This document shows positions 1-64,000 of a DNA stretch of 64,000 bases, one piece after another (position 1 is the first letter of the stretch; each line of letters opens with the position of its first letter). Position numbers and translations under genes: made by a program. The notes below the pieces were generated by a model. The model did no database searches. It saw only the letters and a program-made list of their open reading frames with translations, and was not told where the DNA came from. The DNA comes from an uncultured delta proteobacterium (GTDB lineage: Bacteria > Desulfobacterota > Desulfomonilia > Desulfomonilales > Desulfomonilaceae), in NCBI GenBank assembly GCA_963789265.1, contig CAWBKB010000001.1, positions 928,001 through 992,000 on the forward strand, written 5' to 3'.

Positions 1-490
1 TGAATTGGACTTACCGTGACAAGACTGCGTGTATCTCAAGGGCTTTGAGCCCGAATTCGGCAGATTTCGCATTCGGCGAGCAGGTTTTCCGGGAAACGCT
101 GCGACGAAGAATTGTAATCCCGAAAAGCGGCTATCACTCCTTTCAGTTCGCTGAACATCGATGCTGGGTGCAGCGATATTCAACGAATAGACGCAACTAG
201 TCAAGTCATAAAAACTTATCAAAGTATAAGTCAAACTTATGGCGTGACCGACAGAGAGTTCCGTTAGGGTCATCATGGGCCTAATGACCGGGACACGCCG
301 ATAAGTAAAGGGATATAACCTGTAATCTCTTCTCGATAGCGATTTTCAAAAGTAATCACGGAAAAGGAATGATTTGGTGGCGACGCCCCGCGCGGATCGT
401 GGGGCTGCCCGTCCATCAGCGACAGGCTGCTAGCACCAGGCCCGAAGCGCCATCTGGTTGTACCGTAATATTACTGTCGAAGTCACTCCT

Positions 491-2767
491 CTACAATTCC
501 ACACCGAGGCGTTCCCAAACCGATTCTCCCTCTTCGATACCCACCGGTTTCAGGTGCCGATAGGTGGTGAACAGAAAATAGAGCAGCGGCAAGACTCCGA
601 AGATGATGACAATCAGGTCGGGCACAACACGGAAGGTGGTCAGCGTCATAACAATGGGTCTTTCAAAAAACGAAGCATCCTTGGCCACCCACAACGCCTG
701 AGAGAAGCACGTCCACACCTGGAGCAATCCCACCGGAAACAGGGTCGCTGCCATCATGAGTAACAAGCCGCCGTTGAACCCCCAAAATGACATCTTGAGC
801 ATGCGATTGTTCCAATGGTCCTTGTCCACCATGCCTCTCCAGGAAAACAACAGCAAGGCTATGGAGAGCATTCCGTACACTCCGAACAAGGCTCCGTGTG
901 CATGGTTGACTGTTAGATATGTCCCGTGCTCGTAGTAGTTGGCAAGTGGAAGATTGTTCAAGAAGCCAAAGACACCGGCGCCGAGGAAGTTCCAGAACGA
1001 TGAGGCTCCCAGGAAGAACAGAGGCCATTTGTACGGGAATGCCTCTCCTTTTCGACGGACCTCCCTATATTCGATCAGGCCGCGAACCACAAGTCCCAAT
1101 AGCGGGATCGGCTCAAGGGATGAAAATACCGATCCTATTGCAAGCCAGAGGGAAGGTTGGCCGAACCAGAAGAAGTGGTGAGCCGTACCGAGAATCCCAC
1201 CCAAAAAGACGAGAGCAATTGTGAAGTAGGCCACTGTGAGAGCTGCTTTTGCGGTGGCCAATCCCATTGTCACCAGCAGCAAGGCGATTACCGCTATGCC
1301 AAAAAACTCAAAGATGCTTTCAACCCATATATGAACCACAAACCATCGCCAGTAATCGGCGAGGGTTAAATGAGTTCCTCTCCCGTACAGAAGGCCAAAT
1401 CCAAAAAATGCGACAACTAGGACAGCACTGATAACGTACAAAACGATGAGTGCATTGAAATCGTCCTTGTGCCCCAGTTTGAAGTGATGCCTGATAGGGC
1501 GGTACACGATGAAAAGCCATGCAATGAGGCCGATGTAAAGAATGATCTGCCACGCCCGGCCAAGCTCCAGATATTCCCAGCCCTGATGGCCGAACCAGAA
1601 CCACCAATCGCCAAGAAGATGCTTGATTCCCGCAACTTCTCCCAGGAGACTCCCACCAGCTACGATGAGGATCGCGGCAAAAAGTAGCTGAACCAAGGTC
1701 CCTTGACGTCTGGGCTCTATCCCGCCAATCACAGGAGCAATATATATTGCTGAGGCAATCCAGGTGGTTAGTATCCAGAATATAGCCAACTGGAGGTGCC
1801 ACGTCTTGGCCCAATTGTATGGCATCCACTTTGCCACTATCTGGAGGTAAAAGCTCGCCGGATGAACGGTGTAGTGCGCCAGAAGTCCGCCCATGCAGGT
1901 CTGTGCAAGGAATAGAAGGACAACCACGAGAAAGTATTTCGCGGCTTTGTGCTGGCTGGAAGTCAAAGGCATGTCAATCAGCCGGTCGCCCAAGGGAACC
2001 CCTTTGGCCGCTCCGTACCACAGGCCGTAGTAGTGGACAAAGAAAACGAAGATCCCTGCCACTATGAGGAAGGATAGGAGCCCACCAAGCGTCCACAGGT
2101 AGGTTGAAGTGGTAGGGACGTTGCCCACGCTTCGGTCTGCCGGCCAATTGTTGGTGTACGTGTATTTCGTACCAGGTCGATTTGTTGAGGCAACCCACGC
2201 TGTCCAGAAGAAGAAGCGCCCTATTTCAAGCCTCTGCTTCTGTGAGTCGATTGTGTGGGGCAAGAATCCGTACCGTTTTTCCCCGTTCTTGAACGTATCT
2301 TCCCAGTGGCGCTCAACAGCTTTGAGCCCTGAGACCTGAGCATCGGTAAGGGTCAGTGTGTCGCTCGCAGGGTCATAGCGATTCTGTCTGATTTCGTGGA
2401 TGGCTTTGACGCCAACCAGGTCCTTTTGGAGGTCGTCCAACTCGGAATAGGGTTTTCCATAATCTTTTTGGGCAATGGAACCCCTTACTTCTTCGCTGAT
2501 TAAATGCAGGCTGGCAGCCGAGAATTCAGGTCCTCTCTGGGTGCCGTGTCCCCACACCATACCCTGATCCATAAGGCCGTAGCTCTGAAAGACATCTTGC
2601 CCCTCAAGGATGTCCTGTTTGGTGAATAATACCGCGCCGTCCGGTCCCACAACTTTTCCGGGATAGGGGGCGAGTTGGTGAATCGTAGTCAGCCCGCCAA
2701 TGATAAGAATGGTCAGAGTAATAACAAAGCACAAAATAGCGGCCCATTTGAGCCCTCGTAGTGACAT
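491..2767 (-). CDS. norB: Quinol-dependent nitric oxide reductase (qNor, single subunit)
   Basis: Multi-TM heme-copper oxidase superfamily motifs: TWHLQLAIFW, WRWFVVHIWVESIFEFF, GTAHHFFW, HAHGALFGVYG, N-terminal GMVWGHG. Start moved to ATG 2767, 6 nt after GGAGGAGG. Confidence 0.9.
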   Translation of the reverse strand: MSLRGLKWAAILCFVITLTILIIGGLTTIHQLAPYPGKVVGPDGAVLFTKQDILEGQDVFQSYGLMDQGMVWGHGTQRGPEFSAASLHLISEEVRGSIAQKDYGKPYSELDDLQKDLVGVKAIHEIRQNRYDPASDTLTLTDAQVSGLKAVERHWEDTFKNGEKRYGFLPHTIDSQKQRLEIGRFFFWTAWVASTNRPGTKYTYTNNWPADRSVGNVPTTSTYLWTLGGLLSFLIVAGIFVFFVHYYGLWYGAAKGVPLGDRLIDMPLTSSQHKAAKYFLVVVLLFLAQTCMGGLLAHYTVHPASFYLQIVAKWMPYNWAKTWHLQLAIFWILTTWIASAIYIAPVIGGIEPRRQGTLVQLLFAAILIVAGGSLLGEVAGIKHLLGDWWFWFGHQGWEYLELGRAWQIILYIGLIAWLFIVYRPIRHHFKLGHKDDFNALIVLYVISAVLVVAFFGFGLLYGRGTHLTLADYWRWFVVHIWVESIFEFFGIAVIALLLVTMGLATAKAALTVAYFTIALVFLGGILGTAHHFFWFGQPSLWLAIGSVFSSLEPIPLLGLVVRGLIEYREVRRKGEAFPYKWPLFFLGASSFWNFLGAGVFGFLNNLPLANYYEHGTYLTVNHAHGALFGVYGMLSIALLLFSWRGMVDKDHWNNRMLKMSFWGFNGGLLLMMAATLFPVGLLQVWTCFSQALWVAKDASFFERPIVMTLTTFRVVPDLIVIIFGVLPLLYFLFTTYRHLKPVGIEEGESVWERLGVEL

Positions 2768-2893
2768 CGGCATCCTCCTCCATACTGACTCTAATCCCCT
2801 GGCGGGAGCGACCGCCGGATACGTCCCGCGGACCGGAAATGCGACCGAAGCCACTGTCATGCAAGCGGTCGAGCCTTCACTTTTGACAGGTGA

Positions 2894-4576
2894 TCATTTT
2901 TCCTCGTTCTTAGCGGCCTTGACCTGGTCCATCCTCCGTAGTTCTTTGCGGAGGATCTTTCCTACCGCGCTCTTTGGCAGCTCTTTAACGAATTCCACGT
3001 ATTTGGGAACCTTGTACTTGACCAGATTTTCCTTGCAATAGTCGATAATTTCAATTGGTGTGGCCGTTTCCCCTTCCTTAAGAACAATGTATGCCTTGAT
3101 GCGCTCACCGGAATAAGCGTCGGGAACGCCTATGGCACAGGCTTCCAGGACCTTTGGATGAGAGAACAGCACCTCGTCCACATCCCTCGGATAGATATTG
3201 AAGCCTCCCGAGATTATCATATCCTTCTTGCGGTCCACGATACTGAAGTAGCCTTCTTCATCCACGATCGCGATGTCTCCCGTCAGGAGCCAGCCGTCTC
3301 TCAGGGTTATTGCCGTCTCGTCCGGGCGATTTATATACCCTTTCATGATCTGCGGACCCTTTAGACAAAGTTCCCCAGCTTCGCCCGAGGTCGTGATTTC
3401 TTTATTGTAATCGTCCACATCCACCAACTTGGCCTCAGTGTTGGATACCGGTAGGCCTATCGTGCCGGGCTTCGTCTTTGCGCCGTACGGATTGATGTGT
3501 GTCACGGGCGAAGTTTCGGTAAGGCCGTAACCTTCGCAAATCTGCGCACCGGTGAGCCTCTCGAAGCTCCTTAAAGTTTCCAGCGGAAGCGGAGCCCCGC
3601 CGGAAAAACACCCTTTGAGAGACTTTAGACTGTACTTCTTGAGCTGGGGGAAGTTGATCATTCCGTTGTACAGCGTAGGAACTGCCGGCATGAACGTGGC
3701 CTTGTACCTGTCTATGGCATCCAAAATCGTCTTGGGTTCCGGCTTGGGGATCAAGACGTCCGCGTATGCTTTATAGATCCCAATGTTCATGGCGGAGGTC
3801 ATTCCGAAGGAATGGAAGAACGGCAGGCAGCCGACCACGATCTCGCCCCCCGGCTCGAAATCTGGAAACCACGCCGCAGATTGCTGAACATTACATGACA
3901 GATTTGCATGGGTCAGCTCGACGCCTTTTGACACACCGGTCGTACCGCCTGTATATAGCAGCACGGCAGTGCTCTCCCATTTCAGCTTCGGGGGATCGGT
4001 AACAGGCGGATACTTCTTGATGAGGTCCATGAATTCGAGCACATCGGTAGCCGCGGGGGTCTTGAGGTGCATACTTTTTTTGACAAATGGAAAGAGTTGC
4101 TTGAGAGGAAAGGGCAGGAAATCTCGGATGTGGCAAGAAATTATCTTCTTTATCCCAGTCTTCTGCCTCAAATTGATCATCCGCGGGAGCAGGACATCCA
4201 GGCAAACCAGAAACGTAGACCCAGAATCATTATATTGGTGCTCCAGCTCCCGGTCCGTGTAAAGAGGGTTGTTCATCGCGACGACCGCGCCCGCGCGAAA
4301 CGTTCCGTAAATCGCGACCACCGTCTGGACGAGATTAGGGAGGAGTAGGGCCACCTTATCGCCCGGACTCACTCCCAGAGCTATCAGTCCGGACGCAAAT
4401 CTGGACACCATGTCGTCCAGTTGTCGGAAAGTCACGGTAGTCCCCTCGAACAGAAGCCCCGGGTTGTCGGGAAAACTCTGGGCTGTTCGCGCGAGTGCTT
4501 CCGACAGCGTTATTTTCTCGAAGTCGATCTCGGCAGGAACGTCATGGTGGTAGTATTTCAGCCACGTCTTTTCCAT
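2894..4576 (-). CDS. fadD: Long-chain fatty acid--CoA ligase
   Basis: AMP-binding motifs YTGGTTGVSKG, EGYGLTETSP, TGD, DRKKDMII, LPKSAVGKILR. Confidence 0.88.
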   Translation of the reverse strand: MEKTWLKYYHHDVPAEIDFEKITLSEALARTAQSFPDNPGLLFEGTTVTFRQLDDMVSRFASGLIALGVSPGDKVALLLPNLVQTVVAIYGTFRAGAVVAMNNPLYTDRELEHQYNDSGSTFLVCLDVLLPRMINLRQKTGIKKIISCHIRDFLPFPLKQLFPFVKKSMHLKTPAATDVLEFMDLIKKYPPVTDPPKLKWESTAVLLYTGGTTGVSKGVELTHANLSCNVQQSAAWFPDFEPGGEIVVGCLPFFHSFGMTSAMNIGIYKAYADVLIPKPEPKTILDAIDRYKATFMPAVPTLYNGMINFPQLKKYSLKSLKGCFSGGAPLPLETLRSFERLTGAQICEGYGLTETSPVTHINPYGAKTKPGTIGLPVSNTEAKLVDVDDYNKEITTSGEAGELCLKGPQIMKGYINRPDETAITLRDGWLLTGDIAIVDEEGYFSIVDRKKDMIISGGFNIYPRDVDEVLFSHPKVLEACAIGVPDAYSGERIKAYIVLKEGETATPIEIIDYCKENLVKYKVPKYVEFVKELPKSAVGKILRKELRRMDQVKAAKNEEK

Positions 4577-4849
4577 TGAAATGCTCCTCTTTAGCTCTGT
4601 ACGAGCGAAATAATAGGTCTAATTGACACAGAATGAAGAACTCCTTAACAGTATTCTTACACATACGCATGTAGATCCCCAAATAAAAAAATGGGTCCTC
4701 GAAGGTGCTCCAAGACGAATATCTTGCGAGACGGCATCGTGGTCGGGTACTCAAGGTTCCCCTTCATCGGATGCAAAAAAACGCATTTGTGGAAGCGTCC
4801 AGGGTTTGGTAGCGTCTTCTTGGAGCAAGGGATGATATACTCCGGCATT

Positions 4850-5398
4850 ATGTTCAAAATAATTCTTCGCGAAATCTTGGTCCTGCTGCTGTCCTTGGCC
4901 GTGTTTCCCGCGGCTGTGGTCCTGCTCCTGATTTTCAGTGATTCCCTTGACATCGGGCTATCCTTCTTAGCGCAGGAATACGGACTTTTGGGGGGGATGG
5001 GCCCGGGCGGCAGCGTGGTTGCCCTATGGGTCAAATGGTTCGCCCCATATCTGGTGTTGCAAGCCATCCGTGGATTTCTTTGGTCACAACGCAGCCTCAA
5101 CGGTAGAAGATGGGCGAATCTCTATTTCTCAGCGTTGACTGCATCCGTGGCAGCATGGTCGGTGTGGAGGATGTGGGACCTGTTCTATTTCATGTACGCT
5201 CTGGGAGATATGCCCGCCCAACTGATGCAATTCTTTCAAATGGAAGCCCGTGATATTCTGACATTCATCGGGTGTGTCATTCTCGTTGTATATTGCTTCA
5301 GCATCTTTCTCCACCCGGAAAGAAAGCGAAACCGTTCGATTGGCCAACCTAAAGATGCGCCTGGCAATTTCCGATCAGAGCGTGACCGTGGAAGTTGA
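4850..5398 (+). CDS. Hypothetical membrane protein
   Basis: About four hydrophobic segments; start at MFKIILRE (ATG 4850) is a guess; no family recognised. Confidence 0.55.
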   Translation: MFKIILREILVLLLSLAVFPAAVVLLLIFSDSLDIGLSFLAQEYGLLGGMGPGGSVVALWVKWFAPYLVLQAIRGFLWSQRSLNGRRWANLYFSALTASVAAWSVWRMWDLFYFMYALGDMPAQLMQFFQMEARDILTFIGCVILVVYCFSIFLHPERKRNRSIGQPKDAPGNFRSERDRGS

Positions 5399-5478
5399 GC
5401 CATCCGCGTAAAAGCGTGGCGCGAGGCATTGCGGAATCTAGCATTCGCAGCGCGCCGAGTCGTGGATCGCTCCGAGTT

Positions 5479-6114
5479 CTAGGCCGGCTTTACGAAATTT
5501 ATCGTAAAGGCCCACCAGTTGCCGTACTGGTGTTTCAGATGAAAACCGGCGGCTTCAGCTAAAGCGCGGACAGTATCGCGTGCCTGATAGTGAGGGTCAG
5601 GGAATATCTCTGTGATGGACAGCACTCCCCCCGGTTTCAGCAAGTCGTAAATTTCACGAAGCGCGGCTTCGCGGTCGGGAATCTCGCCCAGGACTGTCAC
5701 CAACAAAGCCAGGTCGAAGGCGTTGGATTCCACATTCCCCTGACCGATGCCACCCAAGACGGTACGGATGTTGGTTAGGCCGGATGCCGCGATTCGAGTT
5801 CCCAGTTTTCGCAGCATCGCCTCCTGAACGTCGAGGGCTACGACTTCACCTTCCGGCCCCAATTGACGGGCCACGGGAATAGTCAGGCGGCCGGGCCCAC
5901 ATCCTGCATCGAGCACACGCATGCCCGGCTTCAGATCAAGCAATTCCAGTTGTGGGTGACTGGTCCTCACGCCTCCGGTGATCGGGTTTTCCAGCAGCCA
6001 AGCCAACCATACAGGGCAAGGCAAAAAACGGCGCCTTGACGCGTAACGCCACCACAGGCTGATTCCCACCAGACCGATGATTACGACTGCAACGATGAGC
6101 GCTGCGATTTTCAT
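5479..6114 (-). CDS. Class I SAM-dependent methyltransferase with N-terminal TM anchor
   Basis: VLDAGCGPG motif I, LKPGG post-II motif, hydrophobic N-terminus. Confidence 0.85.
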   Translation of the reverse strand: MKIAALIVAVVIIGLVGISLWWRYASRRRFLPCPVWLAWLLENPITGGVRTSHPQLELLDLKPGMRVLDAGCGPGRLTIPVARQLGPEGEVVALDVQEAMLRKLGTRIAASGLTNIRTVLGGIGQGNVESNAFDLALLVTVLGEIPDREAALREIYDLLKPGGVLSITEIFPDPHYQARDTVRALAEAAGFHLKHQYGNWWAFTINFVKPA

Positions 6115-6155
6115 CTGTGTTTTCGAATGCTATTTCGCGCTTGATTGACGGAACT

Positions 6156-8288
6156 TCAAAGAATCTTCATCTTTTCGTTAATCAATTTAAGCATGGCAAC
6201 GTTATCGGTATGGCCTGTCTGCTTCGCCACTATTTTGCCGCGGATGGGCCGTCCCAACAGATAAAAATCTCCTATGATATCTAATATCTTATGGCGAACG
6301 AACTCATCAGGAAATCTGAGGGGTGGGTTCACGACTTTCTCCTCGTCCAGAAGCACCACGTTGGAAAGCCTTCCCCCACTGGCAAGCCCCATCTCATCCA
6401 TCATGCGCATATCCTTCACAAATCCGAAGGTCCGAGCGGGCGCGATCTCACGTTTGAAGTCCTCCGAGCCGACGCAGCGGTAAACCATGCTCATCTTGCC
6501 TATAGGTTTAGGATAATCGAGGATATATTCAATCTCGAAGAAATCTGAAGGCTCAACCCTAATGCTCTTGGTGTTACCCGGCGGCCGAGGGAGTTCCATG
6601 GGCTCGCCGATGACGATCTCCTCAACTGTCTCGTCCTGGGTGATGATTTCCGCGCTCTCCACTAGATTACAGAACTCGAGGGCCGAACCATCCATGATCG
6701 GTACTTCACCGGATATCTTCACGAGCACGTTTGTCAGGCCGTAGATATGAAAAACGGCCATAAGGTGCTCAATGGTGCGGGCGGCTAAGCCGTCACGACG
6801 CAGACACGTCGATAGTTCAGTTGACTCCACATTGCTCAGAACAGCCGGCAAGGTCCCGCCCGAGTTGATATGTCCGAACAAAATACCGCTAAAAGGAGGC
6901 AGCGGAGAAATGGTCAGACCGGTCTTAACTCCGGAGTGGAGCCCTTGGCCGTACTTAACCACCCGGCCTCTGAGCGTCTTTTGTTGATGGAACGGGCTGA
7001 GCCCGGGAGTCAACTTCGAGCGTGGCCGGCGGGTCGTTCCGATCAAAGGAGCGCGGTCCGGAATCGACTGTTCCGCGGACACTTGGTCAGAGGTACCTAA
7101 TGAAGTGGGAGAATGCGTGGAATCCCGAGAAGTTTCCCGTTCCCCGGGAATGAGCAGGTCGCCGGCGGTGATTCGAGGCCCGGGCGCAGTCATTACCACG
7201 TGCTCAATGAGGATCTTCAGTTCCTTCACATTCCCCGGCCACGAATACGAAAGAAGGCGCTCCATTGCGTCGTCATCCGTGCCGTTGATGTTTCTATCGA
7301 ACTCTTCAATCGCTTCCTTGAGAAAGTGATTTACAAACAAGGGGATGTCTTCGGCGCGTTCGCTAAGTGTGGGGAGTCTGATGATCCGCTGGGCAAGTCT
7401 GTCCGCGAGATCAGGCGGGAAATCGTCATCCCTAACAAGAGTTTCAGCATCTATCGTGGAGGTCGAAATTATCCGAAATCGAGAAGCTCCTCGGGAGCCG
7501 GCCCAGGTGTCCGGCCCGAAGTGATCCCGAAGAATTTTGTCCAGAGGCTCCCTCAGACGCTTGTCGAGGCGGTCTATTCTCACGAGGAGCAGCGTTCCGC
7601 GCGCCGCTTGCAGCATCTTTCCGGTTCTCTGATTGTTAGAGCCGTTGCTTTTGCCAATAAGTATATCCCGGATATTGTCGGGGCCAAGATCGGGGCAGCG
7701 AACCTTGACGAGGCTGTGCCGGTCCTTGCCTTCCAAATAATGAATGGTCCTTGCCAAGAACTCCTTGCCCGTACCCTTGTCACCCGTTAGCCATACGGCC
7801 CCGCCTTCCGTAGCAGCGTTTTCAAGGGCTCGCCTGAGCGCCGCGGCCTTGGAAGAGGCACCTATCAGTTGACTGGGACTCGACCCATTCCCCTGTCCCG
7901 AGCGTTTCGCAGACGAGCGGCTCGAAATAGCCGTTTGGACAAGATGGAGCACGTCTTCCAGGTTGAGAGGCTTTTCCAGATAGTCGGTGGCACCAAGCTT
8001 GATTGCTTTTACAGCAGTTTCGATGGTGCCATGGCCGCTCATCATGATGACCGAGCACTTTGGGTCGATCCTCTTGATGGCCTTCAAGGTCTGCATACCG
8101 TCGATTCCCGGGATCCATATATCGAGGAAGACCACATCAGGGGAGTCGCTTTGAACGACGTGCAGTGCTTCCTGGCCGTCGCGAACCTTGATCAGCTCAT
8201 GCCCCTCATCGGCAAGGATCGCTCCTAGCGAATCAAGGATCTCCTGCTGGTCGTCAACTATGAGTACTCTTCCCTTATTCATAATCAT
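6156..8288 (-). CDS. lpxC: Fusion: response-regulator receiver + degenerate sigma54-type AAA+ domain + UDP-3-O-acyl-GlcNAc deacetylase
   Basis: Receiver (IVDD, LDIW, SGHG, EKP); Walker A GDKGTGKE and WPGNVKEL; C-terminal LpxC motifs GQGLHSG, TIEHLMA, PIMDGSA, APARTFGF, RHKILDIIGD, GH. One uninterrupted ORF. Confidence 0.88.
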   Translation of the reverse strand: MIMNKGRVLIVDDQQEILDSLGAILADEGHELIKVRDGQEALHVVQSDSPDVVFLDIWIPGIDGMQTLKAIKRIDPKCSVIMMSGHGTIETAVKAIKLGATDYLEKPLNLEDVLHLVQTAISSRSSAKRSGQGNGSSPSQLIGASSKAAALRRALENAATEGGAVWLTGDKGTGKEFLARTIHYLEGKDRHSLVKVRCPDLGPDNIRDILIGKSNGSNNQRTGKMLQAARGTLLLVRIDRLDKRLREPLDKILRDHFGPDTWAGSRGASRFRIISTSTIDAETLVRDDDFPPDLADRLAQRIIRLPTLSERAEDIPLFVNHFLKEAIEEFDRNINGTDDDAMERLLSYSWPGNVKELKILIEHVVMTAPGPRITAGDLLIPGERETSRDSTHSPTSLGTSDQVSAEQSIPDRAPLIGTTRRPRSKLTPGLSPFHQQKTLRGRVVKYGQGLHSGVKTGLTISPLPPFSGILFGHINSGGTLPAVLSNVESTELSTCLRRDGLAARTIEHLMAVFHIYGLTNVLVKISGEVPIMDGSALEFCNLVESAEIITQDETVEEIVIGEPMELPRPPGNTKSIRVEPSDFFEIEYILDYPKPIGKMSMVYRCVGSEDFKREIAPARTFGFVKDMRMMDEMGLASGGRLSNVVLLDEEKVVNPPLRFPDEFVRHKILDIIGDFYLLGRPIRGKIVAKQTGHTDNVAMLKLINEKMKIL

Positions 8289-8369
8289 CGAATATTAGCT
8301 TTACGGAGTCCTTCAGGCAACCCCAAAATAGAGATGGACCGGAAATAAACTCTTGTTCATCTGTTATCT

Positions 8370-8543
8370 TCACCGCTGAGATCGCAGAGCACGCTGAGGA
8401 ACCCGTTTGTAACTTTCTGTAACTCAAGGGTCGTGTCGTATGTGGCGCTGCGATATTTGAAAATCTTTATCGGCGGGCCAGGGTATCCAAATGCTTATGG
8501 GTCTTGTGCAAGCCATTCTTCTTCTCCGCAATCTCAGCGGTGA
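8370..8543. repeat. REP-like inverted pair (CACCGCwGAG family)
   Basis: TCACCGCTGAGATCGCAGAG ... CTCCGCAATCTCAGCGGTGA; related arms at about 50883-51067. Confidence 0.6.
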
Positions 8544-8571
8544 AGCCATTTTCCCCGATGACCGGTCGCGA

Positions 8572-8913
8572 TCATTGAGATCGAGTGGTCAAAGAGTCGG
8601 CAGTTTCGCTCTTAGACGGGGCCATGGCTTGTGCCGACGATGTGTACGCCAGGAGATGCTCAAACCGCCGAGAATCCCCGATCGGAAAATGCGACGCGCC
8701 GGCGTTGGGCATGATTAGCGACGTCGTTGCCGCGGATACGGCGTACGCCCCTCGTGCCTTGGTGCCCGCAAACTCGGCGGCAACGACCACAAGCTTGGGA
8801 TCGAAGGCCCCACCTGCACGCCGGATAAATTGCCGGATTTCAGATCGAAAGCAGCCACCCCACAAGACTGCACATCCTAGTATACAAAGACACGTGACAA
8901 TGATTCTTCTCAT
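8572..8913 (-). CDS. Possible exported or lipoprotein-like hypothetical protein
   Basis: GGGAGA upstream of ATG; MRR then hydrophobic stretch ending WGGC; no family recognised. Confidence 0.3.
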   Translation of the reverse strand: MRRIIVTCLCILGCAVLWGGCFRSEIRQFIRRAGGAFDPKLVVVAAEFAGTKARGAYAVSAATTSLIMPNAGASHFPIGDSRRFEHLLAYTSSAQAMAPSKSETADSLTTRSQ

Positions 8914-9258
8914 GAGCTTCTCCCGGAGATTGACTCTTGGGCCGGATTTTGAGGTCAATCCCGGACAGTCTTATACATTGTATGTACTTTATTATCAAGA
9001 TATTATGATGATAATGTCATGTAATTAAGAGATACCCAGGCCGGTCTTCTCTGAGCGTACCACAAAAAGCTACAACAATTGCAAATAGTTCTGTCCGATC
9101 TGCCTCGTGATGCGGCGATGACCGGGGCGAATGCCATTCGCCATCACTTGACAACCGAAGACTCCATGACCAAAAAAAGACCAGAGTTTAACTCAAAAGG
9201 TAAATCCAGCCCCGTATCGGGGAATATCACCATATCAGGAAAAAAAGGAGGCGCGACC

Positions 9259-9732
9259 ATGTTCGAATTGAAACCGTGGAGACGCAAAGAAGGAGAGACC
9301 GGTGCCATCGACGCTCCTGTGCTCTTCCGCCGCGAATTTGATGACCTTATCGAAAGATTTTTTGATAGGGAGCCGATGATTTCGCAAGGTCTCTTCACTC
9401 GGGGCTTTGCGCCGGCCATTGACGTCTACGAGACGGACAACGATATCGTGGTACAAGCTGAGATTCCCGGTATGGAACCGAACGATTTGGACGTGAATTT
9501 AGCTGGAGATGTCCTGACTATCAAGGGCGAAAAGAAAGGGGAGCACGAAGAGAGAGGTGAGAATTTCCACCGAATCGAGCGATCTTACGGCAGTTTTTCG
9601 CGCTCGATTTCCCTGCCCTGTGAGGTCGAGCAGGACCGGGTGGACGCGAGCTACAAAAACGGCGTCCTTCATCTGACGCTTCCCAAGAGTGAAAACTGCA
9701 AGAAGAGAGCCGTCAAGATAACCGTCCATTAA
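9259..9732 (+). CDS. Hsp20/alpha-crystallin small heat shock protein
   Basis: PAIDVYE, AEIPG, ERSYGSFSRSISLP, ASYKNGVLHLTLPK; AAGGAGG RBS before ATG 9259. Confidence 0.92.
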   Translation: MFELKPWRRKEGETGAIDAPVLFRREFDDLIERFFDREPMISQGLFTRGFAPAIDVYETDNDIVVQAEIPGMEPNDLDVNLAGDVLTIKGEKKGEHEERGENFHRIERSYGSFSRSISLPCEVEQDRVDASYKNGVLHLTLPKSENCKKRAVKITVH

Positions 9733-9763
9733 TTGACAACTGATTGACAATTGTAAATTGGCG

Positions 9764-9807
9764 GACTCTGCAAGTCGTGCGACCGCGCGGTTGCAGAGTT
9801 TTGTTTT
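9764..9807 (+). terminator. Rho-independent terminator after hsp20
   Basis: GACTCTGCAA ... TTGCAGAGTT stem followed by TTGTTTT. Confidence 0.6.
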
Positions 9808-10055
9808 GGCTGACTTGAGGTTGCGAGATTCTTTGATTTTTGAAAATCAGGAATAATTGCAGTTCGACTTCAAGCAAGTGACAAAGAGCCCTTGGTAGGG
9901 TGGTAATGCCCGCCTATAGTGCGTCATGCTCGCGTACGCGGGCATCCAGCACCGGCCTCCGTGCCGGTGAAGACTTCTCTCGAGAGTCGCTCTATAGCTG
10001 TTTTCAAAAGTTCTCACAATTAAGTTTGGAATCCAACAAATGTGGCTCGTGTCCT

Positions 10056-10127
<72 letters not shown>

Positions 10128-10252
10128 CAAGCCAATTCGTGATTACTTTCGAGAACTGTCAAGAGCAAAAAAAACTTGTGGTTCCTTGGGACTACCCATA
10201 TCATTCCAAATCATCTCCTTCTTAAGGCTCTTCTAACGAAGGAATTGTCCCT

Positions 10253-13200
10253 ATGCCCAACTTGGATCTGAAAACTACCAACAAAGCCATCAAGGACTAC
10301 TACTCCGGCCTTGCTGAATTCGACAAGCACGGCGTCAAACATGAGATGGCTGTGCGGAGTGCGTTCCAGAGATTATTGGAGCACTGCAGCAGAAAAGTCG
10401 GATGGACGTTCGTGGGAGAATACAAATACCATCGTAAAGACCGTCGTCCAGTAAGCATCGACGGCGGCATGGTAGATGCTTTCACCGTTCCGCAAGGCTT
10501 CTGGGAAGCCAAAGACTCGCAAGACGACCTTGGCAAGGAGGTACAAAATAAATTCTCAATCGGGTATCCGCAAGACAACATCATTTTTCAAGAACCCAGG
10601 AGGGCCATTCTGTGGCAGGGCGGCCGCGAGATTTGCGATCTGGACATTACAAGAGCCGACGCGCTGGTCTACGTAGTTCAAGAGCTGTTCACATACAGGG
10701 ACCAGACGCAAAGTGATTGGGAACAAGCTGTTGCGGATTTCAAACCTCATATTCCAGACGTCGCAAGAAAGGTCGTTGAACTCATCGAAATAGAGCGCAA
10801 GGAAAACCGGGGTTTCATCAAGGCATTCGATACCTTTGCGACCGTTTGCAGGTCCTCTGTGAACCCCAATCTCTCGGATTCCGCGGTTGAAGAAATGCTG
10901 GTCCAACACTTGCTCACAGAGCGGATCTTCCGCAAGGTATTTCACAACTCTGATTTTACCGGCAGGAACATCATTGCCCATGAGATCGAACGAGTGATTC
11001 AATCGCTCACTTCGAGAAAATTCAGCAGGGAGGAGTTTCTCAAGCCGCTGGATCGCTTCTACGTTGCATTGGAGCGCAGAGCTGAATCCTTGGATGATTA
11101 TGCCCAGCAGCAGACGTTCTTAAACACGGTTTATGAAAAATTCTTTCAAGGGTTCGCGATCAAGCAGGCGGATACCCACGGGATCGTTTACACACCGCAG
11201 CCGATTGTTAATTTTATGGTCCGGTCCGTGGAAGAGATCCTGAAGCAGGAGTTCGGCAAGAGCCTCAGCGATGAGGGCGTCCACATAATTGATCCTTTTG
11301 TGGGAACCGGCAACTTTATTACACGCATCATGCGGGAGATCAAAAAGACTGCACTGCCTCACAAGTATGCAAATGAACTGCACTGCAACGAGGTCATGCT
11401 GCTCCCCTATTACATAGCGTCCATGAACATCGAACATGAGTATTATGAGCGAACCGGTGAATACAAACCGTTTGAGGGCATTTGCCTCGTGGACACGTTC
11501 GAGCTTGCCGAAGACAAGCAGTTGTCGCTCATGTTCACGCAGGAAAACACTGAGCGGGTGGAGAAGCTTAGAAAGACCAAGCTGTTCGTGATCATAGGAA
11601 ATCCGCCGTACAACGCCTGGCAGGTGAATGAAAACGACAACAACAAGAATCGCAAATACAAGACGATGGATAAACGTGTGGCTGACACATACTCCAGGGA
11701 TGGCACAGCTACCAACAAGAGCGCTCTATCAGATCCGTATGTAAAGGCCCTTCGGTGGGCCTCGGATAAGATTCTGGAAAATGGTGAGGGTGTGGTCGCT
11801 TTTGTTTCCAATGACAGTTTTGTGGACACTCTGGCGTTTGATGGGATGCGGAGACATTTAGCGGCCGACTTCGATCGCATCTATGTACTTGACCTTGGCG
11901 GCAACGTCCGAAAGAACCCGAAGATTTCGGGGACAACCCACAATGTGTTCGGCATACAAGTCGGGGTCAGCATCAATCTTCTGGTCAAACTACGGGACCC
12001 CAACAGCAGAGGACGTATCTTCTATTTCCGCATGGACGAAAATTGGAGAAAGGACGCTAAATTTGCCCTTCTTGATCAGAGCGAGACATGTTCAGGTGTG
12101 AAGTGGCAGGAGATAGTCCCGAAGGGCAAGTACACGTGGCTGACCGAAGGATTGAGAAATGACTTTGAAACCTTCTTGCCTCTTGGAACAAAGAAAGCGA
12201 AAGCAGGTACAGGAGAGGCCATATTCGGCCTTTTCAGTTCCGGATTGCAGACCAATCGCGACACGTGGGCCTACAACTTTGATACTAAAGCACTTGAAGC
12301 CAATATGCGGATAACTATCACAGCCTACAACGAACAGCTACTTAAGTGGTCGAATCACCATCCAAAAGGCGATATAGACGACTTCGTCGTGAGCGATGAC
12401 ACGAGAATTAGTTGGAGTAGCAGCCTCAAGAGTTACTTGTTGCAGCTCATTGCCGTTGAATATGATAGTTCCAAGATTCGAGATGGAATCTATAGGCCGT
12501 TTGTGCGCTCAAGCGTCTATTTCGATAGGCATTTCAATCATCGTCGCTACCAACTACCTCGGATTTTCCCAAAACCCGCCGCTGAATCCGAGAACTGTAC
12601 TATATGCCTCACCGACAGGGGATCTGAAAAACCGTTCGTGGCTCTGATGACCAACTATCTGACAGACCTTCATCTTGTTGGAGCTGGTTGCAGCACGCAG
12701 TGCTTCCCATTTTACACGTACGACCAAGATGGCTCCAACCGCCGCGAAAATGTCACCGACTGGGCTGTTGAGCAGTTTTCTGCGGCTCTGGGTTCTGGAG
12801 TGAAAAGGATGAAGATCTTCCACTACATCTACGGCCTTCTCCATTCGCCGGAATACCGAGAAAAATACCAGTCCAACCTCAAAAGAGATCTTCCACGGAT
12901 ACCATTGCCCAAGACCATCGAACAATTCCACGCGTTCGCATCCGCGGGCGAACGCTTGGCGGATCTCCATGTCAATTATGAATCCCAGAAGGAATACCCT
13001 CTTGAGAATATAGAGAATCCTGACAAGCCTCTTAACTGGCGGGTCGAGAAAATGAAGCTCACCAAGGACAAGACGGCCATTGTCTACAATAACTTCCTGA
13101 CGCTTGCCGGCATACCGTCCGAAGCCTTCGAGTACAAATTGGGCAATCGCTCAGCCTTAGAATGGATAATTGACAGATATCAGGTTCGCCGGGACAAGAG

Positions 13201-13324
13201 GAGCGGCATCGTCAACGACCCTAACCGAGCCGACGACCAGCAGTACATCGTGAAGCTGATTGGGAAGATTATTACGGTGAGTCTGGAAACGATGAAGGTC
13301 ATTAATTCTTTGCCAAGCATGTAG
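10253..13324 (+). CDS. Single-chain restriction-modification enzyme (Type IIG/IIL-like; N6 MTase with Type ISP-like C-terminal specificity domain, no helicase)
   Basis: N-terminal D...EAK nuclease-like motif (IDGG...FWEAKD); GIVYTPQPIV, DPFVGTGNF (motif I), IIGNPPY (motif IV); C-terminal YKLGNRSALEWIIDRY. Confidence 0.85.
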   Translation: MPNLDLKTTNKAIKDYYSGLAEFDKHGVKHEMAVRSAFQRLLEHCSRKVGWTFVGEYKYHRKDRRPVSIDGGMVDAFTVPQGFWEAKDSQDDLGKEVQNKFSIGYPQDNIIFQEPRRAILWQGGREICDLDITRADALVYVVQELFTYRDQTQSDWEQAVADFKPHIPDVARKVVELIEIERKENRGFIKAFDTFATVCRSSVNPNLSDSAVEEMLVQHLLTERIFRKVFHNSDFTGRNIIAHEIERVIQSLTSRKFSREEFLKPLDRFYVALERRAESLDDYAQQQTFLNTVYEKFFQGFAIKQADTHGIVYTPQPIVNFMVRSVEEILKQEFGKSLSDEGVHIIDPFVGTGNFITRIMREIKKTALPHKYANELHCNEVMLLPYYIASMNIEHEYYERTGEYKPFEGICLVDTFELAEDKQLSLMFTQENTERVEKLRKTKLFVIIGNPPYNAWQVNENDNNKNRKYKTMDKRVADTYSRDGTATNKSALSDPYVKALRWASDKILENGEGVVAFVSNDSFVDTLAFDGMRRHLAADFDRIYVLDLGGNVRKNPKISGTTHNVFGIQVGVSINLLVKLRDPNSRGRIFYFRMDENWRKDAKFALLDQSETCSGVKWQEIVPKGKYTWLTEGLRNDFETFLPLGTKKAKAGTGEAIFGLFSSGLQTNRDTWAYNFDTKALEANMRITITAYNEQLLKWSNHHPKGDIDDFVVSDDTRISWSSSLKSYLLQLIAVEYDSSKIRDGIYRPFVRSSVYFDRHFNHRRYQLPRIFPKPAAESENCTICLTDRGSEKPFVALMTNYLTDLHLVGAGCSTQCFPFYTYDQDGSNRRENVTDWAVEQFSAALGSGVKRMKIFHYIYGLLHSPEYREKYQSNLKRDLPRIPLPKTIEQFHAFASAGERLADLHVNYESQKEYPLENIENPDKPLNWRVEKMKLTKDKTAIVYNNFLTLAGIPSEAFEYKLGNRSALEWIIDRYQVRRDKRSGIVNDPNRADDQQYIVKLIGKIITVSLETMKVINSLPSM

Positions 13325-13394
13325 GATTACAGCTAGAGTCGGTCGCTAAGAGGCGCCCATGCCATGGAAACTAGCATAATGCTGAGGTGCAATA

Positions 13395-14222
13395 ATGATT
13401 CCAAACTCAGTGTGGCCCGAACTTCTGGGAATTCCTGAAAGCGAGTGGGATGGCGCAGATGTTTGGGAGAAGATTTCCAAGGCTCTGGACATGCTGAGCA
13501 ATCCCGAGCCTATCATCAATCGGTGCTTCGACAAGATGCAGGAGTACCTTCACGCGGAGCTAGTTCAGTATGGATTCTATGTGCCACTGTCAGTTTTCCC
13601 GTCGGGCTCAATACCTGATCTTGCCAATTTATTTGCCAGTGGAGACCCGACGCTCGTCAAGGGATTCCTAGCTGAGCGACTACGAGAGGAATTGGGAAAA
13701 GAGCATATTTTCAGTTTAAGAAAGAGGTGGGACAGGAATCGATTCTTTAGTAAGAGAAAACACATACTGGATGCTGGGCTCGATGCACATCTGAAAGGTG
13801 ATTTTGTGTCGTCGATTCCCGTCTTGCTTCCTCATTTGGAAGGGATTGTGTTTGAATTCTTGTACGAATCACAGGTGTTCAAGAAGAAGTCACTTAAACG
13901 GAACGGCGTAGATGCTCTTAGTATGATGAAAAAGGTGTTAGTTCAAGAAGACTTGGTCTTTACGAGGTGGGACAAGAAGCAATTCCAAGAATTTGTGACG
14001 GACAAAGGCATATATGATAACAAGGAAGACAAGGATATCTTCTTGAACAGGGGCGCTATACTTCACGGTGAATGCTTGAATTATAATAATGAAGAATGGT
14101 CGGCTCAACTCATCTATTTCTTAGATTTTTTGAATGTGCTCACATCGCACAAGTGGGACCGAGTAACCCTACCCGATCGGAGTGAGACAATCCAACTGAG
14201 AAAAACGGTAGACAGAGAATAA
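13395..14222 (+). CDS. Hypothetical AT-rich protein with possible HEPN-like RxxxxH motif
   Basis: 275-aa ORF; SSIPVLLPHLEG and NRGAILHG; immediately downstream of the R-M gene. Confidence 0.6.
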   Translation: MIPNSVWPELLGIPESEWDGADVWEKISKALDMLSNPEPIINRCFDKMQEYLHAELVQYGFYVPLSVFPSGSIPDLANLFASGDPTLVKGFLAERLREELGKEHIFSLRKRWDRNRFFSKRKHILDAGLDAHLKGDFVSSIPVLLPHLEGIVFEFLYESQVFKKKSLKRNGVDALSMMKKVLVQEDLVFTRWDKKQFQEFVTDKGIYDNKEDKDIFLNRGAILHGECLNYNNEEWSAQLIYFLDFLNVLTSHKWDRVTLPDRSETIQLRKTVDRE

Positions 14223-14244
14223 GCTGATTGAAGTGTACCCCTCT

Positions 14245-14387
14245 GTCAAGAAGTCATTGCGGGCTTGTTCGGGGAAACGGTACAGATTCAGGAGGACATT
14301 GGTGTCTATCACAAATAAACATTTCTCCCATAATTCGGAGAATTCCTGTCCAGTAGGCTGATAATAAGCGACAAACTTTTCTCGCAT
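14245..14387 (-). pseudogene. 5' fragment of PIN-like domain protein
   Basis: MREKFVAYYQPT...LWEKCLFVIDTNVLLNLYRF resembles a PIN N-terminus (DTN motif); resemblance ends after about 47 codons. Confidence 0.6.
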
Positions 14388-14486
14388 GCGTCACCGCCAG
14401 GAAAAAAGTGGAACAGATCAGCAGAAAACTCGTACCATATATTGTTTATTGCATTGATTGTACAGGCTACTTTTCAGGACTCCCCC

Positions 14487-14612
14487 TCACCTGATAGATT
14501 TGACATCAGGTGACTCAACGTCGAAAACACGGGAAGGTTCCATTTCGCCGCGCATGATTGCTCCGGCTTGACGCAAGCTTTCCAGCAGTTCTTTGAACAT
14601 GTCTTCCTTCAT
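14487..14612 (-). pseudogene. 5' fragment of HigA/NadS-type Xre antitoxin
   Basis: Hand translation MKEDMFKELLESLRQAGAIMRGEMEPSRVFDVESPDVKSIR-stop, ending where the HTH would begin. Confidence 0.6.
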
Positions 14613-14736
14613 GACAATTCCTTTTCCGCTGCCTATAGCTGCCATACGTCATTGGTGTGCCCATTGTCAAGATCCGAGAAGGTTCCATGAGATTTCCCCG
14701 TTATCATTCACTTACGCGGGGAATTTCTTCGTCTTT

Positions 14737-14817
14737 TGTCATTGCGAGGAGCGGTGCGACGAAGCAATCTAAGCAACATTCAAAAGAACAGATTGCTTCG
14801 CTTCGCTCGCAATGACA
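14737..14817. repeat. REP-like palindrome (TGTCATTGCGAG family)
   Basis: TGTCATTGCGAG...GAAGCAATCT / AGATTGCTTC...CTCGCAATGACA; relatives at 52218-52414 and partial at about 26050 and 33800. Confidence 0.8.
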
Positions 14818-14992
14818 ATTTTCACCGCTCGTAAGCGAATGGTCACGTTAGGCGCGAAGTCTTCCTTCCAGAAAGAGTTTGGACCTCGCCGGGAGATGAG
14901 GTATGCTTAGAAATTGACACAAGGCTCGCAGCAGGAGCACAGTCCTGTTTTCGATACGGACAATAACATGAAATGTGAAAGAGGGGAGGTCC

Positions 14993-15871
14993 ATGGGAGT
15001 ATCTGAAAAGACTGTTGACGGGTTTCGATTTCTTCCACCTAGTCTGGCCGCGTGGATAGAACATTTAATTCCTGACGAAGGCTTCAAGAGAAGTATTCCT
15101 TTTACTCCGCTTTCCAAGCCCCTGAGTGAGGCGACTCTGACCCTGATCACCAGCGCGGGGATCAGCCTGAAGACCGATCCGCCTTTTGATATGGAAAGGG
15201 AAAAGAGAGAGCCCACCCGTGGAGATAGATCTTTCAGGGCTATCAGGCGAGATGCGACGGCAGCGGATATCAATGCGAATCACCTTCACATCAACACATC
15301 ATACATCCTGCAGGACATCAACGTGATGTTGCCGTTGGCACACGTGGCAGAGTTTGAGCGGGAAGGCATTATCGGCCGCCTTGCTCCCTCCGCGTATTCT
15401 TTCTACGGTTTTCAATGGGAGAGCACTGACTTCTTAACAGAAGCTATAGAGCCTATGTGTAAGAAAATGCGGGAAGAAGGGGTCGATGCCGTGATCCTCA
15501 CACCGGCTTGACCTTTCTGTTGCCAGTCCGTGGGACTGGCCGCAAGATACATTGAAGAAGCCGGTTTTTCTACCGTGGTGCTTACCCCCACCCCGGAATT
15601 CCACAGGATTATTGGTGTTCCCCGAACCGCGGCCATCGAATATCCGTACGGACGGCCGGTGGGACAGGTTGGAGATAAGGACGGGCAGCGTGCGGTGCTG
15701 CTTGCAACACTGTCCGTACTCGAAAAGGCGAATAAACCGGGCGAGACTGTGCATCTGCCTTTCACATGGCCTGAACAACCCAAAGATGCCAAATGGCAAC
15801 CCTCGGAGATGAGCCCCCTCATTAAGCTATACCTGGATGATATTAAGGCAGCGCGGAAAGCGAAAGGGTAG
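14993..15871 (+). CDS. Selenoprotein of the glycine/betaine/proline reductase selenoprotein B (GrdB/PrdB) family; UGA 15509-15511 read as Sec
   Basis: ORFs 14975-15511 and 15530-15871 share a frame and join as VILTPA-U-PFCCQSVGLAARYIEEAG; LITSAG and DINVMLPL motifs; GGAGG RBS before ATG 14993; hairpin just 3' of the UGA. Confidence 0.85.
15522..15540 (+). promoter_or_regulatory. Putative bacterial SECIS hairpin
   Basis: GCCAGTCC-GTG-GGACTGGC perfect 8-bp stem with G-containing loop, starting 10 nt after the in-frame UGA. Confidence 0.7.
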
Positions 15872-16012
15872 TGCATTATCGGCGCCGCTGCCGAGGCCCT
15901 AGACGAGGCTTTGCAAGACGGTGAAGTAACGCCTCTTGAAGATTTTATCAGAGAATTGGATCTTGAGAAAGACTGTGGCTTATAGGGGCCACATCGTCTC
16001 GCCGACCAAATT

Positions 16013-17122
16013 TCATTCCAGCCTTCTACGAAACAACCATCCAGCCGCTGCCAGCGTAAAGACTGCAATTAGAGCCATCGGCCATGTCTCGTGCCAGACA
16101 GCCGAGGCGCTGAAATCTTTCATGAAGATACCTCGAGTGATTACCAGGAAGTAGCGCAGGGGCATTGCCAGACTGACCGGCTGGAGCCAGTTGGGTATGT
16201 TCTCCACAGGAGTTGCAAATCCGGATAGAAGGTTTGCAGGAACCATGAAAACAAAAGATCCGAGAATCGCTTGCTGCTGTGTCATGGACAGCGAGGAAAT
16301 AAACAGGCCTATCCCGCTTACCGCCAGAAGAAATACAGTCATGCTGACATATAGTAGCACCAACGAACCGGTTAGCGGGATGCGGAAAAGAAGGACCGAT
16401 GCAACGACGATCAGGGTGCCCTCGAACAGCCCAAAGATCACCGCAGGAATGGTCTTGCCAACGAGTATCTCAATGGGTTGTAGAGGTGATACCAGCAACT
16501 GATCGAAAGTGCCGAGTTCTCGTTCCCGTGCCACCGTCAGGGACGTCAGGAGCAGAGAGATGAGCATCGGCAGAATGGCACAGAGACTGGGTACTGTGAA
16601 CCATTGATAATCGAGATTCGGATTGTAGCGATTTCGGATGACCAGTTTCGCGGGCAGCGCAGCCTCGCCGACTTTTGCCGCCCAATCGCTGCTGAACTGA
16701 TCTACTATCTGAGACGCATACACTTGAACGATTTGAGCGGAATTTGACTTCCGACCGTCGAGGATAAATTGCAATTGAGCAGTCTTCCCTGCTTCCACAA
16801 GACGGGAAAAATTCTCGGGAATTTGGATCACCATTTGCACTTCTTGGGCATCCATAAGCGGGCGAATCTGTTGAACGCCTCTCAGGTAGTATATGTTTGT
16901 GAACGTTTTCGATCCTCTGAAGCGTTGCACAAGTTCGTGGGCTGCTCCGCCTCCATCTTTGTCCAGGATACCTATAGAAACATTCTTCACCTCGAGAGTG
17001 ACGGCATAGGAAAAGACTATCAGTTGTATAAGCAGCGGCCCAATGAGCACAAATCTGCTCTTCTTATCGCTCCAGATCGTGATCAATTCCTTGACGGTCA
17101 AGTAGTACAAGCGTCTCAACAT
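16013..17122 (-). CDS. ybhR: ABC-2 exporter permease (YbhR-like)
   Basis: VARERELGTFDQLLVSP, LSGFATPVENIP; last gene of the cecR-ybhGFSR-like operon. Confidence 0.85.
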   Translation of the reverse strand: MLRRLYYLTVKELITIWSDKKSRFVLIGPLLIQLIVFSYAVTLEVKNVSIGILDKDGGGAAHELVQRFRGSKTFTNIYYLRGVQQIRPLMDAQEVQMVIQIPENFSRLVEAGKTAQLQFILDGRKSNSAQIVQVYASQIVDQFSSDWAAKVGEAALPAKLVIRNRYNPNLDYQWFTVPSLCAILPMLISLLLTSLTVARERELGTFDQLLVSPLQPIEILVGKTIPAVIFGLFEGTLIVVASVLLFRIPLTGSLVLLYVSMTVFLLAVSGIGLFISSLSMTQQQAILGSFVFMVPANLLSGFATPVENIPNWLQPVSLAMPLRYFLVITRGIFMKDFSASAVWHETWPMALIAVFTLAAAGWLFRRRLE

Positions 17123-17125
17123 GAG

Positions 17126-18277
17126 CTAATCCAATCTCTTTACGCTCTTGAGCCAAGTGAAGGCGAAATAGGCCAGGCCGAAGCCGAGCAAAGCGAGAAC
17201 ATTAGGCCAAATAAGCGCCCCAATGTTGCCCGCCAGGAAGAGCGTTTGCAAACAAGACACGAAATACCGCGCCGGAAGGGCGTACGGTTAGCATTCGGAT
17301 CGGCCACGGCATGCTTGCGATGTCGAATACAAATCCGGACAAAATGAAAGCAGGAAGAAAAGAAGCGATCAAAGCAGCTTGAGACGCGACAAACTGCGTC
17401 TTCCCCACAGTTGAAATAAGAAGGCCCATGCCGAGCACGGCCCAGAGAAATGCCGCTGTAACGAGCGCCAGGACCAAGTATGAACCCCTGAACGGCACGG
17501 CGAACGCGACGACAGCAATGAAGACACACACCGCCATTGAACCCATTCCCAGTACCGAAATACGGCACGAACTTGCCGATAAGCAGTTCGGATATCGTAA
17601 CAGGAGTGGCCATCAACGCTTCCATCGTTCCACGTTCCCATTCGCGGGCAATTACCAGAGCAGTCAAAAGCGTGCCGATGACAGCCATGATCGTGGCCAT
17701 TGATCCGGGAACGAGAAAATTGCGGCTCTCCAATTCCTCATTGAACCAAACGCGGGGCTGTATATCGACCAGCGGCTTGAACGAAGCCCCTCGATCCAAA
17801 GACTGCTGGTTGAGCCACGTCTGGAAGGCTCCTTGTACGTAGCCTCCCACGAGGTTCGCCGTGTTCGGTTCGCTTCCGTCCGTGATGACTTGAATGGGAG
17901 CAAATCCCTCTACACGATTTGTCAGCCGGGAGAAATCAGAAGGAATATCAATAATGGCGCGAATATTGCCCAGAGCGAGGTCACGCTCGAAAACTCTCCT
18001 ATCGCAGCGCGATGAGCACATCAAAGTAACGAGAATTTGCAAACGATTTGACAAAGCTCTGGATCTCGGGTGTCGAGTCCTCGATAACAAGTCCTACTTT
18101 GACGTGCGTTAGATCCAGCGACACGCCGTAGCCAAAAAGAAACAATAGGATCGCGGGAAGCACGAATGCGATAAGTATACTACTCGGATCCCGTACAACC
18201 TGCCGGAATTCCTTTCTGAAAAGCGCTCTCAACCGGCGGAGCTGTGCCTGTCTATCGGTGAGTTGCCCGTCCTTCAT
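17126..18277 (-). pseudogene. ybhS: ABC-2 exporter permease (YbhS-like) with three +1 frameshifts (real or sequencing artefact)
   Basis: Segments KEFRQVVRDPSS, AREWERGTMEALMATP, LSGFVFDIASMP and PARYFVSCLQTLFLAG change frame at single extra bases near 18006, 17556 and 17285. Confidence 0.8.
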
Positions 18278-20010
18278 GCCGCCTCTCCTCTTTCTCGGTC
18301 AAACTTCCGAATAAGCGCGATGAAGGCATCCTCCATTGTCGGCTCCGGCTCTTCTTCACTTCGAACTGATTCCTTCAAGTCGTCCGGTGAGCCCGTGGCT
18401 ATTATTTGCCCTCTATAGATGAGACCGATGCGGTCACAATACTCGGCCTCGTCCATGAAATGTGTAGTCACCATAACGGTGACGCCTCTCTCGATCAGGC
18501 CGTTAATATGTGCCCAGAATTCGCGGCGGGTGATTGGATCGACCCCAGAAGTCGGTTCGTCAAGAAACAATACCGGCGGGTCGTGCATGACCGCACAGCC
18601 CAGCGCCAAACGTTGTTTGAAGCCTGGGGGGAGTTCCCCTGCGGGTTTGTCCAGATACGACTCCAAAGCAAAAATCTCGATGACGTCTTGGACCGCTTCC
18701 GCGCGCCGCTTACCGAATAACCCGTACACTCCTGAGAAGAAGTCCAAGTTCTGGCGTACGGTGATGTTTCCATAGAGGGAAAACTTTTGGGCCATATATC
18801 CGATTCGCGCTCGAGCTTCGCTCGAAGCCGCCTGTAGATCGAGACCGGTTACGCGCGCGATCCCGTTGGATGGCTTCAACAGCCCGCAAAGCATTCGAAA
18901 TGTTGTCGATTTGCCTGCGCCGTTTGGTCCCAGTAAGCCGAAGATCTCCCCACGCTGGGCCGAGAACGTGATGTTGTTTACCGCCGTAAAGGTGCCGAAT
19001 TTCTTGGTCAAGTCTTTAGCTTCGACCATTGCTTCCTGCTTCCCCCGAAGCACTTCCTCCCTTTTTGAAAGCTCCGATCTGCCACCCGGTCCACCCCCGA
19101 GTATGTCGATGAACGCATCTTCGAATCGTGGCGCCACGGGAACCAGCTTCGCAGGCTCCTCCAGGCGCAAAAGCTCGGAGCCGGACCTCCCTTGTCCGTC
19201 TGCGGTTACGAGCCTGACGTATCGCCCTTGGATTACCCCGTCGATGATCCCATCCGTTTCGAGGGCTTGCGTCAGGAGTCGCCGTCGATTTCCTTCGAAG
19301 CCCTGCACCTGAAAAGTGCGCCCCGATACCCAACCAGTCAGTTCCTTGGGAGATCCCCCGAATAGGAGCTTGCCTTCGTGGAGCAGCAGGGCATGTTCGC
19401 ATTTTTCGGCTTCATCAAGGTATGCAGTGCTCCAAATCACCCCTATCCCTTGGCCCACAAGTTCCTGGACCATTTGCCAGAGTTCTCGGCGGGAAATCGG
19501 GTCAACGCCAACGCTCGGCTCGTCCAGAAGAAGCAGATCCGGTTTCCGGACCAGTGCGCAGGCGAGCCCCAGCTTCTGCTTCATTCCGCCCGACAGGGCG
19601 CCGGCGAGGCGGTCCGTGAATTCGGCAAGGTCGGTAAATTTGAGCAGGCGCTCGAAAGTCTCTTCCTTTTCTCGCTCCTCAACTCCGCGCAAGTCCGCAT
19701 ACAGACTCAGATTTTCGATCACGCTGAGGTCCTCGTACAGGCCGAATTTTTGCGGCATGTATCCGATTCGCCGATGAATCTGGTCGGCCTCCCGTGAGGT
19801 ATCAAACCCAAGAGCTGTCACCGATCCGGAAGTCGGCAACAGCAGACCTGCAATTAGCCTGATCAGAGTGGTCTTCCCCGCGCCGTCTGCTCCCACAAGC
19901 CCGGTGACTTCGGAGGGGTATACGGACGCGGTCACGTTATCGACCGCCGGGTGCCCTTCATGCTGAAAGACGTAGGTCAATTGATTAATTGAGACGATGC
20001 CGTCCGTCAT
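18274..20010 (-). CDS. ybhF: ABC transporter dual ATP-binding protein (YbhF-like)
   Basis: Two Walker A motifs (GADGAGKT, GPNGAGKS), LSGGMKQ, LLLDEP and LFLDEP. Confidence 0.9.
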   Translation of the reverse strand: MTDGIVSINQLTYVFQHEGHPAVDNVTASVYPSEVTGLVGADGAGKTTLIRLIAGLLLPTSGSVTALGFDTSREADQIHRRIGYMPQKFGLYEDLSVIENLSLYADLRGVEEREKEETFERLLKFTDLAEFTDRLAGALSGGMKQKLGLACALVRKPDLLLLDEPSVGVDPISRRELWQMVQELVGQGIGVIWSTAYLDEAEKCEHALLLHEGKLLFGGSPKELTGWVSGRTFQVQGFEGNRRRLLTQALETDGIIDGVIQGRYVRLVTADGQGRSGSELLRLEEPAKLVPVAPRFEDAFIDILGGGPGGRSELSKREEVLRGKQEAMVEAKDLTKKFGTFTAVNNITFSAQRGEIFGLLGPNGAGKSTTFRMLCGLLKPSNGIARVTGLDLQAASSEARARIGYMAQKFSLYGNITVRQNLDFFSGVYGLFGKRRAEAVQDVIEIFALESYLDKPAGELPPGFKQRLALGCAVMHDPPVLFLDEPTSGVDPITRREFWAHINGLIERGVTVMVTTHFMDEAEYCDRIGLIYRGQIIATGSPDDLKESVRSEEEPEPTMEDAFIALIRKFDRERGEAA

Positions 20011-21025
20011 TGCTAACTCGATGCTCAGCCGGAATTTTCGGCTTCAGTTCTAGCTTTACCGTCACAGGCATTCCCTGTTGAAATCCGTGATTTCGGTCGC
20101 TTACAATCACGCGCAGCCGATAGACCAGATCGGTGCGCAGGTTAGTTGTCTCCACATTTTTCGGGGTGAACTCCGCTACAGGTGAGATGAAGCCGATCTG
20201 GCCGTGGTAAGGCTTTGCCGGTCGCGTGTCGGTATAGATTTCAGCGGGCATACCCGGATAAATTCGCCCCAGATCTTTCTCGGGCACATACGTTCGGATC
20301 CAAACCGGGGAGAGCAGTTGCAAGGTGTAGACAGTTTGCCCGGCTGCAACAATAGCGCCCGGCTCGCGTACTCGAGTGAGAATTATGCCGTCGGTTGGAG
20401 CCAGAATCTCCGTGTCCTGCAAATTGATCTCGGCTTGTTCGAGGCGGGCCTTTGCCGCATCCAGATTTGCTCGTGCTTCCTGAATATCTTCGTCGCGGAA
20501 ACCGGCTAGCTCGAGCGCCAGGTCGGCCTTAGAGAGTTGATCCTCAGCTTGCGCCGCGTCGCGGTCGGCCAAGGTGTCATCGAACTGCTGCTTGGAAATC
20601 GAGCCCGATTTCGCCAAACCCAGCCGGCGCTCGTATAGGCGCTGAGCATTTTTCAGCCGTACATCCTTTTCGTGAGCCGTGGCCCGTGCCCGTTCAATTT
20701 CTTCCGGTCGGTTGCCTCTTTCCATCTTTGCAAAAGTGGCCTGTATAGCATTCATCTGGGCCATGGAATTGCTGACATCCGCCTTGAAAGTGTCTTTATC
20801 CAGGATAGCGATAACCTGGCCTTGCTTCACCCGATCGCCTTCTTCGAATCTCATCTCCCGAATACGTCCGGCGACCCGAAATCCCAGGTCAACCTGACGG
20901 ATATCTACATTTCCGTAAATTACGAGTTCGTTGGACTTCTTGTGGCCCCAAGTGGCGTATCCGGCCCAACTCGCCACTCCCAACAGGAGCGCTCCTATGA
21001 TGAACAACGGCAATTTCTTATTCAT
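19985..21025 (-). CDS. ybhG: HlyD-family membrane fusion protein (YbhG-like)
   Basis: YGNVDIRQVDLGFRV, coiled-coil hairpin, FISPVAEFTPKNVET. Confidence 0.88.
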   Translation of the reverse strand: MNKKLPLFIIGALLLGVASWAGYATWGHKKSNELVIYGNVDIRQVDLGFRVAGRIREMRFEEGDRVKQGQVIAILDKDTFKADVSNSMAQMNAIQATFAKMERGNRPEEIERARATAHEKDVRLKNAQRLYERRLGLAKSGSISKQQFDDTLADRDAAQAEDQLSKADLALELAGFRDEDIQEARANLDAAKARLEQAEINLQDTEILAPTDGIILTRVREPGAIVAAGQTVYTLQLLSPVWIRTYVPEKDLGRIYPGMPAEIYTDTRPAKPYHGQIGFISPVAEFTPKNVETTNLRTDLVYRLRVIVSDRNHGFQQGMPVTVKLELKPKIPAEHRVSNDGRHRLN

Positions 21026-21027
21026 TC

Positions 21028-21744
21028 TTACGTCCCCTGTTCATGGCGGCCGTCATCCCAAGGTTCCGGCATACCAAGAATGGCACTCGCTTGTTTCACG
21101 ACTGCGATCCGCACACCATCTATTTCTTTCCGGGAATAACCTTCCCAATGCAGTGTGCGGATGATAGCTTCACACGATGTTCGAAATATGAGGACCTGCC
21201 CGACAATGGCAATTGCTCGCAGCATGACTTCAGGATCATTGGGCTGTCGATCCAGGATGCGAGCTGCCAGTGTCAAATTAATCTGAATAAGGGGTTGCAT
21301 CAGTCCTTCATAAATGATGTCAAAAGCTTTTGTCGGCTCCATTTGCTCCCGGAGTATGATCCCTGCCCAACTCTTGGCCTCCGGCACGCCGAGGATCGTC
21401 AAGACCATGATATTCAGGAGTCTGGATAACATGGCGAAACACTCGGGCTTGGAGCAGCTCGTCTTCTGCAATGCCTCATTGATTTCAGCTACGGCTGGAC
21501 GATATGCTGCGCTTGCCTGTTCGACAATGTGGCGGACCACCGCGTGGTAAAGTCCCTCTTTGCTTTTGAAGTGATACGGAATGGAGGCAAGATTTACACC
21601 CGCGCGGTCTGCCAACATGCGAGTGGTCGTGGCTTCAAAGTTATAGCGGCCAAAGACTTCCAGGCCGGTCCTGATAAGCTTTTCTCGTGTCCGCTCCCCG
21701 GTCATGCCCTTACGAGTTTCCTGTTCCAGTTTCCTCGGAGTCAT
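21028..21744 (-). CDS. TetR-family regulator (CecR/YbiH-like)
   Basis: N-terminal HTH TTRMLADRAGVNLASIPYHFKSKEGLY; first gene of the ybh-like operon. Confidence 0.85.
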   Translation of the reverse strand: MTPRKLEQETRKGMTGERTREKLIRTGLEVFGRYNFEATTTRMLADRAGVNLASIPYHFKSKEGLYHAVVRHIVEQASAAYRPAVAEINEALQKTSCSKPECFAMLSRLLNIMVLTILGVPEAKSWAGIILREQMEPTKAFDIIYEGLMQPLIQINLTLAARILDRQPNDPEVMLRAIAIVGQVLIFRTSCEAIIRTLHWEGYSRKEIDGVRIAVVKQASAILGMPEPWDDGRHEQGT

Positions 21745-21774
21745 GCTATCCCCTTTCCACTCAGTCGCTTAGGC

Positions 21775-21812
21775 TACTTTAATCATTCGTCTGAACAAGT
21801 CAATCGTATGAA
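21775..21812 (-). promoter_or_regulatory. Putative sigma70 promoter with tandem TetR-type operators
   Basis: Minus strand TTGACT-N16-TAAAGT overlapped by two TCA-NN-CG-NN-TGA palindromes (starting 21783 and 21800). Confidence 0.5.
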
Positions 21813-21835
21813 TTAATATTGTCCCCCACGGGAAT

Positions 21836-22126
21836 GGGAGAAAACCCTCGCCTTCAGACGAAGACTTCAGGTACGTTACAACCGGGTCGAAGTGAGGCAC
21901 AAGATGCAAAGATGCGGTAGGATGCTGGTGAGTCCAGCGGCACGCGGGACGAACCGCATCGTTTGCGTTTTTTCTCGATTGATGCGGTTCTCCCGCGCAG
22001 AACGCGGGCTCACCGGCATCCTACGCCGATATCGACTCCGGTCCTTTGGCGGCAGCGACCGCCGGATTCATCCGGTGGAGCGAAAATGCCGCCGAAGCCA
22101 CCGCCTTCAGGCGGTGGAGCCTTCTC
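21836..22126 (+). mobile_element. Non-coding palindromic element with IS200/IS605-like ends (copy 1)
   Basis: Ends GAAGCCACCGCCTTCAGGCGGTGGAGCCTTC; about 185 bp nearly identical to 54274-54466; no transposase ORF. Confidence 0.55.
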
Positions 22127-22156
22127 CCAACGACTTAAGGAAAGGAGGAAACCACA

Positions 22157-22546
22157 ATGTCCGATGATAGATACCAGCGAGGATGGGAAAAACTAAAAGA
22201 AGTTGACGGGGAAGCGGGCGAGCGAGTCATGGAGAGTCTTAAAGACATCGCGCCCGACTTGGCTCGATATATTATCGAATTTGCATTCGGGGACATGTAC
22301 AGCCGCCCGGCTCTGGACTTGAAGTCTCGAGAAATTGCAGTAGTAGCCTCGTTGACAGCGCTTGGCAACGCCAGGCCCCAACTGAAAGTTCACATTCACG
22401 GCGCTCTCAATGTTGGTTGCTCGCGCCAAGAAGTCATCGAAGTTATTATGCAAATGGCCGTGTACGCCGGATTCCCGGCAGCCTTGAACGGAATGTTCGC
22501 AGCCAAGGAAGTCTTTCAGGAGCGGGACGAGAAAGGACTGAGTTGA
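22157..22546 (+). CDS. Carboxymuconolactone decarboxylase family protein
   Basis: [44 protein letters not shown]. Confidence 0.88.
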
Positions 22547-22653
22547 TCGGTCGTAAATAGTTTTCTTCGGGCGGTCCGATGTTTATAATCCCGACCGATC
22601 GACGTGACGGTCGTTTCGCTGCCATTCCCGCGCACACGGTCCAGCGTTTCGCG

Positions 22654-22833
22654 CACAGGCGTTAAGTTAACGATTTATTCCCCCCTTTCGTAAAGGGGGG
22701 CCAGGGGGGATTTTTGGATAATTCATTGAAAATCCCCCTAAATCCCCCTCTAGAAAAGGGGGACTTTGATCGCCCTCGCGGCCTGCATTCTCCTCTTGAA
22801 AAGGAACGAAATTGCCTTAAATTAACGCCTATG
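22654..22833. mobile_element. 180-bp MITE, about 17-bp TIR, 11-bp TSD (IS4-like)
   Basis: CACAGGCGTTAAGTTAA ... TTAAATTAACGCCTATG flanked by AGCGTTTCGCG at 22643-22653 and 22834-22844; inverted copy at 56974-57151. Confidence 0.8.
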
Positions 22834-22905
22834 AGCGTTTCGCGAGACAGTAGGACCGGCCTCCACGCGGGACGCGGGATCACCCCGGACTTCGATCCGG
22901 GCTAT

Positions 22906-22958
22906 GTAGGGGCGGACCCGCGTGTCCGCCCGGGGCAGACACATGGGTCTGCCCCTAC
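22906..22958. repeat. GTAG-type REP doublet
   Basis: GTAGGGGCGGACC...GGTCTGCCCCTAC; near-identical at 52318-52370, related at 34156-34212. Confidence 0.8.
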
Positions 22959-23035
22959 AGCGGTTGCCGGCGTACGTTGGCATGACGACATGTAGGGGCG
23001 GGATTGAAACCCGCGCCGTACCAGAAAGCACGGTG

Positions 23036-23614
23036 TCACCGGCCTGAAAGCGTATCGCTATCAGCTTTCCCCAATGCAAGCAGCGCCGATCTGCTCCTTG
23101 GAATCTCGGGCTTGCCAACAACCTTAAAGCCCGCGTCTGAGGCCATGGCAACAGTGCGTTGGAATTCCTCTTCGGATACACGCGCGTTGGGCTCCGAGAT
23201 AAGCAATTTGCCCGTGGGCTTCAGAACGCTCCTGATCTGAGAAAAGAGGCTGCCCGCGTCCGGGACCTCGTGGACAACGTATAATGCGAGACACAGGTCA
23301 ATGGGGTCGGAAATGCCTATGCTGGTCGGCTCGCACACCTTTGTGACGATTCGACCGGACACCCCGGCTTTGTCAGCTCGCCTGGTCAGAGCCTTGAGCA
23401 TCTTCTCTTGAACATCAACGGCTATTACTCTGCCGCTCTCACCGACCATACGGGCCACCGGGATTGTGAAAAAACCCATTCCCGGTCCCAATTCCAGGAC
23501 GGTCATCCCTTTGCTTACGTGTGGCGACAGGATCTTGTCAGGATTTTGCAACCAGCGACGTATTGGACTTACCAATAAGTATCCGATCCACCACGGACAC
23601 ACATGTTCTGCCAT
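23036..23614 (-). CDS. Class I SAM-dependent methyltransferase
   Basis: VLELGPGMG, AVDVQEKML, LKPTG; similar to 5479-6114. Confidence 0.85.
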   Translation of the reverse strand: MAEHVCPWWIGYLLVSPIRRWLQNPDKILSPHVSKGMTVLELGPGMGFFTIPVARMVGESGRVIAVDVQEKMLKALTRRADKAGVSGRIVTKVCEPTSIGISDPIDLCLALYVVHEVPDAGSLFSQIRSVLKPTGKLLISEPNARVSEEEFQRTVAMASDAGFKVVGKPEIPRSRSALLALGKADSDTLSGR

Positions 23615-23646
23615 GTCATGCTTCCTTAATAACAGTCTGCCCGGAC

Positions 23647-25572
23647 TCAGACCGGCTCAGCAGCGAGCCCGGCTTTGCCGCCATTGTCGGCACCCTTTGC
23701 GTAGCTACCCAAGATCTTAAGAAATTCTGTTTTTCCCTTCAACTCTTCAAGCAATGGTCGGTACTGCGGGTCCTGAATATCAACCTCTATGTCAGCATAA
23801 AAGAGATACTCCCAAGGTTTGCCGAAGATCGGACGGGATTCGAGTTTGACCAGATTGATCTGCCTCTCCGCCAGGACCTTCAAGGTTTCATATAGACTCC
23901 CCGGGCGATCGCTCACAGAGTAGATCAGAGAAGACTTGTTCTTGGCACCGTCAAGGAAGTCACTGGCAGAAATTACCACAAATCGGGAAAAGTTTCTGGG
24001 ACTCGTTTCAATCCCTTCCCGCAAGAGTGTCATGCCATAGAGCTTCGCAGCATCTTTTCCGGCAATGGCCGCCTCCTCCGGGTCGTTGTTTTCTTTTACA
24101 CGAAGAACCGCGGTTGCGGTGTCCTGACAAGCTACCAGATCCCAACCCGGGTAATCTTTGAGAAACTCCTTGCACTGCCTGAACACCTGGGGATGGGAAT
24201 AAACCCGTTTGATCTTATCGAGAGCTGTGTCGGAATGGCCCACGAGGTTGTGCTCTATACGCAACGTCATCTCGCCGACGATACGAAGGTCGTATTCCAG
24301 AAGTAGATCGTAGTTCTCGTGTATGCTTCCTGTAAGAGAATTCTCCACGGGCACGATGCCCAGTGTGGCGTCTCCATTCTGTACAGCCTCAAAGACCTCT
24401 CTGAACAAGGGACAATTCTGGTGAGGAACCTCGGCGCCGAAGAATTGCACGCATGCCTTGTGACTATGAGACCCGGGGACCCCTGCATAGACCACCTTAC
24501 TGGGCTGGGTTCCCGGTTCCAACGGCTTCGTCATTTTCTTTGCCTTTTCCAGGTAGTTGAAATCCAGTTGTTTCCCCACAACCGGCGCTATCACGTGGAG
24601 ATGGCGCATGAGCTGTTTGAATTGTTCCGGGTAAAGGCTCTGAGGCCCGTCGGAAAGTGCCTTGTCCGGCTCCGTATGGACCTCGATAATAAGACCGTCA
24701 GCCCCGGCCGCGATGGCAGCACGAGCCATCGGGCTGACCTTCTCGCGAATTCCCGTCGCATGGCTCGGGTCAATGATGATGGGCAGGTGCGTCAAGGACT
24801 TGATAACGGGGACAGCCGTGAGATCCAATGTGTTGCGCGTGAAGCCTTCAAAGGTCCGGATCCCGCGCTCGCACAAAATTACCTGGTCATTTCCCTCGGA
24901 TAAAATGTACTCCGCAGACATCAACCACTCTTCAATGGTTGCGGCGAGCCCCCGTTTTAGAAGAACCGGCTTGCCCATGCGCCCGACGCATTTCAGGAGC
25001 TCAAAATTTTGCATGTTTCGGGCCCCGACTTGAACCACGTCCACGTATTTGATCATCAGATCCGCCTGGCTCGGCGAAGTCATTTCCGTAACGATTCCCA
25101 ACCCGGTTTCGGATCGCACCTCGGCCAGGATCTTGAGCCCTTCCTCTCCCATGCCCTGGAAAGAATACGGTGAAGTTCTCGGCTTGAAAGCCCCGCCACG
25201 GAACAAGACGGCCCCGTGTTGGCGCACCGATCTGGCGATTTCTAGAGTGCGTGAGCGTTCTTCCACGGCGCATGGACCGGCAATGACAACCAGTCGATCT
25301 CCGCCGACGGCCACCGGCCCCACTCGGATCACTGAAGGCTCCGGGTGCAGCTCTCGGCCTACAAGCTTGTACGGTTTGGAAATGGGCACGACCTTTGTGA
25401 CGCCCGGAAGCGTTTCAAAGTAGCGCAAATCCTTGTGGTTTGTCCCGACGACGCCGAGAATGGTCTCCTCCACGCCTTTGATTTCCCTGACGAGATAGTC
25501 ATCGGAGACCAGAACTTGCTTTAGTCCCTCAATCTCGCCCTCTGTAATTCCTTTACGCAGAACCAAGATCAC
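23647..25572 (-). CDS. aroF: Bifunctional DAHP synthase (type I-beta) / prephenate dehydratase with ACT domain
   Basis: IAGPCAVE, RGGAFKPRTSPYSFQG, GARNMQN, CERGIRTF, DPSH; then VPVENSLTGSI, YSHPQ, NFSRF, KLESRP. GTG 25572 follows AAGGAGG. Confidence 0.9.
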   Translation of the reverse strand: MILVLRKGITEGEIEGLKQVLVSDDYLVREIKGVEETILGVVGTNHKDLRYFETLPGVTKVVPISKPYKLVGRELHPEPSVIRVGPVAVGGDRLVVIAGPCAVEERSRTLEIARSVRQHGAVLFRGGAFKPRTSPYSFQGMGEEGLKILAEVRSETGLGIVTEMTSPSQADLMIKYVDVVQVGARNMQNFELLKCVGRMGKPVLLKRGLAATIEEWLMSAEYILSEGNDQVILCERGIRTFEGFTRNTLDLTAVPVIKSLTHLPIIIDPSHATGIREKVSPMARAAIAAGADGLIIEVHTEPDKALSDGPQSLYPEQFKQLMRHLHVIAPVVGKQLDFNYLEKAKKMTKPLEPGTQPSKVVYAGVPGSHSHKACVQFFGAEVPHQNCPLFREVFEAVQNGDATLGIVPVENSLTGSIHENYDLLLEYDLRIVGEMTLRIEHNLVGHSDTALDKIKRVYSHPQVFRQCKEFLKDYPGWDLVACQDTATAVLRVKENNDPEEAAIAGKDAAKLYGMTLLREGIETSPRNFSRFVVISASDFLDGAKNKSSLIYSVSDRPGSLYETLKVLAERQINLVKLESRPIFGKPWEYLFYADIEVDIQDPQYRPLLEELKGKTEFLKILGSYAKGADNGGKAGLAAEPV

Positions 25573-25612
25573 GACGTCCTCCTTGTCTTTTGGCTTATGC
25601 TCGACACATAAC

Positions 25613-25641
25613 AAAAAACCCCAAGGAGTTATCCTCGGGGT
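25613..25641 (-). terminator. Attenuator terminator hairpin
   Basis: Minus strand ACCCCGAGGA-TAAC-TCCTTGGGGT followed by a T run, 40 nt upstream of the aroF start. Confidence 0.8.
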
Positions 25642-25702
25642 CCCTTAATAAGAAACCCCGGGAGGATCTGCGATCCACCCGGGGTTTTCCGATTCGGTGG
25701 TC

Positions 25703-25810
25703 TTACCCAGGTGGATCCGGACTAAAGAAGCTAAAAAAGCTAAAAAAGGAGCCACCTTGGAATCTTGTCTCGGCTTCGTTTATGACTTCAATAATGATAG
25801 CTCGTATCAT
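25703..25810 (-). CDS. Phe-rich attenuator leader peptide (35 aa)
   Basis: AGGAG RBS; hand translation MIRAIIIEVINEAETRFQGGSFFSFFSFFSPDPPG-stop; 7 Phe codons, 6 in tandem pairs. Confidence 0.85.
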   Translation of the reverse strand: MIRAIIIEVINEAETRFQGGSFFSFFSFFSPDPPG

Positions 25811-25882
25811 CACATACTCCTAATGCTGTATGAGAACCTATCCGACTTCGCTTCTCATGTCAATATAATTCCGCGGCTGGAG

Positions 25883-26004
25883 ATAACCATTCAGTCTTGT
25901 GGGGCAGGCTTTCCAGCCTGCCGAAAAAACCCCTGTTCAATGGCGGGCTAGAAAGCCCACCCCACGAAACCACCAGCAAATTCCGGCTGTAACTGAATGC
26001 ATAC
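25883..26004. mobile_element. 122-bp MITE with 8-bp TSD (IS66-like ends)
   Basis: ATAACCATTCAG ... CTGAATGCATAC flanked by GGCTGGAG at 25875-25882 and 26005-26012; internal GTGGGGCAGGC REP pair. Confidence 0.65.
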
Positions 26005-26240
26005 GGCTGGAGGTAGTCACTCAATTACTTGGGGAAACAACCGGAACTTCGTCATTGTGAGGAGTGAAATCACAAGGTAATGCTATTAGTAGGATCGGCA
26101 TCCTGCCGGTCATGCGTGACGAAAACAAGGCTAATCGTCGACCTCAAATAAAAGATTTCAAGCCTAGGCAAGGTTTGCGTGACAATTTCCCGAGAATCAT
26201 GGTATAGTCGCAAAAAAGTAAAAATTCACTGGGATGAATA

Positions 26241-28886
26241 ATGAAAGCTAAGAAGCCACCGGGCACTGGTGACTTTGAAGGAACCCAGTCGATCTCCATC
26301 GACTTTGAAACACTTCTCACCGAGGATTTGAGCTCGTCGGGCAGCTTTTATGTCCATGGGATCCAGACAACATCGCTTGGTAGGTTATTGCAAGCCCTAC
26401 CGATCCCTGCCCTTTTGATTGATAGGCGGTACCGCATAATTTTTGCAAATCAGGCTTGTGCGAGGATTAGCCGAGCATACGAAAAGGCGATCGGAGGGGC
26501 GATTTCCGCACTGGGGGCCGATCCCGATACAGCGCGAGAAATCCAAGTTATCGCAGAAGAGGTTCTGTCAACCAGAAAACCTCAGATTCATCAGGCAATG
26601 CTTGGAATCGAGAAAGGCAGAATCTGGGGCCGGATGTACTTTCGATCTCTCCGGATTGCTGAGGAGAGATTAATACTTCTCCTCGTTGAAGATCTAAGCC
26701 TGGAAAAGACACAACTTGCTCTGAGCCAAAGGCGCAGGGATCAGTTGGTGAGAGAAATTGCAGAGCGAAAGTTAGCGGAAAAGGCTCTAAAACAAACCGA
26801 AACGCTGTTAAGAAGCATATTGGCCACGTCTCCCATTGGGATAGGCGTGACTGAAGATAGGATCATGAAATGGGCAAATGAAGCCTGGTATGAAATGTTC
26901 GGATTCGAAAGCGAAGACGAAGTGGTGGGACAGAGCGCCAGAATTGTCTATCCGTCCGATGCAGAGTATGAGCGGGTTGGGGAACTACTCTATCAAAGCT
27001 TGCATACCGGACAGGTCACCTCCGTGGATACAACCTTCAGACGAAAAGACGGATCTCTTTTTGACGGTCACATAAGGATGAAGTCCTTTGACTCTCCCAA
27101 TCGCGCTCAGACTACGGTTGCAGCTATTTCCGACATTTCGGAAAGAAAGCGTGCCGAACAATCGCTCAAGGAGAGCGAAGAAAGGTTCCGTGCGGTTGTT
27201 GAAGATCAGACCGAATTGATCTGCCGGTTGTCGCCCGATCAAAAGTTCCAATTTGTAAATACGGCTTTCTGCCGCTATTTCGATCTCGGGCATGACGACT
27301 TGGTTGAGAGGGGTTTGATGTCGCTTGTCCCAAATAAATGTCGCGAGGAGGTAGAAAGCCATTTTGCGTCCCTGAATCGGGAAAACCCGGTCTCCTCGTA
27401 TGAGATTCAGATTCCAACGCCCGGCGGGGAACGTCGCAGGTTGAAGTGGATAAGCAGGGCATTGTTTGACAACCAGGGAGAATTAACCGGGTTCCAATTT
27501 GTGGGGCACGACATCACCGATCAAAGGAGGGCCGAGGAGGCTCTTCGCCAAAGCGAAGGACGGTTCAGGGCAATCTTTGAAGGAGCAGAAGACTATATTT
27601 TTCTGAAGGATCGCTCATTGCGATACATTGATGTTAATCCCGCGGCAGAAAAGCTTCTCGGCCTCCCGGCCTCTCAAATCGTTGGTTCGACATACAAAGA
27701 CCTATTCAGTGATGAAGATGCAGCCTACCTCAGAGAAGCAGACATGCGGGTGCTACAGGGGGACACCGTACAGGAAGAGCATACCATCAAGATTAATGGA
27801 ATTCCCACTTCCTTGCTTGAAATGAGAGTCCCACTCAGGAACGAAACGGGTGAAATCGTGGGTGTTATCACCATAGCCCACGACATTACCGACCGCAAGA
27901 GGGCGGAAGTTTCTTCTGAACCGACAGGAGAATATCCGTCAAAGGCCATGAAAGAGACGCTAAAGAGTGCGCTTTTGGCCGCGAAGCGAAATGCCACTGT
28001 TTTGCTGACCGGCGAAAGCGGAAGTGGAAAAGATTATCTTGCGCAGTACATACATAACCACTCCGATCGTGCAAGCGGCCCATATTTTGCCGTCAATTGT
28101 GCTGCAATAGTTCCCCAACTTGCTGAATCCGAACTCTTCGGTCACGAAAAGGGCTCGTTTACCGGGGCAGTCGGTCGAAAACGAGGCCTTTTGGAATTGG
28201 CGGAAGGCGGAACGCTCCTACTGAACGAGATCGGAGAACTTTCACTCCCCTTGCAGGCAAAGCTGCTGACGTTCCTGGACACTCGAAGATTTACCCGTGT
28301 GGGAGGTGAGAAAGAAATTACGGTCAATGCCAGGCTTATTGCAGCGACGAATAGGAACCTGGCGAAAGAAGTTGAAGCCAGACGGTTCAGGCAGGATCTA
28401 TTCTTCAGAATCAATGTAATGTCTATCGAGGTCCCGCCACTCCGGGAAAGGCTGAAAGACATACCAGTGCTTATCCGCGAGATCCTGTCCAGGCTTCGTA
28501 GTGAGCTTCAGATTCATGAGGTCCCGGCCATTTCCTCTTCAGCCGTGCATGCGCTCAAAAGATATCACTGGCCCGGCAACGTGAGGGAACTGCGTAACGT
28601 CCTGGAAAGGGCCCTAATACTCTCACACGGAAAAGAACTGAATCTGGCTGCTTTGGGACTTCATGATGTCCGGGATTCGCTCCCTGAGCATGAAAAGACA
28701 TCCTTCGCGGTGTCGTTCCCTTGCCGTCAGTCGCTGAACGAAATTACTCAGGATTTGAAGCGGTTTCCAGTGAATGAGGCGCTGCGCCTGACCGGGGGCA
28801 GCAGGCAAGATGCAGCCCGGCTCCTGGGGATTTCCCGTTATTCACTCAAGCATTATATGAAAACACTTGGTTACAATGGGGAGTGA
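26241..28886 (+). CDS. Multi-PAS sigma54-dependent transcriptional activator
   Basis: Repeated PAS/PAC ends (DISERK, DITDQR, DITDRK), GESGSGKD, ESELFGHEKGSFTGA, WPGNVREL, C-terminal Fis-type HTH. Confidence 0.9.
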   Translation: MKAKKPPGTGDFEGTQSISIDFETLLTEDLSSSGSFYVHGIQTTSLGRLLQALPIPALLIDRRYRIIFANQACARISRAYEKAIGGAISALGADPDTAREIQVIAEEVLSTRKPQIHQAMLGIEKGRIWGRMYFRSLRIAEERLILLLVEDLSLEKTQLALSQRRRDQLVREIAERKLAEKALKQTETLLRSILATSPIGIGVTEDRIMKWANEAWYEMFGFESEDEVVGQSARIVYPSDAEYERVGELLYQSLHTGQVTSVDTTFRRKDGSLFDGHIRMKSFDSPNRAQTTVAAISDISERKRAEQSLKESEERFRAVVEDQTELICRLSPDQKFQFVNTAFCRYFDLGHDDLVERGLMSLVPNKCREEVESHFASLNRENPVSSYEIQIPTPGGERRRLKWISRALFDNQGELTGFQFVGHDITDQRRAEEALRQSEGRFRAIFEGAEDYIFLKDRSLRYIDVNPAAEKLLGLPASQIVGSTYKDLFSDEDAAYLREADMRVLQGDTVQEEHTIKINGIPTSLLEMRVPLRNETGEIVGVITIAHDITDRKRAEVSSEPTGEYPSKAMKETLKSALLAAKRNATVLLTGESGSGKDYLAQYIHNHSDRASGPYFAVNCAAIVPQLAESELFGHEKGSFTGAVGRKRGLLELAEGGTLLLNEIGELSLPLQAKLLTFLDTRRFTRVGGEKEITVNARLIAATNRNLAKEVEARRFRQDLFFRINVMSIEVPPLRERLKDIPVLIREILSRLRSELQIHEVPAISSSAVHALKRYHWPGNVRELRNVLERALILSHGKELNLAALGLHDVRDSLPEHEKTSFAVSFPCRQSLNEITQDLKRFPVNEALRLTGGSRQDAARLLGISRYSLKHYMKTLGYNGE

Positions 28887-28969
28887 TCTTCGTGCGGTTC
28901 CGCAAATGAATCATGCATTCGGGAAGAGACGGGCGGAATTGCTATCCCGCCCATCCATGCGGAGCCTCG

Positions 28970-29440
28970 TTATTGGCAACGGAACATCGGGTCAGGCATC
29001 TGTTTGCCCCACTGCGCCTCGGAGGGCTTCTTGGCGCCCGACTCACAGGCATTTGCAAAAGCTCGCGGCTCTTCTTTGTTTACCGCGGGATGGCTCTGCT
29101 CAAACATTGCATGAGGATTGGATCCTGCCCTGGTATGGGCGTCCGCGGGGCACGGGTAATCCAAACCCGGCTGATGAGGAGGGTCGCCAAACGGGTCAGG
29201 CATGGCCATTCCGCACTGTTCTTCAGACAGTTTCTTTGCACCCGATTCTATCGGATTGGCAAATGCCGCAGGTTCTTCTTTGTTTACAGCGGGATGGCTC
29301 TGCTCAAATGTTGCATGGGGATTAGATCCCATTCTGTTGTGAACATCCGCAGCTTCGGACCTGCGCTCGAAATTCATCTCCTCTTTTCTTTCCAGGCCAA
29401 ATTTTCCGGTTATGCTATCTATGATATCTCTGAAGCTCAT
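28970..29440 (-). CDS. Hydrophilic protein with two internal repeats (68-aa period)
   Basis: GSNPHAxFEQSHPAVNKEEPxAFANxxESGAKKxSExQxGxxMPDP occurs twice; AAGGAGA RBS before ATG 29440. Confidence 0.65.
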   Translation of the reverse strand: MSFRDIIDSITGKFGLERKEEMNFERRSEAADVHNRMGSNPHATFEQSHPAVNKEEPAAFANPIESGAKKLSEEQCGMAMPDPFGDPPHQPGLDYPCPADAHTRAGSNPHAMFEQSHPAVNKEEPRAFANACESGAKKPSEAQWGKQMPDPMFRCQ

Positions 29441-29512
29441 AACAATTTCTCCTTCTAGCAACTGTATTCAGGATCGGACGGAAGTCTCACCTTGTTCGAA
29501 ATTCTCCTTACC

Positions 29513-29528
29513 AGCTATCTGGTTGCCA
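29513..29528 (-). promoter_or_regulatory. Putative sigma54 (-24/-12) promoter
   Basis: Minus strand TGGCAA-CCAGA-TAGCT with correct GG-N10-GC spacing, about 70 nt upstream of ATG 29440. Confidence 0.5.
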
Positions 29529-29589
29529 CGTACTTAGTCACCCGAACGCTCAATTGCAAGAACAGGATTGCAAAAAAAACCTCACATTG

Positions 29590-31845
29590 TCATGCAGGCA
29601 GCTTGACGGCGGATTCTTGTTGGTTCAAGGGAAGCCATACCGTGAACGTGGTTCCGCTCTCGTCTGAATGAACCGATATCGATCCATTGTGGGCCTCAAT
29701 AATTTTCTTGGATACTGTTAAGCCTATTCCGGTACCGTAATTTTTGGTCGTAAAGAACGGGCTAAAGATTCTCTGTACATCTTCCGCTTTGATCACGGAG
29801 CCATGATTCCGGACCTTGAATTCAAAGTAACTTTCTGCTTCCAGTGCAGCGGCTTCGCGCGCCTTACTGCCGGGCCTTGAAATCCCTGTTTCTACGTGTA
29901 GTGTTTCTCCACATGGTGATGCATCCATTGCATTAGAAATGAGATTACGTACCACCTGCTCGAAGCGGTCCGGATCCAAGAAAACCTCACCAACCTCGCT
30001 GCGGAGAGTAACAGCCAGTTTAAGACTCTTTTCCTCAATTACTTCCTTATAGAGTTCCAGGACCTTTTCAACAATGCGGGCAGGGTCGGCCATCTCCTTG
30101 GTTATGGTCTCACGCCTCGTGTAATCGATCAAAGCGTTGAGTATCTTTTCCAACCTTTGGATTTCGGAGCTTATTATCCGGACCGCGTGCCCTTTGCCTG
30201 CATCGCTGCTAATGTCGCACGAATCCAGTTGCCTGGCTATTCGCCGAGCAAAACCACCGATTATTGTCAGCGGCTGTCGGAGTTCATGCGCCACCTCGGC
30301 CGTGTGCTCTGCAATGGCTCGTGCTTTTCTTGATTCTACAATGTGGGCGTAGAGATCGTCGATTATTCGTATTTTTTCCAGCAACTGTTCCCGAGACTCC
30401 CGCAATTGCTCCTGCAACCTTCTTCTCCGGGTAATATCCCTCATGACCCCTTCGTAATGGATGTTGCCATTCCCGTCATGACCAAGCGTCTTGCACCGAA
30501 TTCGAGCGAATTTCTTTTCCCCATCCGCGTCCAGTAGTCTTATTTCCTCATCCCATATAGAATCCTGAGCCAATCGGGAGATAGACTCAATTTTTCCTCT
30601 CTCCTGGGGTACCACGTAGGATTCAAGCGGAGTGTCCAGAATTTCCCGTAGGGGCCGCCTCAGAAATTCCTCCGCCGGAGTATTAAGGTACGTGAATCGT
30701 CCCTTATCATCAAGAATGAAGATAACATCCGGGACCTCTTCCACAAGCGTGTGGAAAAGTTGTTCTGAAGTCCGCAACATTTCTTCTATCCGCGTGCGTT
30801 CGTTAATTTCCCGTTTCAAGTCTTCATTCAAGTGGAGAAGCTCCGCTGTCCGCTCCGCCACGCGTGACTCCAATTCCTCGTAGGCTCTTTTCAATTTCTC
30901 ATTTTTCTGCTGACGTTCGGTAATGTCCCGGATGATGGCGGTAAAGAACACACCTTGTTGTGTCTTCGAAGCTGAAATGGAGACTTCTGCCGGGAATTCC
31001 GTGCCGTCTTTTCTAAGGCCGACTACTTCACGCACTCGTTTGGAATAATATAAGCTGCCGGACGCAATTGCCCTTTGCATCGCGCGTTCGTGTAAGGCAC
31101 GGAAGCGTTCGGGCATTAAGATGGTTACAGGACGATTCAAAACTTCTTCGACTGTATAGCCGAAGGTGCTAGCGGCCGCCGTGTTCCACCATGTAACGTT
31201 GCCAAGGTCGTCGGCGCCGATAATGGGATCGTTAGCCGTCTCCAGGACGGATAGAAGTCGTTCGTTACTTTCAAGCAGGGCCTTTTCCGCTTGCTTTGCT
31301 TGGGCAACCTTCCTAAGGAGAATGCTGTTGACCTCTCTCAGTCTGCCGATCCCCCGATCCCGGCGTTCCTCCTCGTCCAATGTGCGCTGGGTGATATCCT
31401 CAATTATGTGCAGCCTGTAGGAAGTTTGGCCTCGTTCGTCCCGAATGGGGGAAGCCGTAAGATTGATCCATAAGATCCTTCCGTCTTTCTTTATGTAGCG
31501 CATTTCCGCCGTATAGTGAGGAATTTCACCTCTGAACAGGCCGTTGGAGCGCTCAATATCCCTCTCAATGTCACTCGGGTGGACGATTCCGAAAAAGGTG
31601 AGTTTGGTGAGTTCGGCTTCCGTGAAACCCAACATTCGGCAAAGGCTGGGATTGGCGGCAACGATCCGGTGATCCCGGCGCACGACGGCAACGCCGAAAG
31701 GGGTGGCATTAAACAATCGACGGAAAGCTTCCACCTGCAACTCATTTTGAAGATCGGCCGCCGAGGCTTCGTTCCGGGCAGCACTATCGGCTCGGTCAGT
31801 CGACCGGGCATACTGCTTATATTGCATCTCGTCTAGCTCTTCCAT
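29590..31845 (-). CDS. Cytoplasmic multi-PAS sensor histidine kinase
   Basis: Three PAS domains; H box VAHELRQPL, N box NLISNA, FSPFFTTK, GTGIGL. Confidence 0.9.
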   Translation of the reverse strand: MEELDEMQYKQYARSTDRADSAARNEASAADLQNELQVEAFRRLFNATPFGVAVVRRDHRIVAANPSLCRMLGFTEAELTKLTFFGIVHPSDIERDIERSNGLFRGEIPHYTAEMRYIKKDGRILWINLTASPIRDERGQTSYRLHIIEDITQRTLDEEERRDRGIGRLREVNSILLRKVAQAKQAEKALLESNERLLSVLETANDPIIGADDLGNVTWWNTAAASTFGYTVEEVLNRPVTILMPERFRALHERAMQRAIASGSLYYSKRVREVVGLRKDGTEFPAEVSISASKTQQGVFFTAIIRDITERQQKNEKLKRAYEELESRVAERTAELLHLNEDLKREINERTRIEEMLRTSEQLFHTLVEEVPDVIFILDDKGRFTYLNTPAEEFLRRPLREILDTPLESYVVPQERGKIESISRLAQDSIWDEEIRLLDADGEKKFARIRCKTLGHDGNGNIHYEGVMRDITRRRRLQEQLRESREQLLEKIRIIDDLYAHIVESRKARAIAEHTAEVAHELRQPLTIIGGFARRIARQLDSCDISSDAGKGHAVRIISSEIQRLEKILNALIDYTRRETITKEMADPARIVEKVLELYKEVIEEKSLKLAVTLRSEVGEVFLDPDRFEQVVRNLISNAMDASPCGETLHVETGISRPGSKAREAAALEAESYFEFKVRNHGSVIKAEDVQRIFSPFFTTKNYGTGIGLTVSKKIIEAHNGSISVHSDESGTTFTVWLPLNQQESAVKLPA

Positions 31846-31860
31846 ATAGAGCCTCCTGTA

Positions 31861-32555
31861 TCATCCGTGTTCGGCCATGAGCTGAGGAGATTTGAGATGA
31901 CGCACAAACCACTGCCGAGCAAGGATTGCTACCTTGTCCAGAGCACCCGGTTCCTCGAATAGATGAGTGGCCCCGTGTACGATTCGAGCTTCTTCTCAGC
32001 GCTCAGGGCGGCTAATGCTTTCTCATTCAATTTGAGCACCGTGGAATCTTTTCCGCCTACGATGAGCAGCGTAGAGGCTTTCACTTGGCCTAGAATGTCC
32101 ACAGCCAAGTCCGGCCTGCCCCCACGCGAGACAACAGCATGAATTAACCCCGGCCGTTCTTTTGCGGCAACAAGCGCGGCCGCAGCCCCGGTACTCGATC
32201 CAAAGCAACCAATGTCCAGACCGTGGGTGTCCGGAGAAGTTACGAGCCAATCAACGGCGACTACAACTCTGTGCGCCAGCAGATCGATGTCAAAGCGGAG
32301 ATGTCGAGTTTGAAGGTCTATGCGCTCTTCTTCGGGAGTTAGCAGATCCATGAGCAGTGTTGCCGGCCCCCCTTGTCGGAGGGTTTTTGCAACGAATCGG
32401 TTTCGCCTGCTGTGTCGGCTGCTCCCACTGCCATGTGCAAAGACCACGATACTTTCAGCCCCTGAAGGTATGTTCAGATCGCCTTCCAGGAAGGTCGAAT
32501 ACATTGCTATCTTTACCGGACGGTCTTCAATCGGCGAACCTGGATTCGTATTCAT
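31861..32555 (-). CDS. Dienelactone hydrolase-family alpha/beta hydrolase (one base missing near the 3' end)
   Basis: FAHGSGSSRHS, GCFGSSTGA, VSRGGRPDL; adding one base near 31984 restores IVHGATHLFEEPGAL and a stop at 31861. Confidence 0.8.
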
Positions 32556-33238
32556 GCTCGCCTCCTGTTTCCGGATGCTCCGGCCGACTCCGGATCAAAT
32601 AATTGGCATGCTCGAGCAACCGGCAAACTTCTTCATCAGACGTCTGTGAGAAGTCCGCATACCAGATTCCGACCGCGGAAAATGGTCGCGGTGTCATAAG
32701 GCAAATCACTTCGTCGGCCAAGAGTTTAAACGATTCACATGTTTCAGGCGGAGCAACCGGGACCGTGACGACGACCCGCGAGGGCCGCTTTGCTCGCACT
32801 GCAGAAACCGCTGCGCGCATGCTGGCACCCGTGGCGAGACCGTCATCCACTACAATCACGGTTTTGCCTTGAATTTCGAGGGGAGGGCGGCCGCCGCGAT
32901 AAGCTGATTCACGCCGTCGCAATTCCTCCTTTTCCCGGGCGACAACTCTGTCTCTCATGGTTCGGGACAGGTTAAGTGTTCTTAGAATGTCTTCATTCCA
33001 GCCCACCACGTCGCCCGAAGCGATGGCGCCCATTGCCAATTCTTCATGGCCGGGTACACCGAGTTTGCGCACTACGAAGACGTCTAAAGGCACACGGAGA
33101 GCTTCTGCGACCTCTAACCCGACCGGTACGCCGCCTCGTGCAAGCGCAAGTACCGATGGCATCTGAAAATTTCTCATGCTTTGAAAGCTCCTCTGCCAAT
33201 CTTTTACCGGCATCGCTTCTGTTGATGAATCTTGTCAT
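32527..33238 (-). CDS. Phosphoribosyltransferase-family protein (+1 frameshift near 33154)
   Basis: FINRSDAGKRLAEEL in one frame; VLALARGGVPV, VRKLGVPGHEELAMGA and VVDDGLATGASM in the next. Confidence 0.8.
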
Positions 33239-33557
33239 AGTCTTTCACCATCTATCCGAGTCAGCAAACACCACCGTATCCACACCTCCCTGTCATTAGA
33301 CGCCTTGGCCCCTGACCGTCGCAATTTGTAGCTGATGGCGAATCAGCCCACCGTCAATCTGACTCCTCGTACCACTCAATCCTACCCCTACCGCTGCCGG
33401 GCCGGAGTCGAAAGACACTTGGCGCTATGACCGACGACACCTCACTACAGTTAGTATAATGCACTTCTGATATTGCGGAAGGTGGCTTAAACACTGCTGC
33501 TGAGGAGGGAACGACAAAAGAGAGCCTAATTCAGAGCCATGTTGTACCAATTCGCGT

Positions 33558-33730
33558 TCAAACAAGTGACATCGTGTTTTTAGTGGGACAGTCTCGCCTG
33601 GGGCGGGATTGTCTGTCGTCATGCCCGCGTACGCGGTCCCGCGCGACGCGGGACAGACTGGACCCCGGATCGAAGTCCGGGGTGACGAATGGAAGGCAAT
33701 TCTGCGTTCTGCGCGGGACGGTCCTACTGT
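33558..33730. repeat. Composite REP-like element, inverted homologue of 54540-54703
   Basis: Shared AAGTGACA end and GTCATGCCCGCGTACGCGG...GGACCCCGGATCGAAGTCCGGG core. Confidence 0.7.
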
Positions 33731-34336
33731 CGTTTTCACGTTTCTTTGTAGCTATCAAGCTATGGGAGTTGGTATTAGGCATTTCTCTTGTAGTGGAAAG
33801 TCATTGCGAGGGGCAGCGTGACGAACCAATCTTGGTTTTGTGCGCTTGCATGCGCATTGGGAAGAGGGGAACTCGCCCTAAATTGCGTGCTCCCCGATCA
33901 AGGTAAGCAAGAATGCCCTCTGACTGGGGCATGTGAATAACAGGACACCTCGAACTCGGATAGGTTTCGCCGGCGAGAGGAAAATCGCAACCGTTCAGCG
34001 GGAGAGGTCGACCAATGAAGGGTGACAGACCCCTTCCCGATGAGCTGTGATGGACTGAACGAGAAAGTCGAAAGGGTTTCTTTGCTGCACGATGCAGGTC
34101 CGAGTGACGGTGAGGCGCGTTCCGCGGGATCACCCCGGACTCCGATCCGAAGATGGTGGGGGCGATCCCGCGAAACGCGGGACCGCCCAGGGCGAATGCC
34201 AGTCGCCCCTACAACGTCCCCCTAATAAAAGGACATCGTTTTGGGCAACTGCTCTAAAATGGTTATCGCCAATAGCCGGGACAATCCGAATCTTTTTTCC
34301 CGTTGAACGGTTACGGAAAATCTTTCTCCTCAAACT

Positions 34337-35300
34337 TCAGGCCAGCGCACTTTCGACAGCTCTAACAATCTTCTCTTTGAGTTCGGGAAGAGGGAGAGTG
34401 GATCTGAGGCCGGCAGCATGACAATGGCCGCCTCCGCCCAGGGATTTAGCAATAAGCGAAACATCCAGGCGATCTTTGGATCGAAGACTCACCCTGGTCA
34501 TGTTGTCTCCGGTCTGAGTGATGAGCACACCCGCTTCAACTCCTCGGCACTCTCTGAGGCGATTCACAAGATTTTCGCCCTCGGAAAGTGCCAGTCCCAG
34601 CCGATCGTAGTCCGAGTGATAAAGAGTGCTCAGAACAAGCTTACCATGCAGCAGGACCTCAATTCGCTCCAACATCAGACGTTCAAGAAAGAGTCGGCCG
34701 AGTGAGTACCTCTTCGAATAGGTGACGGGTGACCTGGTAGGAGTCAAACCCCGATCCGAGCATCTCGGCTCCTACCCGCAGTGTCGTGCTATCGACACCG
34801 GAGAATCGGAAACCGCCCGTATCGGTGATGAGCCCGGTATAGAGGCATTTCCCGACATCTGCCGAGATCTTGTAACCCGCACCGGCTAGAACCTCGTGCA
34901 CCAGTTCGGCTGTGGAAGTAGCTGCCGGTTTCACGTAATTCAAATCGCCGAATTCCGGATTGGTAGGGTGATGGTCTATGTTTATAAGCTTAGCCTTTTC
35001 TCGAAAGAGCTTGATGTCGCCGCAGATACGGCGTTCCTCGGCAACATCGAGGGCTATGATCCATGCAGGAGTGTCGTCTATCCCTTCCGGAGTTGTGATT
35101 AGGGCATTGATCCCAGGTAGAAAATCGAAAAGGTCCGGGAATTTTTCCCCGCTGAAGGGCCAAACCTGTTTGCCCATTTCAGACAAGGCCAGATACATCC
35201 CCAACAGCGACCCAACAGCGTCTCCATCCGGGTTGACGTGAGAGACCACAAGGAATTTATCCTCGTTTTGAACTATGCCGGCAATTTCACGATTCATCTT
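34337..35300 (-). CDS. nrnA: DHH/DHHA1 phosphoesterase (NrnA-like), +1 frameshift near 34710
   Basis: SHVNPDGDAVGS, IDHH, GLITDTGGF, then RVSLRS and GGGGH in the shifted frame; follows rbfA. Start approximate. Confidence 0.8.
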
Positions 35301-35646
35301 TAGTCTCGGCGGGGACAATTTCTTTTAGCAATTTGTTGATGCGAGAAAAATTGTCGAAGGAGGTGTCGTAAAAGAATGAGAGTTCCGGGATGTATTTGAG
35401 ATCCAACTGCTGGCGAAGTTGGTGCCGAATAAATCCTCCAGCGTTTTCGAGCCCTTTTCTGTGCGAGTCAGCCTTCCCATCGGTAAGGCTACTGAAGTAG
35501 ACCTTTGCGGATTTCAAATCATCAGTCATCCTTACCTCGGTTATGGTGACCCCTTGAACCCTTGGGTCTTTGATTCTAAGGACTACAATGTCTGAGATCG
35601 CCTGGCGCAGGAGTTCTGCCACGCGACTTTTTCTAAAGCTGGACAT
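35287..35646 (-). CDS. rbfA: Ribosome-binding factor A
   Basis: IKDPRV, TITEVRMTDDLKSAKVY, YIPELSFFYD; operon position. Confidence 0.95.
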   Translation of the reverse strand: MSSFRKSRVAELLRQAISDIVVLRIKDPRVQGVTITEVRMTDDLKSAKVYFSSLTDGKADSHRKGLENAGGFIRHQLRQQLDLKYIPELSFFYDTSFDNFSRINKLLKEIVPAETKDES

Positions 35647-35693
35647 CTTAGGATGCTTCTTTCAGGCAAACAGGCCGAACTGCGTGCGACCGA

Positions 35694-35981
35694 TCAATAG
35701 TGAACGATTTCGATACGGGAATCTATGATTTCGGCTAAATGCAGGCTATCCACGTAGTTGGTAATGGTTTCGAGCATGCGATGAGCATGTCCGCTGTCAT
35801 TGGTCACCACTGCAAATCCTATGGTGCAGCGCTGCCATTTGTCGTGGTTGTCCACCTCAGCGATGGAAAGATCAAACTTGCCGCGCACCCTACCCAGGAT
35901 GCTCTTGGTAACCTGTCTCTTGGCCTTGAGCGAGCCCGAATTGTGAATCATTAGGTCAATAACGCCCACTCCAACAACCAT
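35694..35981 (-). CDS. DUF503 (YlxP) family protein
   Basis: MVVG...SLKAKRQV...SIAEVDNHDKWQR; between infB and rbfA. Confidence 0.85.
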   Translation of the reverse strand: MVVGVGVIDLMIHNSGSLKAKRQVTKSILGRVRGKFDLSIAEVDNHDKWQRCTIGFAVVTNDSGHAHRMLETITNYVDSLHLAEIIDSRIEIVHY

Positions 35982-36067
35982 TTGATCTCCGGAGCCGGGC
36001 CTCGACTTCAAGTTTGAAAGTGAGCCTGGAAGTGGCGGTGCCGTTGTCTCCCTTGCCGCTTAAACGC

Positions 36068-38872
36068 CTAGGTAAGCTTGGCACTTTCCTTTTCTATGGT
36101 AAATGCCTCAATTATGTCTCCGAGCTTCACGTCTTTAGTATAGTTTTCCAAGGCGATACCGCATTCATATCCTTCCAAAGATTCCTTGATGTCATCTTTT
36201 TGTCGCTTCATGGAGGAGATTCGCCCCTGATAAATCACGATGTTGTCTCGAATCAAACGAACCTGGTTCGATCTGTCGATCTTGCCCGAGGTCACATAAC
36301 ATCCTGCTATCATGCCAATCTTGGGCACGTGGAATGTCTGACGTACCTCGGCTCTGCCCACAATGGTCTCTCTTTCTATGGGGGCAAGCATTCCTTCCAT
36401 AGCCTTGCGCACGTCATCAATGGCTTCGTAGATTACGCTGTACAAGCGTAGATCTATCTTCTCTTCTTCGGCCAATTGTGCCGCTTTGGGTGACGGTCTC
36501 ACATTGAACCCTATTATGATAGCCTTAGAAGCGCTGGCCAGCATTACGTCCGATTCAGTGATTCCGCCCACTCCCCCATGGATAATCTTGACCTTGATCT
36601 CTTGAGCCGAGATTCCCAGTAGAGCCTCTCTGACTGCTTCCACCGAACCCTGCACATCCGCCTTTATGATGATGTTCAGTTCCTTGGTCTGCCGTTCTTG
36701 CATACGGGCCAAGAGGTCCTCAAGTGAAGCCGGGGCGGTGACTGCCGCCTCTTGTTCACGCTGTTTTTGCTGGCGATGCAAACTTATCTGCCTTGCGATC
36801 TTCTCCTCGTCCACCACTACAAACAATTCCCCGGCCTCGGGTACGCCGGATAATCCGTGTACCTCCACCGGAGTAGCCGGACCGGCGTAATCAACGTTGC
36901 GTCCCTCATGATCGAGCATGGCTCTAACTTTGCCGCGATGAGTCCCTGCAACAAAAGGATCACCCAGCTTCAGAGTGCCTTCCTTGACGAGAATTGTAGC
37001 GACCGGCCCTTTGCCTTTATCCAGCCGGGCTTCAATGACTGTGCCTGCTGCAAGCTTATTAGGGTTCGCCTTGAGTTCCATCACCTCGGCTTGCAGCAAG
37101 ATCAGGTCGAGTAATTCATCAATCCCCTCGCCGGTCTTAGCGCTCACGTAGGTGAAGAGAGTGTCCCCGCCCCATGCCTCGGGTATCAGGTTGTGCTGGC
37201 TCAGCTCTCTGATAACTTTGTCTTTATCCGCGTCCGGTTTGTCGATCTTATTGACAGCCACGATGATAGGCACTTCTGCGGCTCGGGCGTGGTTTATAGC
37301 TTCCACGGTCTGGTCCATGACTCCATCGTCCGCGGCCACGACCAGAATGACGAAGTCAGTCACCTGCGCGCCTCTGGCACGCATCGCTGTGAAAGCCTCA
37401 TGACCCGGGGTATCCAGGAACACCAATTCCCCTTTTCCCACCTTAACCTTGTAGGCGCCGATGTGTTGGGTTATTCCGCCTGCTTCCTGATCGGTAACAT
37501 GGGTAGATCTTATCGCGTCCAACAGAGAAGTCTTTCCATGATCCACGTGCCCCATCACTGTGATTACCGGAGGCCTTAGCACCACATTTTCTTCGGTATC
37601 TTTGATCACCGTGGGCAGAAGATCGTGCTCGGATTGCTCGGACGATTCAGTCTCATACCCAAATTCCGAAGCCACCACGCTGGCCGTGTCGAAATCAATG
37701 GCTTCATTTATCGATGCAGCAACCCCGAGGCTTATCAGATGTTGGATCACTTCGGAGGACTTGACACTCATTTTGTGAGCCAAGCTTGCCACGGTGACGA
37801 TTTCCGGCAGCTTCAGGCGTCTCTTGATGGCTTTGGGGGTTGTTATCTCCGTCTTGCGGGGCCTTGGTTTCTTGCCCTTCGTCCTGAGTCTGCCTCTGCC
37901 CCGTTCATCATAGAGATCACCTCTGAGAAGCACTTCCTTGCGTCTACGGACCTTCCCCTTTTCTTCTTCAATCCGTTCTTCGACAATGTCGCGAACTTTC
38001 TTCTCTTTCTTCTTTTTGCGCTTTTCTTCGTCCTGGACAAAATCGGGGGCTACGATCTGCGGTCGGGGTTCAACGACACGGAGAGTTCTCGGCGCCTCCG
38101 GCGCAGGCTTACGCACGACCTCCACTCGCTCGGGTTCCTTAGGACGTTCCTTTCTGAGCTCCACCTTCCCAATAATCTGGGCAGGCTGAATCCTTTTTTC
38201 TTTCTTTTTCTTTTTCTTTGCCTGCTTTTCCTCAGCGGTCAGTCCTTCCTCGGGAGTAGGCCGGGCTTCCGGCGCGGTCGGGGCCGCTTTCTGCCCAGGA
38301 GACACGACAACGTCAGGTACTTCAGCAGATACTGGTGCAGGCTTGACGTGAACGGTCGGGATTCCTTTCAGCTCCGCTGCCGCCTCAGCAGCTCCTGGAA
38401 AAGGCTCTTTCTCAGAAGGAGGTTCAGGCGCGACTGCGGGCTTCACGGCAGGACTCGGCCTCGGGGCCATTTCTATGATTCTTGCAGGCTCCAGCTTCTT
38501 CACTTTCTTAACCGGCTTTGCATGTGGTTCTTTGGTGTGCGGTTTGGGTTCGGTCGGAGCTTTTTCTTCGGCCTCAGTCTCGGTAACTGCCGCTTCCTCG
38601 GAAAGGGCTTCAGCGGAAAGTTCTTCTCTCTCTACTGTCTCGGGACCTTTCTTTACTCTCCGCCGGATCACGGTGGGTTTGATCCGCTGCTCTACAACCT
38701 CCGGTTGCGGGAGAACTGTCACGAGCTGGGCCCGTAACGCGGCAGGGTCATCCGTCTCCAACGGGCTCTCCGGCCCCTCAACTTCATAACCCATAGTCAG
38801 AAGTTCTCTAAGCAAATCTTCATTTCTGACTTTCAAGTCCCGGGCCAAGTCGTCAACGGTCAGCATGGTCAT
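36068..38872 (-). CDS. infB: Translation initiation factor IF-2
   Basis: [44 protein letters not shown]; start set at ATG 38872. Confidence 0.97.
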
Positions 38873-38876
38873 CCAG

Positions 38877-39146
38877 TTACCTCTTCTGTTCGAGCCCCTT
38901 AAGCAGTTCGTGTTTTGCCGGTGCCACAACGTTTCGTCGAAGCGCTCTCGCCAGACAGCCCTTCTTCAGAGCCTTTTCCAAACATTCTTCCTGCGGACAT
39001 ATATAGCACCCTCTGCCTGAGGTTTTGTCTTTTCGAGGAGATACAACTACTTTCTCCCCGCTTGCCTTGAAACGTATCAATTCCGATGCCGGACGTCTGC
39101 GCCGGCATCCGACGCACTGTCTTATCGGGACGTGTCCCTTTTTCAT
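38877..39146 (-). CDS. ylxR: YlxR/DUF448 RNA-binding protein
   Basis: PIRQCVGCR, GRGCYIC...CL; between nusA and infB. Confidence 0.9.
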   Translation of the reverse strand: MKKGHVPIRQCVGCRRRRPASELIRFKASGEKVVVSPRKDKTSGRGCYICPQEECLEKALKKGCLARALRRNVVAPAKHELLKGLEQKR

Positions 39147-40651
39147 GCCGTACGTCTAGTCTGCCTCTTTGCGGCCTTACTTGTCCGCGCCCTGTCGGCA
39201 CCGGCCGCTTTTTGAACCGGTTCTGCTGAAGCCTCTTCCGGGATCTCTTCTTCCGCCGCTGTTGTCGGCATCTCTTCCGGGGTCGGTGGTTCAGCTATCG
39301 GTGTTTCCCCCTCAACCTCAACCTCAGCCTCAGCCTCGACCTTAGCCTCAGCATCCGCTGCCGGGCCTTCGGCTTCGCCCTCGCTTTCGGCTCCCAGGTC
39401 TCTTTGCTCAGGCGGATTGGCCAAGTAACGGAGAGCCCCTTGCAGCAGCAATGTTCCTTTTTCCTCCGTAATTCCCATGAAGCTCGTCAACTCCGGAAGG
39501 GTGGCCTTAGCTATATCTTCAGGTGTTCGGTATCCGTTATCGAATAATATGGTAGCAGTCTCTTCGTCCATGCTGTCAATTTGGATCAGCCGTTCGAAGG
39601 ATTCCCCGGTAATTTTCTCCTCTTTGGATTCGCTTCTCACATCAATCTTCCAGCCCGTGAGCTTTGCGGCAAGCCTTACGTTCTGCCCTTTCTTGCCGAT
39701 GGCCAGCGATAGCTGATCATCGGCCACGATGACTTCCATCGTGCTGGTGTCCTGATCAATAATTACCTTTGAAATGTCAGCAGGTTGCAGGGCATTGCAT
39801 ACAAAATGAGCTGAGTCATCGTTCCAAGGGATAATATCTATCTTCTCACCTCTAAGCTCTTGCACGACAGCTTGAACCCTGGATCCTTTCATGCCTACGC
39901 ACGCTCCGACCGGGTCAACATCGGCATCCGAGGATCGCACACCGATTTTGGCCCTTTGTCCGGGTTCTCTTGCCGCACACATGATCCTCACGATACCTTC
40001 CGCGATTTCAGGAACTTCCTGCTCGAAAAGCTTTACTAAAAAGGCGGGATTGGACCGCGAAAGAATGATCTGAGGGTCTTTCTGCGTCTGCCTCACATCC
40101 AGGAGCAGGGCCCTGATCCTGTCCCCTTGCCTGAAGTTCTCACGGGGAATCTGCTCGCTATATGGAAGGATGGCCTCACCCCGGCCTAGATTCACGATCA
40201 GGTTACGTTTCTCGAACCGTTGCACCATTCCGGTGATTACGTCGCCTTTGCGGTCCTTGTATTCCGTGTACAAATTCTCGCGTTCCGCATCTTTTACTTT
40301 CTGAATTATCACCTGCTTGGCGGTCTGTGCGGCGATGCGGCCGAAACTCTCGGTGTCCATCTTTACGCCGAGTTGGTCGCCAACCTCGGCTTCCGGGTCC
40401 AATTCGCGACGTGCGGTGTCGAGATCGATCTGGACCGTGGAATCTTCGACCTGGTCGACGACATCCTTGAAGAGGAAGACCTCCACTTCGCCTGTTTCGT
40501 CGCTGTACTGGGCTTCAAGCTCTACCCGGTTGCCATATTTTTTTCTTGCTGCAGAGACCAGGGCGGCTTCCAGAGCTTCGACGAGTGTCCCTCTTTCTAT
40601 TCCCTTTTCTTTGGCGACCTGGTCTATCATTCGGTTCAAGTTCATGGTCAA
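39143..40651 (-). CDS. nusA: Transcription factor NusA
   Basis: FGRIAAQTAKQVI, DPVGACVGMKGSRV, LSLAIGKKGQNVRLA; acidic tail. Confidence 0.97.
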   Translation of the reverse strand: MTMNLNRMIDQVAKEKGIERGTLVEALEAALVSAARKKYGNRVELEAQYSDETGEVEVFLFKDVVDQVEDSTVQIDLDTARRELDPEAEVGDQLGVKMDTESFGRIAAQTAKQVIIQKVKDAERENLYTEYKDRKGDVITGMVQRFEKRNLIVNLGRGEAILPYSEQIPRENFRQGDRIRALLLDVRQTQKDPQIILSRSNPAFLVKLFEQEVPEIAEGIVRIMCAAREPGQRAKIGVRSSDADVDPVGACVGMKGSRVQAVVQELRGEKIDIIPWNDDSAHFVCNALQPADISKVIIDQDTSTMEVIVADDQLSLAIGKKGQNVRLAAKLTGWKIDVRSESKEEKITGESFERLIQIDSMDEETATILFDNGYRTPEDIAKATLPELTSFMGITEEKGTLLLQGALRYLANPPEQRDLGAESEGEAEGPAADAEAKVEAEAEVEVEGETPIAEPPTPEEMPTTAAEEEIPEEASAEPVQKAAGADRARTSKAAKRQTRRTA

Positions 40652-41157
40652 TCCCCCGTGGTGACGGCTCTTCTTCGCAAGTCTCGACGGAACAGCTCTT
40701 GCTCCGGAAGGTCCAACCGCGCCTTTTCCACATCTTCCAGGCTAATTTCGAATCGGTCTCCATCAGCCTCGATCACAATCCTCGAATTTTCCATTCCTTG
40801 TAATATCCCATGAAAATTGCGTCTACCGGCCACTTTTCGGTTAGTCTTAATCCGGACCGGCGATCCGGCAAAGAGGCGGAAATCTTTATCTTTCCTGATG
40901 ACTCTATTGATCCCCGGAGAAGACACCTCAAGCGTGTAACGTCGGTCTATAGGGTCTTTTATATCGAGTAGGGCTCCTACCTGCCGGCTGACAAATTCGC
41001 AATCATCCAACGTCACACCTGTAGGGCTGTCAATGTAAAGCCTCAGGACCCATCGTCCTTCTTCGGGTTTGAACTCGATCTCGACCAGTTCCATGCCGTC
41101 CGGTTCCAATATCGGCTCGATCATGGCCCACAGCGAGTTTATGAGTTCCCGATCCAT
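40648..41157 (-). CDS. rimP: Ribosome maturation factor RimP
   Basis: VLRLYID, GVTLDDC, YTLEVSSPG; GGGGAG RBS before ATG 41157. Confidence 0.93.
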   Translation of the reverse strand: MDRELINSLWAMIEPILEPDGMELVEIEFKPEEGRWVLRLYIDSPTGVTLDDCEFVSRQVGALLDIKDPIDRRYTLEVSSPGINRVIRKDKDFRLFAGSPVRIKTNRKVAGRRNFHGILQGMENSRIVIEADGDRFEISLEDVEKARLDLPEQELFRRDLRRRAVTTGD

Positions 41158-41220
41158 TTCTCCCCTCGTGCGAGTCATATCCCTCGGGCTTTGCTTAAGA
41201 CCCTCGATCCGGGCCATAAT

Positions 41221-41246
41221 AAAAAACCCGGGGACGCAACCCGGGT
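41221..41246 (-). terminator. Terminator-like hairpin after tRNA-Gly
   Basis: Minus strand ACCCGGG-TTGCGTC-CCCGGGT followed by a T run. Confidence 0.65.
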
Positions 41247-41262
41247 GGTCTTCACCACTCTC

Positions 41263-41338
41263 TGGAGCGGGCAACGGGGCTCGAACCCGCGACATCAAGC
41301 TTGGGAAGCTTGCACTCTACCAACTGAGCTATGCCCGC
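41263..41338 (-). tRNA. tRNA-Gly(CCC)
   Basis: 76 nt GCGGGCATAGCTCAGTTGGTAGAG...CAAGC-TTCCCAA-GCTTG...GGTTCGAG...GCCCGCTCCA; cloverleaf with encoded CCA. Confidence 0.97.
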
Positions 41339-41393
41339 GCTCTTTTATATGTAACAACGAGTGCTTTCGAAGTCAAGCACTTTGAGTCTTGTT

Positions 41394-42719
41394 TCAATCA
41401 AGGGGTTCCGTTTTCAACGAGTCGATGCGCAACGCCTTAATGCGATTTCCTTCCATCTCCAGGATCTGGAAGCGCCATTCTTCGTAGTCTACGTAATCGC
41501 CGGCAGATGGAATCCTTCCCATTTTGTCCAGAACAAACCCCGCAAGAGTCGAATAATAGAGAGATTGAGGGAGGACAATCGAATGCAGCTCTCTCAGTTC
41601 GTGAAGAGTCATCAGACCGTCTACCACAAGGCCACGCGCGTAGTCCGGGAGAGTGGCATATCCGAGGCGGGGGGGGACCTCACTATCAATCTCTCCGATC
41701 AGTTCCTCCAGAATATCTTCGAGGGTGATAATGCCGTCCACAATTCCGTGCTCATCCACTACAACCGATAGTTGGACCTTGTTCTGCTGCATGGCAGCCA
41801 ACACTCGGTCCAATGGCTGGCCGCGGGCGGTGAAAGTGGCCGGCCGGATGAGGGCCGAAGCTGTTTGCGGCTCCTCATGGAGAAGCAAATCTTTCACGCT
41901 TACCAGGCCCAGGACATTTTCTCCCTCCGCATCGATAACCGGAAAGTTGGTAAAGGGATGTTTCTTATACGTTTTCAGAATCTTATTTTTGATGTTCGGG
42001 TCGTGCCGTGAATCGACCTTCACTGCGACTATCCTGTGCCGAGGTATCATAACATCTTCAACACGCGTCTGCGAAAGCCTGGTTACTCTGACCAGCATGT
42101 CGTAAATACGAGCCGGCATTTGCCTGCTTTCCACGAGTTCAGAGGCCATCATGCGAAGTTCTTCCGGGGTCAGTGCAGTCGTTTTGCTAGAAGGCCGAAT
42201 CCTGATGAGCTTGAAAACAGCCCTTGTCGAGGCTGTCAGGAGCCGAACCACGGGGTGCATAATTGCCGCAAAGATCCGGAAGGGGCGGGCCAGTATCAGA
42301 CTGATCCTACCGGGATAGCGGCGGGCCAACGATTTCGGGACGAGTTCGCCGACTACCAGGCTGATGTAGGAAATGGTGACCGTCGCTCCAAAGAGAGCAA
42401 GCGCCTTTCCAAAGGAGGATGAGGGAGACACCCCGGCGGCCGAAATCAGGGGCGAGAAGAGATCCTCGGCAAATGCGCCGGCAATAACTGAAGAAAGAGT
42501 TCCAATGAAGGTCACTCCGATCTGGACGGTAGCAAAAAAATCGTCAATATTCTTCTGAAGAAAAATTGCCGTCGACGCGCCGGGTATCTTTTCGTTTTCG
42601 AATCTTTTGAGCCGGGCTCGGGGTACAGATACGAGGGCTATCTCAATGCACGCGAACAGACTATTAACGAGAATCAGCAGTCCGATTACGCATACCAAGG
42701 TTGGCAAGGTTGCCATCAT
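41394..42719 (-). CDS. CNNM/CBS/CorC hemolysin-family membrane protein
   Basis: EIALVS, TVQIGVT, VVGELVPKSLA, VVDEHG, TLEDILEELIGEI, STLAGF. Confidence 0.9.
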   Translation of the reverse strand: MMATLPTLVCVIGLLILVNSLFACIEIALVSVPRARLKRFENEKIPGASTAIFLQKNIDDFFATVQIGVTFIGTLSSVIAGAFAEDLFSPLISAAGVSPSSSFGKALALFGATVTISYISLVVGELVPKSLARRYPGRISLILARPFRIFAAIMHPVVRLLTASTRAVFKLIRIRPSSKTTALTPEELRMMASELVESRQMPARIYDMLVRVTRLSQTRVEDVMIPRHRIVAVKVDSRHDPNIKNKILKTYKKHPFTNFPVIDAEGENVLGLVSVKDLLLHEEPQTASALIRPATFTARGQPLDRVLAAMQQNKVQLSVVVDEHGIVDGIITLEDILEELIGEIDSEVPPRLGYATLPDYARGLVVDGLMTLHELRELHSIVLPQSLYYSTLAGFVLDKMGRIPSAGDYVDYEEWRFQILEMEGNRIKALRIDSLKTEPLD

Positions 42720-42898
42720 AACCTCCGGGGCAGGCGCGTCTGTATTTAGATTAGAGGTTTGCGGGAGGAATTGTAAACCTATGTGTGCTCTATCAAGAGG
42801 GAGAAGAGTTCAGTTGTGTCGGTTTTCCCGTTGCAAAGACCTTACTCCAAGAGCGTCGTCCCGACGCCGCGCAGGGGGGCATAAGCAATTCTTGCGAA

Positions 42899-44803
42899 TT
42901 AGAGCATCTTGTCGTTGATCGAAACCTTGGAGTTATCTTCGAAAAGCCGCATCCATCCCTTCAGAAACTCTGTCTTCCGAACTTCGACCACCCATCTTTT
43001 CAGTTCTTCAGATTCCTTCGAATACTTCTCCTCGCTTGCCTTTTTCACCCCTACGAGTCGGACAATCGCCGCCCCCTCGGGAGTTGGAACGGGAGCCTCA
43101 AATATAGGGGTAGCCGTGGACAATGTAGTCAGCATCTCGTTTACTTCAGGGGAGCTTCCAAGTTTTGGGATGAAGCCGCCGGTACGAGACACAGGATCGA
43201 GCTTCTCCCACGTCAGTCCGTCCTTTTTTGCCACCGCTTCAGGATCGTTAGGCTCCTTTTTCAATGCCTCGATAACTACTTCCGCCTTCTTGCGGGCCTC
43301 CAGCATGGCCTGCTGCTTGAGGTAATCTTTCTCAACCGCGCTTCGAACCTCATCCAATGTAGGCAAGTGCTCTTTAGTCCTTTTAAGGAGCTTCATAAGC
43401 ACATAATCATCCCCGACTTTCAAAAGTTTGGAGATGTCCCCGGTTTTCAATTGAAAGGCTTCATCCATTACCTTGGGATCACTGCCCAAATTCGGGATTC
43501 CTTCAGCCTTGGTTACAGAATCCGCTTGCTTGACCGGAAGGTTGAACTCCTTTGCAGGTCCCTGGATGTCTTCGGCCCGGTAGACCTTTTCATAGTACGC
43601 CCCAGAGATGGCCTTTGCTTTTTTGCGAGCCTTCACTTCGAGCAGCTTTGCAACGATCTTGTCCTTGACTGCTGCAAAACTTAGTTCTTTTTCAGGCTTC
43701 TTCTCCTCAACCTTTATCAGGTCATAGCCCTGCCCGGTAAAGATCGGCTTTGAGACCTCACCAACTTTGAGCTTAAAAGCCGCCGCGCCCACTGCCCGAT
43801 TCAGACTGCCACGTGTAAAGAAACCCAGATCGCCCCCTTTAGCGGCAGTGGCCTCATCCTGTGACTCGCTCTGGGCTAATTTCGCGAAGTCTTCTCCCGC
43901 CTTGATCTTGGCCAAAATTTCTTCGGCCTTCTTGTGTATTTCCTCACGCGCTTTTTTGTCGGCCCCCGGAGGAATCTTCAAGAGAATATGTCTGGCACGA
44001 ACTTTCTCAGGTTCCGTGAATTCTTTCGGATGGTTGTGAAAGTACGCCTGGGCTTCCTCATCTGAAACGGATAAGCTCTTCTGAAAGTCGCGCCAGGAGA
44101 AGGCAACGTACTGGAGATTCAGAGAGGCCGGAATCTCGTACTTCGATTGGTGATCTTTGAAGTATGCCTCTAGATCTTTGGTGTCAGGTGGCTTTTTTTC
44201 ACTAGATTCGTTGGCCTTGACGAGGAGTACGGACAGGAGAAGCTTGTCATTTTGAAAGTGCCATAGCTGCTTTATCTCTTTGGGATCTGCCGTTACTGCG
44301 TCGCTCAACAGGCGGACGACTTGCTGTTCGAGTAGTTCTTGCTTGCGCAAGGATTCGTAATCGGACGGGTTTTGTTTGATAGACCTCAGATAGTTTCTAT
44401 AGAGGCCGACATCGAAAACTCCATCCCTTTGGAAAAGGGGATTGGACCTAATGTCCTGCACAACGTCTCGGTCGGTTACCACAAGACCCAGGCGGCCGGC
44501 CTCCTGGATCAGGAGCACCCGGTCCACAAGACCTTGGAGCACCTTCTTCTTCAAATTCAGCTTCTGCAGGAGGTCCGGGGGCAGTGAGCCTTTGTACCTG
44601 AGCCTGATCTTTTCCATTTCGTTTTCGTACACGTTATAGAAGTGATCGTAAGTGATGACCGTTCCGTTGATCTTTGCAACATAGTTGCCCGATCTTCCTC
44701 CGGGTCCCGACCAGCCGTACCAGAAGATAAACGTTATAATGATGCCGCCCAGGGCTACTTTAATGAGCCAGGAGCGAGCATGTTTTCTCATCAGATCGAG
44801 CAC
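42899..44803 (-). CDS. PpiD/SurA-like parvulin peptidyl-prolyl isomerase chaperone
   Basis: N-terminal TM, VAKING, VRARHILL, GEDFAKLA, KGGDLGFF. Confidence 0.88.
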   Translation of the reverse strand: MLDLMRKHARSWLIKVALGGIIITFIFWYGWSGPGGRSGNYVAKINGTVITYDHFYNVYENEMEKIRLRYKGSLPPDLLQKLNLKKKVLQGLVDRVLLIQEAGRLGLVVTDRDVVQDIRSNPLFQRDGVFDVGLYRNYLRSIKQNPSDYESLRKQELLEQQVVRLLSDAVTADPKEIKQLWHFQNDKLLLSVLLVKANESSEKKPPDTKDLEAYFKDHQSKYEIPASLNLQYVAFSWRDFQKSLSVSDEEAQAYFHNHPKEFTEPEKVRARHILLKIPPGADKKAREEIHKKAEEILAKIKAGEDFAKLAQSESQDEATAAKGGDLGFFTRGSLNRAVGAAAFKLKVGEVSKPIFTGQGYDLIKVEEKKPEKELSFAAVKDKIVAKLLEVKARKKAKAISGAYYEKVYRAEDIQGPAKEFNLPVKQADSVTKAEGIPNLGSDPKVMDEAFQLKTGDISKLLKVGDDYVLMKLLKRTKEHLPTLDEVRSAVEKDYLKQQAMLEARKKAEVVIEALKKEPNDPEAVAKKDGLTWEKLDPVSRTGGFIPKLGSSPEVNEMLTTLSTATPIFEAPVPTPEGAAIVRLVGVKKASEEKYSKESEELKRWVVEVRKTEFLKGWMRLFEDNSKVSINDKML

Positions 44804-44972
44804 GAGCCTCTCCTTTCCCGTAATCAGGGGATCGAGTGGATGATAAGAGTACCAAGTTTTCTTGTCAATGAGCCGGGGCCGGAAAAATCAGCACTTGATC
44901 ATATCATCGCCTTCTGTTAGATTTCGCCAAAATTTCTCATAAGTAAGACCTTCATGCCGGAACAAGTGCCCC

Positions 44973-46013
44973 ATGTTGTTTGACGCGCTCACAGGAGTCT
45001 TCTCCAATGATATGGCAGTCGATTTGGGGACAGCCAACACTCTTGTATACGTGCGGGGAAGGGGGGTTATCCTATCCGAACCTTCCGTAGTAGCCGTGAA
45101 GACCGACCTGAGACGCGGTCCCCGAATAGTTGCGGTCGGAACAGACGCGAAAAAGATGCTGGGGCGGACACCGGACAACATAAGGGCAATACGTCCCATG
45201 AAGGACGGGGTTATAGCGGATTTTGAAGTCACCGAAGCAATGCTGAAACATTTTATTTTCAAAATCCACCGCCGTCGTCATCTGGTCAAGCCGAGAATCG
45301 TGGTGTGTATACCGTCCGGTATAACCCAGGTTGAAATGCGAGCAGTCAGAGATGCAGCAAAAAGTGCCGGCGCCCGGGAGGTCTTCCTCGTCGAGGAGCC
45401 TATAGCCGCAGCCATAGGGGCTAACCTTCCCATAACCGAACCGACAAGCAGCATGATTGTCGACATCGGTGGAGGAACAACCGAGGTGGCGATCATATCC
45501 ATGTCCGACATCGTATATTCGAAATCATTGCGGGTTGCCGGCGACAAGATCGACAGTACCATCATACGGTACATCAAGCAGAAGTACAGCCTACTTATTG
45601 GCGAGAGGACCGCTGAGATGATAAAGATGATGATCGGGACGGCCTGCTTTATCAATGAAAAAGACGAAGAGATCATTGAGGTCAAAGGCCGTGACCTCAT
45701 AGCAGGCATTCCCAAAATTATTGGTCTGCGGGCGAGTGAGGTGACCGAAGCAATATCGGAACCGGTCCGAGCCATTGTCGAAACCGTTAAGACAGCATTG
45801 GAACAGACCCCGCCGGAGCTGGCTGCTGATATAGTGGATAATGGTATCGTCCTCACCGGCGGTGGCTCCCTTCTGAAGAATCTGGACGAGCTGATCCGTC
45901 GCGAAACCGGCTTACCGGTTATCGTCGCGGACGATCCACTGTCGACTGTTGTTATAGGCTCAGGGTTGGTATTCGAGCATTTCGACCTTCTCAAAGAAGT
46001 TTTGGTCAAGTAA
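44973..46013 (+). CDS. mreB: Rod shape-determining protein MreB
   Basis: DLGTANT, EPSVVA, RPMKDGVIADF, DIGGGTTE, LTGGGS. Confidence 0.97.
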   Translation: MLFDALTGVFSNDMAVDLGTANTLVYVRGRGVILSEPSVVAVKTDLRRGPRIVAVGTDAKKMLGRTPDNIRAIRPMKDGVIADFEVTEAMLKHFIFKIHRRRHLVKPRIVVCIPSGITQVEMRAVRDAAKSAGAREVFLVEEPIAAAIGANLPITEPTSSMIVDIGGGTTEVAIISMSDIVYSKSLRVAGDKIDSTIIRYIKQKYSLLIGERTAEMIKMMIGTACFINEKDEEIIEVKGRDLIAGIPKIIGLRASEVTEAISEPVRAIVETVKTALEQTPPELAADIVDNGIVLTGGGSLLKNLDELIRRETGLPVIVADDPLSTVVIGSGLVFEHFDLLKEVLVK

Positions 46014-46189
46014 TCGTGTCTTGCAGGAAAAGTATTTGCTGCCCCGGCATCGTAAGCGCAAACCGCGAGGGCGGGCCCGATAAGCATGTGCTCTCACCCA
46101 AATTTGACGATTCGTCCACATCTCGCAAGAATCGACCTCAGCGCGATTTTCCGCTCTATTTTGATTAACGGGATTGAATTCTATTCGCC

Positions 46190-47035
46190 ATGCCCCGATC
46201 CATTCGCGACATTGCCATTGTCTTAATCCTCATAGGAGCTGCTCTTCTAGTTCTGTTCTCTTATTCCAAGACATCCGAAGGCGGACCGTTTTGTGGGGTA
46301 ATTTATACCACCTTGCGCCCTTTTCAGCAGGCAGTCACTACTATCCACAACAGGGTAAGGAGCGTCTGGGAGTCTTATGTTATCCTGATAAACGTGCGCG
46401 CTGAAAATGATGCTCTGAAGAAAGAAATTAGGGGATTGAAAAGCGATAAAGCGATCTTGTCGGACATGGAGAGCGAAAACAAGCGACTCAAGAAGTTGTT
46501 GGGGCTCAAGGCAAGCCATGAATTCCCGTCCGTTGCAGCTCAGGTGATCGGCGAAGACGCGTCGGGATGGTATCGGACGTTGTTAATTAATAGAGGCTCA
46601 GAAGACGGGGTGCATCCGTACATGCCAGTCACGGTGGCCGAAGGAGTGGTGGGGCGAGTGGACGGTTGCTCGAGCGACATGGCCAGAGTGCTGTTGTTGA
46701 CCGACCCGAATCATTCTGTGGATTGTCGGGTCGCTCGGACGCGCGATCGAGGGGTCCTGACCGGATCTCTGGAACGAGGCTGCGTCCTGAGATTCATAAA
46801 CCTGAGATCCGGGATTCAGCCGGGGGATGAGGTGATTACATCGGGGCTGGACGGAATTTTTCCTCGAGGTTTGCCCGTCGGTAAGGTGGAAACGATACAG
46901 AAGGGGTATCAAGGTCTTTACTGGAAGGCGCGGGTAAAACCCGCTGTGGACTTTTCGGAGATTGAGGAAGTCCTTGTTGTCCTGCGGCAACAGGGAGGAT
47001 TTGACATCCGGCCGGGTTTGGAGGATAAAAATTGA
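46190..47035 (+). CDS. mreC: Rod shape-determining protein MreC
   Basis: TM then coiled coil ENKRLKKLL, INRGSEDGV, TSGLDGIFPRGLPVG. Confidence 0.93.
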   Translation: MPRSIRDIAIVLILIGAALLVLFSYSKTSEGGPFCGVIYTTLRPFQQAVTTIHNRVRSVWESYVILINVRAENDALKKEIRGLKSDKAILSDMESENKRLKKLLGLKASHEFPSVAAQVIGEDASGWYRTLLINRGSEDGVHPYMPVTVAEGVVGRVDGCSSDMARVLLLTDPNHSVDCRVARTRDRGVLTGSLERGCVLRFINLRSGIQPGDEVITSGLDGIFPRGLPVGKVETIQKGYQGLYWKARVKPAVDFSEIEEVLVVLRQQGGFDIRPGLEDKN

Positions 47036-47532
47036 GAGAACTTATGTTTATCCTTCTCTTCGGAATGGCGGCACTTGTGCTGCAAGTCACCTCCTGGGCA
47101 TTTCTAATTCCTGGAGCTTACAAGCCGGACCTCATTATGATTTTGGTTCTTTGGGCGAGCCTGAGAATGAGTTTCGTCATAGGCGTAGGCTTCGCATATA
47201 CAGGAGGAATGGCCGTCGATCTTCTTTCAGGTTCTCCCGTGGGCCTCTTCGCCATCATCTATTGCTTGCTTTTCGTGGTGTGCGACTATTTAAACTCCAA
47301 CTTCCGTATGGACGACCTGCAGGGTCGCGCCGTAACAGTCTTTGGATCGACGCTAATAGCTGCCTTCATAGTGCTCTGCGTACGGCGCTTGGCAGGCCCT
47401 GTTGAAGTGGGTCGGCACCTGTGCCAGTGGGTTGTGCTGAAATCAATGATTGCAGCAACGGCGTCTCTGCCGATCTTTGCTCTGGTTGATCGTGCGTGGA
47501 CTGCTTATTCGCGTCTTGCGAGAGTGCCTTGA
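47032..47532 (+). CDS. mreD: Rod shape-determining protein MreD
   Basis: Hydrophobic; PDL and GMAVDLLSG; between mreC and mrdA. Confidence 0.85.
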   Translation: MRELMFILLFGMAALVLQVTSWAFLIPGAYKPDLIMILVLWASLRMSFVIGVGFAYTGGMAVDLLSGSPVGLFAIIYCLLFVVCDYLNSNFRMDDLQGRAVTVFGSTLIAAFIVLCVRRLAGPVEVGRHLCQWVVLKSMIAATASLPIFALVDRAWTAYSRLARVP

Positions 47533-47736
47533 CCGGTGGTCGTCATTGGCGGCCGGCTGTGGGCGGATATGAGACCGGAGTCTCAGTGTGTCTCGAAAGG
47601 ATGAGCAGGATGCCCATAGATACATATCCGAGGGCGGGAACGGATCAAGCCCTGCGGCACGTGCTACTAATGGAGCCGAGCTGAAGAAAGATTTCCGAAT
47701 GCCTGGAAATCGCGGCCATTTTGAGGTCGAAAATAC

Positions 47737-49578
47737 ATGGCCAACTTGCCGTCACGTGACAACTCCGTCGAATACTTCGCCCCGCGTATATGGATTACAA
47801 TCGTGGTCGTGCTGGCAACGATGGGCGTTCTTGCTGCCAGACTGTGGTATCTCCAACTCATCAAAGGAGAATCTTATGCCGAGATGTCCCGGGGCAATCG
47901 CGTCCGACTCTTTCGCCTGCCGCCTTCGCGCGGAAGAATTTTGGACGCCACCGGCCGGGTCCTGGCGGAGAATAGACCCAGCTTCACTATTTCCATCCTG
48001 CCGGCGGAATTGGAACACTCCCGCAAGGTAATTCAAGTCTGTTCCTCGGTACTCGGGATAACCGAGGAAAAGATACGCAAATTGATCGAGCGAAGCCGCT
48101 CCATCCCCAAGTATATGACCTTTCCCATCAAAAAGAATGTAAGTCTGGAAGAAGTTTCGCTGATAAAGTCCCGTGCAGCAGATTGTAAAGAACTGGTCCT
48201 CGAAATAAAGCCTCTGAGGCTCTATCCGTTCCACGAAACCCTTTGCCACGAGATCGGCAACCTGCGGGAGGTCTCGCCGCAGGAATTGGCAAAGGGATCT
48301 CGAGTCGGGTATCGCACTGGTGACTTGATCGGCAAAACAGGAATTGAAAAGGAATACGAGACCTACCTGAAGGGGGAGGAAGGATGGGAACAGGTAGAGA
48401 TAGACGCCAAGGGGCGGCATCTTAAGTCACTGGCAACCAAGCCTCCCAAAACGGGTGCCGATGTGTACCTGACGGTGGATGCGGATTTCCAGAATTATGT
48501 TGAAAAAGTTTTCACCCGGCGAGCGGGTTCAGTGGTCGCGGTGGATCCGGACACGGGACGCGTTCTTGCCATGGTCAGCAAACCGGGCTTTGATCTGAAC
48601 CTTTTTTCCCATTCTATCACCGATCGTCAGTGGAAAACGTTGTACAGCGATCCTCTGCATCCTCTCGAAAACAGATCCATCAGGGGGCTTTATTCTCCAG
48701 CCAGTACATTCAAGATTGTGACGGCCTTAGCGGCTGTTTCTGTGGGAATGGTCACTCCGAAAGAGACATTCGTTTGCAAGGGAAAACTCGAGCTGGGGGG
48801 AGAAATATTTCGATGCTGGAACGAGTACGGTCATGGCAAGGTACAATTTCACAAGGCTATCGTTGAATCGTGCGACATTTACTTTTATCAGGTTGGTCTC
48901 AGGTTGGGCCCCGAGCGAATAGCACGCTACGCTTCTCTTCTGGGGTTGGGTACTCCTACGGGTATCAGTCTCCCGCAGGAACTGCCGGGGCTTATCCCCA
49001 CGCCCGCGTGGAAACTGCGCACATACGGAGATTCCTGGAAAGACGGCGAAACGCTTAACATTGCCATCGGCCAGGGCTATCTTTGCTCGACTCCCCTTCA
49101 GCTTGCCATGATGACCGCTGCTGTAGCCAACGGAGGCAAGATTCTCAGACCGGCTATAGTACAGCGAATAGTTGCTCCGGATGGCCATGTTATCTTTGGA
49201 CATTCCCCGGTAGTTCGGTGGACCCTCCCTGTGAAACAGGGAGAGCTCGACGAATTGCGTTCGGCACTTACCGATGTGGTCGCGGATAAAAAGGGAACCG
49301 GCCGGAGGTGTCGCATACCGGGCATCACGATCAGCGCCAAGACCGGAACGTCACAGGTTATACGGGTCAAACAAAGGGCCAAAGAAGATGATCAGATTCC
49401 ATATCACGAGCGGACCCACGCCATGTTCGTGGCCTATGTGAATAACAGGCCGAAAAAAATTGCCCTGGCCGTCATTGTGGAGCATGGAGGAGGCGGAGGA
49501 GCCAGTGCTGCACCTATTGCCCGAAAAATCATCGCCCGTTATTATGGTTTAGCCGATCCCGGCGATCCACGCGAGTAA
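47737..49578 (+). CDS. mrdA: Penicillin-binding protein 2
   Basis: RLWYLQ, RGRILD, GKTGIE, STFK (SxxK), SCD, KTGT. Confidence 0.93.
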   Translation: MANLPSRDNSVEYFAPRIWITIVVVLATMGVLAARLWYLQLIKGESYAEMSRGNRVRLFRLPPSRGRILDATGRVLAENRPSFTISILPAELEHSRKVIQVCSSVLGITEEKIRKLIERSRSIPKYMTFPIKKNVSLEEVSLIKSRAADCKELVLEIKPLRLYPFHETLCHEIGNLREVSPQELAKGSRVGYRTGDLIGKTGIEKEYETYLKGEEGWEQVEIDAKGRHLKSLATKPPKTGADVYLTVDADFQNYVEKVFTRRAGSVVAVDPDTGRVLAMVSKPGFDLNLFSHSITDRQWKTLYSDPLHPLENRSIRGLYSPASTFKIVTALAAVSVGMVTPKETFVCKGKLELGGEIFRCWNEYGHGKVQFHKAIVESCDIYFYQVGLRLGPERIARYASLLGLGTPTGISLPQELPGLIPTPAWKLRTYGDSWKDGETLNIAIGQGYLCSTPLQLAMMTAAVANGGKILRPAIVQRIVAPDGHVIFGHSPVVRWTLPVKQGELDELRSALTDVVADKKGTGRRCRIPGITISAKTGTSQVIRVKQRAKEDDQIPYHERTHAMFVAYVNNRPKKIALAVIVEHGGGGGASAAPIARKIIARYYGLADPGDPRE

Positions 49579-49597
49579 TGGGGGCCTATTTCCAAAT

Positions 49598-50725
49598 ATG
49601 ACTTCGCTCCAATTCAAACTAAGCCGACGTCCTTTGGCCCTCTTTGATTGGCCGTTGATGTTGATTGCTCTCGCGTTGTCGGGGATAGGACTATGTCTCA
49701 TCTTCAGTGCGACAGCTCAGATGGGTGAGGGGGGACGCTACTTCGTCATCAAGCAGATGACATGGTGCAGTCTTGGCCTGGTCTTGCTGGCCCTATTCCT
49801 GCTCTTTGACTATAGGCTGTTGGAACAGTGGGCGCTCTGGCTCTATCTGATTATTGTGGTGGCCCTTATTGGAGTGTGGGTGCTCGGCAAGGCCACGGCA
49901 GGGTCAAGGAGGTGGATAGAACTTGGGCTGCTGAGGTTTCAGCCGTCGGAGTTTGCGAAGCTGGTGGTGGTAATCGTTCTCGCCAAATACTTCCACAGCC
50001 GAGCCGGGAAGGAGGATCCGCAGTTCACGGATCTGCTCTATCCCGTTCTGCTGCTGGCTGTCCCTGTGCTCCTTGTTCTCATTCAACCCGATCTGGGGAC
50101 CGCGGCCGTGATGGTTCTTATCGCCCTATCAATGACTCTCTTTGCCGGGGTTGGGCGGCGAGCGCTGTTGTGGGTGGCCGGGGTCACGATATGTGTGATC
50201 CCTGTCCTGCTGCTAGCCGGGGACCGGTTTCTCATGGAATATCAGAAGAAGAGGCTTATCACGTTTTTGAATCCTAACTACGATCCTCTTGGCGCAGGCT
50301 ATCACATAATTCAGTCGCAGATTGCTATCGGCTCAGGGGGCATTTGGGGCCAAGGACTTCTCAAAGGGACCCAGAATCAACTGATGTTCCTGCCTGTGAA
50401 GCACACTGACTTCATTTTCTCGATCTTGGCCGAGGAATGGGGCTTCGTGGGTTGCGCCCTGGTGCTGCTGCTCTTTACCGCTCTATTTCTCAGGGGATTT
50501 TCGGCGGCAGGTAAAGCGCGTGACAATTTCGGGGCTCTTCTTGCCTTCGGCTGCACTATGGTCCTCTTTTGGCACGTAGTGATAAATGTCGGAATGGTGA
50601 CCGGCTTGTTGCCCGTGGTGGGGGTACTTCTGAGCTTTTTGAGCTACGGCGGCTCTTCGCTTCTGGTCTCGTTCCTATCCGTGGCTGTTCTGATCAGCGT
50701 GAGAATGCGGCGCTTTTCCTATTAG
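49598..50725 (+). CDS. rodA: Rod shape-determining protein RodA
   Basis: FQPSEFAK, QPDLGT, GYHIIQSQIAIGSGG, HTDFIF, SYGGSS. Confidence 0.94.
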   Translation: MTSLQFKLSRRPLALFDWPLMLIALALSGIGLCLIFSATAQMGEGGRYFVIKQMTWCSLGLVLLALFLLFDYRLLEQWALWLYLIIVVALIGVWVLGKATAGSRRWIELGLLRFQPSEFAKLVVVIVLAKYFHSRAGKEDPQFTDLLYPVLLLAVPVLLVLIQPDLGTAAVMVLIALSMTLFAGVGRRALLWVAGVTICVIPVLLLAGDRFLMEYQKKRLITFLNPNYDPLGAGYHIIQSQIAIGSGGIWGQGLLKGTQNQLMFLPVKHTDFIFSILAEEWGFVGCALVLLLFTALFLRGFSAAGKARDNFGALLAFGCTMVLFWHVVINVGMVTGLLPVVGVLLSFLSYGGSSLLVSFLSVAVLISVRMRRFSY

Positions 50726-50874
50726 AGAATAGCTGCCCCGCGGGGCGGCCTCGACTATGATAGTGAAATAAAAGTAGGTTGCAGGCAGGGACGCGAGGCA
50801 TGGATTCCCACGCGGTGCCCGGGAGCGCGAACTTGACCGACTTCCGTGGCACGATTCCGGGCATCAAAATTTTA

Positions 50875-51093
50875 GTAATCATTCACCGCGGAGATCGCAG
50901 AGATCGCGAAGGGTTCTGTTTTCTGTGCCATTCTCCCAGGTGAGGCGCAATGGATTCCGGTCTCTGGCACTGAAGGTGCTACCGGCCTGACTGAGTAGCC
51001 CCGCAACTTATGTGGGCTTGCGGAAGGCCATTTTTTCTCTCTGCGTTCTCGGCGCACTCTGCGGTGAATCCTAATTGCCCGCTGAACGGTTAC
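50875..51093. mobile_element. 219-bp MITE with 8-bp TSD (IS66-like ends)
   Basis: GTAATCATTCA ... TGAACGGTTAC flanked by AAATTTTA at 50867-50874 and 51094-51101; internal CACCGC-family inverted pair. Confidence 0.75.
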
Positions 51094-51265
51094 AAATTTT
51101 ATTCAGACCGCCTCCTCCATGTGCCACTACCTCATGCACACACCAGGTCCCGCGGGACACCCTTCCAGAAGTGCCAAGCTTGCCGCTTTGAAGGTCGGTC
51201 CGTACAATACAACTCATTTGGTAGGGCATTACTTCAAAAATACCCGAGAAACTCTTTGAAGCGGC

Positions 51266-51991
51266 TCAGTTTGTCGGCGCGGCACCTTGAGCGTCCGAGA
51301 TTTTCAGCAGGCTCTCGGTCATCTTCCTTATGTGTCCGTTGACATTCTTCACGGAGTCCAAAATGTCCAGATAAAGTGACGACGCTTTAGGAGAACAGAC
51401 TCCTCCGATCAACCTGTCCTCGTGGGCCAGAGCAAAATCCACTGTCATCTGACCCAATTTGCCCTGCTTGGCAAGCAAGTCGTCAGCAAGTGTGCGGTTG
51501 GGTGTCATCACGAGGTCTCCGAAGTCGGTGAGAATATTCGTCAGAAGGTCGAATAGTTGCTCCAGTTCGGCAAGGGCCTTGTCGCTGAACGGGATACCGT
51601 CGCGAGCCTTAGTCCTGACGACATTTATTATGCTTTCCAGGAGGTCTCCCGCTCGCTCCAGACGGCCTGGAAAGAGTACCACCGTCTTCAGGATGTCTCC
51701 CGCCGTGGCAGGCGAGCAAACGAGGTCCCCGGTAAGGCCTTTTTCTTCCTGATGGATCTCTAGGGCCAGACGTTCGCATTTGTCAATTTTCACCGGATCG
51801 GCAATGATCAGAGACTTGTAAATCAAACCCGCCATCTCGGCGAGCTTACTGATCATGATCAGCAGACCCTCTTCCAAACACGTGACCTCAGCAGGAGGGG
51901 ACTCGTAAATTTCAGCAAGCCGGGAAGCTTCAGCATCGAGCTTAGGGCTGATTATGCGGAAGGGGTTGAAGAAAACCTGTTTCTCCTTCAT
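51266..51991 (-). CDS. PhoU-domain protein (resembles Na/Pi cotransporter C-terminal region)
   Basis: LERAGD, FSDKALAEL, HEDRLIGGVCSPKASSLYLDIL; AAGGAGG RBS. Confidence 0.7.
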   Translation of the reverse strand: MKEKQVFFNPFRIISPKLDAEASRLAEIYESPPAEVTCLEEGLLIMISKLAEMAGLIYKSLIIADPVKIDKCERLALEIHQEEKGLTGDLVCSPATAGDILKTVVLFPGRLERAGDLLESIINVVRTKARDGIPFSDKALAELEQLFDLLTNILTDFGDLVMTPNRTLADDLLAKQGKLGQMTVDFALAHEDRLIGGVCSPKASSLYLDILDSVKNVNGHIRKMTESLLKISDAQGAAPTN

Positions 51992-52217
51992 CTGGAACGA
52001 CCTCCTTTAGGTTGCGTCTTCCTCCGGTCAAATTGAGCGAAGAGTCGCACCTGATGTTATCTACCTGTCCAAGATAGACAACAACATCCTCCTTTTGGTC
52101 CTTGGGATTTAAGTTCGACTCTTGAATCTAAAAGCTGTATTTTTACCATATTTGTATATTCTTGGACAGCGAAAAGATAAAGCATCCGCAATCCCTCACT
52201 TACGGGCGGCAAGAGAT

Positions 52218-52414
52218 TGTCATTGCGAGCGGAGCGAAGCAATCTCATTGGTGGGACCGCCCCACGGGGAACGCGGGATTGCCGGTCATCCGTTGCCGCG
52301 GACTTGAATCGGCGCATGTGGGGGCGGACCGGCGTGTCCGCCCAGGGCAGACACATAGGTCTGCCCCTACGGTGGATTCCCGCGTCCCGCGGGATTTCAC
52401 TCCTCGCAATGACA
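52218..52414. repeat. Nested REP-like composite
   Basis: Outer TGTCATTGCGAG/CTCGCAATGACA arms enclosing CGCGGGA mini-hairpins and a GTAG-type doublet (52318-52370). Confidence 0.75.
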
Positions 52415-52675
52415 GGAGCCCGAAGATTGCCCGCGGAAGTGAAGGATTACAAGCGGATTTGTTGCCCAGAATCATCGGTCTACGTAGGGGGATGCAACGA
52501 TCTTGGTTGACGACGCGGGTGCGGACGATAAATCGCCCGGCCACTTGCTGTCGCCACTCGGAGGCTCCCTGGCCGGGCACGGCAAACAATCGGGTCGAAA
52601 ATCACAAACACGGGGCTCGTTTACGTCTTGAATTGATCTATAATGTTTGACGGCAGGTCCTGAAAGGAAGACAGC

Positions 52676-53482
52676 ATGGAACCATACTCGAAGTTGGCGG
52701 CAGAAACTCTGGGCCGGATTCGTTGCTACAAACCGGTGGTTCACAGCATTACCAATTATGTGGTGATGAACTCCACCGCAAACGTGCTCCTGGCGATGGG
52801 CGCGTCTCCGATAATGGCTCATGCTCCGGAAGAAATTGAAGACATTATGCTTATCTCAAATTCGATGGTCATCAACATCGGGACTCTATCCAAGCATTGG
52901 ATCGAATCCATGACGCTTGCAGCACGCATGGCAAAGGTTGCAAGAAAGCCCTTTGTGCTGGACCCGGTAGGTGCCGGCGCGACGAACCTTCGCACTCAAA
53001 CCGCTTGCAACATCATCAACACGTCTGTTCCAACGGTCATACGAGGAAATGCATCGGAAATATTAGCGCTGTCGCCACAAGGAGGGATTACGAGGGGAGT
53101 GGATTCGGTTCACAGTGTGGAAGACGCGCTCGATGCGGCAAAGACCATAGCCCGCTCGCTCGGCACGGTCATCGCGGTTACAGGGGAAAAAGACTTGGTG
53201 ACCGATGGCGAGAACTCGCTGATTGTCACCGGCGGCCACTGCCTCATGAGTTTTGTGACCGGGACCGGATGCGCTGCCAGCGTGATAGTGGGCGCGTTCC
53301 TCGCGGAAGAAAGCAATCCCATCGTTGCGGCAGCTTCGGCCCTTGCCTTTTTCGGACTGGCAGGCGAAAAGGCCGCGGCTGAAGCTCCGACTCCCGGAAG
53401 CTTCTGGGTGAAAATGCTGGACGCTTTGTACACCATAACGCCCGAAGAACTCGAAGCAGAAGCCAGGATCAGCCGAATATGA
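52676..53482 (+). CDS. thiM: Hydroxyethylthiazole kinase
   Basis: PVVHSITNYVVMN, GASPIMA, INIGTL, LDPVGAGA, IRGNASEI, TGTGC. Confidence 0.95.
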   Translation: MEPYSKLAAETLGRIRCYKPVVHSITNYVVMNSTANVLLAMGASPIMAHAPEEIEDIMLISNSMVINIGTLSKHWIESMTLAARMAKVARKPFVLDPVGAGATNLRTQTACNIINTSVPTVIRGNASEILALSPQGGITRGVDSVHSVEDALDAAKTIARSLGTVIAVTGEKDLVTDGENSLIVTGGHCLMSFVTGTGCAASVIVGAFLAEESNPIVAAASALAFFGLAGEKAAAEAPTPGSFWVKMLDALYTITPEELEAEARISRI

Positions 53483-54144
53483 ACGCACCCTCATCCTGGG
53501 ATGTCTATCTCGTCACCGACCGTGCTTTCTCAAGAGGCCGATCTACATTGGAAATAGTAACGGCCGCGGTCGTCGGCGGGATCTCCGTTGTGCAACTCCG
53601 AGAAAAGGAATTGGACACCCGGAACTTATACGAGGAAGCACTGAAGATTCGGGACTTTTTGCGGTCCAGAGGGATCCCGCTGATCATAAACGATCGGATT
53701 GACCTCGCCCTGGCTTTGGACGCGGATGGAGTGCACTTGGGCCAAAACGATATGCCCGTTAACATTGCACGACGAATTCTCGGGCCGGATCGCATCATCG
53801 GGTTGTCAGTGGAGCGGCCGGCACAAATCAATGATGAAGCCGAAGCGTACGCGGACTACCTGGGAATTAGCCCCATTTTCTTGACCTCCACAAAACCGGA
53901 ACTAAATACTGCCTGGGGGCTTGAAGGCATAAGACGAGCCCGCGCCACGACGAGACTGCCGTTGGTCGCGATCGGTTCAATAAAAGCCGAGAATGCCAGG
54001 GAAGTGATCCGTGCCGGTGCCGACTGCGTAGCTGTGGTAACCGCAATCGTGGCTGCCGACGATCCCTCTGAGGCCGCTCGCTTACTTCGCGGCGAGGTGA
54101 AGGCTGGAAAAAAGGAGCGATCTGAAGCGCTTCGCTTTGTTTGA
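53479..54144 (+). CDS. thiE: Thiamine-phosphate synthase
   Basis: YLVTD, VQLREK, IINDRIDLA, GVHLGQND. Confidence 0.95.
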   Translation: MNAPSSWDVYLVTDRAFSRGRSTLEIVTAAVVGGISVVQLREKELDTRNLYEEALKIRDFLRSRGIPLIINDRIDLALALDADGVHLGQNDMPVNIARRILGPDRIIGLSVERPAQINDEAEAYADYLGISPIFLTSTKPELNTAWGLEGIRRARATTRLPLVAIGSIKAENAREVIRAGADCVAVVTAIVAADDPSEAARLLRGEVKAGKKERSEALRFV

Positions 54145-54273
54145 TCCGGGGGGTGTAGCGGGCAAAAGTTTCGTCCTGGTTCCCAGTCCCGCGTCTCGCG
54201 GGACGGGGAACCAGAAACTCAGCAGGACCGGCATCTTGCCGGTCGGCCGGAACGGTGAATAACCGGCAATCCC

Positions 54274-54466
54274 GCGGTCCATGCGGAACGAACCGTATCG
54301 TTCGCGTTTTTTTCTCGATTGATGCGGTTCTCCCGCGCAGAATGCGGGCTCACCAGCATCCTACGCCGATACCGACTCCGGTTCTCTGGTGGCAGCGACT
54401 GCCGGATTCATCCGGTGGAGCGAAAATGCCGCCGAAACCAACGCCTTCAGGCGGCGGAGCCTTCAC
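54274..54466 (+). mobile_element. IS200/IS605-like right-end element (copy 2)
   Basis: Near-identical to about 21937-22126; ends CGCCTTCAGGCGGCGGAGCCTTCAC. Confidence 0.55.
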
Positions 54467-54539
54467 TTAGATCTTACAGTCGAGGCAGAGCCTCTTCGAC
54501 AGGCATTCCCAGGCAGAGCCTGGGAACGAGGAAATACTA

Positions 54540-54703
54540 TCAAACAAGTGACAATCCCCGAGAGGATATGGTGGGGCAGGCATCCTGCCTGCCATTCGTC
54601 ATCCCGGACTTCGATCCGGGGTCCAGTCTGGATGCCCGCGTACGCGGGCATGACGACAGGCAAGATGCCTGTCCCACTAACTACACAGTGTCACTCGCTG
54701 GGA
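54540..54703. mobile_element. MITE-like element with imperfect TIRs wrapping REP pairs
   Basis: TCAAACAAGTGACA ... TGTCACTCGCTGGGA; internal GTGGGGCAGGCATCCTGCC / CAGGCAAGATGCCTGTCCCAC; no TSD confirmed. Confidence 0.5.
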
Positions 54704-54727
54704 AGCGAATCAGTATAAGGAGCGGCC

Positions 54728-56002
54728 ATGCGAGTTCTACTCATTTCGCCCAACAAAGAAGAGATCAACATGGTGACCTGGCCTTTGGGCCTGGCATGCG
54801 TGGCCGCGGCAACACAAAAGGCCGGTCATGATGTTAAGCTACTGGATTTGATGGATACAATTGATGCAGCAACGGCACTCGAAGAAGCGATACACGGGCT
54901 TCATCCCGATTTAATCGGAATCTCGGTGAGAAATATTGACGATCAGACTATGGAACCGCCCAAATTCCTGCTGGAGGAAGTCAAGGAAGTCATCGACGTT
55001 TGTCGAAGTCTTTCGAACGCGCCCATTGTCTTGGGAGGAGCCGGGTACAGCATTTTTCCGGAGAGCGCCTTGGAATTCCTCGGCGCGAATATGGGCATTC
55101 AGGGCGAGGGAGAGATCGCTTTCCCTGAACTACTCACGCGAATCGCGCAAGGCCGGGACCTTTCCGGAGTACCGGGTCTTTATCTCAGCAAAGTAGGACC
55201 ACAGAGCAAGAGAGAGTTATCCAAAGACCTCGACGAGTTTCCTCTTCCGGATTCTTCTTTGCTCTCTCCGGCTCGATACAACGATAAGGGGTTCTGGCTG
55301 CCGGTTCAGACACGGCGTGGATGCCCCATGAATTGCAGTTATTGTTCCACAGCCGCCATAGAAGGGTGCATTACTCGGAAGCGATCTCCTATCGTGGTTG
55401 TCCAATGGCTCACTGAGTGGATCAGAATCGGGTTAAGACAATTCTATTTTGTGGATAATACATTCAATTTGCCACCATCCTATGCTCGGAAGTTATGTTC
55501 GAAGATTATTGAGGCCGATCTTGATGTTGCCTGGCGTTGCATCCTCTACCCGGTGAGAATTGACGAGGAACTCGTCAGTCTTATGGCCGCATCCGGTTGC
55601 GCGGAGGTTAGCCTGGGGTTCGAGAGCGGCCACGAACTGATCTTGCACGGAATGAACAAACGCTTCAAACCTGATGACGTACGCCACACAAGCGATCTGC
55701 TGGGCAGGCATGGTATACGTCGCATGGGATTTCTGCTTTTGGGCGGACCAGGAGAGACTAAGGAATCGGCACTGGAAAGCCTCGAATTTGCTGACTCCCT
55801 TAATTTGGAGGCGATGAAGGTCAGTGCGGGCATTCGAATTTACCCGTACACGGTTCTTGCCGACGTGGCCCGGAAGGAAGGAGTCATATCGCCGAACGAC
55901 AGCTTACTGTTTCCTCGGTTTTATGTCGTTCAAGGGCTTGAAGATTGGCTTCACGAAACGGTAAAGGAGTGGGCCGCGGACCGGCCGAATTGGATGACTT
56001 GA
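54728..56002 (+). CDS. Cobalamin-binding radical SAM protein
   Basis: N-terminal B12-binding region (PLGLA, IGISVRN, GGAG), RGCPMNCSYC, FVDNTFN, GFESG. Confidence 0.88.
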   Translation: MRVLLISPNKEEINMVTWPLGLACVAAATQKAGHDVKLLDLMDTIDAATALEEAIHGLHPDLIGISVRNIDDQTMEPPKFLLEEVKEVIDVCRSLSNAPIVLGGAGYSIFPESALEFLGANMGIQGEGEIAFPELLTRIAQGRDLSGVPGLYLSKVGPQSKRELSKDLDEFPLPDSSLLSPARYNDKGFWLPVQTRRGCPMNCSYCSTAAIEGCITRKRSPIVVVQWLTEWIRIGLRQFYFVDNTFNLPPSYARKLCSKIIEADLDVAWRCILYPVRIDEELVSLMAASGCAEVSLGFESGHELILHGMNKRFKPDDVRHTSDLLGRHGIRRMGFLLLGGPGETKESALESLEFADSLNLEAMKVSAGIRIYPYTVLADVARKEGVISPNDSLLFPRFYVVQGLEDWLHETVKEWAADRPNWMT

Positions 56003-56150
56003 GCATTAGAGTTGAGGAGTGCAAATTGGGACAGCTTAAGTGATGGAATTGGTTGACTAAGACACGTGTGGCAACGTATGCTCCTGAATCACTAAAGAGC
56101 CCTAATGGCCGAAGATCGTTCAGTTCCGGGCCATCAAACAGGAGCACAAC

Positions 56151-56855
56151 ATGCCTAAACATCTGGGAATTGTTGCTTGCAGCGCGGAGGGAGCAGCCCT
56201 CTGCTACCGCACTTTTTGCGAGGAAGCGCCTGCAATCATGGGTGAGCACTTTCATCCGGAAGTTTCAATGCATACTCATTCTCTTGGCGATTATATGGTA
56301 CACGTCGTGCGTGAAGATTGGGAGCAAGTTGCTGAATTAATGCTTTCATCCGTGCGCAAATTGGCCCAAATCGGCGCACAATTTGCTGTATGCCCTGATA
56401 ATACGGCTCATCAGGCGTTCGATCTGATGATACCAAGATCCCCAATACCCTGGCTCCATATTGCGGAAGTTGTGGCAGCGGAGGCGAAAAACAAAGGATT
56501 TAAGACTCTCGCTCTCACCGGTACGAAGTATTTGATGACCGGGCCCGTGTACCCGCGGGCTCTGGAGAAATTCGGGCTCTCCTGCAAAATTCCGGACGAG
56601 AACGATCGCGAAACCATCGATAAAATCATCTTCGGCGAACTGGTGTACGGCGTGTTCCAGGAGAAATCCCGCCTGTATTTCAATGCGGTAATTCAGAAGC
56701 TCAAAGATCTAGGATGTGATGCAGTGATCATGGGTTGTACCGAGATTCCGCTGTTGATCGATCCCAATGATTGTCCATTACCGACCCTCGATTCCACACG
56801 CCTGCTCGCAAGAGCCGCCATAAAGGAAGCTTTGGTGGAGAAAAGCGGGCAATAA
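56151..56855 (+). CDS. Aspartate/glutamate racemase family protein
   Basis: CPDNTAH, PWLHIA, IMGCTEIPL; AGGAG RBS. Confidence 0.85.
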   Translation: MPKHLGIVACSAEGAALCYRTFCEEAPAIMGEHFHPEVSMHTHSLGDYMVHVVREDWEQVAELMLSSVRKLAQIGAQFAVCPDNTAHQAFDLMIPRSPIPWLHIAEVVAAEAKNKGFKTLALTGTKYLMTGPVYPRALEKFGLSCKIPDENDRETIDKIIFGELVYGVFQEKSRLYFNAVIQKLKDLGCDAVIMGCTEIPLLIDPNDCPLPTLDSTRLLARAAIKEALVEKSGQ

Positions 56856-56973
56856 ATCAGGAGCAGGCAGAATGCTCACCGCTTGTGCGCGACGCGATGA
56901 AGCCGCGAGTCGCGGGGAAACCGCATCAACTGCGCTCTTCCCTCGATCCATGCGGATCGTCCAGCGTTCCGCG

Positions 56974-57151
56974 CATTCGCGTTAAGTTAAGGCAATTTCG
57001 TTCCCTTTCAAGAGGTGAATGCAGGCCGAGAGCGATCAAAGTCCCCCTTTTCTAAAGGGGGATTTAGGGGGATTTTCAATGAGTTATCCCAAAATCCCCC
57101 CTGGCCCCCCTTTACGAAAGGGGGGAATAAGTCGTTATCTTAACGCCCATG
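56974..57151. mobile_element. 178-bp MITE, 11-bp TSD; inverted copy of 22654-22833
   Basis: CATTCGCGTTAAGTTAA ... TTATCTTAACGCCCATG flanked by AGCGTTCCGCG at 56963-56973 and 57152-57162. Confidence 0.8.
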
Positions 57152-57263
57152 AGCGTTCCGCGAGATTCATCCCATCTTGCCAAAGCCTGCGGCCTCAAAA
57201 GGACCATATATGTAGCCATACAACGGTATGGCTTAGGTTGCATGTCTGTGATAAACTAAGATC

Positions 57264-57555
57264 GTGACAACGGCACATTTCGATTGGGACCCAAGCAAGG
57301 ACCTCGAAAACCAGCAAAAGCATGGAGTCTCCTTTGCGGATGCTCAATACGCTTTTGCCGATTCGCGCCGTGTCATCGCTGAAGACTTAGGTCACAGCGG
57401 GAAAGAAAGGCGCTACTATTGCTTCGGGAAGGTCGGTGGCGGAGTTCTCACTGTTCGGTTTACGTTTCGCAGCGACGTAATCCGCATTATAGGAGCCGGA
57501 TATTGGCGGAAAGGTAGGGCGATTTATCGAGCGCGAAAATAAAATACACGAATGA
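57264..57555 (+). CDS. brnT: BrnT-family toxin (extra base at 57528 alters C-terminus)
   Basis: FDWDPSKDLENQQKHGVSF, ERR, LTVRFT, IRIIGA; removing C57528 gives ...IYERENKIHE-stop. Confidence 0.8.
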
Positions 57556-57808
57556 ACCACTGGGTGAACTCAAGATAGTTCCTGATTTCCTACCCTCTAC
57601 TGAGGAACTCGCATTTCGAGAGGAATCGGTCAAGGTGACAATTTCGCTCAGCAAGAAAAGCGTTGACTATTTCAAGTCTCAGGCCGCGAAACATCATACT
57701 CAGTATCAACGCATCATTCGGCGGTTACTAGATGTTTATGTGGATGCACAGTCGAGTGCATCCACAAGTCGCTCAACACGAACTCCCGGCGAGCGGGCGG
57801 CCGGTTAG
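57526..57808 (+). CDS. BrnA/CopG-type antitoxin (start ATG interrupted by C57528)
   Basis: Hand translation (M)SAKIKYTNEPLGELKIVPDFLP...VKVTISLSKKSVDYFK...YQRIIRRLLD; absent from the ORF track because the start reads AT-C-G. Confidence 0.75.
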
Positions 57809-58177
57809 TCCCTGCAGGAGAGGATTAGTTTGCGAATAGTGGTGAATCGCATCATTCCTATTCCTTACGCGAGCAACGCGGTTCACCCCGTGAAACGCGG
57901 GATTCACCGCTTCCTACCAAAACTTGTGTGGTCACCGCATACTACAAACACTTTTTAGCTTCGTCCGACATGTTCCAAGCTAATTCTCTGTGGGTAATTG
58001 CCACAGTTGCGCATCCGATCCGCTCTTAAGAGCGCTTTCAGCGGAAGTGCTTTTCTTTACAGCCTGTCAAAAAACACTACACCTGCGAACCTCTCCGGCC
58101 TTAGAACCGAATTCCAGGCACTGTAAATAATTGCCGCTATTTTCAGCAAGTTGCACGACTCCGAGGTATCTCAAACC

Positions 58178-58194
58178 TTGGCATGGGAATTGCT
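58178..58194 (+). promoter_or_regulatory. Sigma54 promoter for hox operon
   Basis: TTGGCATGGGAATTGCT matches TGGCAC-N5-TTGCW with GG-N10-GC spacing. Confidence 0.75.
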
Positions 58195-58376
58195 CACCCT
58201 GATAGTTGTATTGGGGCAGAGAAGATGACGCCTCAGCAAGGACGCGGGGCTTACGTGCAGTGCACTGGTTTCAGGACAATCGCAAAAAATGGGGCCAAGC
58301 GCTGCAAAACCACCATTTAAGGAATGATGAACTAGAACCGACGAAAGCTACCAATATCAAGCAGAAGGGAGAAGCT

Positions 58377-58883
58377 ATGGAAGCAACTACGCAAGAGTCT
58401 CCCAAGCCGGCCGAGGACCGTCGATGGCGAATGGTAAACAGGACCATGCGCCTTCACGGCAACGAACCACACGCTCTCATTGAAACCCTGCACGCAGTGC
58501 AGGAATCCTTTGGGTTCCTGGATCCGGATGGGCTGAAATACGTGGCCGGTGCGCTCCGGGTCCCACTGAGTCAAGTTTACGGAGTAGCCACCTTTTATCA
58601 CTTCTTTGCACTTAAGCCGCCGGGAGAACATACCTGCGTGGTCTGTAAAGGCACAGCCTGCTACATCGGCGGAGCCCAGGCGATTTTGAAAGCGATTGAG
58701 GGAGACATTGGAATCAGCCCTGGAGAGACCACCCTGGACGGGCAGATATCTCTCGTCACCGCGCGTTGTATGGGGTCCTGCGGCTTAGCTCCGGCGGTGG
58801 TATTTGATGGAGAGGTGCGTGGCAGAATGAATCCGCCTGCCGTACTTGAGCAAATAGGGAGGTGGAAGAGCTATGACGCTTGA
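58377..58883 (+). CDS. hoxE: Bidirectional hydrogenase diaphorase subunit HoxE
   Basis: [46 protein letters not shown]. Confidence 0.9.
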
Positions 58884-60519
58884 AGAACTCCAAGAAATAG
58901 CAAAGATCGAAAAAGAGAGGCAAGAGGGGTTTCAGCATCGCATCAACGTATGTGTTGCGGCGGGTTGTCTTTCGTGTGGGAGCGGTACGGTCAAGGAAGC
59001 GTTGGAGCAAGAGGTAAGCCGCCGGGGTCTGGAGAGTTGGTGCGAGGTAAAAGGCGTGGGCTGTCTGGGCCTGTGCACGGCCGGGCCTCTGATTTCCATC
59101 GATCCTGAGGGCCCTCTTTACCAGGGAGTGAATGTTTCGGATGCCGGAGAGATCGTTGAGGCTCTTGGCGGTGCACCGATAAGCCGCCTCGACTGTTCCG
59201 GCCAGATGCCCTTTTTCAAACGTCAGCAGAAGATCGTGTTGGAGAATTGCGGCAAGATCGATCCCGAACGCATCGAGGATTACATTGCGCAAGGCGGTTA
59301 CGAGGCCCTGTACAATTCCTTGAGATCAATGACGCCCGCTGGAGTCATTGAACAGATGGTTCGCAGTGGATTGAGAGGCCGCGGTGGAGCCGGTTTCCCA
59401 AGCGGCTTGAAGTGGACCGCAGTGTCCAAAGCGGCCAGCGGAACTAAATTTGTAGTATGCAACGCGGATGAAGGCGATCCCGGCGCATTCATGGATCGCA
59501 GCGTATTGGAAAGCGATCCTCATCGAGTCATAGAGGGCATGGCAATAGCCGCTTTTGCCGTGGGTGCTTCTCATGGATTCATTTATCTGCGTGCCGAATA
59601 CCCCCTGGCAGTGAAGCGTGTTCGAACTGCCTTAGCCAAGGCAGAGCGCATGGGATTGTTAGGCAATAACATCTTCAACACGACATTTAATTTTGACGTG
59701 AAGGTCAGATTGGGTGCCGGAGCATTTGTCTGCGGTGAAGAAACCGCCCTTCTCGCGTCGATAGAGGGCAGACGCGGCGCCCCTCGCCCGCGGCCTCCGT
59801 TCCCCGCTGAAATGGGCCTTTGGGGCTATCCGACCCTTATCAATAACGTGGAGACTTTCGCCAATGTTCCTCCGATCATACGCAGGGGCGGAGATTGGTT
59901 CGCCGGTATCGGCACGGAGAAGAGCAAAGGGACGAAGGTCTTCGCCCTGGCAGGTCGTGTCACCAATACCGGTCTAATCGAAGTCCCTATGGGCACGAAG
60001 CTGCGCGACATCGTGTTCGACATTGGTGGTGGCATCCCTGAGGGGCGTAAATTTAAAGCTGTACAGACCGGAGGCCCTTCCGGAGGCTGCATCCCGGAAC
60101 AACACCTCGATATGCCTGTGGATTACGAGTCGCTGGCACAAGTCGGCTCAATCATGGGTTCCGGCGGCCTGATCATTATGGACGAAACCTCATGTATGGT
60201 GGACGTGGCGAAATTCTTCATGGAGTTCTGTATGAGCGAATCGTGCGGCAAGTGTGTGCCGTGCCGGGTAGGAACAACGCAGATCCACAATCTGCTGTGC
60301 AAAATAACGAACGGGGACGGAAAGCCGGGAGATATACCATTGCTGGAAGAACTGGCCGATCTGGTCAAGAACACCAGTCTGTGCGGACTCGGCCAAACCG
60401 CTCCCAATCCGGTGATGAGCACGCTGCGCTATTTTCGGGACGAATATCTGGCGCACATCAAGGAGAAAAACTGCCCCGCGGGTGCATGCAGCATCAACGG
60501 CTCCAAGGAGGCACAATGA
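58873..60519 (+). CDS. hoxF: Diaphorase subunit HoxF (NuoF-like)
   Basis: [47 protein letters not shown]-terminal Cys cluster. Confidence 0.92.
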
Positions 60520-61280
60520 GAACCCCAGGCTTCATCAAAAGCGAAAAAGTGCGGACAGATCTTAATCCGGTACGTCTCCTGACGTTCAAGATTGATGGTC
60601 GAGATGTCAGTGCACGCGAGGACGAGACGATTCTGACTGTGGCCCGTGAGAACGGCATCAAGATTCCAACTCTCTGCCATCTCGACGGACTGTCGGAACG
60701 CGGAGCTTGCCGGCTCTGCATTGTTGAAGTCAAGGGTTCTCCAAAGCTGGTGCCGTCATGCGTGACAGTGCCGCGACAAGATATGGAAGTTATTACTAAT
60801 TCCGATAAGGTAGTTGATTACCGCAAGAAAATCCTTGAGCTTCTCTTCACAGAGCGCAATCACGTCTGCTCGGTTTGCGTGTCGAATGGGCATTGCGAAC
60901 TGCAAGCTCTCACCGTCGATCTAGGTATGACGCACGTTCATTACGACTATATATATCCTCGCCATTCCATAGATGCCACGCACGAGCGGTTTTCGATTGA
61001 CCACAATCGCTGCATCCTCTGCCAGAGATGCATTCGGGTGTGTGACGAGATTGAAGGCGGCCACACCTGGGATCTGATGGGACGCGGGATTGCGGCCAGA
61101 GTCATAACCGATCTTAACGAACCGTGGGGCTCTTCCGAAACGTGTACGGGTTGCGGCAAGTGCGTACACGTCTGCCCGACCGGGGCACTCTCCGAAAAGG
61201 GCAAGTCTGTTGCGGAAATGACCAAACGCCGGCAGTTCTTGCCGTACCTGCAAGCAATGCGGGGGGAGGGAGCGAAATGA
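60516..61280 (+). CDS. hoxU: Diaphorase subunit HoxU
   Basis: IPTLC, GACRLC, HVCSVC...[30 protein letters not shown] before ATG 60516. Confidence 0.92.
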
Positions 61281-61882
61281 GCGAGGACAAGAAGAAAAAG
61301 GCTCAGAAAGAAGCTCCGCCTTCAGGCGATACAAAGGAAGCCTCTGCCATGAAGAAAGTTCGCATCGCCACGACATGGCTTGATGGTTGTTCCGGTTGCC
61401 ACATGTCGTTTCTCGATCTTGACGAGCGAATACTCGACGTGGTCGGCAGAATTGAAATGGTTTACGGCCCCTTGGTAGATTTTAAAGAATTTCCCGAAGG
61501 AGTGGATGTCACCCTCATAGAAGGTGCGGTCAGCAGCCGCGAGGATGAGGAGAAGGTTCGACTTATCCGCAACAGATCGTATCTTGTGGTCTCCTTTGGA
61601 GACTGCGCGGTCACAGCCAATGTTCCTGCCATGCGCAACCAATTTAAGATCGACGAAATACTGACGCGGAGCTATGTGGAAAACGCGACTGCTCAGCAGG
61701 CCATCCCAAACGTGAACGTTCCTCGTTTGCTGAAAAAAGCCCGGCCGGTTCATGAATTCATCAATGTGGATGTGTTCCTCCCCGGTTGTCCTCCTCCGCC
61801 CGACGCAGTCCTGTTTGCAATCAGCGAGCTTCTCGAGGGGCGCATACCCGACCTTTCGGGGAGAACTCGCTTTGGAGCCTAA
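61277..61882 (+). CDS. hoxY: NiFe hydrogenase small subunit HoxY
   Basis: [24 protein letters not shown]. Confidence 0.92.
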
Positions 61883-61900
61883 CCCCACACGGGAGGTAGC

Positions 61901-63322
61901 ATGATGGCCCAACAAATCGTCATAGAGCCGATAACCCGCATAGAAGGTCACGGCAAGATTACGATACAACTCGATTCAAGTGGCAAAGTGAGCGATGCCC
62001 AAGTTCATGTAACCCAGTTCAGAGGATTTGAAAAGTTTTGTGAGGGCCGTCCTTTCTATGAAATGCCTTCGCTTGTGGAGAGAATCTGCGGCATTTGTCC
62101 GATTAGTCATTCGGTAGCCTCGGCCAAGGCGTGCGACGCAATACTCGGAGTGCTTATTCCGGCACCTGCAACTAAACTCCGGCGATTGCTCACTTGCGCA
62201 TCGTTTATCCAGTCACACGCGTTGAGCTTCTTCCATCTTTCAGCGCCTGATTTGCTCCTCGGCATGGATGCCGATCCTGCCAAGCGTAACATTTTCGGGG
62301 TCGTGGAAGCCAACCCTTCTATCGCGATGGACGGAATTCGCCTGCGGCAAATCGGGCAGCAGATCATCGAATGGTTCGCAGGTAAGCGCATTCATCCGTC
62401 GTGGGTTGTTCCCGGAGGGGTCAATGAAGCTCTCACGGAAGAGCATCGGCAAAAGATGCTCTCGCTGATCCCGGAAGCATACGAGATCGTGGACCGCACG
62501 CTGATCTGGTTCAAGGGGGCTATGGACAATTACCGCGACGAGATCCGCACATTTGCCAACTTTCCGACCATGTTCCTGGGCCTAGTAGATAACAAGGGAA
62601 ACCTGGAGCACATGGACGGCACTCTCCGTTTCATCGACTCCAAGGGGAGATTTGTGGCTGACGCTGTGGACCCCGCTCGTTACCAGGAGTATATCGGTGA
62701 AGCGGTTGAACCTTGGTCCTATCTAAAATCGCCGTACTATGCGCCGGAGGGATATCCGCAGGGCATCTACAGAGTGGGACCCGCGGCTCGGCTGAACGTT
62801 TGCAGCGGTTGCGGTACACCTAAGGCGGACCAGGAGTGGGCTGAGTTCACCAAACTGGAGCGTGGGCCAGTCCTGAGTTCGTTCTACAATCATTACGGAC
62901 GACTCATTGAGATTCTGTACTCGATAGAAGTGATGGAGAAGCTCCTGAACGACCTCGACATTCTTAGCCCTCACGTGCGGGCGTTTGCAAGGCCGAACCA
63001 TTACGAGGGGATTGGAGTGGTGGAAGCGCCGCGAGGCACTCTGATTCACCATTACAAGGTTGACGAAGAGGGGCTTATCACATGGGTCAACCTAATCGTT
63101 GCCACAGGGAACAACAATCTCGCAATGAATCGCGGGGTTCTTCAGGTTGCAAAACAGTTCATCACCGGGGATAAGATTTCTGAAGGAGCGTTGAACCGAG
63201 TTGAGGCTGTGGTCAGGGCGTTTGATCCATGCCTGAGCTGCTCGACTCATGCGATTGGCGGGTTGACATTTCCCATTCAACTGGTCGGTCCTGACGGGAC
63301 TGTTTTGGACGAGGTGCGGTGA
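61901..63322 (+). CDS. hoxH: NiFe hydrogenase large subunit HoxH (group 3d)
   Basis: TRIEGH, RICGIC (L1), EAPRGTL, FDPCLSCSTH (L2) plus a cleavable C-terminal tail. Confidence 0.94.
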   Translation: MMAQQIVIEPITRIEGHGKITIQLDSSGKVSDAQVHVTQFRGFEKFCEGRPFYEMPSLVERICGICPISHSVASAKACDAILGVLIPAPATKLRRLLTCASFIQSHALSFFHLSAPDLLLGMDADPAKRNIFGVVEANPSIAMDGIRLRQIGQQIIEWFAGKRIHPSWVVPGGVNEALTEEHRQKMLSLIPEAYEIVDRTLIWFKGAMDNYRDEIRTFANFPTMFLGLVDNKGNLEHMDGTLRFIDSKGRFVADAVDPARYQEYIGEAVEPWSYLKSPYYAPEGYPQGIYRVGPAARLNVCSGCGTPKADQEWAEFTKLERGPVLSSFYNHYGRLIEILYSIEVMEKLLNDLDILSPHVRAFARPNHYEGIGVVEAPRGTLIHHYKVDEEGLITWVNLIVATGNNNLAMNRGVLQVAKQFITGDKISEGALNRVEAVVRAFDPCLSCSTHAIGGLTFPIQLVGPDGTVLDEVR

Positions 63323-64000
63323 CAATTACAACGTATTGGGATTTGCAGCCCAAATAACGAACTTGGGAAGACAAATCGCCGGAAGTGGGCTAAGGCGACC
63401 ATGCGTTATGCGTATGGTCGTTTCTTCCTTGAGGTGTTCAATCCGTTCGATCTCTGGCGAGTTTCCTCACTGCGATGCGTGATCTCTTGTGGCATGATGT
63501 GTGCGGCGCACGTTATTGCGTGAGCACTATCGGTTTCAAAGCAAAATTGGTCACAAGGTGTTGGATCAGATCCGGAGTGAACCAGGCGCGACTGTCCAAC
63601 AGCTTGGTCGAGTCGCCCGTCCACATAAGCAGCCGTTCCGTCCGTGCTGGCTCAAATATTTGCTGAATGAACTCTCTCCAAATAAGTTTTGCAAGAATAT
63701 CCGCAATTGGAGCGTAGCCAGGACAGTCCAGGTGGGATCCGAAGAACGAAGCGAACCGCATGCGTAACTAAAGAAGGGCGTGTAATCCAAACGATGGCGT
63801 TCTGGCTGGTCACCACGTGCCGCTGGCCTACGCTGTAGGATAGCCTGATCAACATCGCTGCACCTGTTTGATGTCGTAAGCAAAGCGCAGATATAAACCT
63901 ATAAGTCAGCTAAATGACAAGAGATATGGCCGTTCTTCAGTTTGACACCCCGTGAGAATTGTATTAGTGTGCAACTTGGCCAGAAGGCGTGTCAGGCATG

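Follow-up and report, generated by a model that had tools for sequence, protein, structure and literature searches.

An NtrX-like receiver and a degenerate AAA+ module fused to the only LpxC of a Desulfomonilaceae genome: a candidate phosphorylation switch on lipid A synthesis

Introduction

LpxC, the committing enzyme of lipid A synthesis, is where lipopolysaccharide synthesis is controlled, and it has long been pursued as an antibiotic target. A 2025 review, in its accessible text, gives proteolysis and transcription as the controls known for it. Proteolysis governs LpxC in E. coli, and the same has been suggested for some alphaproteobacteria (accessible part of the review PMC12444477). On the transcriptional side, links have been drawn from the NtrYX two-component system to the envelope and to the level of the lpxC transcript (PMC7240162; review PMC12444477; accessible parts of both), and deletion of ntrYX in R. 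sphaeroides raises that transcript 8.8-fold (PMC7240162). In the alphaproteobacteria, among which NtrY/NtrX is known from Brucella abortus, Rhodobacter sphaeroides and Caulobacter crescentus, NtrYX affects lpxC through transcription, indirectly so in R. sphaeroides. The same broad bacterial group to which our locus belongs has a two-component sigma54 regulator devoted to lpxC, formed by the kinase DVU2931 and the response regulator DVU2934: in D. vulgaris, lpxC is the single mapped target of DVU2934, and in S. fumaroxidans, lpxC adjoins an operon orthologous to DVU2931/DVU2934 (PMC3333781, accessible part). DVU2934 keeps the GAFTGA loop (PMC4641369, accessible part) and acts on a promoter; it is compared with our locus here by its published description alone.

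We describe a gene in which regulator and enzyme form a single chain. Within a window of 64,000 nt from the genome of an uncultured member of the Desulfomonilaceae, an open reading frame of 710 aa (6156..8288, minus strand) encodes, in this order, a receiver (REC), a degenerate AAA+ module, a linker and LpxC. We consider it fairly probable that this gene is a response regulator with an LpxC output, in which an NtrX-like activator of lpxC was captured by its target and transcriptional control thereby became direct phospho-control. Unlike DVU2934, the fusion has none of the parts that transcription requires, and in place of the DNA-binding output of NtrX it carries an enzyme within its own chain. 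The FtsH/LapB system of E. coli degrades LpxC, using a C-terminal degron together with an adaptor; the fusion, in contrast, carries a receiver in the same polypeptide. A receiver joined through a flexible linker to a catalytic domain is also the plan of CheB, REC-GGDEF and REC-HD-GYP proteins, and in CheB (REC-methylesterase) phosphorylation relieves inhibition. The fusion departs from the CheB type in having LpxC as its output and a vestigial AAA+ domain between receiver and enzyme. Another natural LpxC fusion exists, the bifunctional LpxC-FabZ (NCBIfam NF009667, a model that also matches the LpxC part here), but there the partner is a pathway-related enzyme at the C-terminal side, whereas here it is an N-terminal signalling module. 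LpxC was not found listed as a response-regulator output in the literature searched, no receiver-LpxC fusion is described in the titles and abstracts of that literature, and the words fusion, fused and receiver are absent from a review of lipid A regulation.

Integrity of the gene

A first-pass annotation, made from the letters of the window, had read a single 710-aa frame at this position and had counted a stop or misassembly in the linker among the findings that would overturn its reading. The reading holds, with the correction that the gene lies on the minus strand, and the domain search that had been proposed (Response_reg, Sigma54_activat and LpxC) matched all three Pfam families in the frame. 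The true start is probably the third codon, the ATG at 8282-8280 (M3), because all 40 family members have M3 and the protein is recorded in the database with a length of 708 aa. It is conceivable that the long frame results from a frameshift or misjoin of a neighbouring NtrX-like regulator gene and lpxC; indeed, three assemblies of the same genus (G002, G004 and G006) show the gene split into two or three frames. However, those breaks lie at homopolymer runs in low-contig assemblies, one of them within the conserved receiver, and they look like indel error, while 16 of 24 family genomes have one full-length frame. The REC-AAA-LpxC architecture is shared by at least 120 protein clusters from independent assemblies, and a short-read contig from a public soil run, possibly the source sample, covers the whole linker (6951-7197) with zero differences. 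Given these clusters and the linker-spanning contig, the fusion is no assembly artefact, and the artefact reading is close to refuted.

Domain organization

The receiver (aa 8-117; 7938..8267, minus strand) is matched by Pfam PF00072 (Response_reg) at 4e-30, with 104.7 bits against a cut-off of 30.2. Alignment to the solved NtrX, NtrC4 and NtrC1 places the phospho-acceptor at D56, within the motif LDIW, with D12, D13, S84 and K106 as its partners; not one of the 40 family members departs from D12, D13, D56, S84 and K106-P107, which confirms the intact phospho-site first recognized from the letters. The best solved match of the REC-AAA part is NtrX of Brucella abortus (PDB 5m7n, E 8.8e-55; a further structure is 4d6x), which shares the LDIW and GHG receiver signatures with the fusion. 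NtrX is also the best regulator model in NCBIfam (NF051870), at 248 bits against a cut-off of 600, a cut-off under which the unfused regulator of the sister family likewise falls with 506 bits. The receiver was thus rightly called NtrX-like. The match covers model positions 4-375 of 452, and the DNA-binding end is therefore missing from the fusion.

No domain is more tightly constrained than the receiver. Over 40 homologues the receiver's mean pairwise identity is 84.5%, with 50% of columns invariant, followed by LpxC at 75.1%, the AAA+ lid at 67%, the AAA+ core at 43%, the lowest of the folded parts, and the linkers at 12-22%. The Ser/Gly-rich linker between REC and AAA+ (aa 118-140; 7869..7937, minus strand) is unconserved, with a mean identity of 22.5% and 0 of 20 columns invariant when computed on aa 121-140.

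The sigma54-type AAA+ core (aa 141-300; 7389..7868, minus strand; PF00158, Sigma54_activat, 3.5e-17) and its lid (aa 310-378; 7155..7361, minus strand; PF25601, AAA_lid_14, 1.9e-20) have lost most of their functional motifs. Walker A is kept as GDKGTGKE, with G169, G172, G174, K175 and E176 invariant (40/40). The GAFTGA loop is deleted relative to NtrC4 and NtrC1, in a variable region, and none of the 40 family members or the 16 fused representatives has it; the alignment shows it to be absent from Brucella NtrX as well. In Walker B, V/I and R/G stand where the Asp-Glu pair would be (the window reads LLLVRID); Brucella NtrX still has LDE. All three features agree with what had been read from the letters. 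Alignments to NtrX, NtrC4 and NtrC1, together with column counts, show that sensor I is lost too. Beyond the losses listed in the first-pass annotation, both arginine-finger positions have gone (291 is P/S, and 297 is hydrophobic in 39 of 40 members), and all 40 have Lys355 in place of the sensor II Arg. Judged by its motifs, the AAA+ module is ATPase-dead, with the P-loop and the lid alone left. The absence of a helix-turn-helix (HTH), also claimed earlier, is borne out by the early end of the NtrX match and by the lack of any Pfam match to HTH_8 at E<=0.01 in the 710-aa frame; the fusion thus has neither the acidic pair nor the HTH of Brucella NtrX. Where some relatives carry a Fis-type HTH, there is a low-complexity linker (aa 381-434; 6987..7148, minus strand), as had been described; it is 40-61 aa long across 40 relatives, with a mean pairwise identity of 12%, and HTH_8 occupies its position in P0125, P0126, P0130, P0132 and P0133. 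Since both linkers are flexible and unconserved, rigid allostery is disfavoured.

A dead ATPase that keeps its P-loop invites the idea that nucleotide binding is decisive, the pseudo-ATPase sensing ATP/ADP or the energy state and the receiver being secondary. The Walker A signature GxxGxGKE, invariant in 40 of 40 members despite the loss of the hydrolysis motifs, and the well-conserved lid would fit such a sensor. We nevertheless regard it as very improbable: among the folded parts, the AAA+ core is conserved least, and AAA+ is absent from 24 of 33 fused loci and from many representatives, all of which retain REC-LpxC. Because so many relatives do without AAA+ altogether, the module is not the part on which the switch depends.

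The same decay could also mean that the entire REC-AAA part is a relic without regulatory role, LpxC being constitutive and the N-terminal part at most a solubility or localisation tag. The ATPase motifs, the sigma54 motifs and the HTH are all gone, one distant fused representative (P0137) has lost the phospho-site residues, and the candidate promoter of the gene seems a plain sigma70-like one. Against this, the receiver is more conserved than LpxC itself, its five phospho-site residues are invariant, lineages that shed AAA+ have kept it, and in other lineages kinases are translationally coupled to the fusions. A mere relic is hence improbable, although P0137 implies that phospho-regulation is not universal in the wider family.

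The LpxC domain (aa 436-703; 6180..6983, minus strand) is complete, matching PF03331 at 1.4e-78 over model positions 1-266 of 268 (264.5 bits against a cut-off of 27) and NCBIfam lpxC TIGR00325 with 214.4 bits against a cut-off of 187.25. Residues E507, H508, H666, K667, D670, D674, H693 and T620 align with the LpxC of P. aeruginosa; they do not vary within the 40 family members, and across 83 LpxC domains, fused and unfused, their conservation is at least 97%. From the alignment, we take E507, H508, H666, D670 and H693 to be the zinc ligands and the catalytic Glu and His. The earlier description of a full LpxC with its EH, HKxxD and GH residues was therefore accurate. It had also been asked whether the fusion is the only lpxC, and in the source genome it is. 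Across the family, it is the sole LpxC match in 37 of 39 LpxC-positive Desulfomonilaceae genomes (41 searched), and 36 of those 37 matches lie in frames of 692-764 aa. We infer that the fused LpxC is an active deacetylase, since it is encoded by the only lpxC of a genome that also encodes LpxB and LpxK.

The fused LpxC stops directly after the catalytic core, without a long C-terminal tail, and this bears on how a switch might act. With the same architecture and kinase, the receiver state could control the stability of LpxC and not its catalysis, by uncovering or masking a degron for FtsH, Lon or Clp, in a manner comparable to enterobacterial LpxC proteolysis. Besides the missing tail, long disordered linkers are good protease entry sites, and LpxC is subject to proteolysis in E. 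coli and, it is suggested, in some alphaproteobacteria (PMC12444477, accessible part). However, neither a degron nor an adaptor is indicated (the zinc-ribbon model PF18073, the sole LapB query, matched RadA alone in the source genome), and the linkers, as the likeliest carriers of a degron, are unconserved in sequence. We therefore hold control through stability to be unlikely.

Family architectures and origin

A survey of related genomes, which the first-pass annotation had called for, places the gene in a graded series of fusions: REC-AAA-HTH-LpxC, REC-AAA-LpxC, REC-HTH-LpxC and REC-LpxC. In a tree of LpxC domains, a branch with SH-aLRT 99 splits all 34 fused rows from 49 unfused ones, and the fused domains form one group across several phyla. 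The tree of REC+AAA sequences likewise sets the fused group apart (SH-aLRT 100) but attaches it basally; in it, the 14 canonical REC-AAA regulators of the source genome group together (99), with the sister family's NtrX-like regulators outside their clade. Orthology of the fusion to NtrX is hence compatible with the tree but unproven. The sister-family NtrX receiver is 46-58% identical to the fused receivers (with the exception of P0137, at 35%) and 30-41% identical to the other regulators of the source genome, and it has the LDIW and S/T-GHG signatures in common with the fused receivers. A reverse search with this NtrX found its best matches in canonical regulators, at 44-46% identity, with the fusion at 34%; as the reciprocal best matches are canonical regulators, the pairing of the fusion with the sister-family NtrX is not recovered.

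Gene order in unfused relatives bears on the same question. In the sister family, ntrY adjoins ntrX in 14 of 16 genomes, with lpxC just upstream of ntrY-ntrX in both loci examined (2/2), and the order lpxC-ntrY-ntrX recurs in 11 of 45 unfused loci. The interpretation offered by the first-pass annotation is thus partly supported, in the anatomy of the protein and in the idea of a repurposed transcription activator. The latter draws on the NtrX-like REC-AAA part, the HTH-bearing relatives and the lpxC-ntrY-ntrX operons, on the strong constraint on the receiver, and on the Desulfovibrio sigma54 regulator that has lpxC as its only target (PMC3333781, accessible part). That a transcription activator became, in a single ancient event, part of the enzyme whose expression it had promoted is, in our judgement, about as likely as not. 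We propose that an ancestral NtrY/NtrX-like system would have activated lpxC transcription via sigma54, that its NtrX-like regulator would then have been fused in front of its own target, and that decay of the sigma54-contact loop, of the ATPase motifs and of the DNA-binding helix would have followed. This would be a clear case of a regulator absorbed by its own target, with intermediate stages alive in different lineages, and the fusion would show which part of an AAA+ activator is kept when it no longer has to work as a motor.

A candidate kinase and proposed mode of control

It had been noted that no cognate kinase is adjacent to the gene, which is correct at the locus, and a search for an NtrY-like kinase had been recommended. 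That search found a single candidate NtrY-type kinase in the source genome, an orphan on the same contig but 1.26 Mb away (G000 contig C1, 2193137-2195335), flanked by Zincin_1 and Sua5 and with no adjacent regulator. Its HAMP, PAS, HisKA and HATPase_c domains are clear, whereas NtrY_N is matched at the margin, with 22.7 bits alone and 23.2 when neighbours are counted, the cut-off being 23.2. Along its whole length it shares 43% identity with the sister-family kinase (NtrY_N 34.6 bits), and its architecture appears to be that of NtrY. The orphan context is identical in 5 of 5 other genera, and kinase and fusion are unlinked in the source genome and in all Desulfomonilaceae genomes examined. 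Elsewhere, 12 of 33 fused loci have an NtrY-type kinase directly upstream of the fusion, with NtrY_N, HAMP, PAS, HisKA and HATPase in 5 of 5 checked by Pfam and gaps of -8 to +47 nt between kinase and fusion (5 loci checked). The remaining 21 loci have no NtrY inside the fetched flank, some flanks being short. The phospho-His helix of the kinase is nearly invariant across 30 orthologues from all three gene arrangements. The source genome also has many other kinases (129 first-look candidates).

Because a phosphorylation-switch domain and a spent regulator ATPase share one chain with the sole LpxC, a sensor kinase probably controls it directly, as far as the sequences allow us to judge. We suggest that the single orphan NtrY-type membrane kinase would phosphorylate D56, that the phosphorylated receiver would alter the pairing or docking of the REC-AAA scaffold on LpxC, and that this would set the amount of active LpxC post-translationally. 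The AAA+ module probably still binds nucleotide; its role would be that of a scaffold for oligomerisation or spacing, and it would not act as a motor. As for the direction of control, our guess by analogy with CheB is that phosphorylation may relieve inhibition, because this would keep the sign of the ancestral activator.

If true, such a switch would add a third, phosphorylation-based principle of LpxC control to proteolysis and transcription, operating in about a quarter of the sampled Thermodesulfobacteriota species and in several other phyla. A receiver fused to LpxC would link a membrane sensor kinase directly to outer-membrane synthesis, and the Desulfomonilaceae would preserve an intermediate stage, with a fossil AAA+ domain and an unlinked kinase. 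Simple biochemistry would suffice for a test, since the cultured and non-pathogenic Desulfomonile tiedjei has an orthologue with 66% identity.

Sequences around the gene

Base composition around the gene shows no anomaly, Rfam gave nothing there beyond weak miRNA-model matches to a hairpin at 10053-10129, and a consensus scan found no terminator 3' of the gene. The sigma54 promoter pattern TGGCAC-N5-TTGC had no match in the 310-400 nt upstream of the fusion in the window and four relatives, nor upstream of lpxC in two sister-family loci and of one ntrY (0 of 8 stretches in all); this was a crude pattern scan, requiring GG and GC and allowing <=3 mismatches, by which absence is not provable. 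A conserved hexamer pair, TTGCCT-N17-TAATAT (8292..8320, minus strand), ends 3 nt before the first ATG. L003, L005 and L006 have the identical pair in the identical place, and L007 has TTGATC-N17-TATTAT there. With 8 of 12 consensus positions, the pair in the window falls under the threshold of the promoter consensus scan, but it may be a sigma70-type promoter that yields a nearly leaderless mRNA.

A complete LpxC behind a degenerate regulator

The 710-aa ORF at 6156..8288 (- strand) carries, by Pfam, Response_reg (aa 8-117), Sigma54_activat (aa 141-300), AAA_lid_14 (aa 310-378) and a complete LpxC domain (aa 436-703; model positions 1-266 of 268), so that the three domains named in the first-pass annotation are all matched; the same scan found no HTH_8 in the ORF. 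In NCBIfam its LpxC part reaches 214 bits against the 187-bit cut-off of the lpxC equivalog, and its top regulator model is NtrX (248 bits, far under the cut-off of 600), with a match that stops short of the model's DNA-binding end. Compared with solved structures, the first 380 residues match Brucella NtrX best (5m7n, E 8.8e-55), with Aquifex NtrC4 and NtrC1 next, and the C-terminal part resembles LpxC structures from P. aeruginosa and others (E about 1e-46).

The first-pass annotation described a receiver and Walker A that keep their motif residues and a loss of GAFTGA, the Walker B Asp-Glu and the HTH, and it was right on each point. In an alignment of 40 fusion homologues (60-88% identity), D12, D13, D56, S84 and K106 of the receiver are kept in 40/40 and Walker A (GxxGxGKE) is invariant. 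The same alignment and those to solved structures show the GAFTGA loop deleted, the Walker B Asp-Glu replaced by V/I and R/G, and neither arginine-finger position retained; at sensor II, Lys takes the place of Arg in 40/40. Judged from these motifs, the ATPase is disabled more thoroughly than had been recognized. The LpxC positions that align with what we take to be the zinc ligands and the catalytic Glu/His do not vary within this family; across 83 LpxC domains, fused and unfused, they are conserved in at least 97%.

Within the same 40 proteins the receiver has a mean pairwise identity of 84.5%, with 50% of its columns invariant, ahead of LpxC (75.1%), the lid (67%) and the AAA core (43%). 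The linkers are lower still, at 22% between REC and AAA and 12% between AAA and LpxC; the latter linker ranges in length from 40 to 61 aa. The receiver is the most constrained part of the fusion, which speaks against a dead passenger.

A genuine frame and the only lpxC of the genome

A stop or misassembly in the linker, raised earlier as a possible artefact, was not seen: a contig from a public soil run, possibly the assembly's own sample, spans 6951-7197, the whole AAA-LpxC linker, with zero differences, and independent assemblies supply at least 120 protein clusters (59-88% identity) with the same four domains, among them one from the cultured Desulfomonile tiedjei (P0047, on a contig of 6.5 Mb). 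Across 24 other family genomes, one full-length fusion frame is present in 16, contig ends cut it in two, it is broken into frames in three same-genus assemblies, and the three without a fused match are all incomplete (73-86%). The breaks of all three split assemblies lie at homopolymer runs, one of them within the conserved receiver, and we infer indel errors, not natural splits.

The source genome has one lpxC, the fusion. LpxC is present in 39 of 41 family genomes and is a single match in 37 of those 39, with 36 of the 37 in open frames of 692-764 aa; the other two are G019, a genome with 6% contamination where a second, partial match lies at the edge of a contig, and G442, with LpxC as two adjacent pieces. 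Since the source genome also has LpxB and LpxK, this sole lpxC is predicted to supply the working enzyme.

A wider family and its probable origin

The first-pass annotation had called for a survey of the architecture. A search of 1.84 billion representative proteins, taken as 50%-identity clusters, found many clusters joining a receiver to LpxC, in a series with and without AAA and HTH_8. Pfam scans of 43 of the best 150 clusters, with N-terminally truncated and incomplete entries left out of the type counts, gave REC-AAA-lid-HTH_8-LpxC (5 representatives), REC-AAA-lid-LpxC (9), REC-HTH_8-LpxC (2) and REC-LpxC of 412-483 aa (20); Nitrospinota and Entotheonellia are among the source names. GAFTGA and the Walker B Glu are missing in 16/16 aligned AAA-containing fusions (the window protein and 15 representatives). 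One of these 16, the REC-AAA-LpxC protein P0137 from elsewhere, no longer has the receiver's acidic pair or its phospho-Asp (IVEND and LVSLW) and is thus a pseudo-receiver version of the fusion.

Eighty loci from species genomes were picked by similarity to the fused family, the unfused ones being nearest relatives and not a random sample; the fusion occurs in 33 of them (9 with AAA, 24 without), from Thermodesulfobacteriota, Nitrospinota, Acidobacteriota, Binatota, Nitrospirota and others. In an LpxC-domain tree (a quick search, no bootstrap), a branch with SH-aLRT 99 separates all 34 fused rows from 49 unfused rows, the latter including the LpxC of a sister family of the same class, and AAA-bearing and AAA-less fusions are interleaved. 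This pattern fits one fusion origin, followed by repeated AAA loss and some horizontal spread. The LpxC part is matched at E<=1e-70 in 101 of 401 sampled phylum genomes, all but one in frames of 399-1423 aa (own family 7/7, sister family 0/6).

The sister family keeps lpxC unfused, and its regulator closest to the fusion lies directly after an NtrY-type kinase in 14/16 genomes; at the two loci examined (L008 and L009) lpxC comes first, then the kinase, then a complete sigma54 regulator that has its HTH, the operon running on to a radical SAM protein (Radical_SAM_N2) and a RadC-like JAB protein. The top NCBIfam model of this regulator is also NtrX (506 bits, under cut-off), and the lpxC-ntrY(-ntrX) order recurs in 11/45 unfused loci of other groups. 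In a REC+AAA tree the fused group is separate (SH-aLRT 100), and the 14 canonical REC-AAA-HTH regulators of the source genome form a clade (99) with the sister-family NtrX outside; identities over the receiver alone, together with the LDIW and S/T-GHG signatures, place the fused receivers with the NtrX type and not with the source genome's other regulators. A reciprocal search on sister-family NtrX does not settle its pairing with the fusion, because the degenerate AAA depresses the fusion's score. Published work fits an origin from an lpxC-ntrY-ntrX neighbourhood: D. vulgaris DVU2934 is a GAFTGA-bearing sigma54 response regulator (PMC4641369) with lpxC as its single mapped target, and lpxC adjoins the orthologous operon in S. 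fumaroxidans (PMC3333781); in R. sphaeroides the lpxC transcript rises 8.8-fold on NtrYX loss, with lpxC described there as having no NtrX site (PMC7240162).

A candidate kinase

No cognate kinase is adjacent, as had been stated: the flanking genes encode a SAM methyltransferase, an acyl-CoA ligase and Hsp20. The suggested look-up of an NtrY-like kinase returned a single NtrY_N-type candidate in the source genome. This 733-aa protein is encoded on the genome's contig C1 (C1:2193137-2195335), 1.26 Mb away from the fusion, flanked by a Zincin_1 protein and Sua5 and by no regulator. Along its entire length it shares 43% identity with the sister-family kinase, and the orthologue is single-copy in 21/24 family and 16/16 sister-family genomes. 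The orphan context is repeated in 5/5 other genera examined, one of which has a receiver-like stretch about 3 kb from the kinase on the opposite strand. Elsewhere, a full-length orthologue lies directly upstream of the fusion on the same strand in 12/33 fused loci; NtrY_N, HAMP, PAS, HisKA and HATPase are present in 5/5 such kinases checked, with gaps from an 8-nt overlap to 47 nt. The phospho-His helix AWREVARRIAHE.KNPLTPIQL is nearly invariant among 30 orthologues from all three gene arrangements, which fits one conserved partner type. We consider the NtrY-type kinase the fusion's probable partner, with real room for doubt; the many other kinases of the source genome and the lack of linkage here count against the pairing.

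The Pth / Zincin_1 / kinase / Sua5 block is kept in six family genera. A 4-nt overlap joins the Zincin_1 ORF to the kinase start, and the two may be co-translated.

Proposed control of LpxC

We suggest that the NtrY-type kinase would phosphorylate D56, that this would alter the pairing of the REC-AAA scaffold with LpxC or its docking on it, and that the level of active LpxC would thereby be set after translation. The flexible linkers argue against rigid allostery and favour docking or a change of oligomeric state. Since most relatives do without the AAA+ module, it cannot be central to the switch; an invariant P-loop and a conserved lid suggest that it binds nucleotide and acts as a scaffold. 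In the main rival explanation, receiver state would control the stability of LpxC and not its activity. As to direction, within the proposed control of pairing or docking, we lean towards phosphorylation relieving inhibition, because the ancestral regulator was presumably an activator and CheB behaves likewise, its inhibition being relieved by phosphorylation.

Full-text searches turned up no account of a receiver fused to LpxC, and database names of these proteins are just LpxC or NtrX. The words fusion, fused and receiver are absent from a 2025 review of lipid A regulation, which in its available portion treats NtrYX solely as a transcriptional influence (PMC12444477). The window contributes a stage at which the AAA module is still present, within a family that includes a cultured member, a case with an unlinked kinase, and a fusion that is the sole lpxC across its family.

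Promoter and gene neighbourhood

A TTGCCT-N17-TAATAT hexamer pair at 8292-8320 (-) ends 3 nt upstream of the first ATG; it has 8/12 consensus positions, under the promoter-scan threshold, and its position is kept in four relatives (67-88% protein identity) whose remaining intergenic sequence has diverged. Start codons lie at 8288 and 8282, and M3 is invariant in the family; given the hexamer pair and M3, the mRNA may be nearly leaderless. An AMP-binding acyl-CoA ligase (2894-4576, -) lies downstream of the fusion, as it does at the relatives' loci L003, L004 and L005 (two or three genera); the SAM methyltransferase between them (5479-6114) did not turn up at those three. The surroundings may be a lipid-metabolism neighbourhood.

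Near the window start, 491-2860 (-) encodes a 789-aa quinol-type nitric oxide reductase (NorB cytochrome c-like domain and COX1). The spacer that separates the Hsp20 gene from a restriction-modification gene contains, at 10056-10126, a perfect inverted repeat (about 31 bp; hairpin -79 kcal/mol, z -9.9), whose matches to miRNA models are weak and were set aside as chance. The restriction-modification gene, at 10253-13324 (+), is followed by an ORF without a Pfam match (13395-14222, 275 aa). Its 1023-aa product has Type ISP coupler, N6 methylase and Type ISP C-terminal specificity domains, with no nuclease or motor domain found in the domain search, and looks like a short-form Type ISP restriction-modification enzyme.
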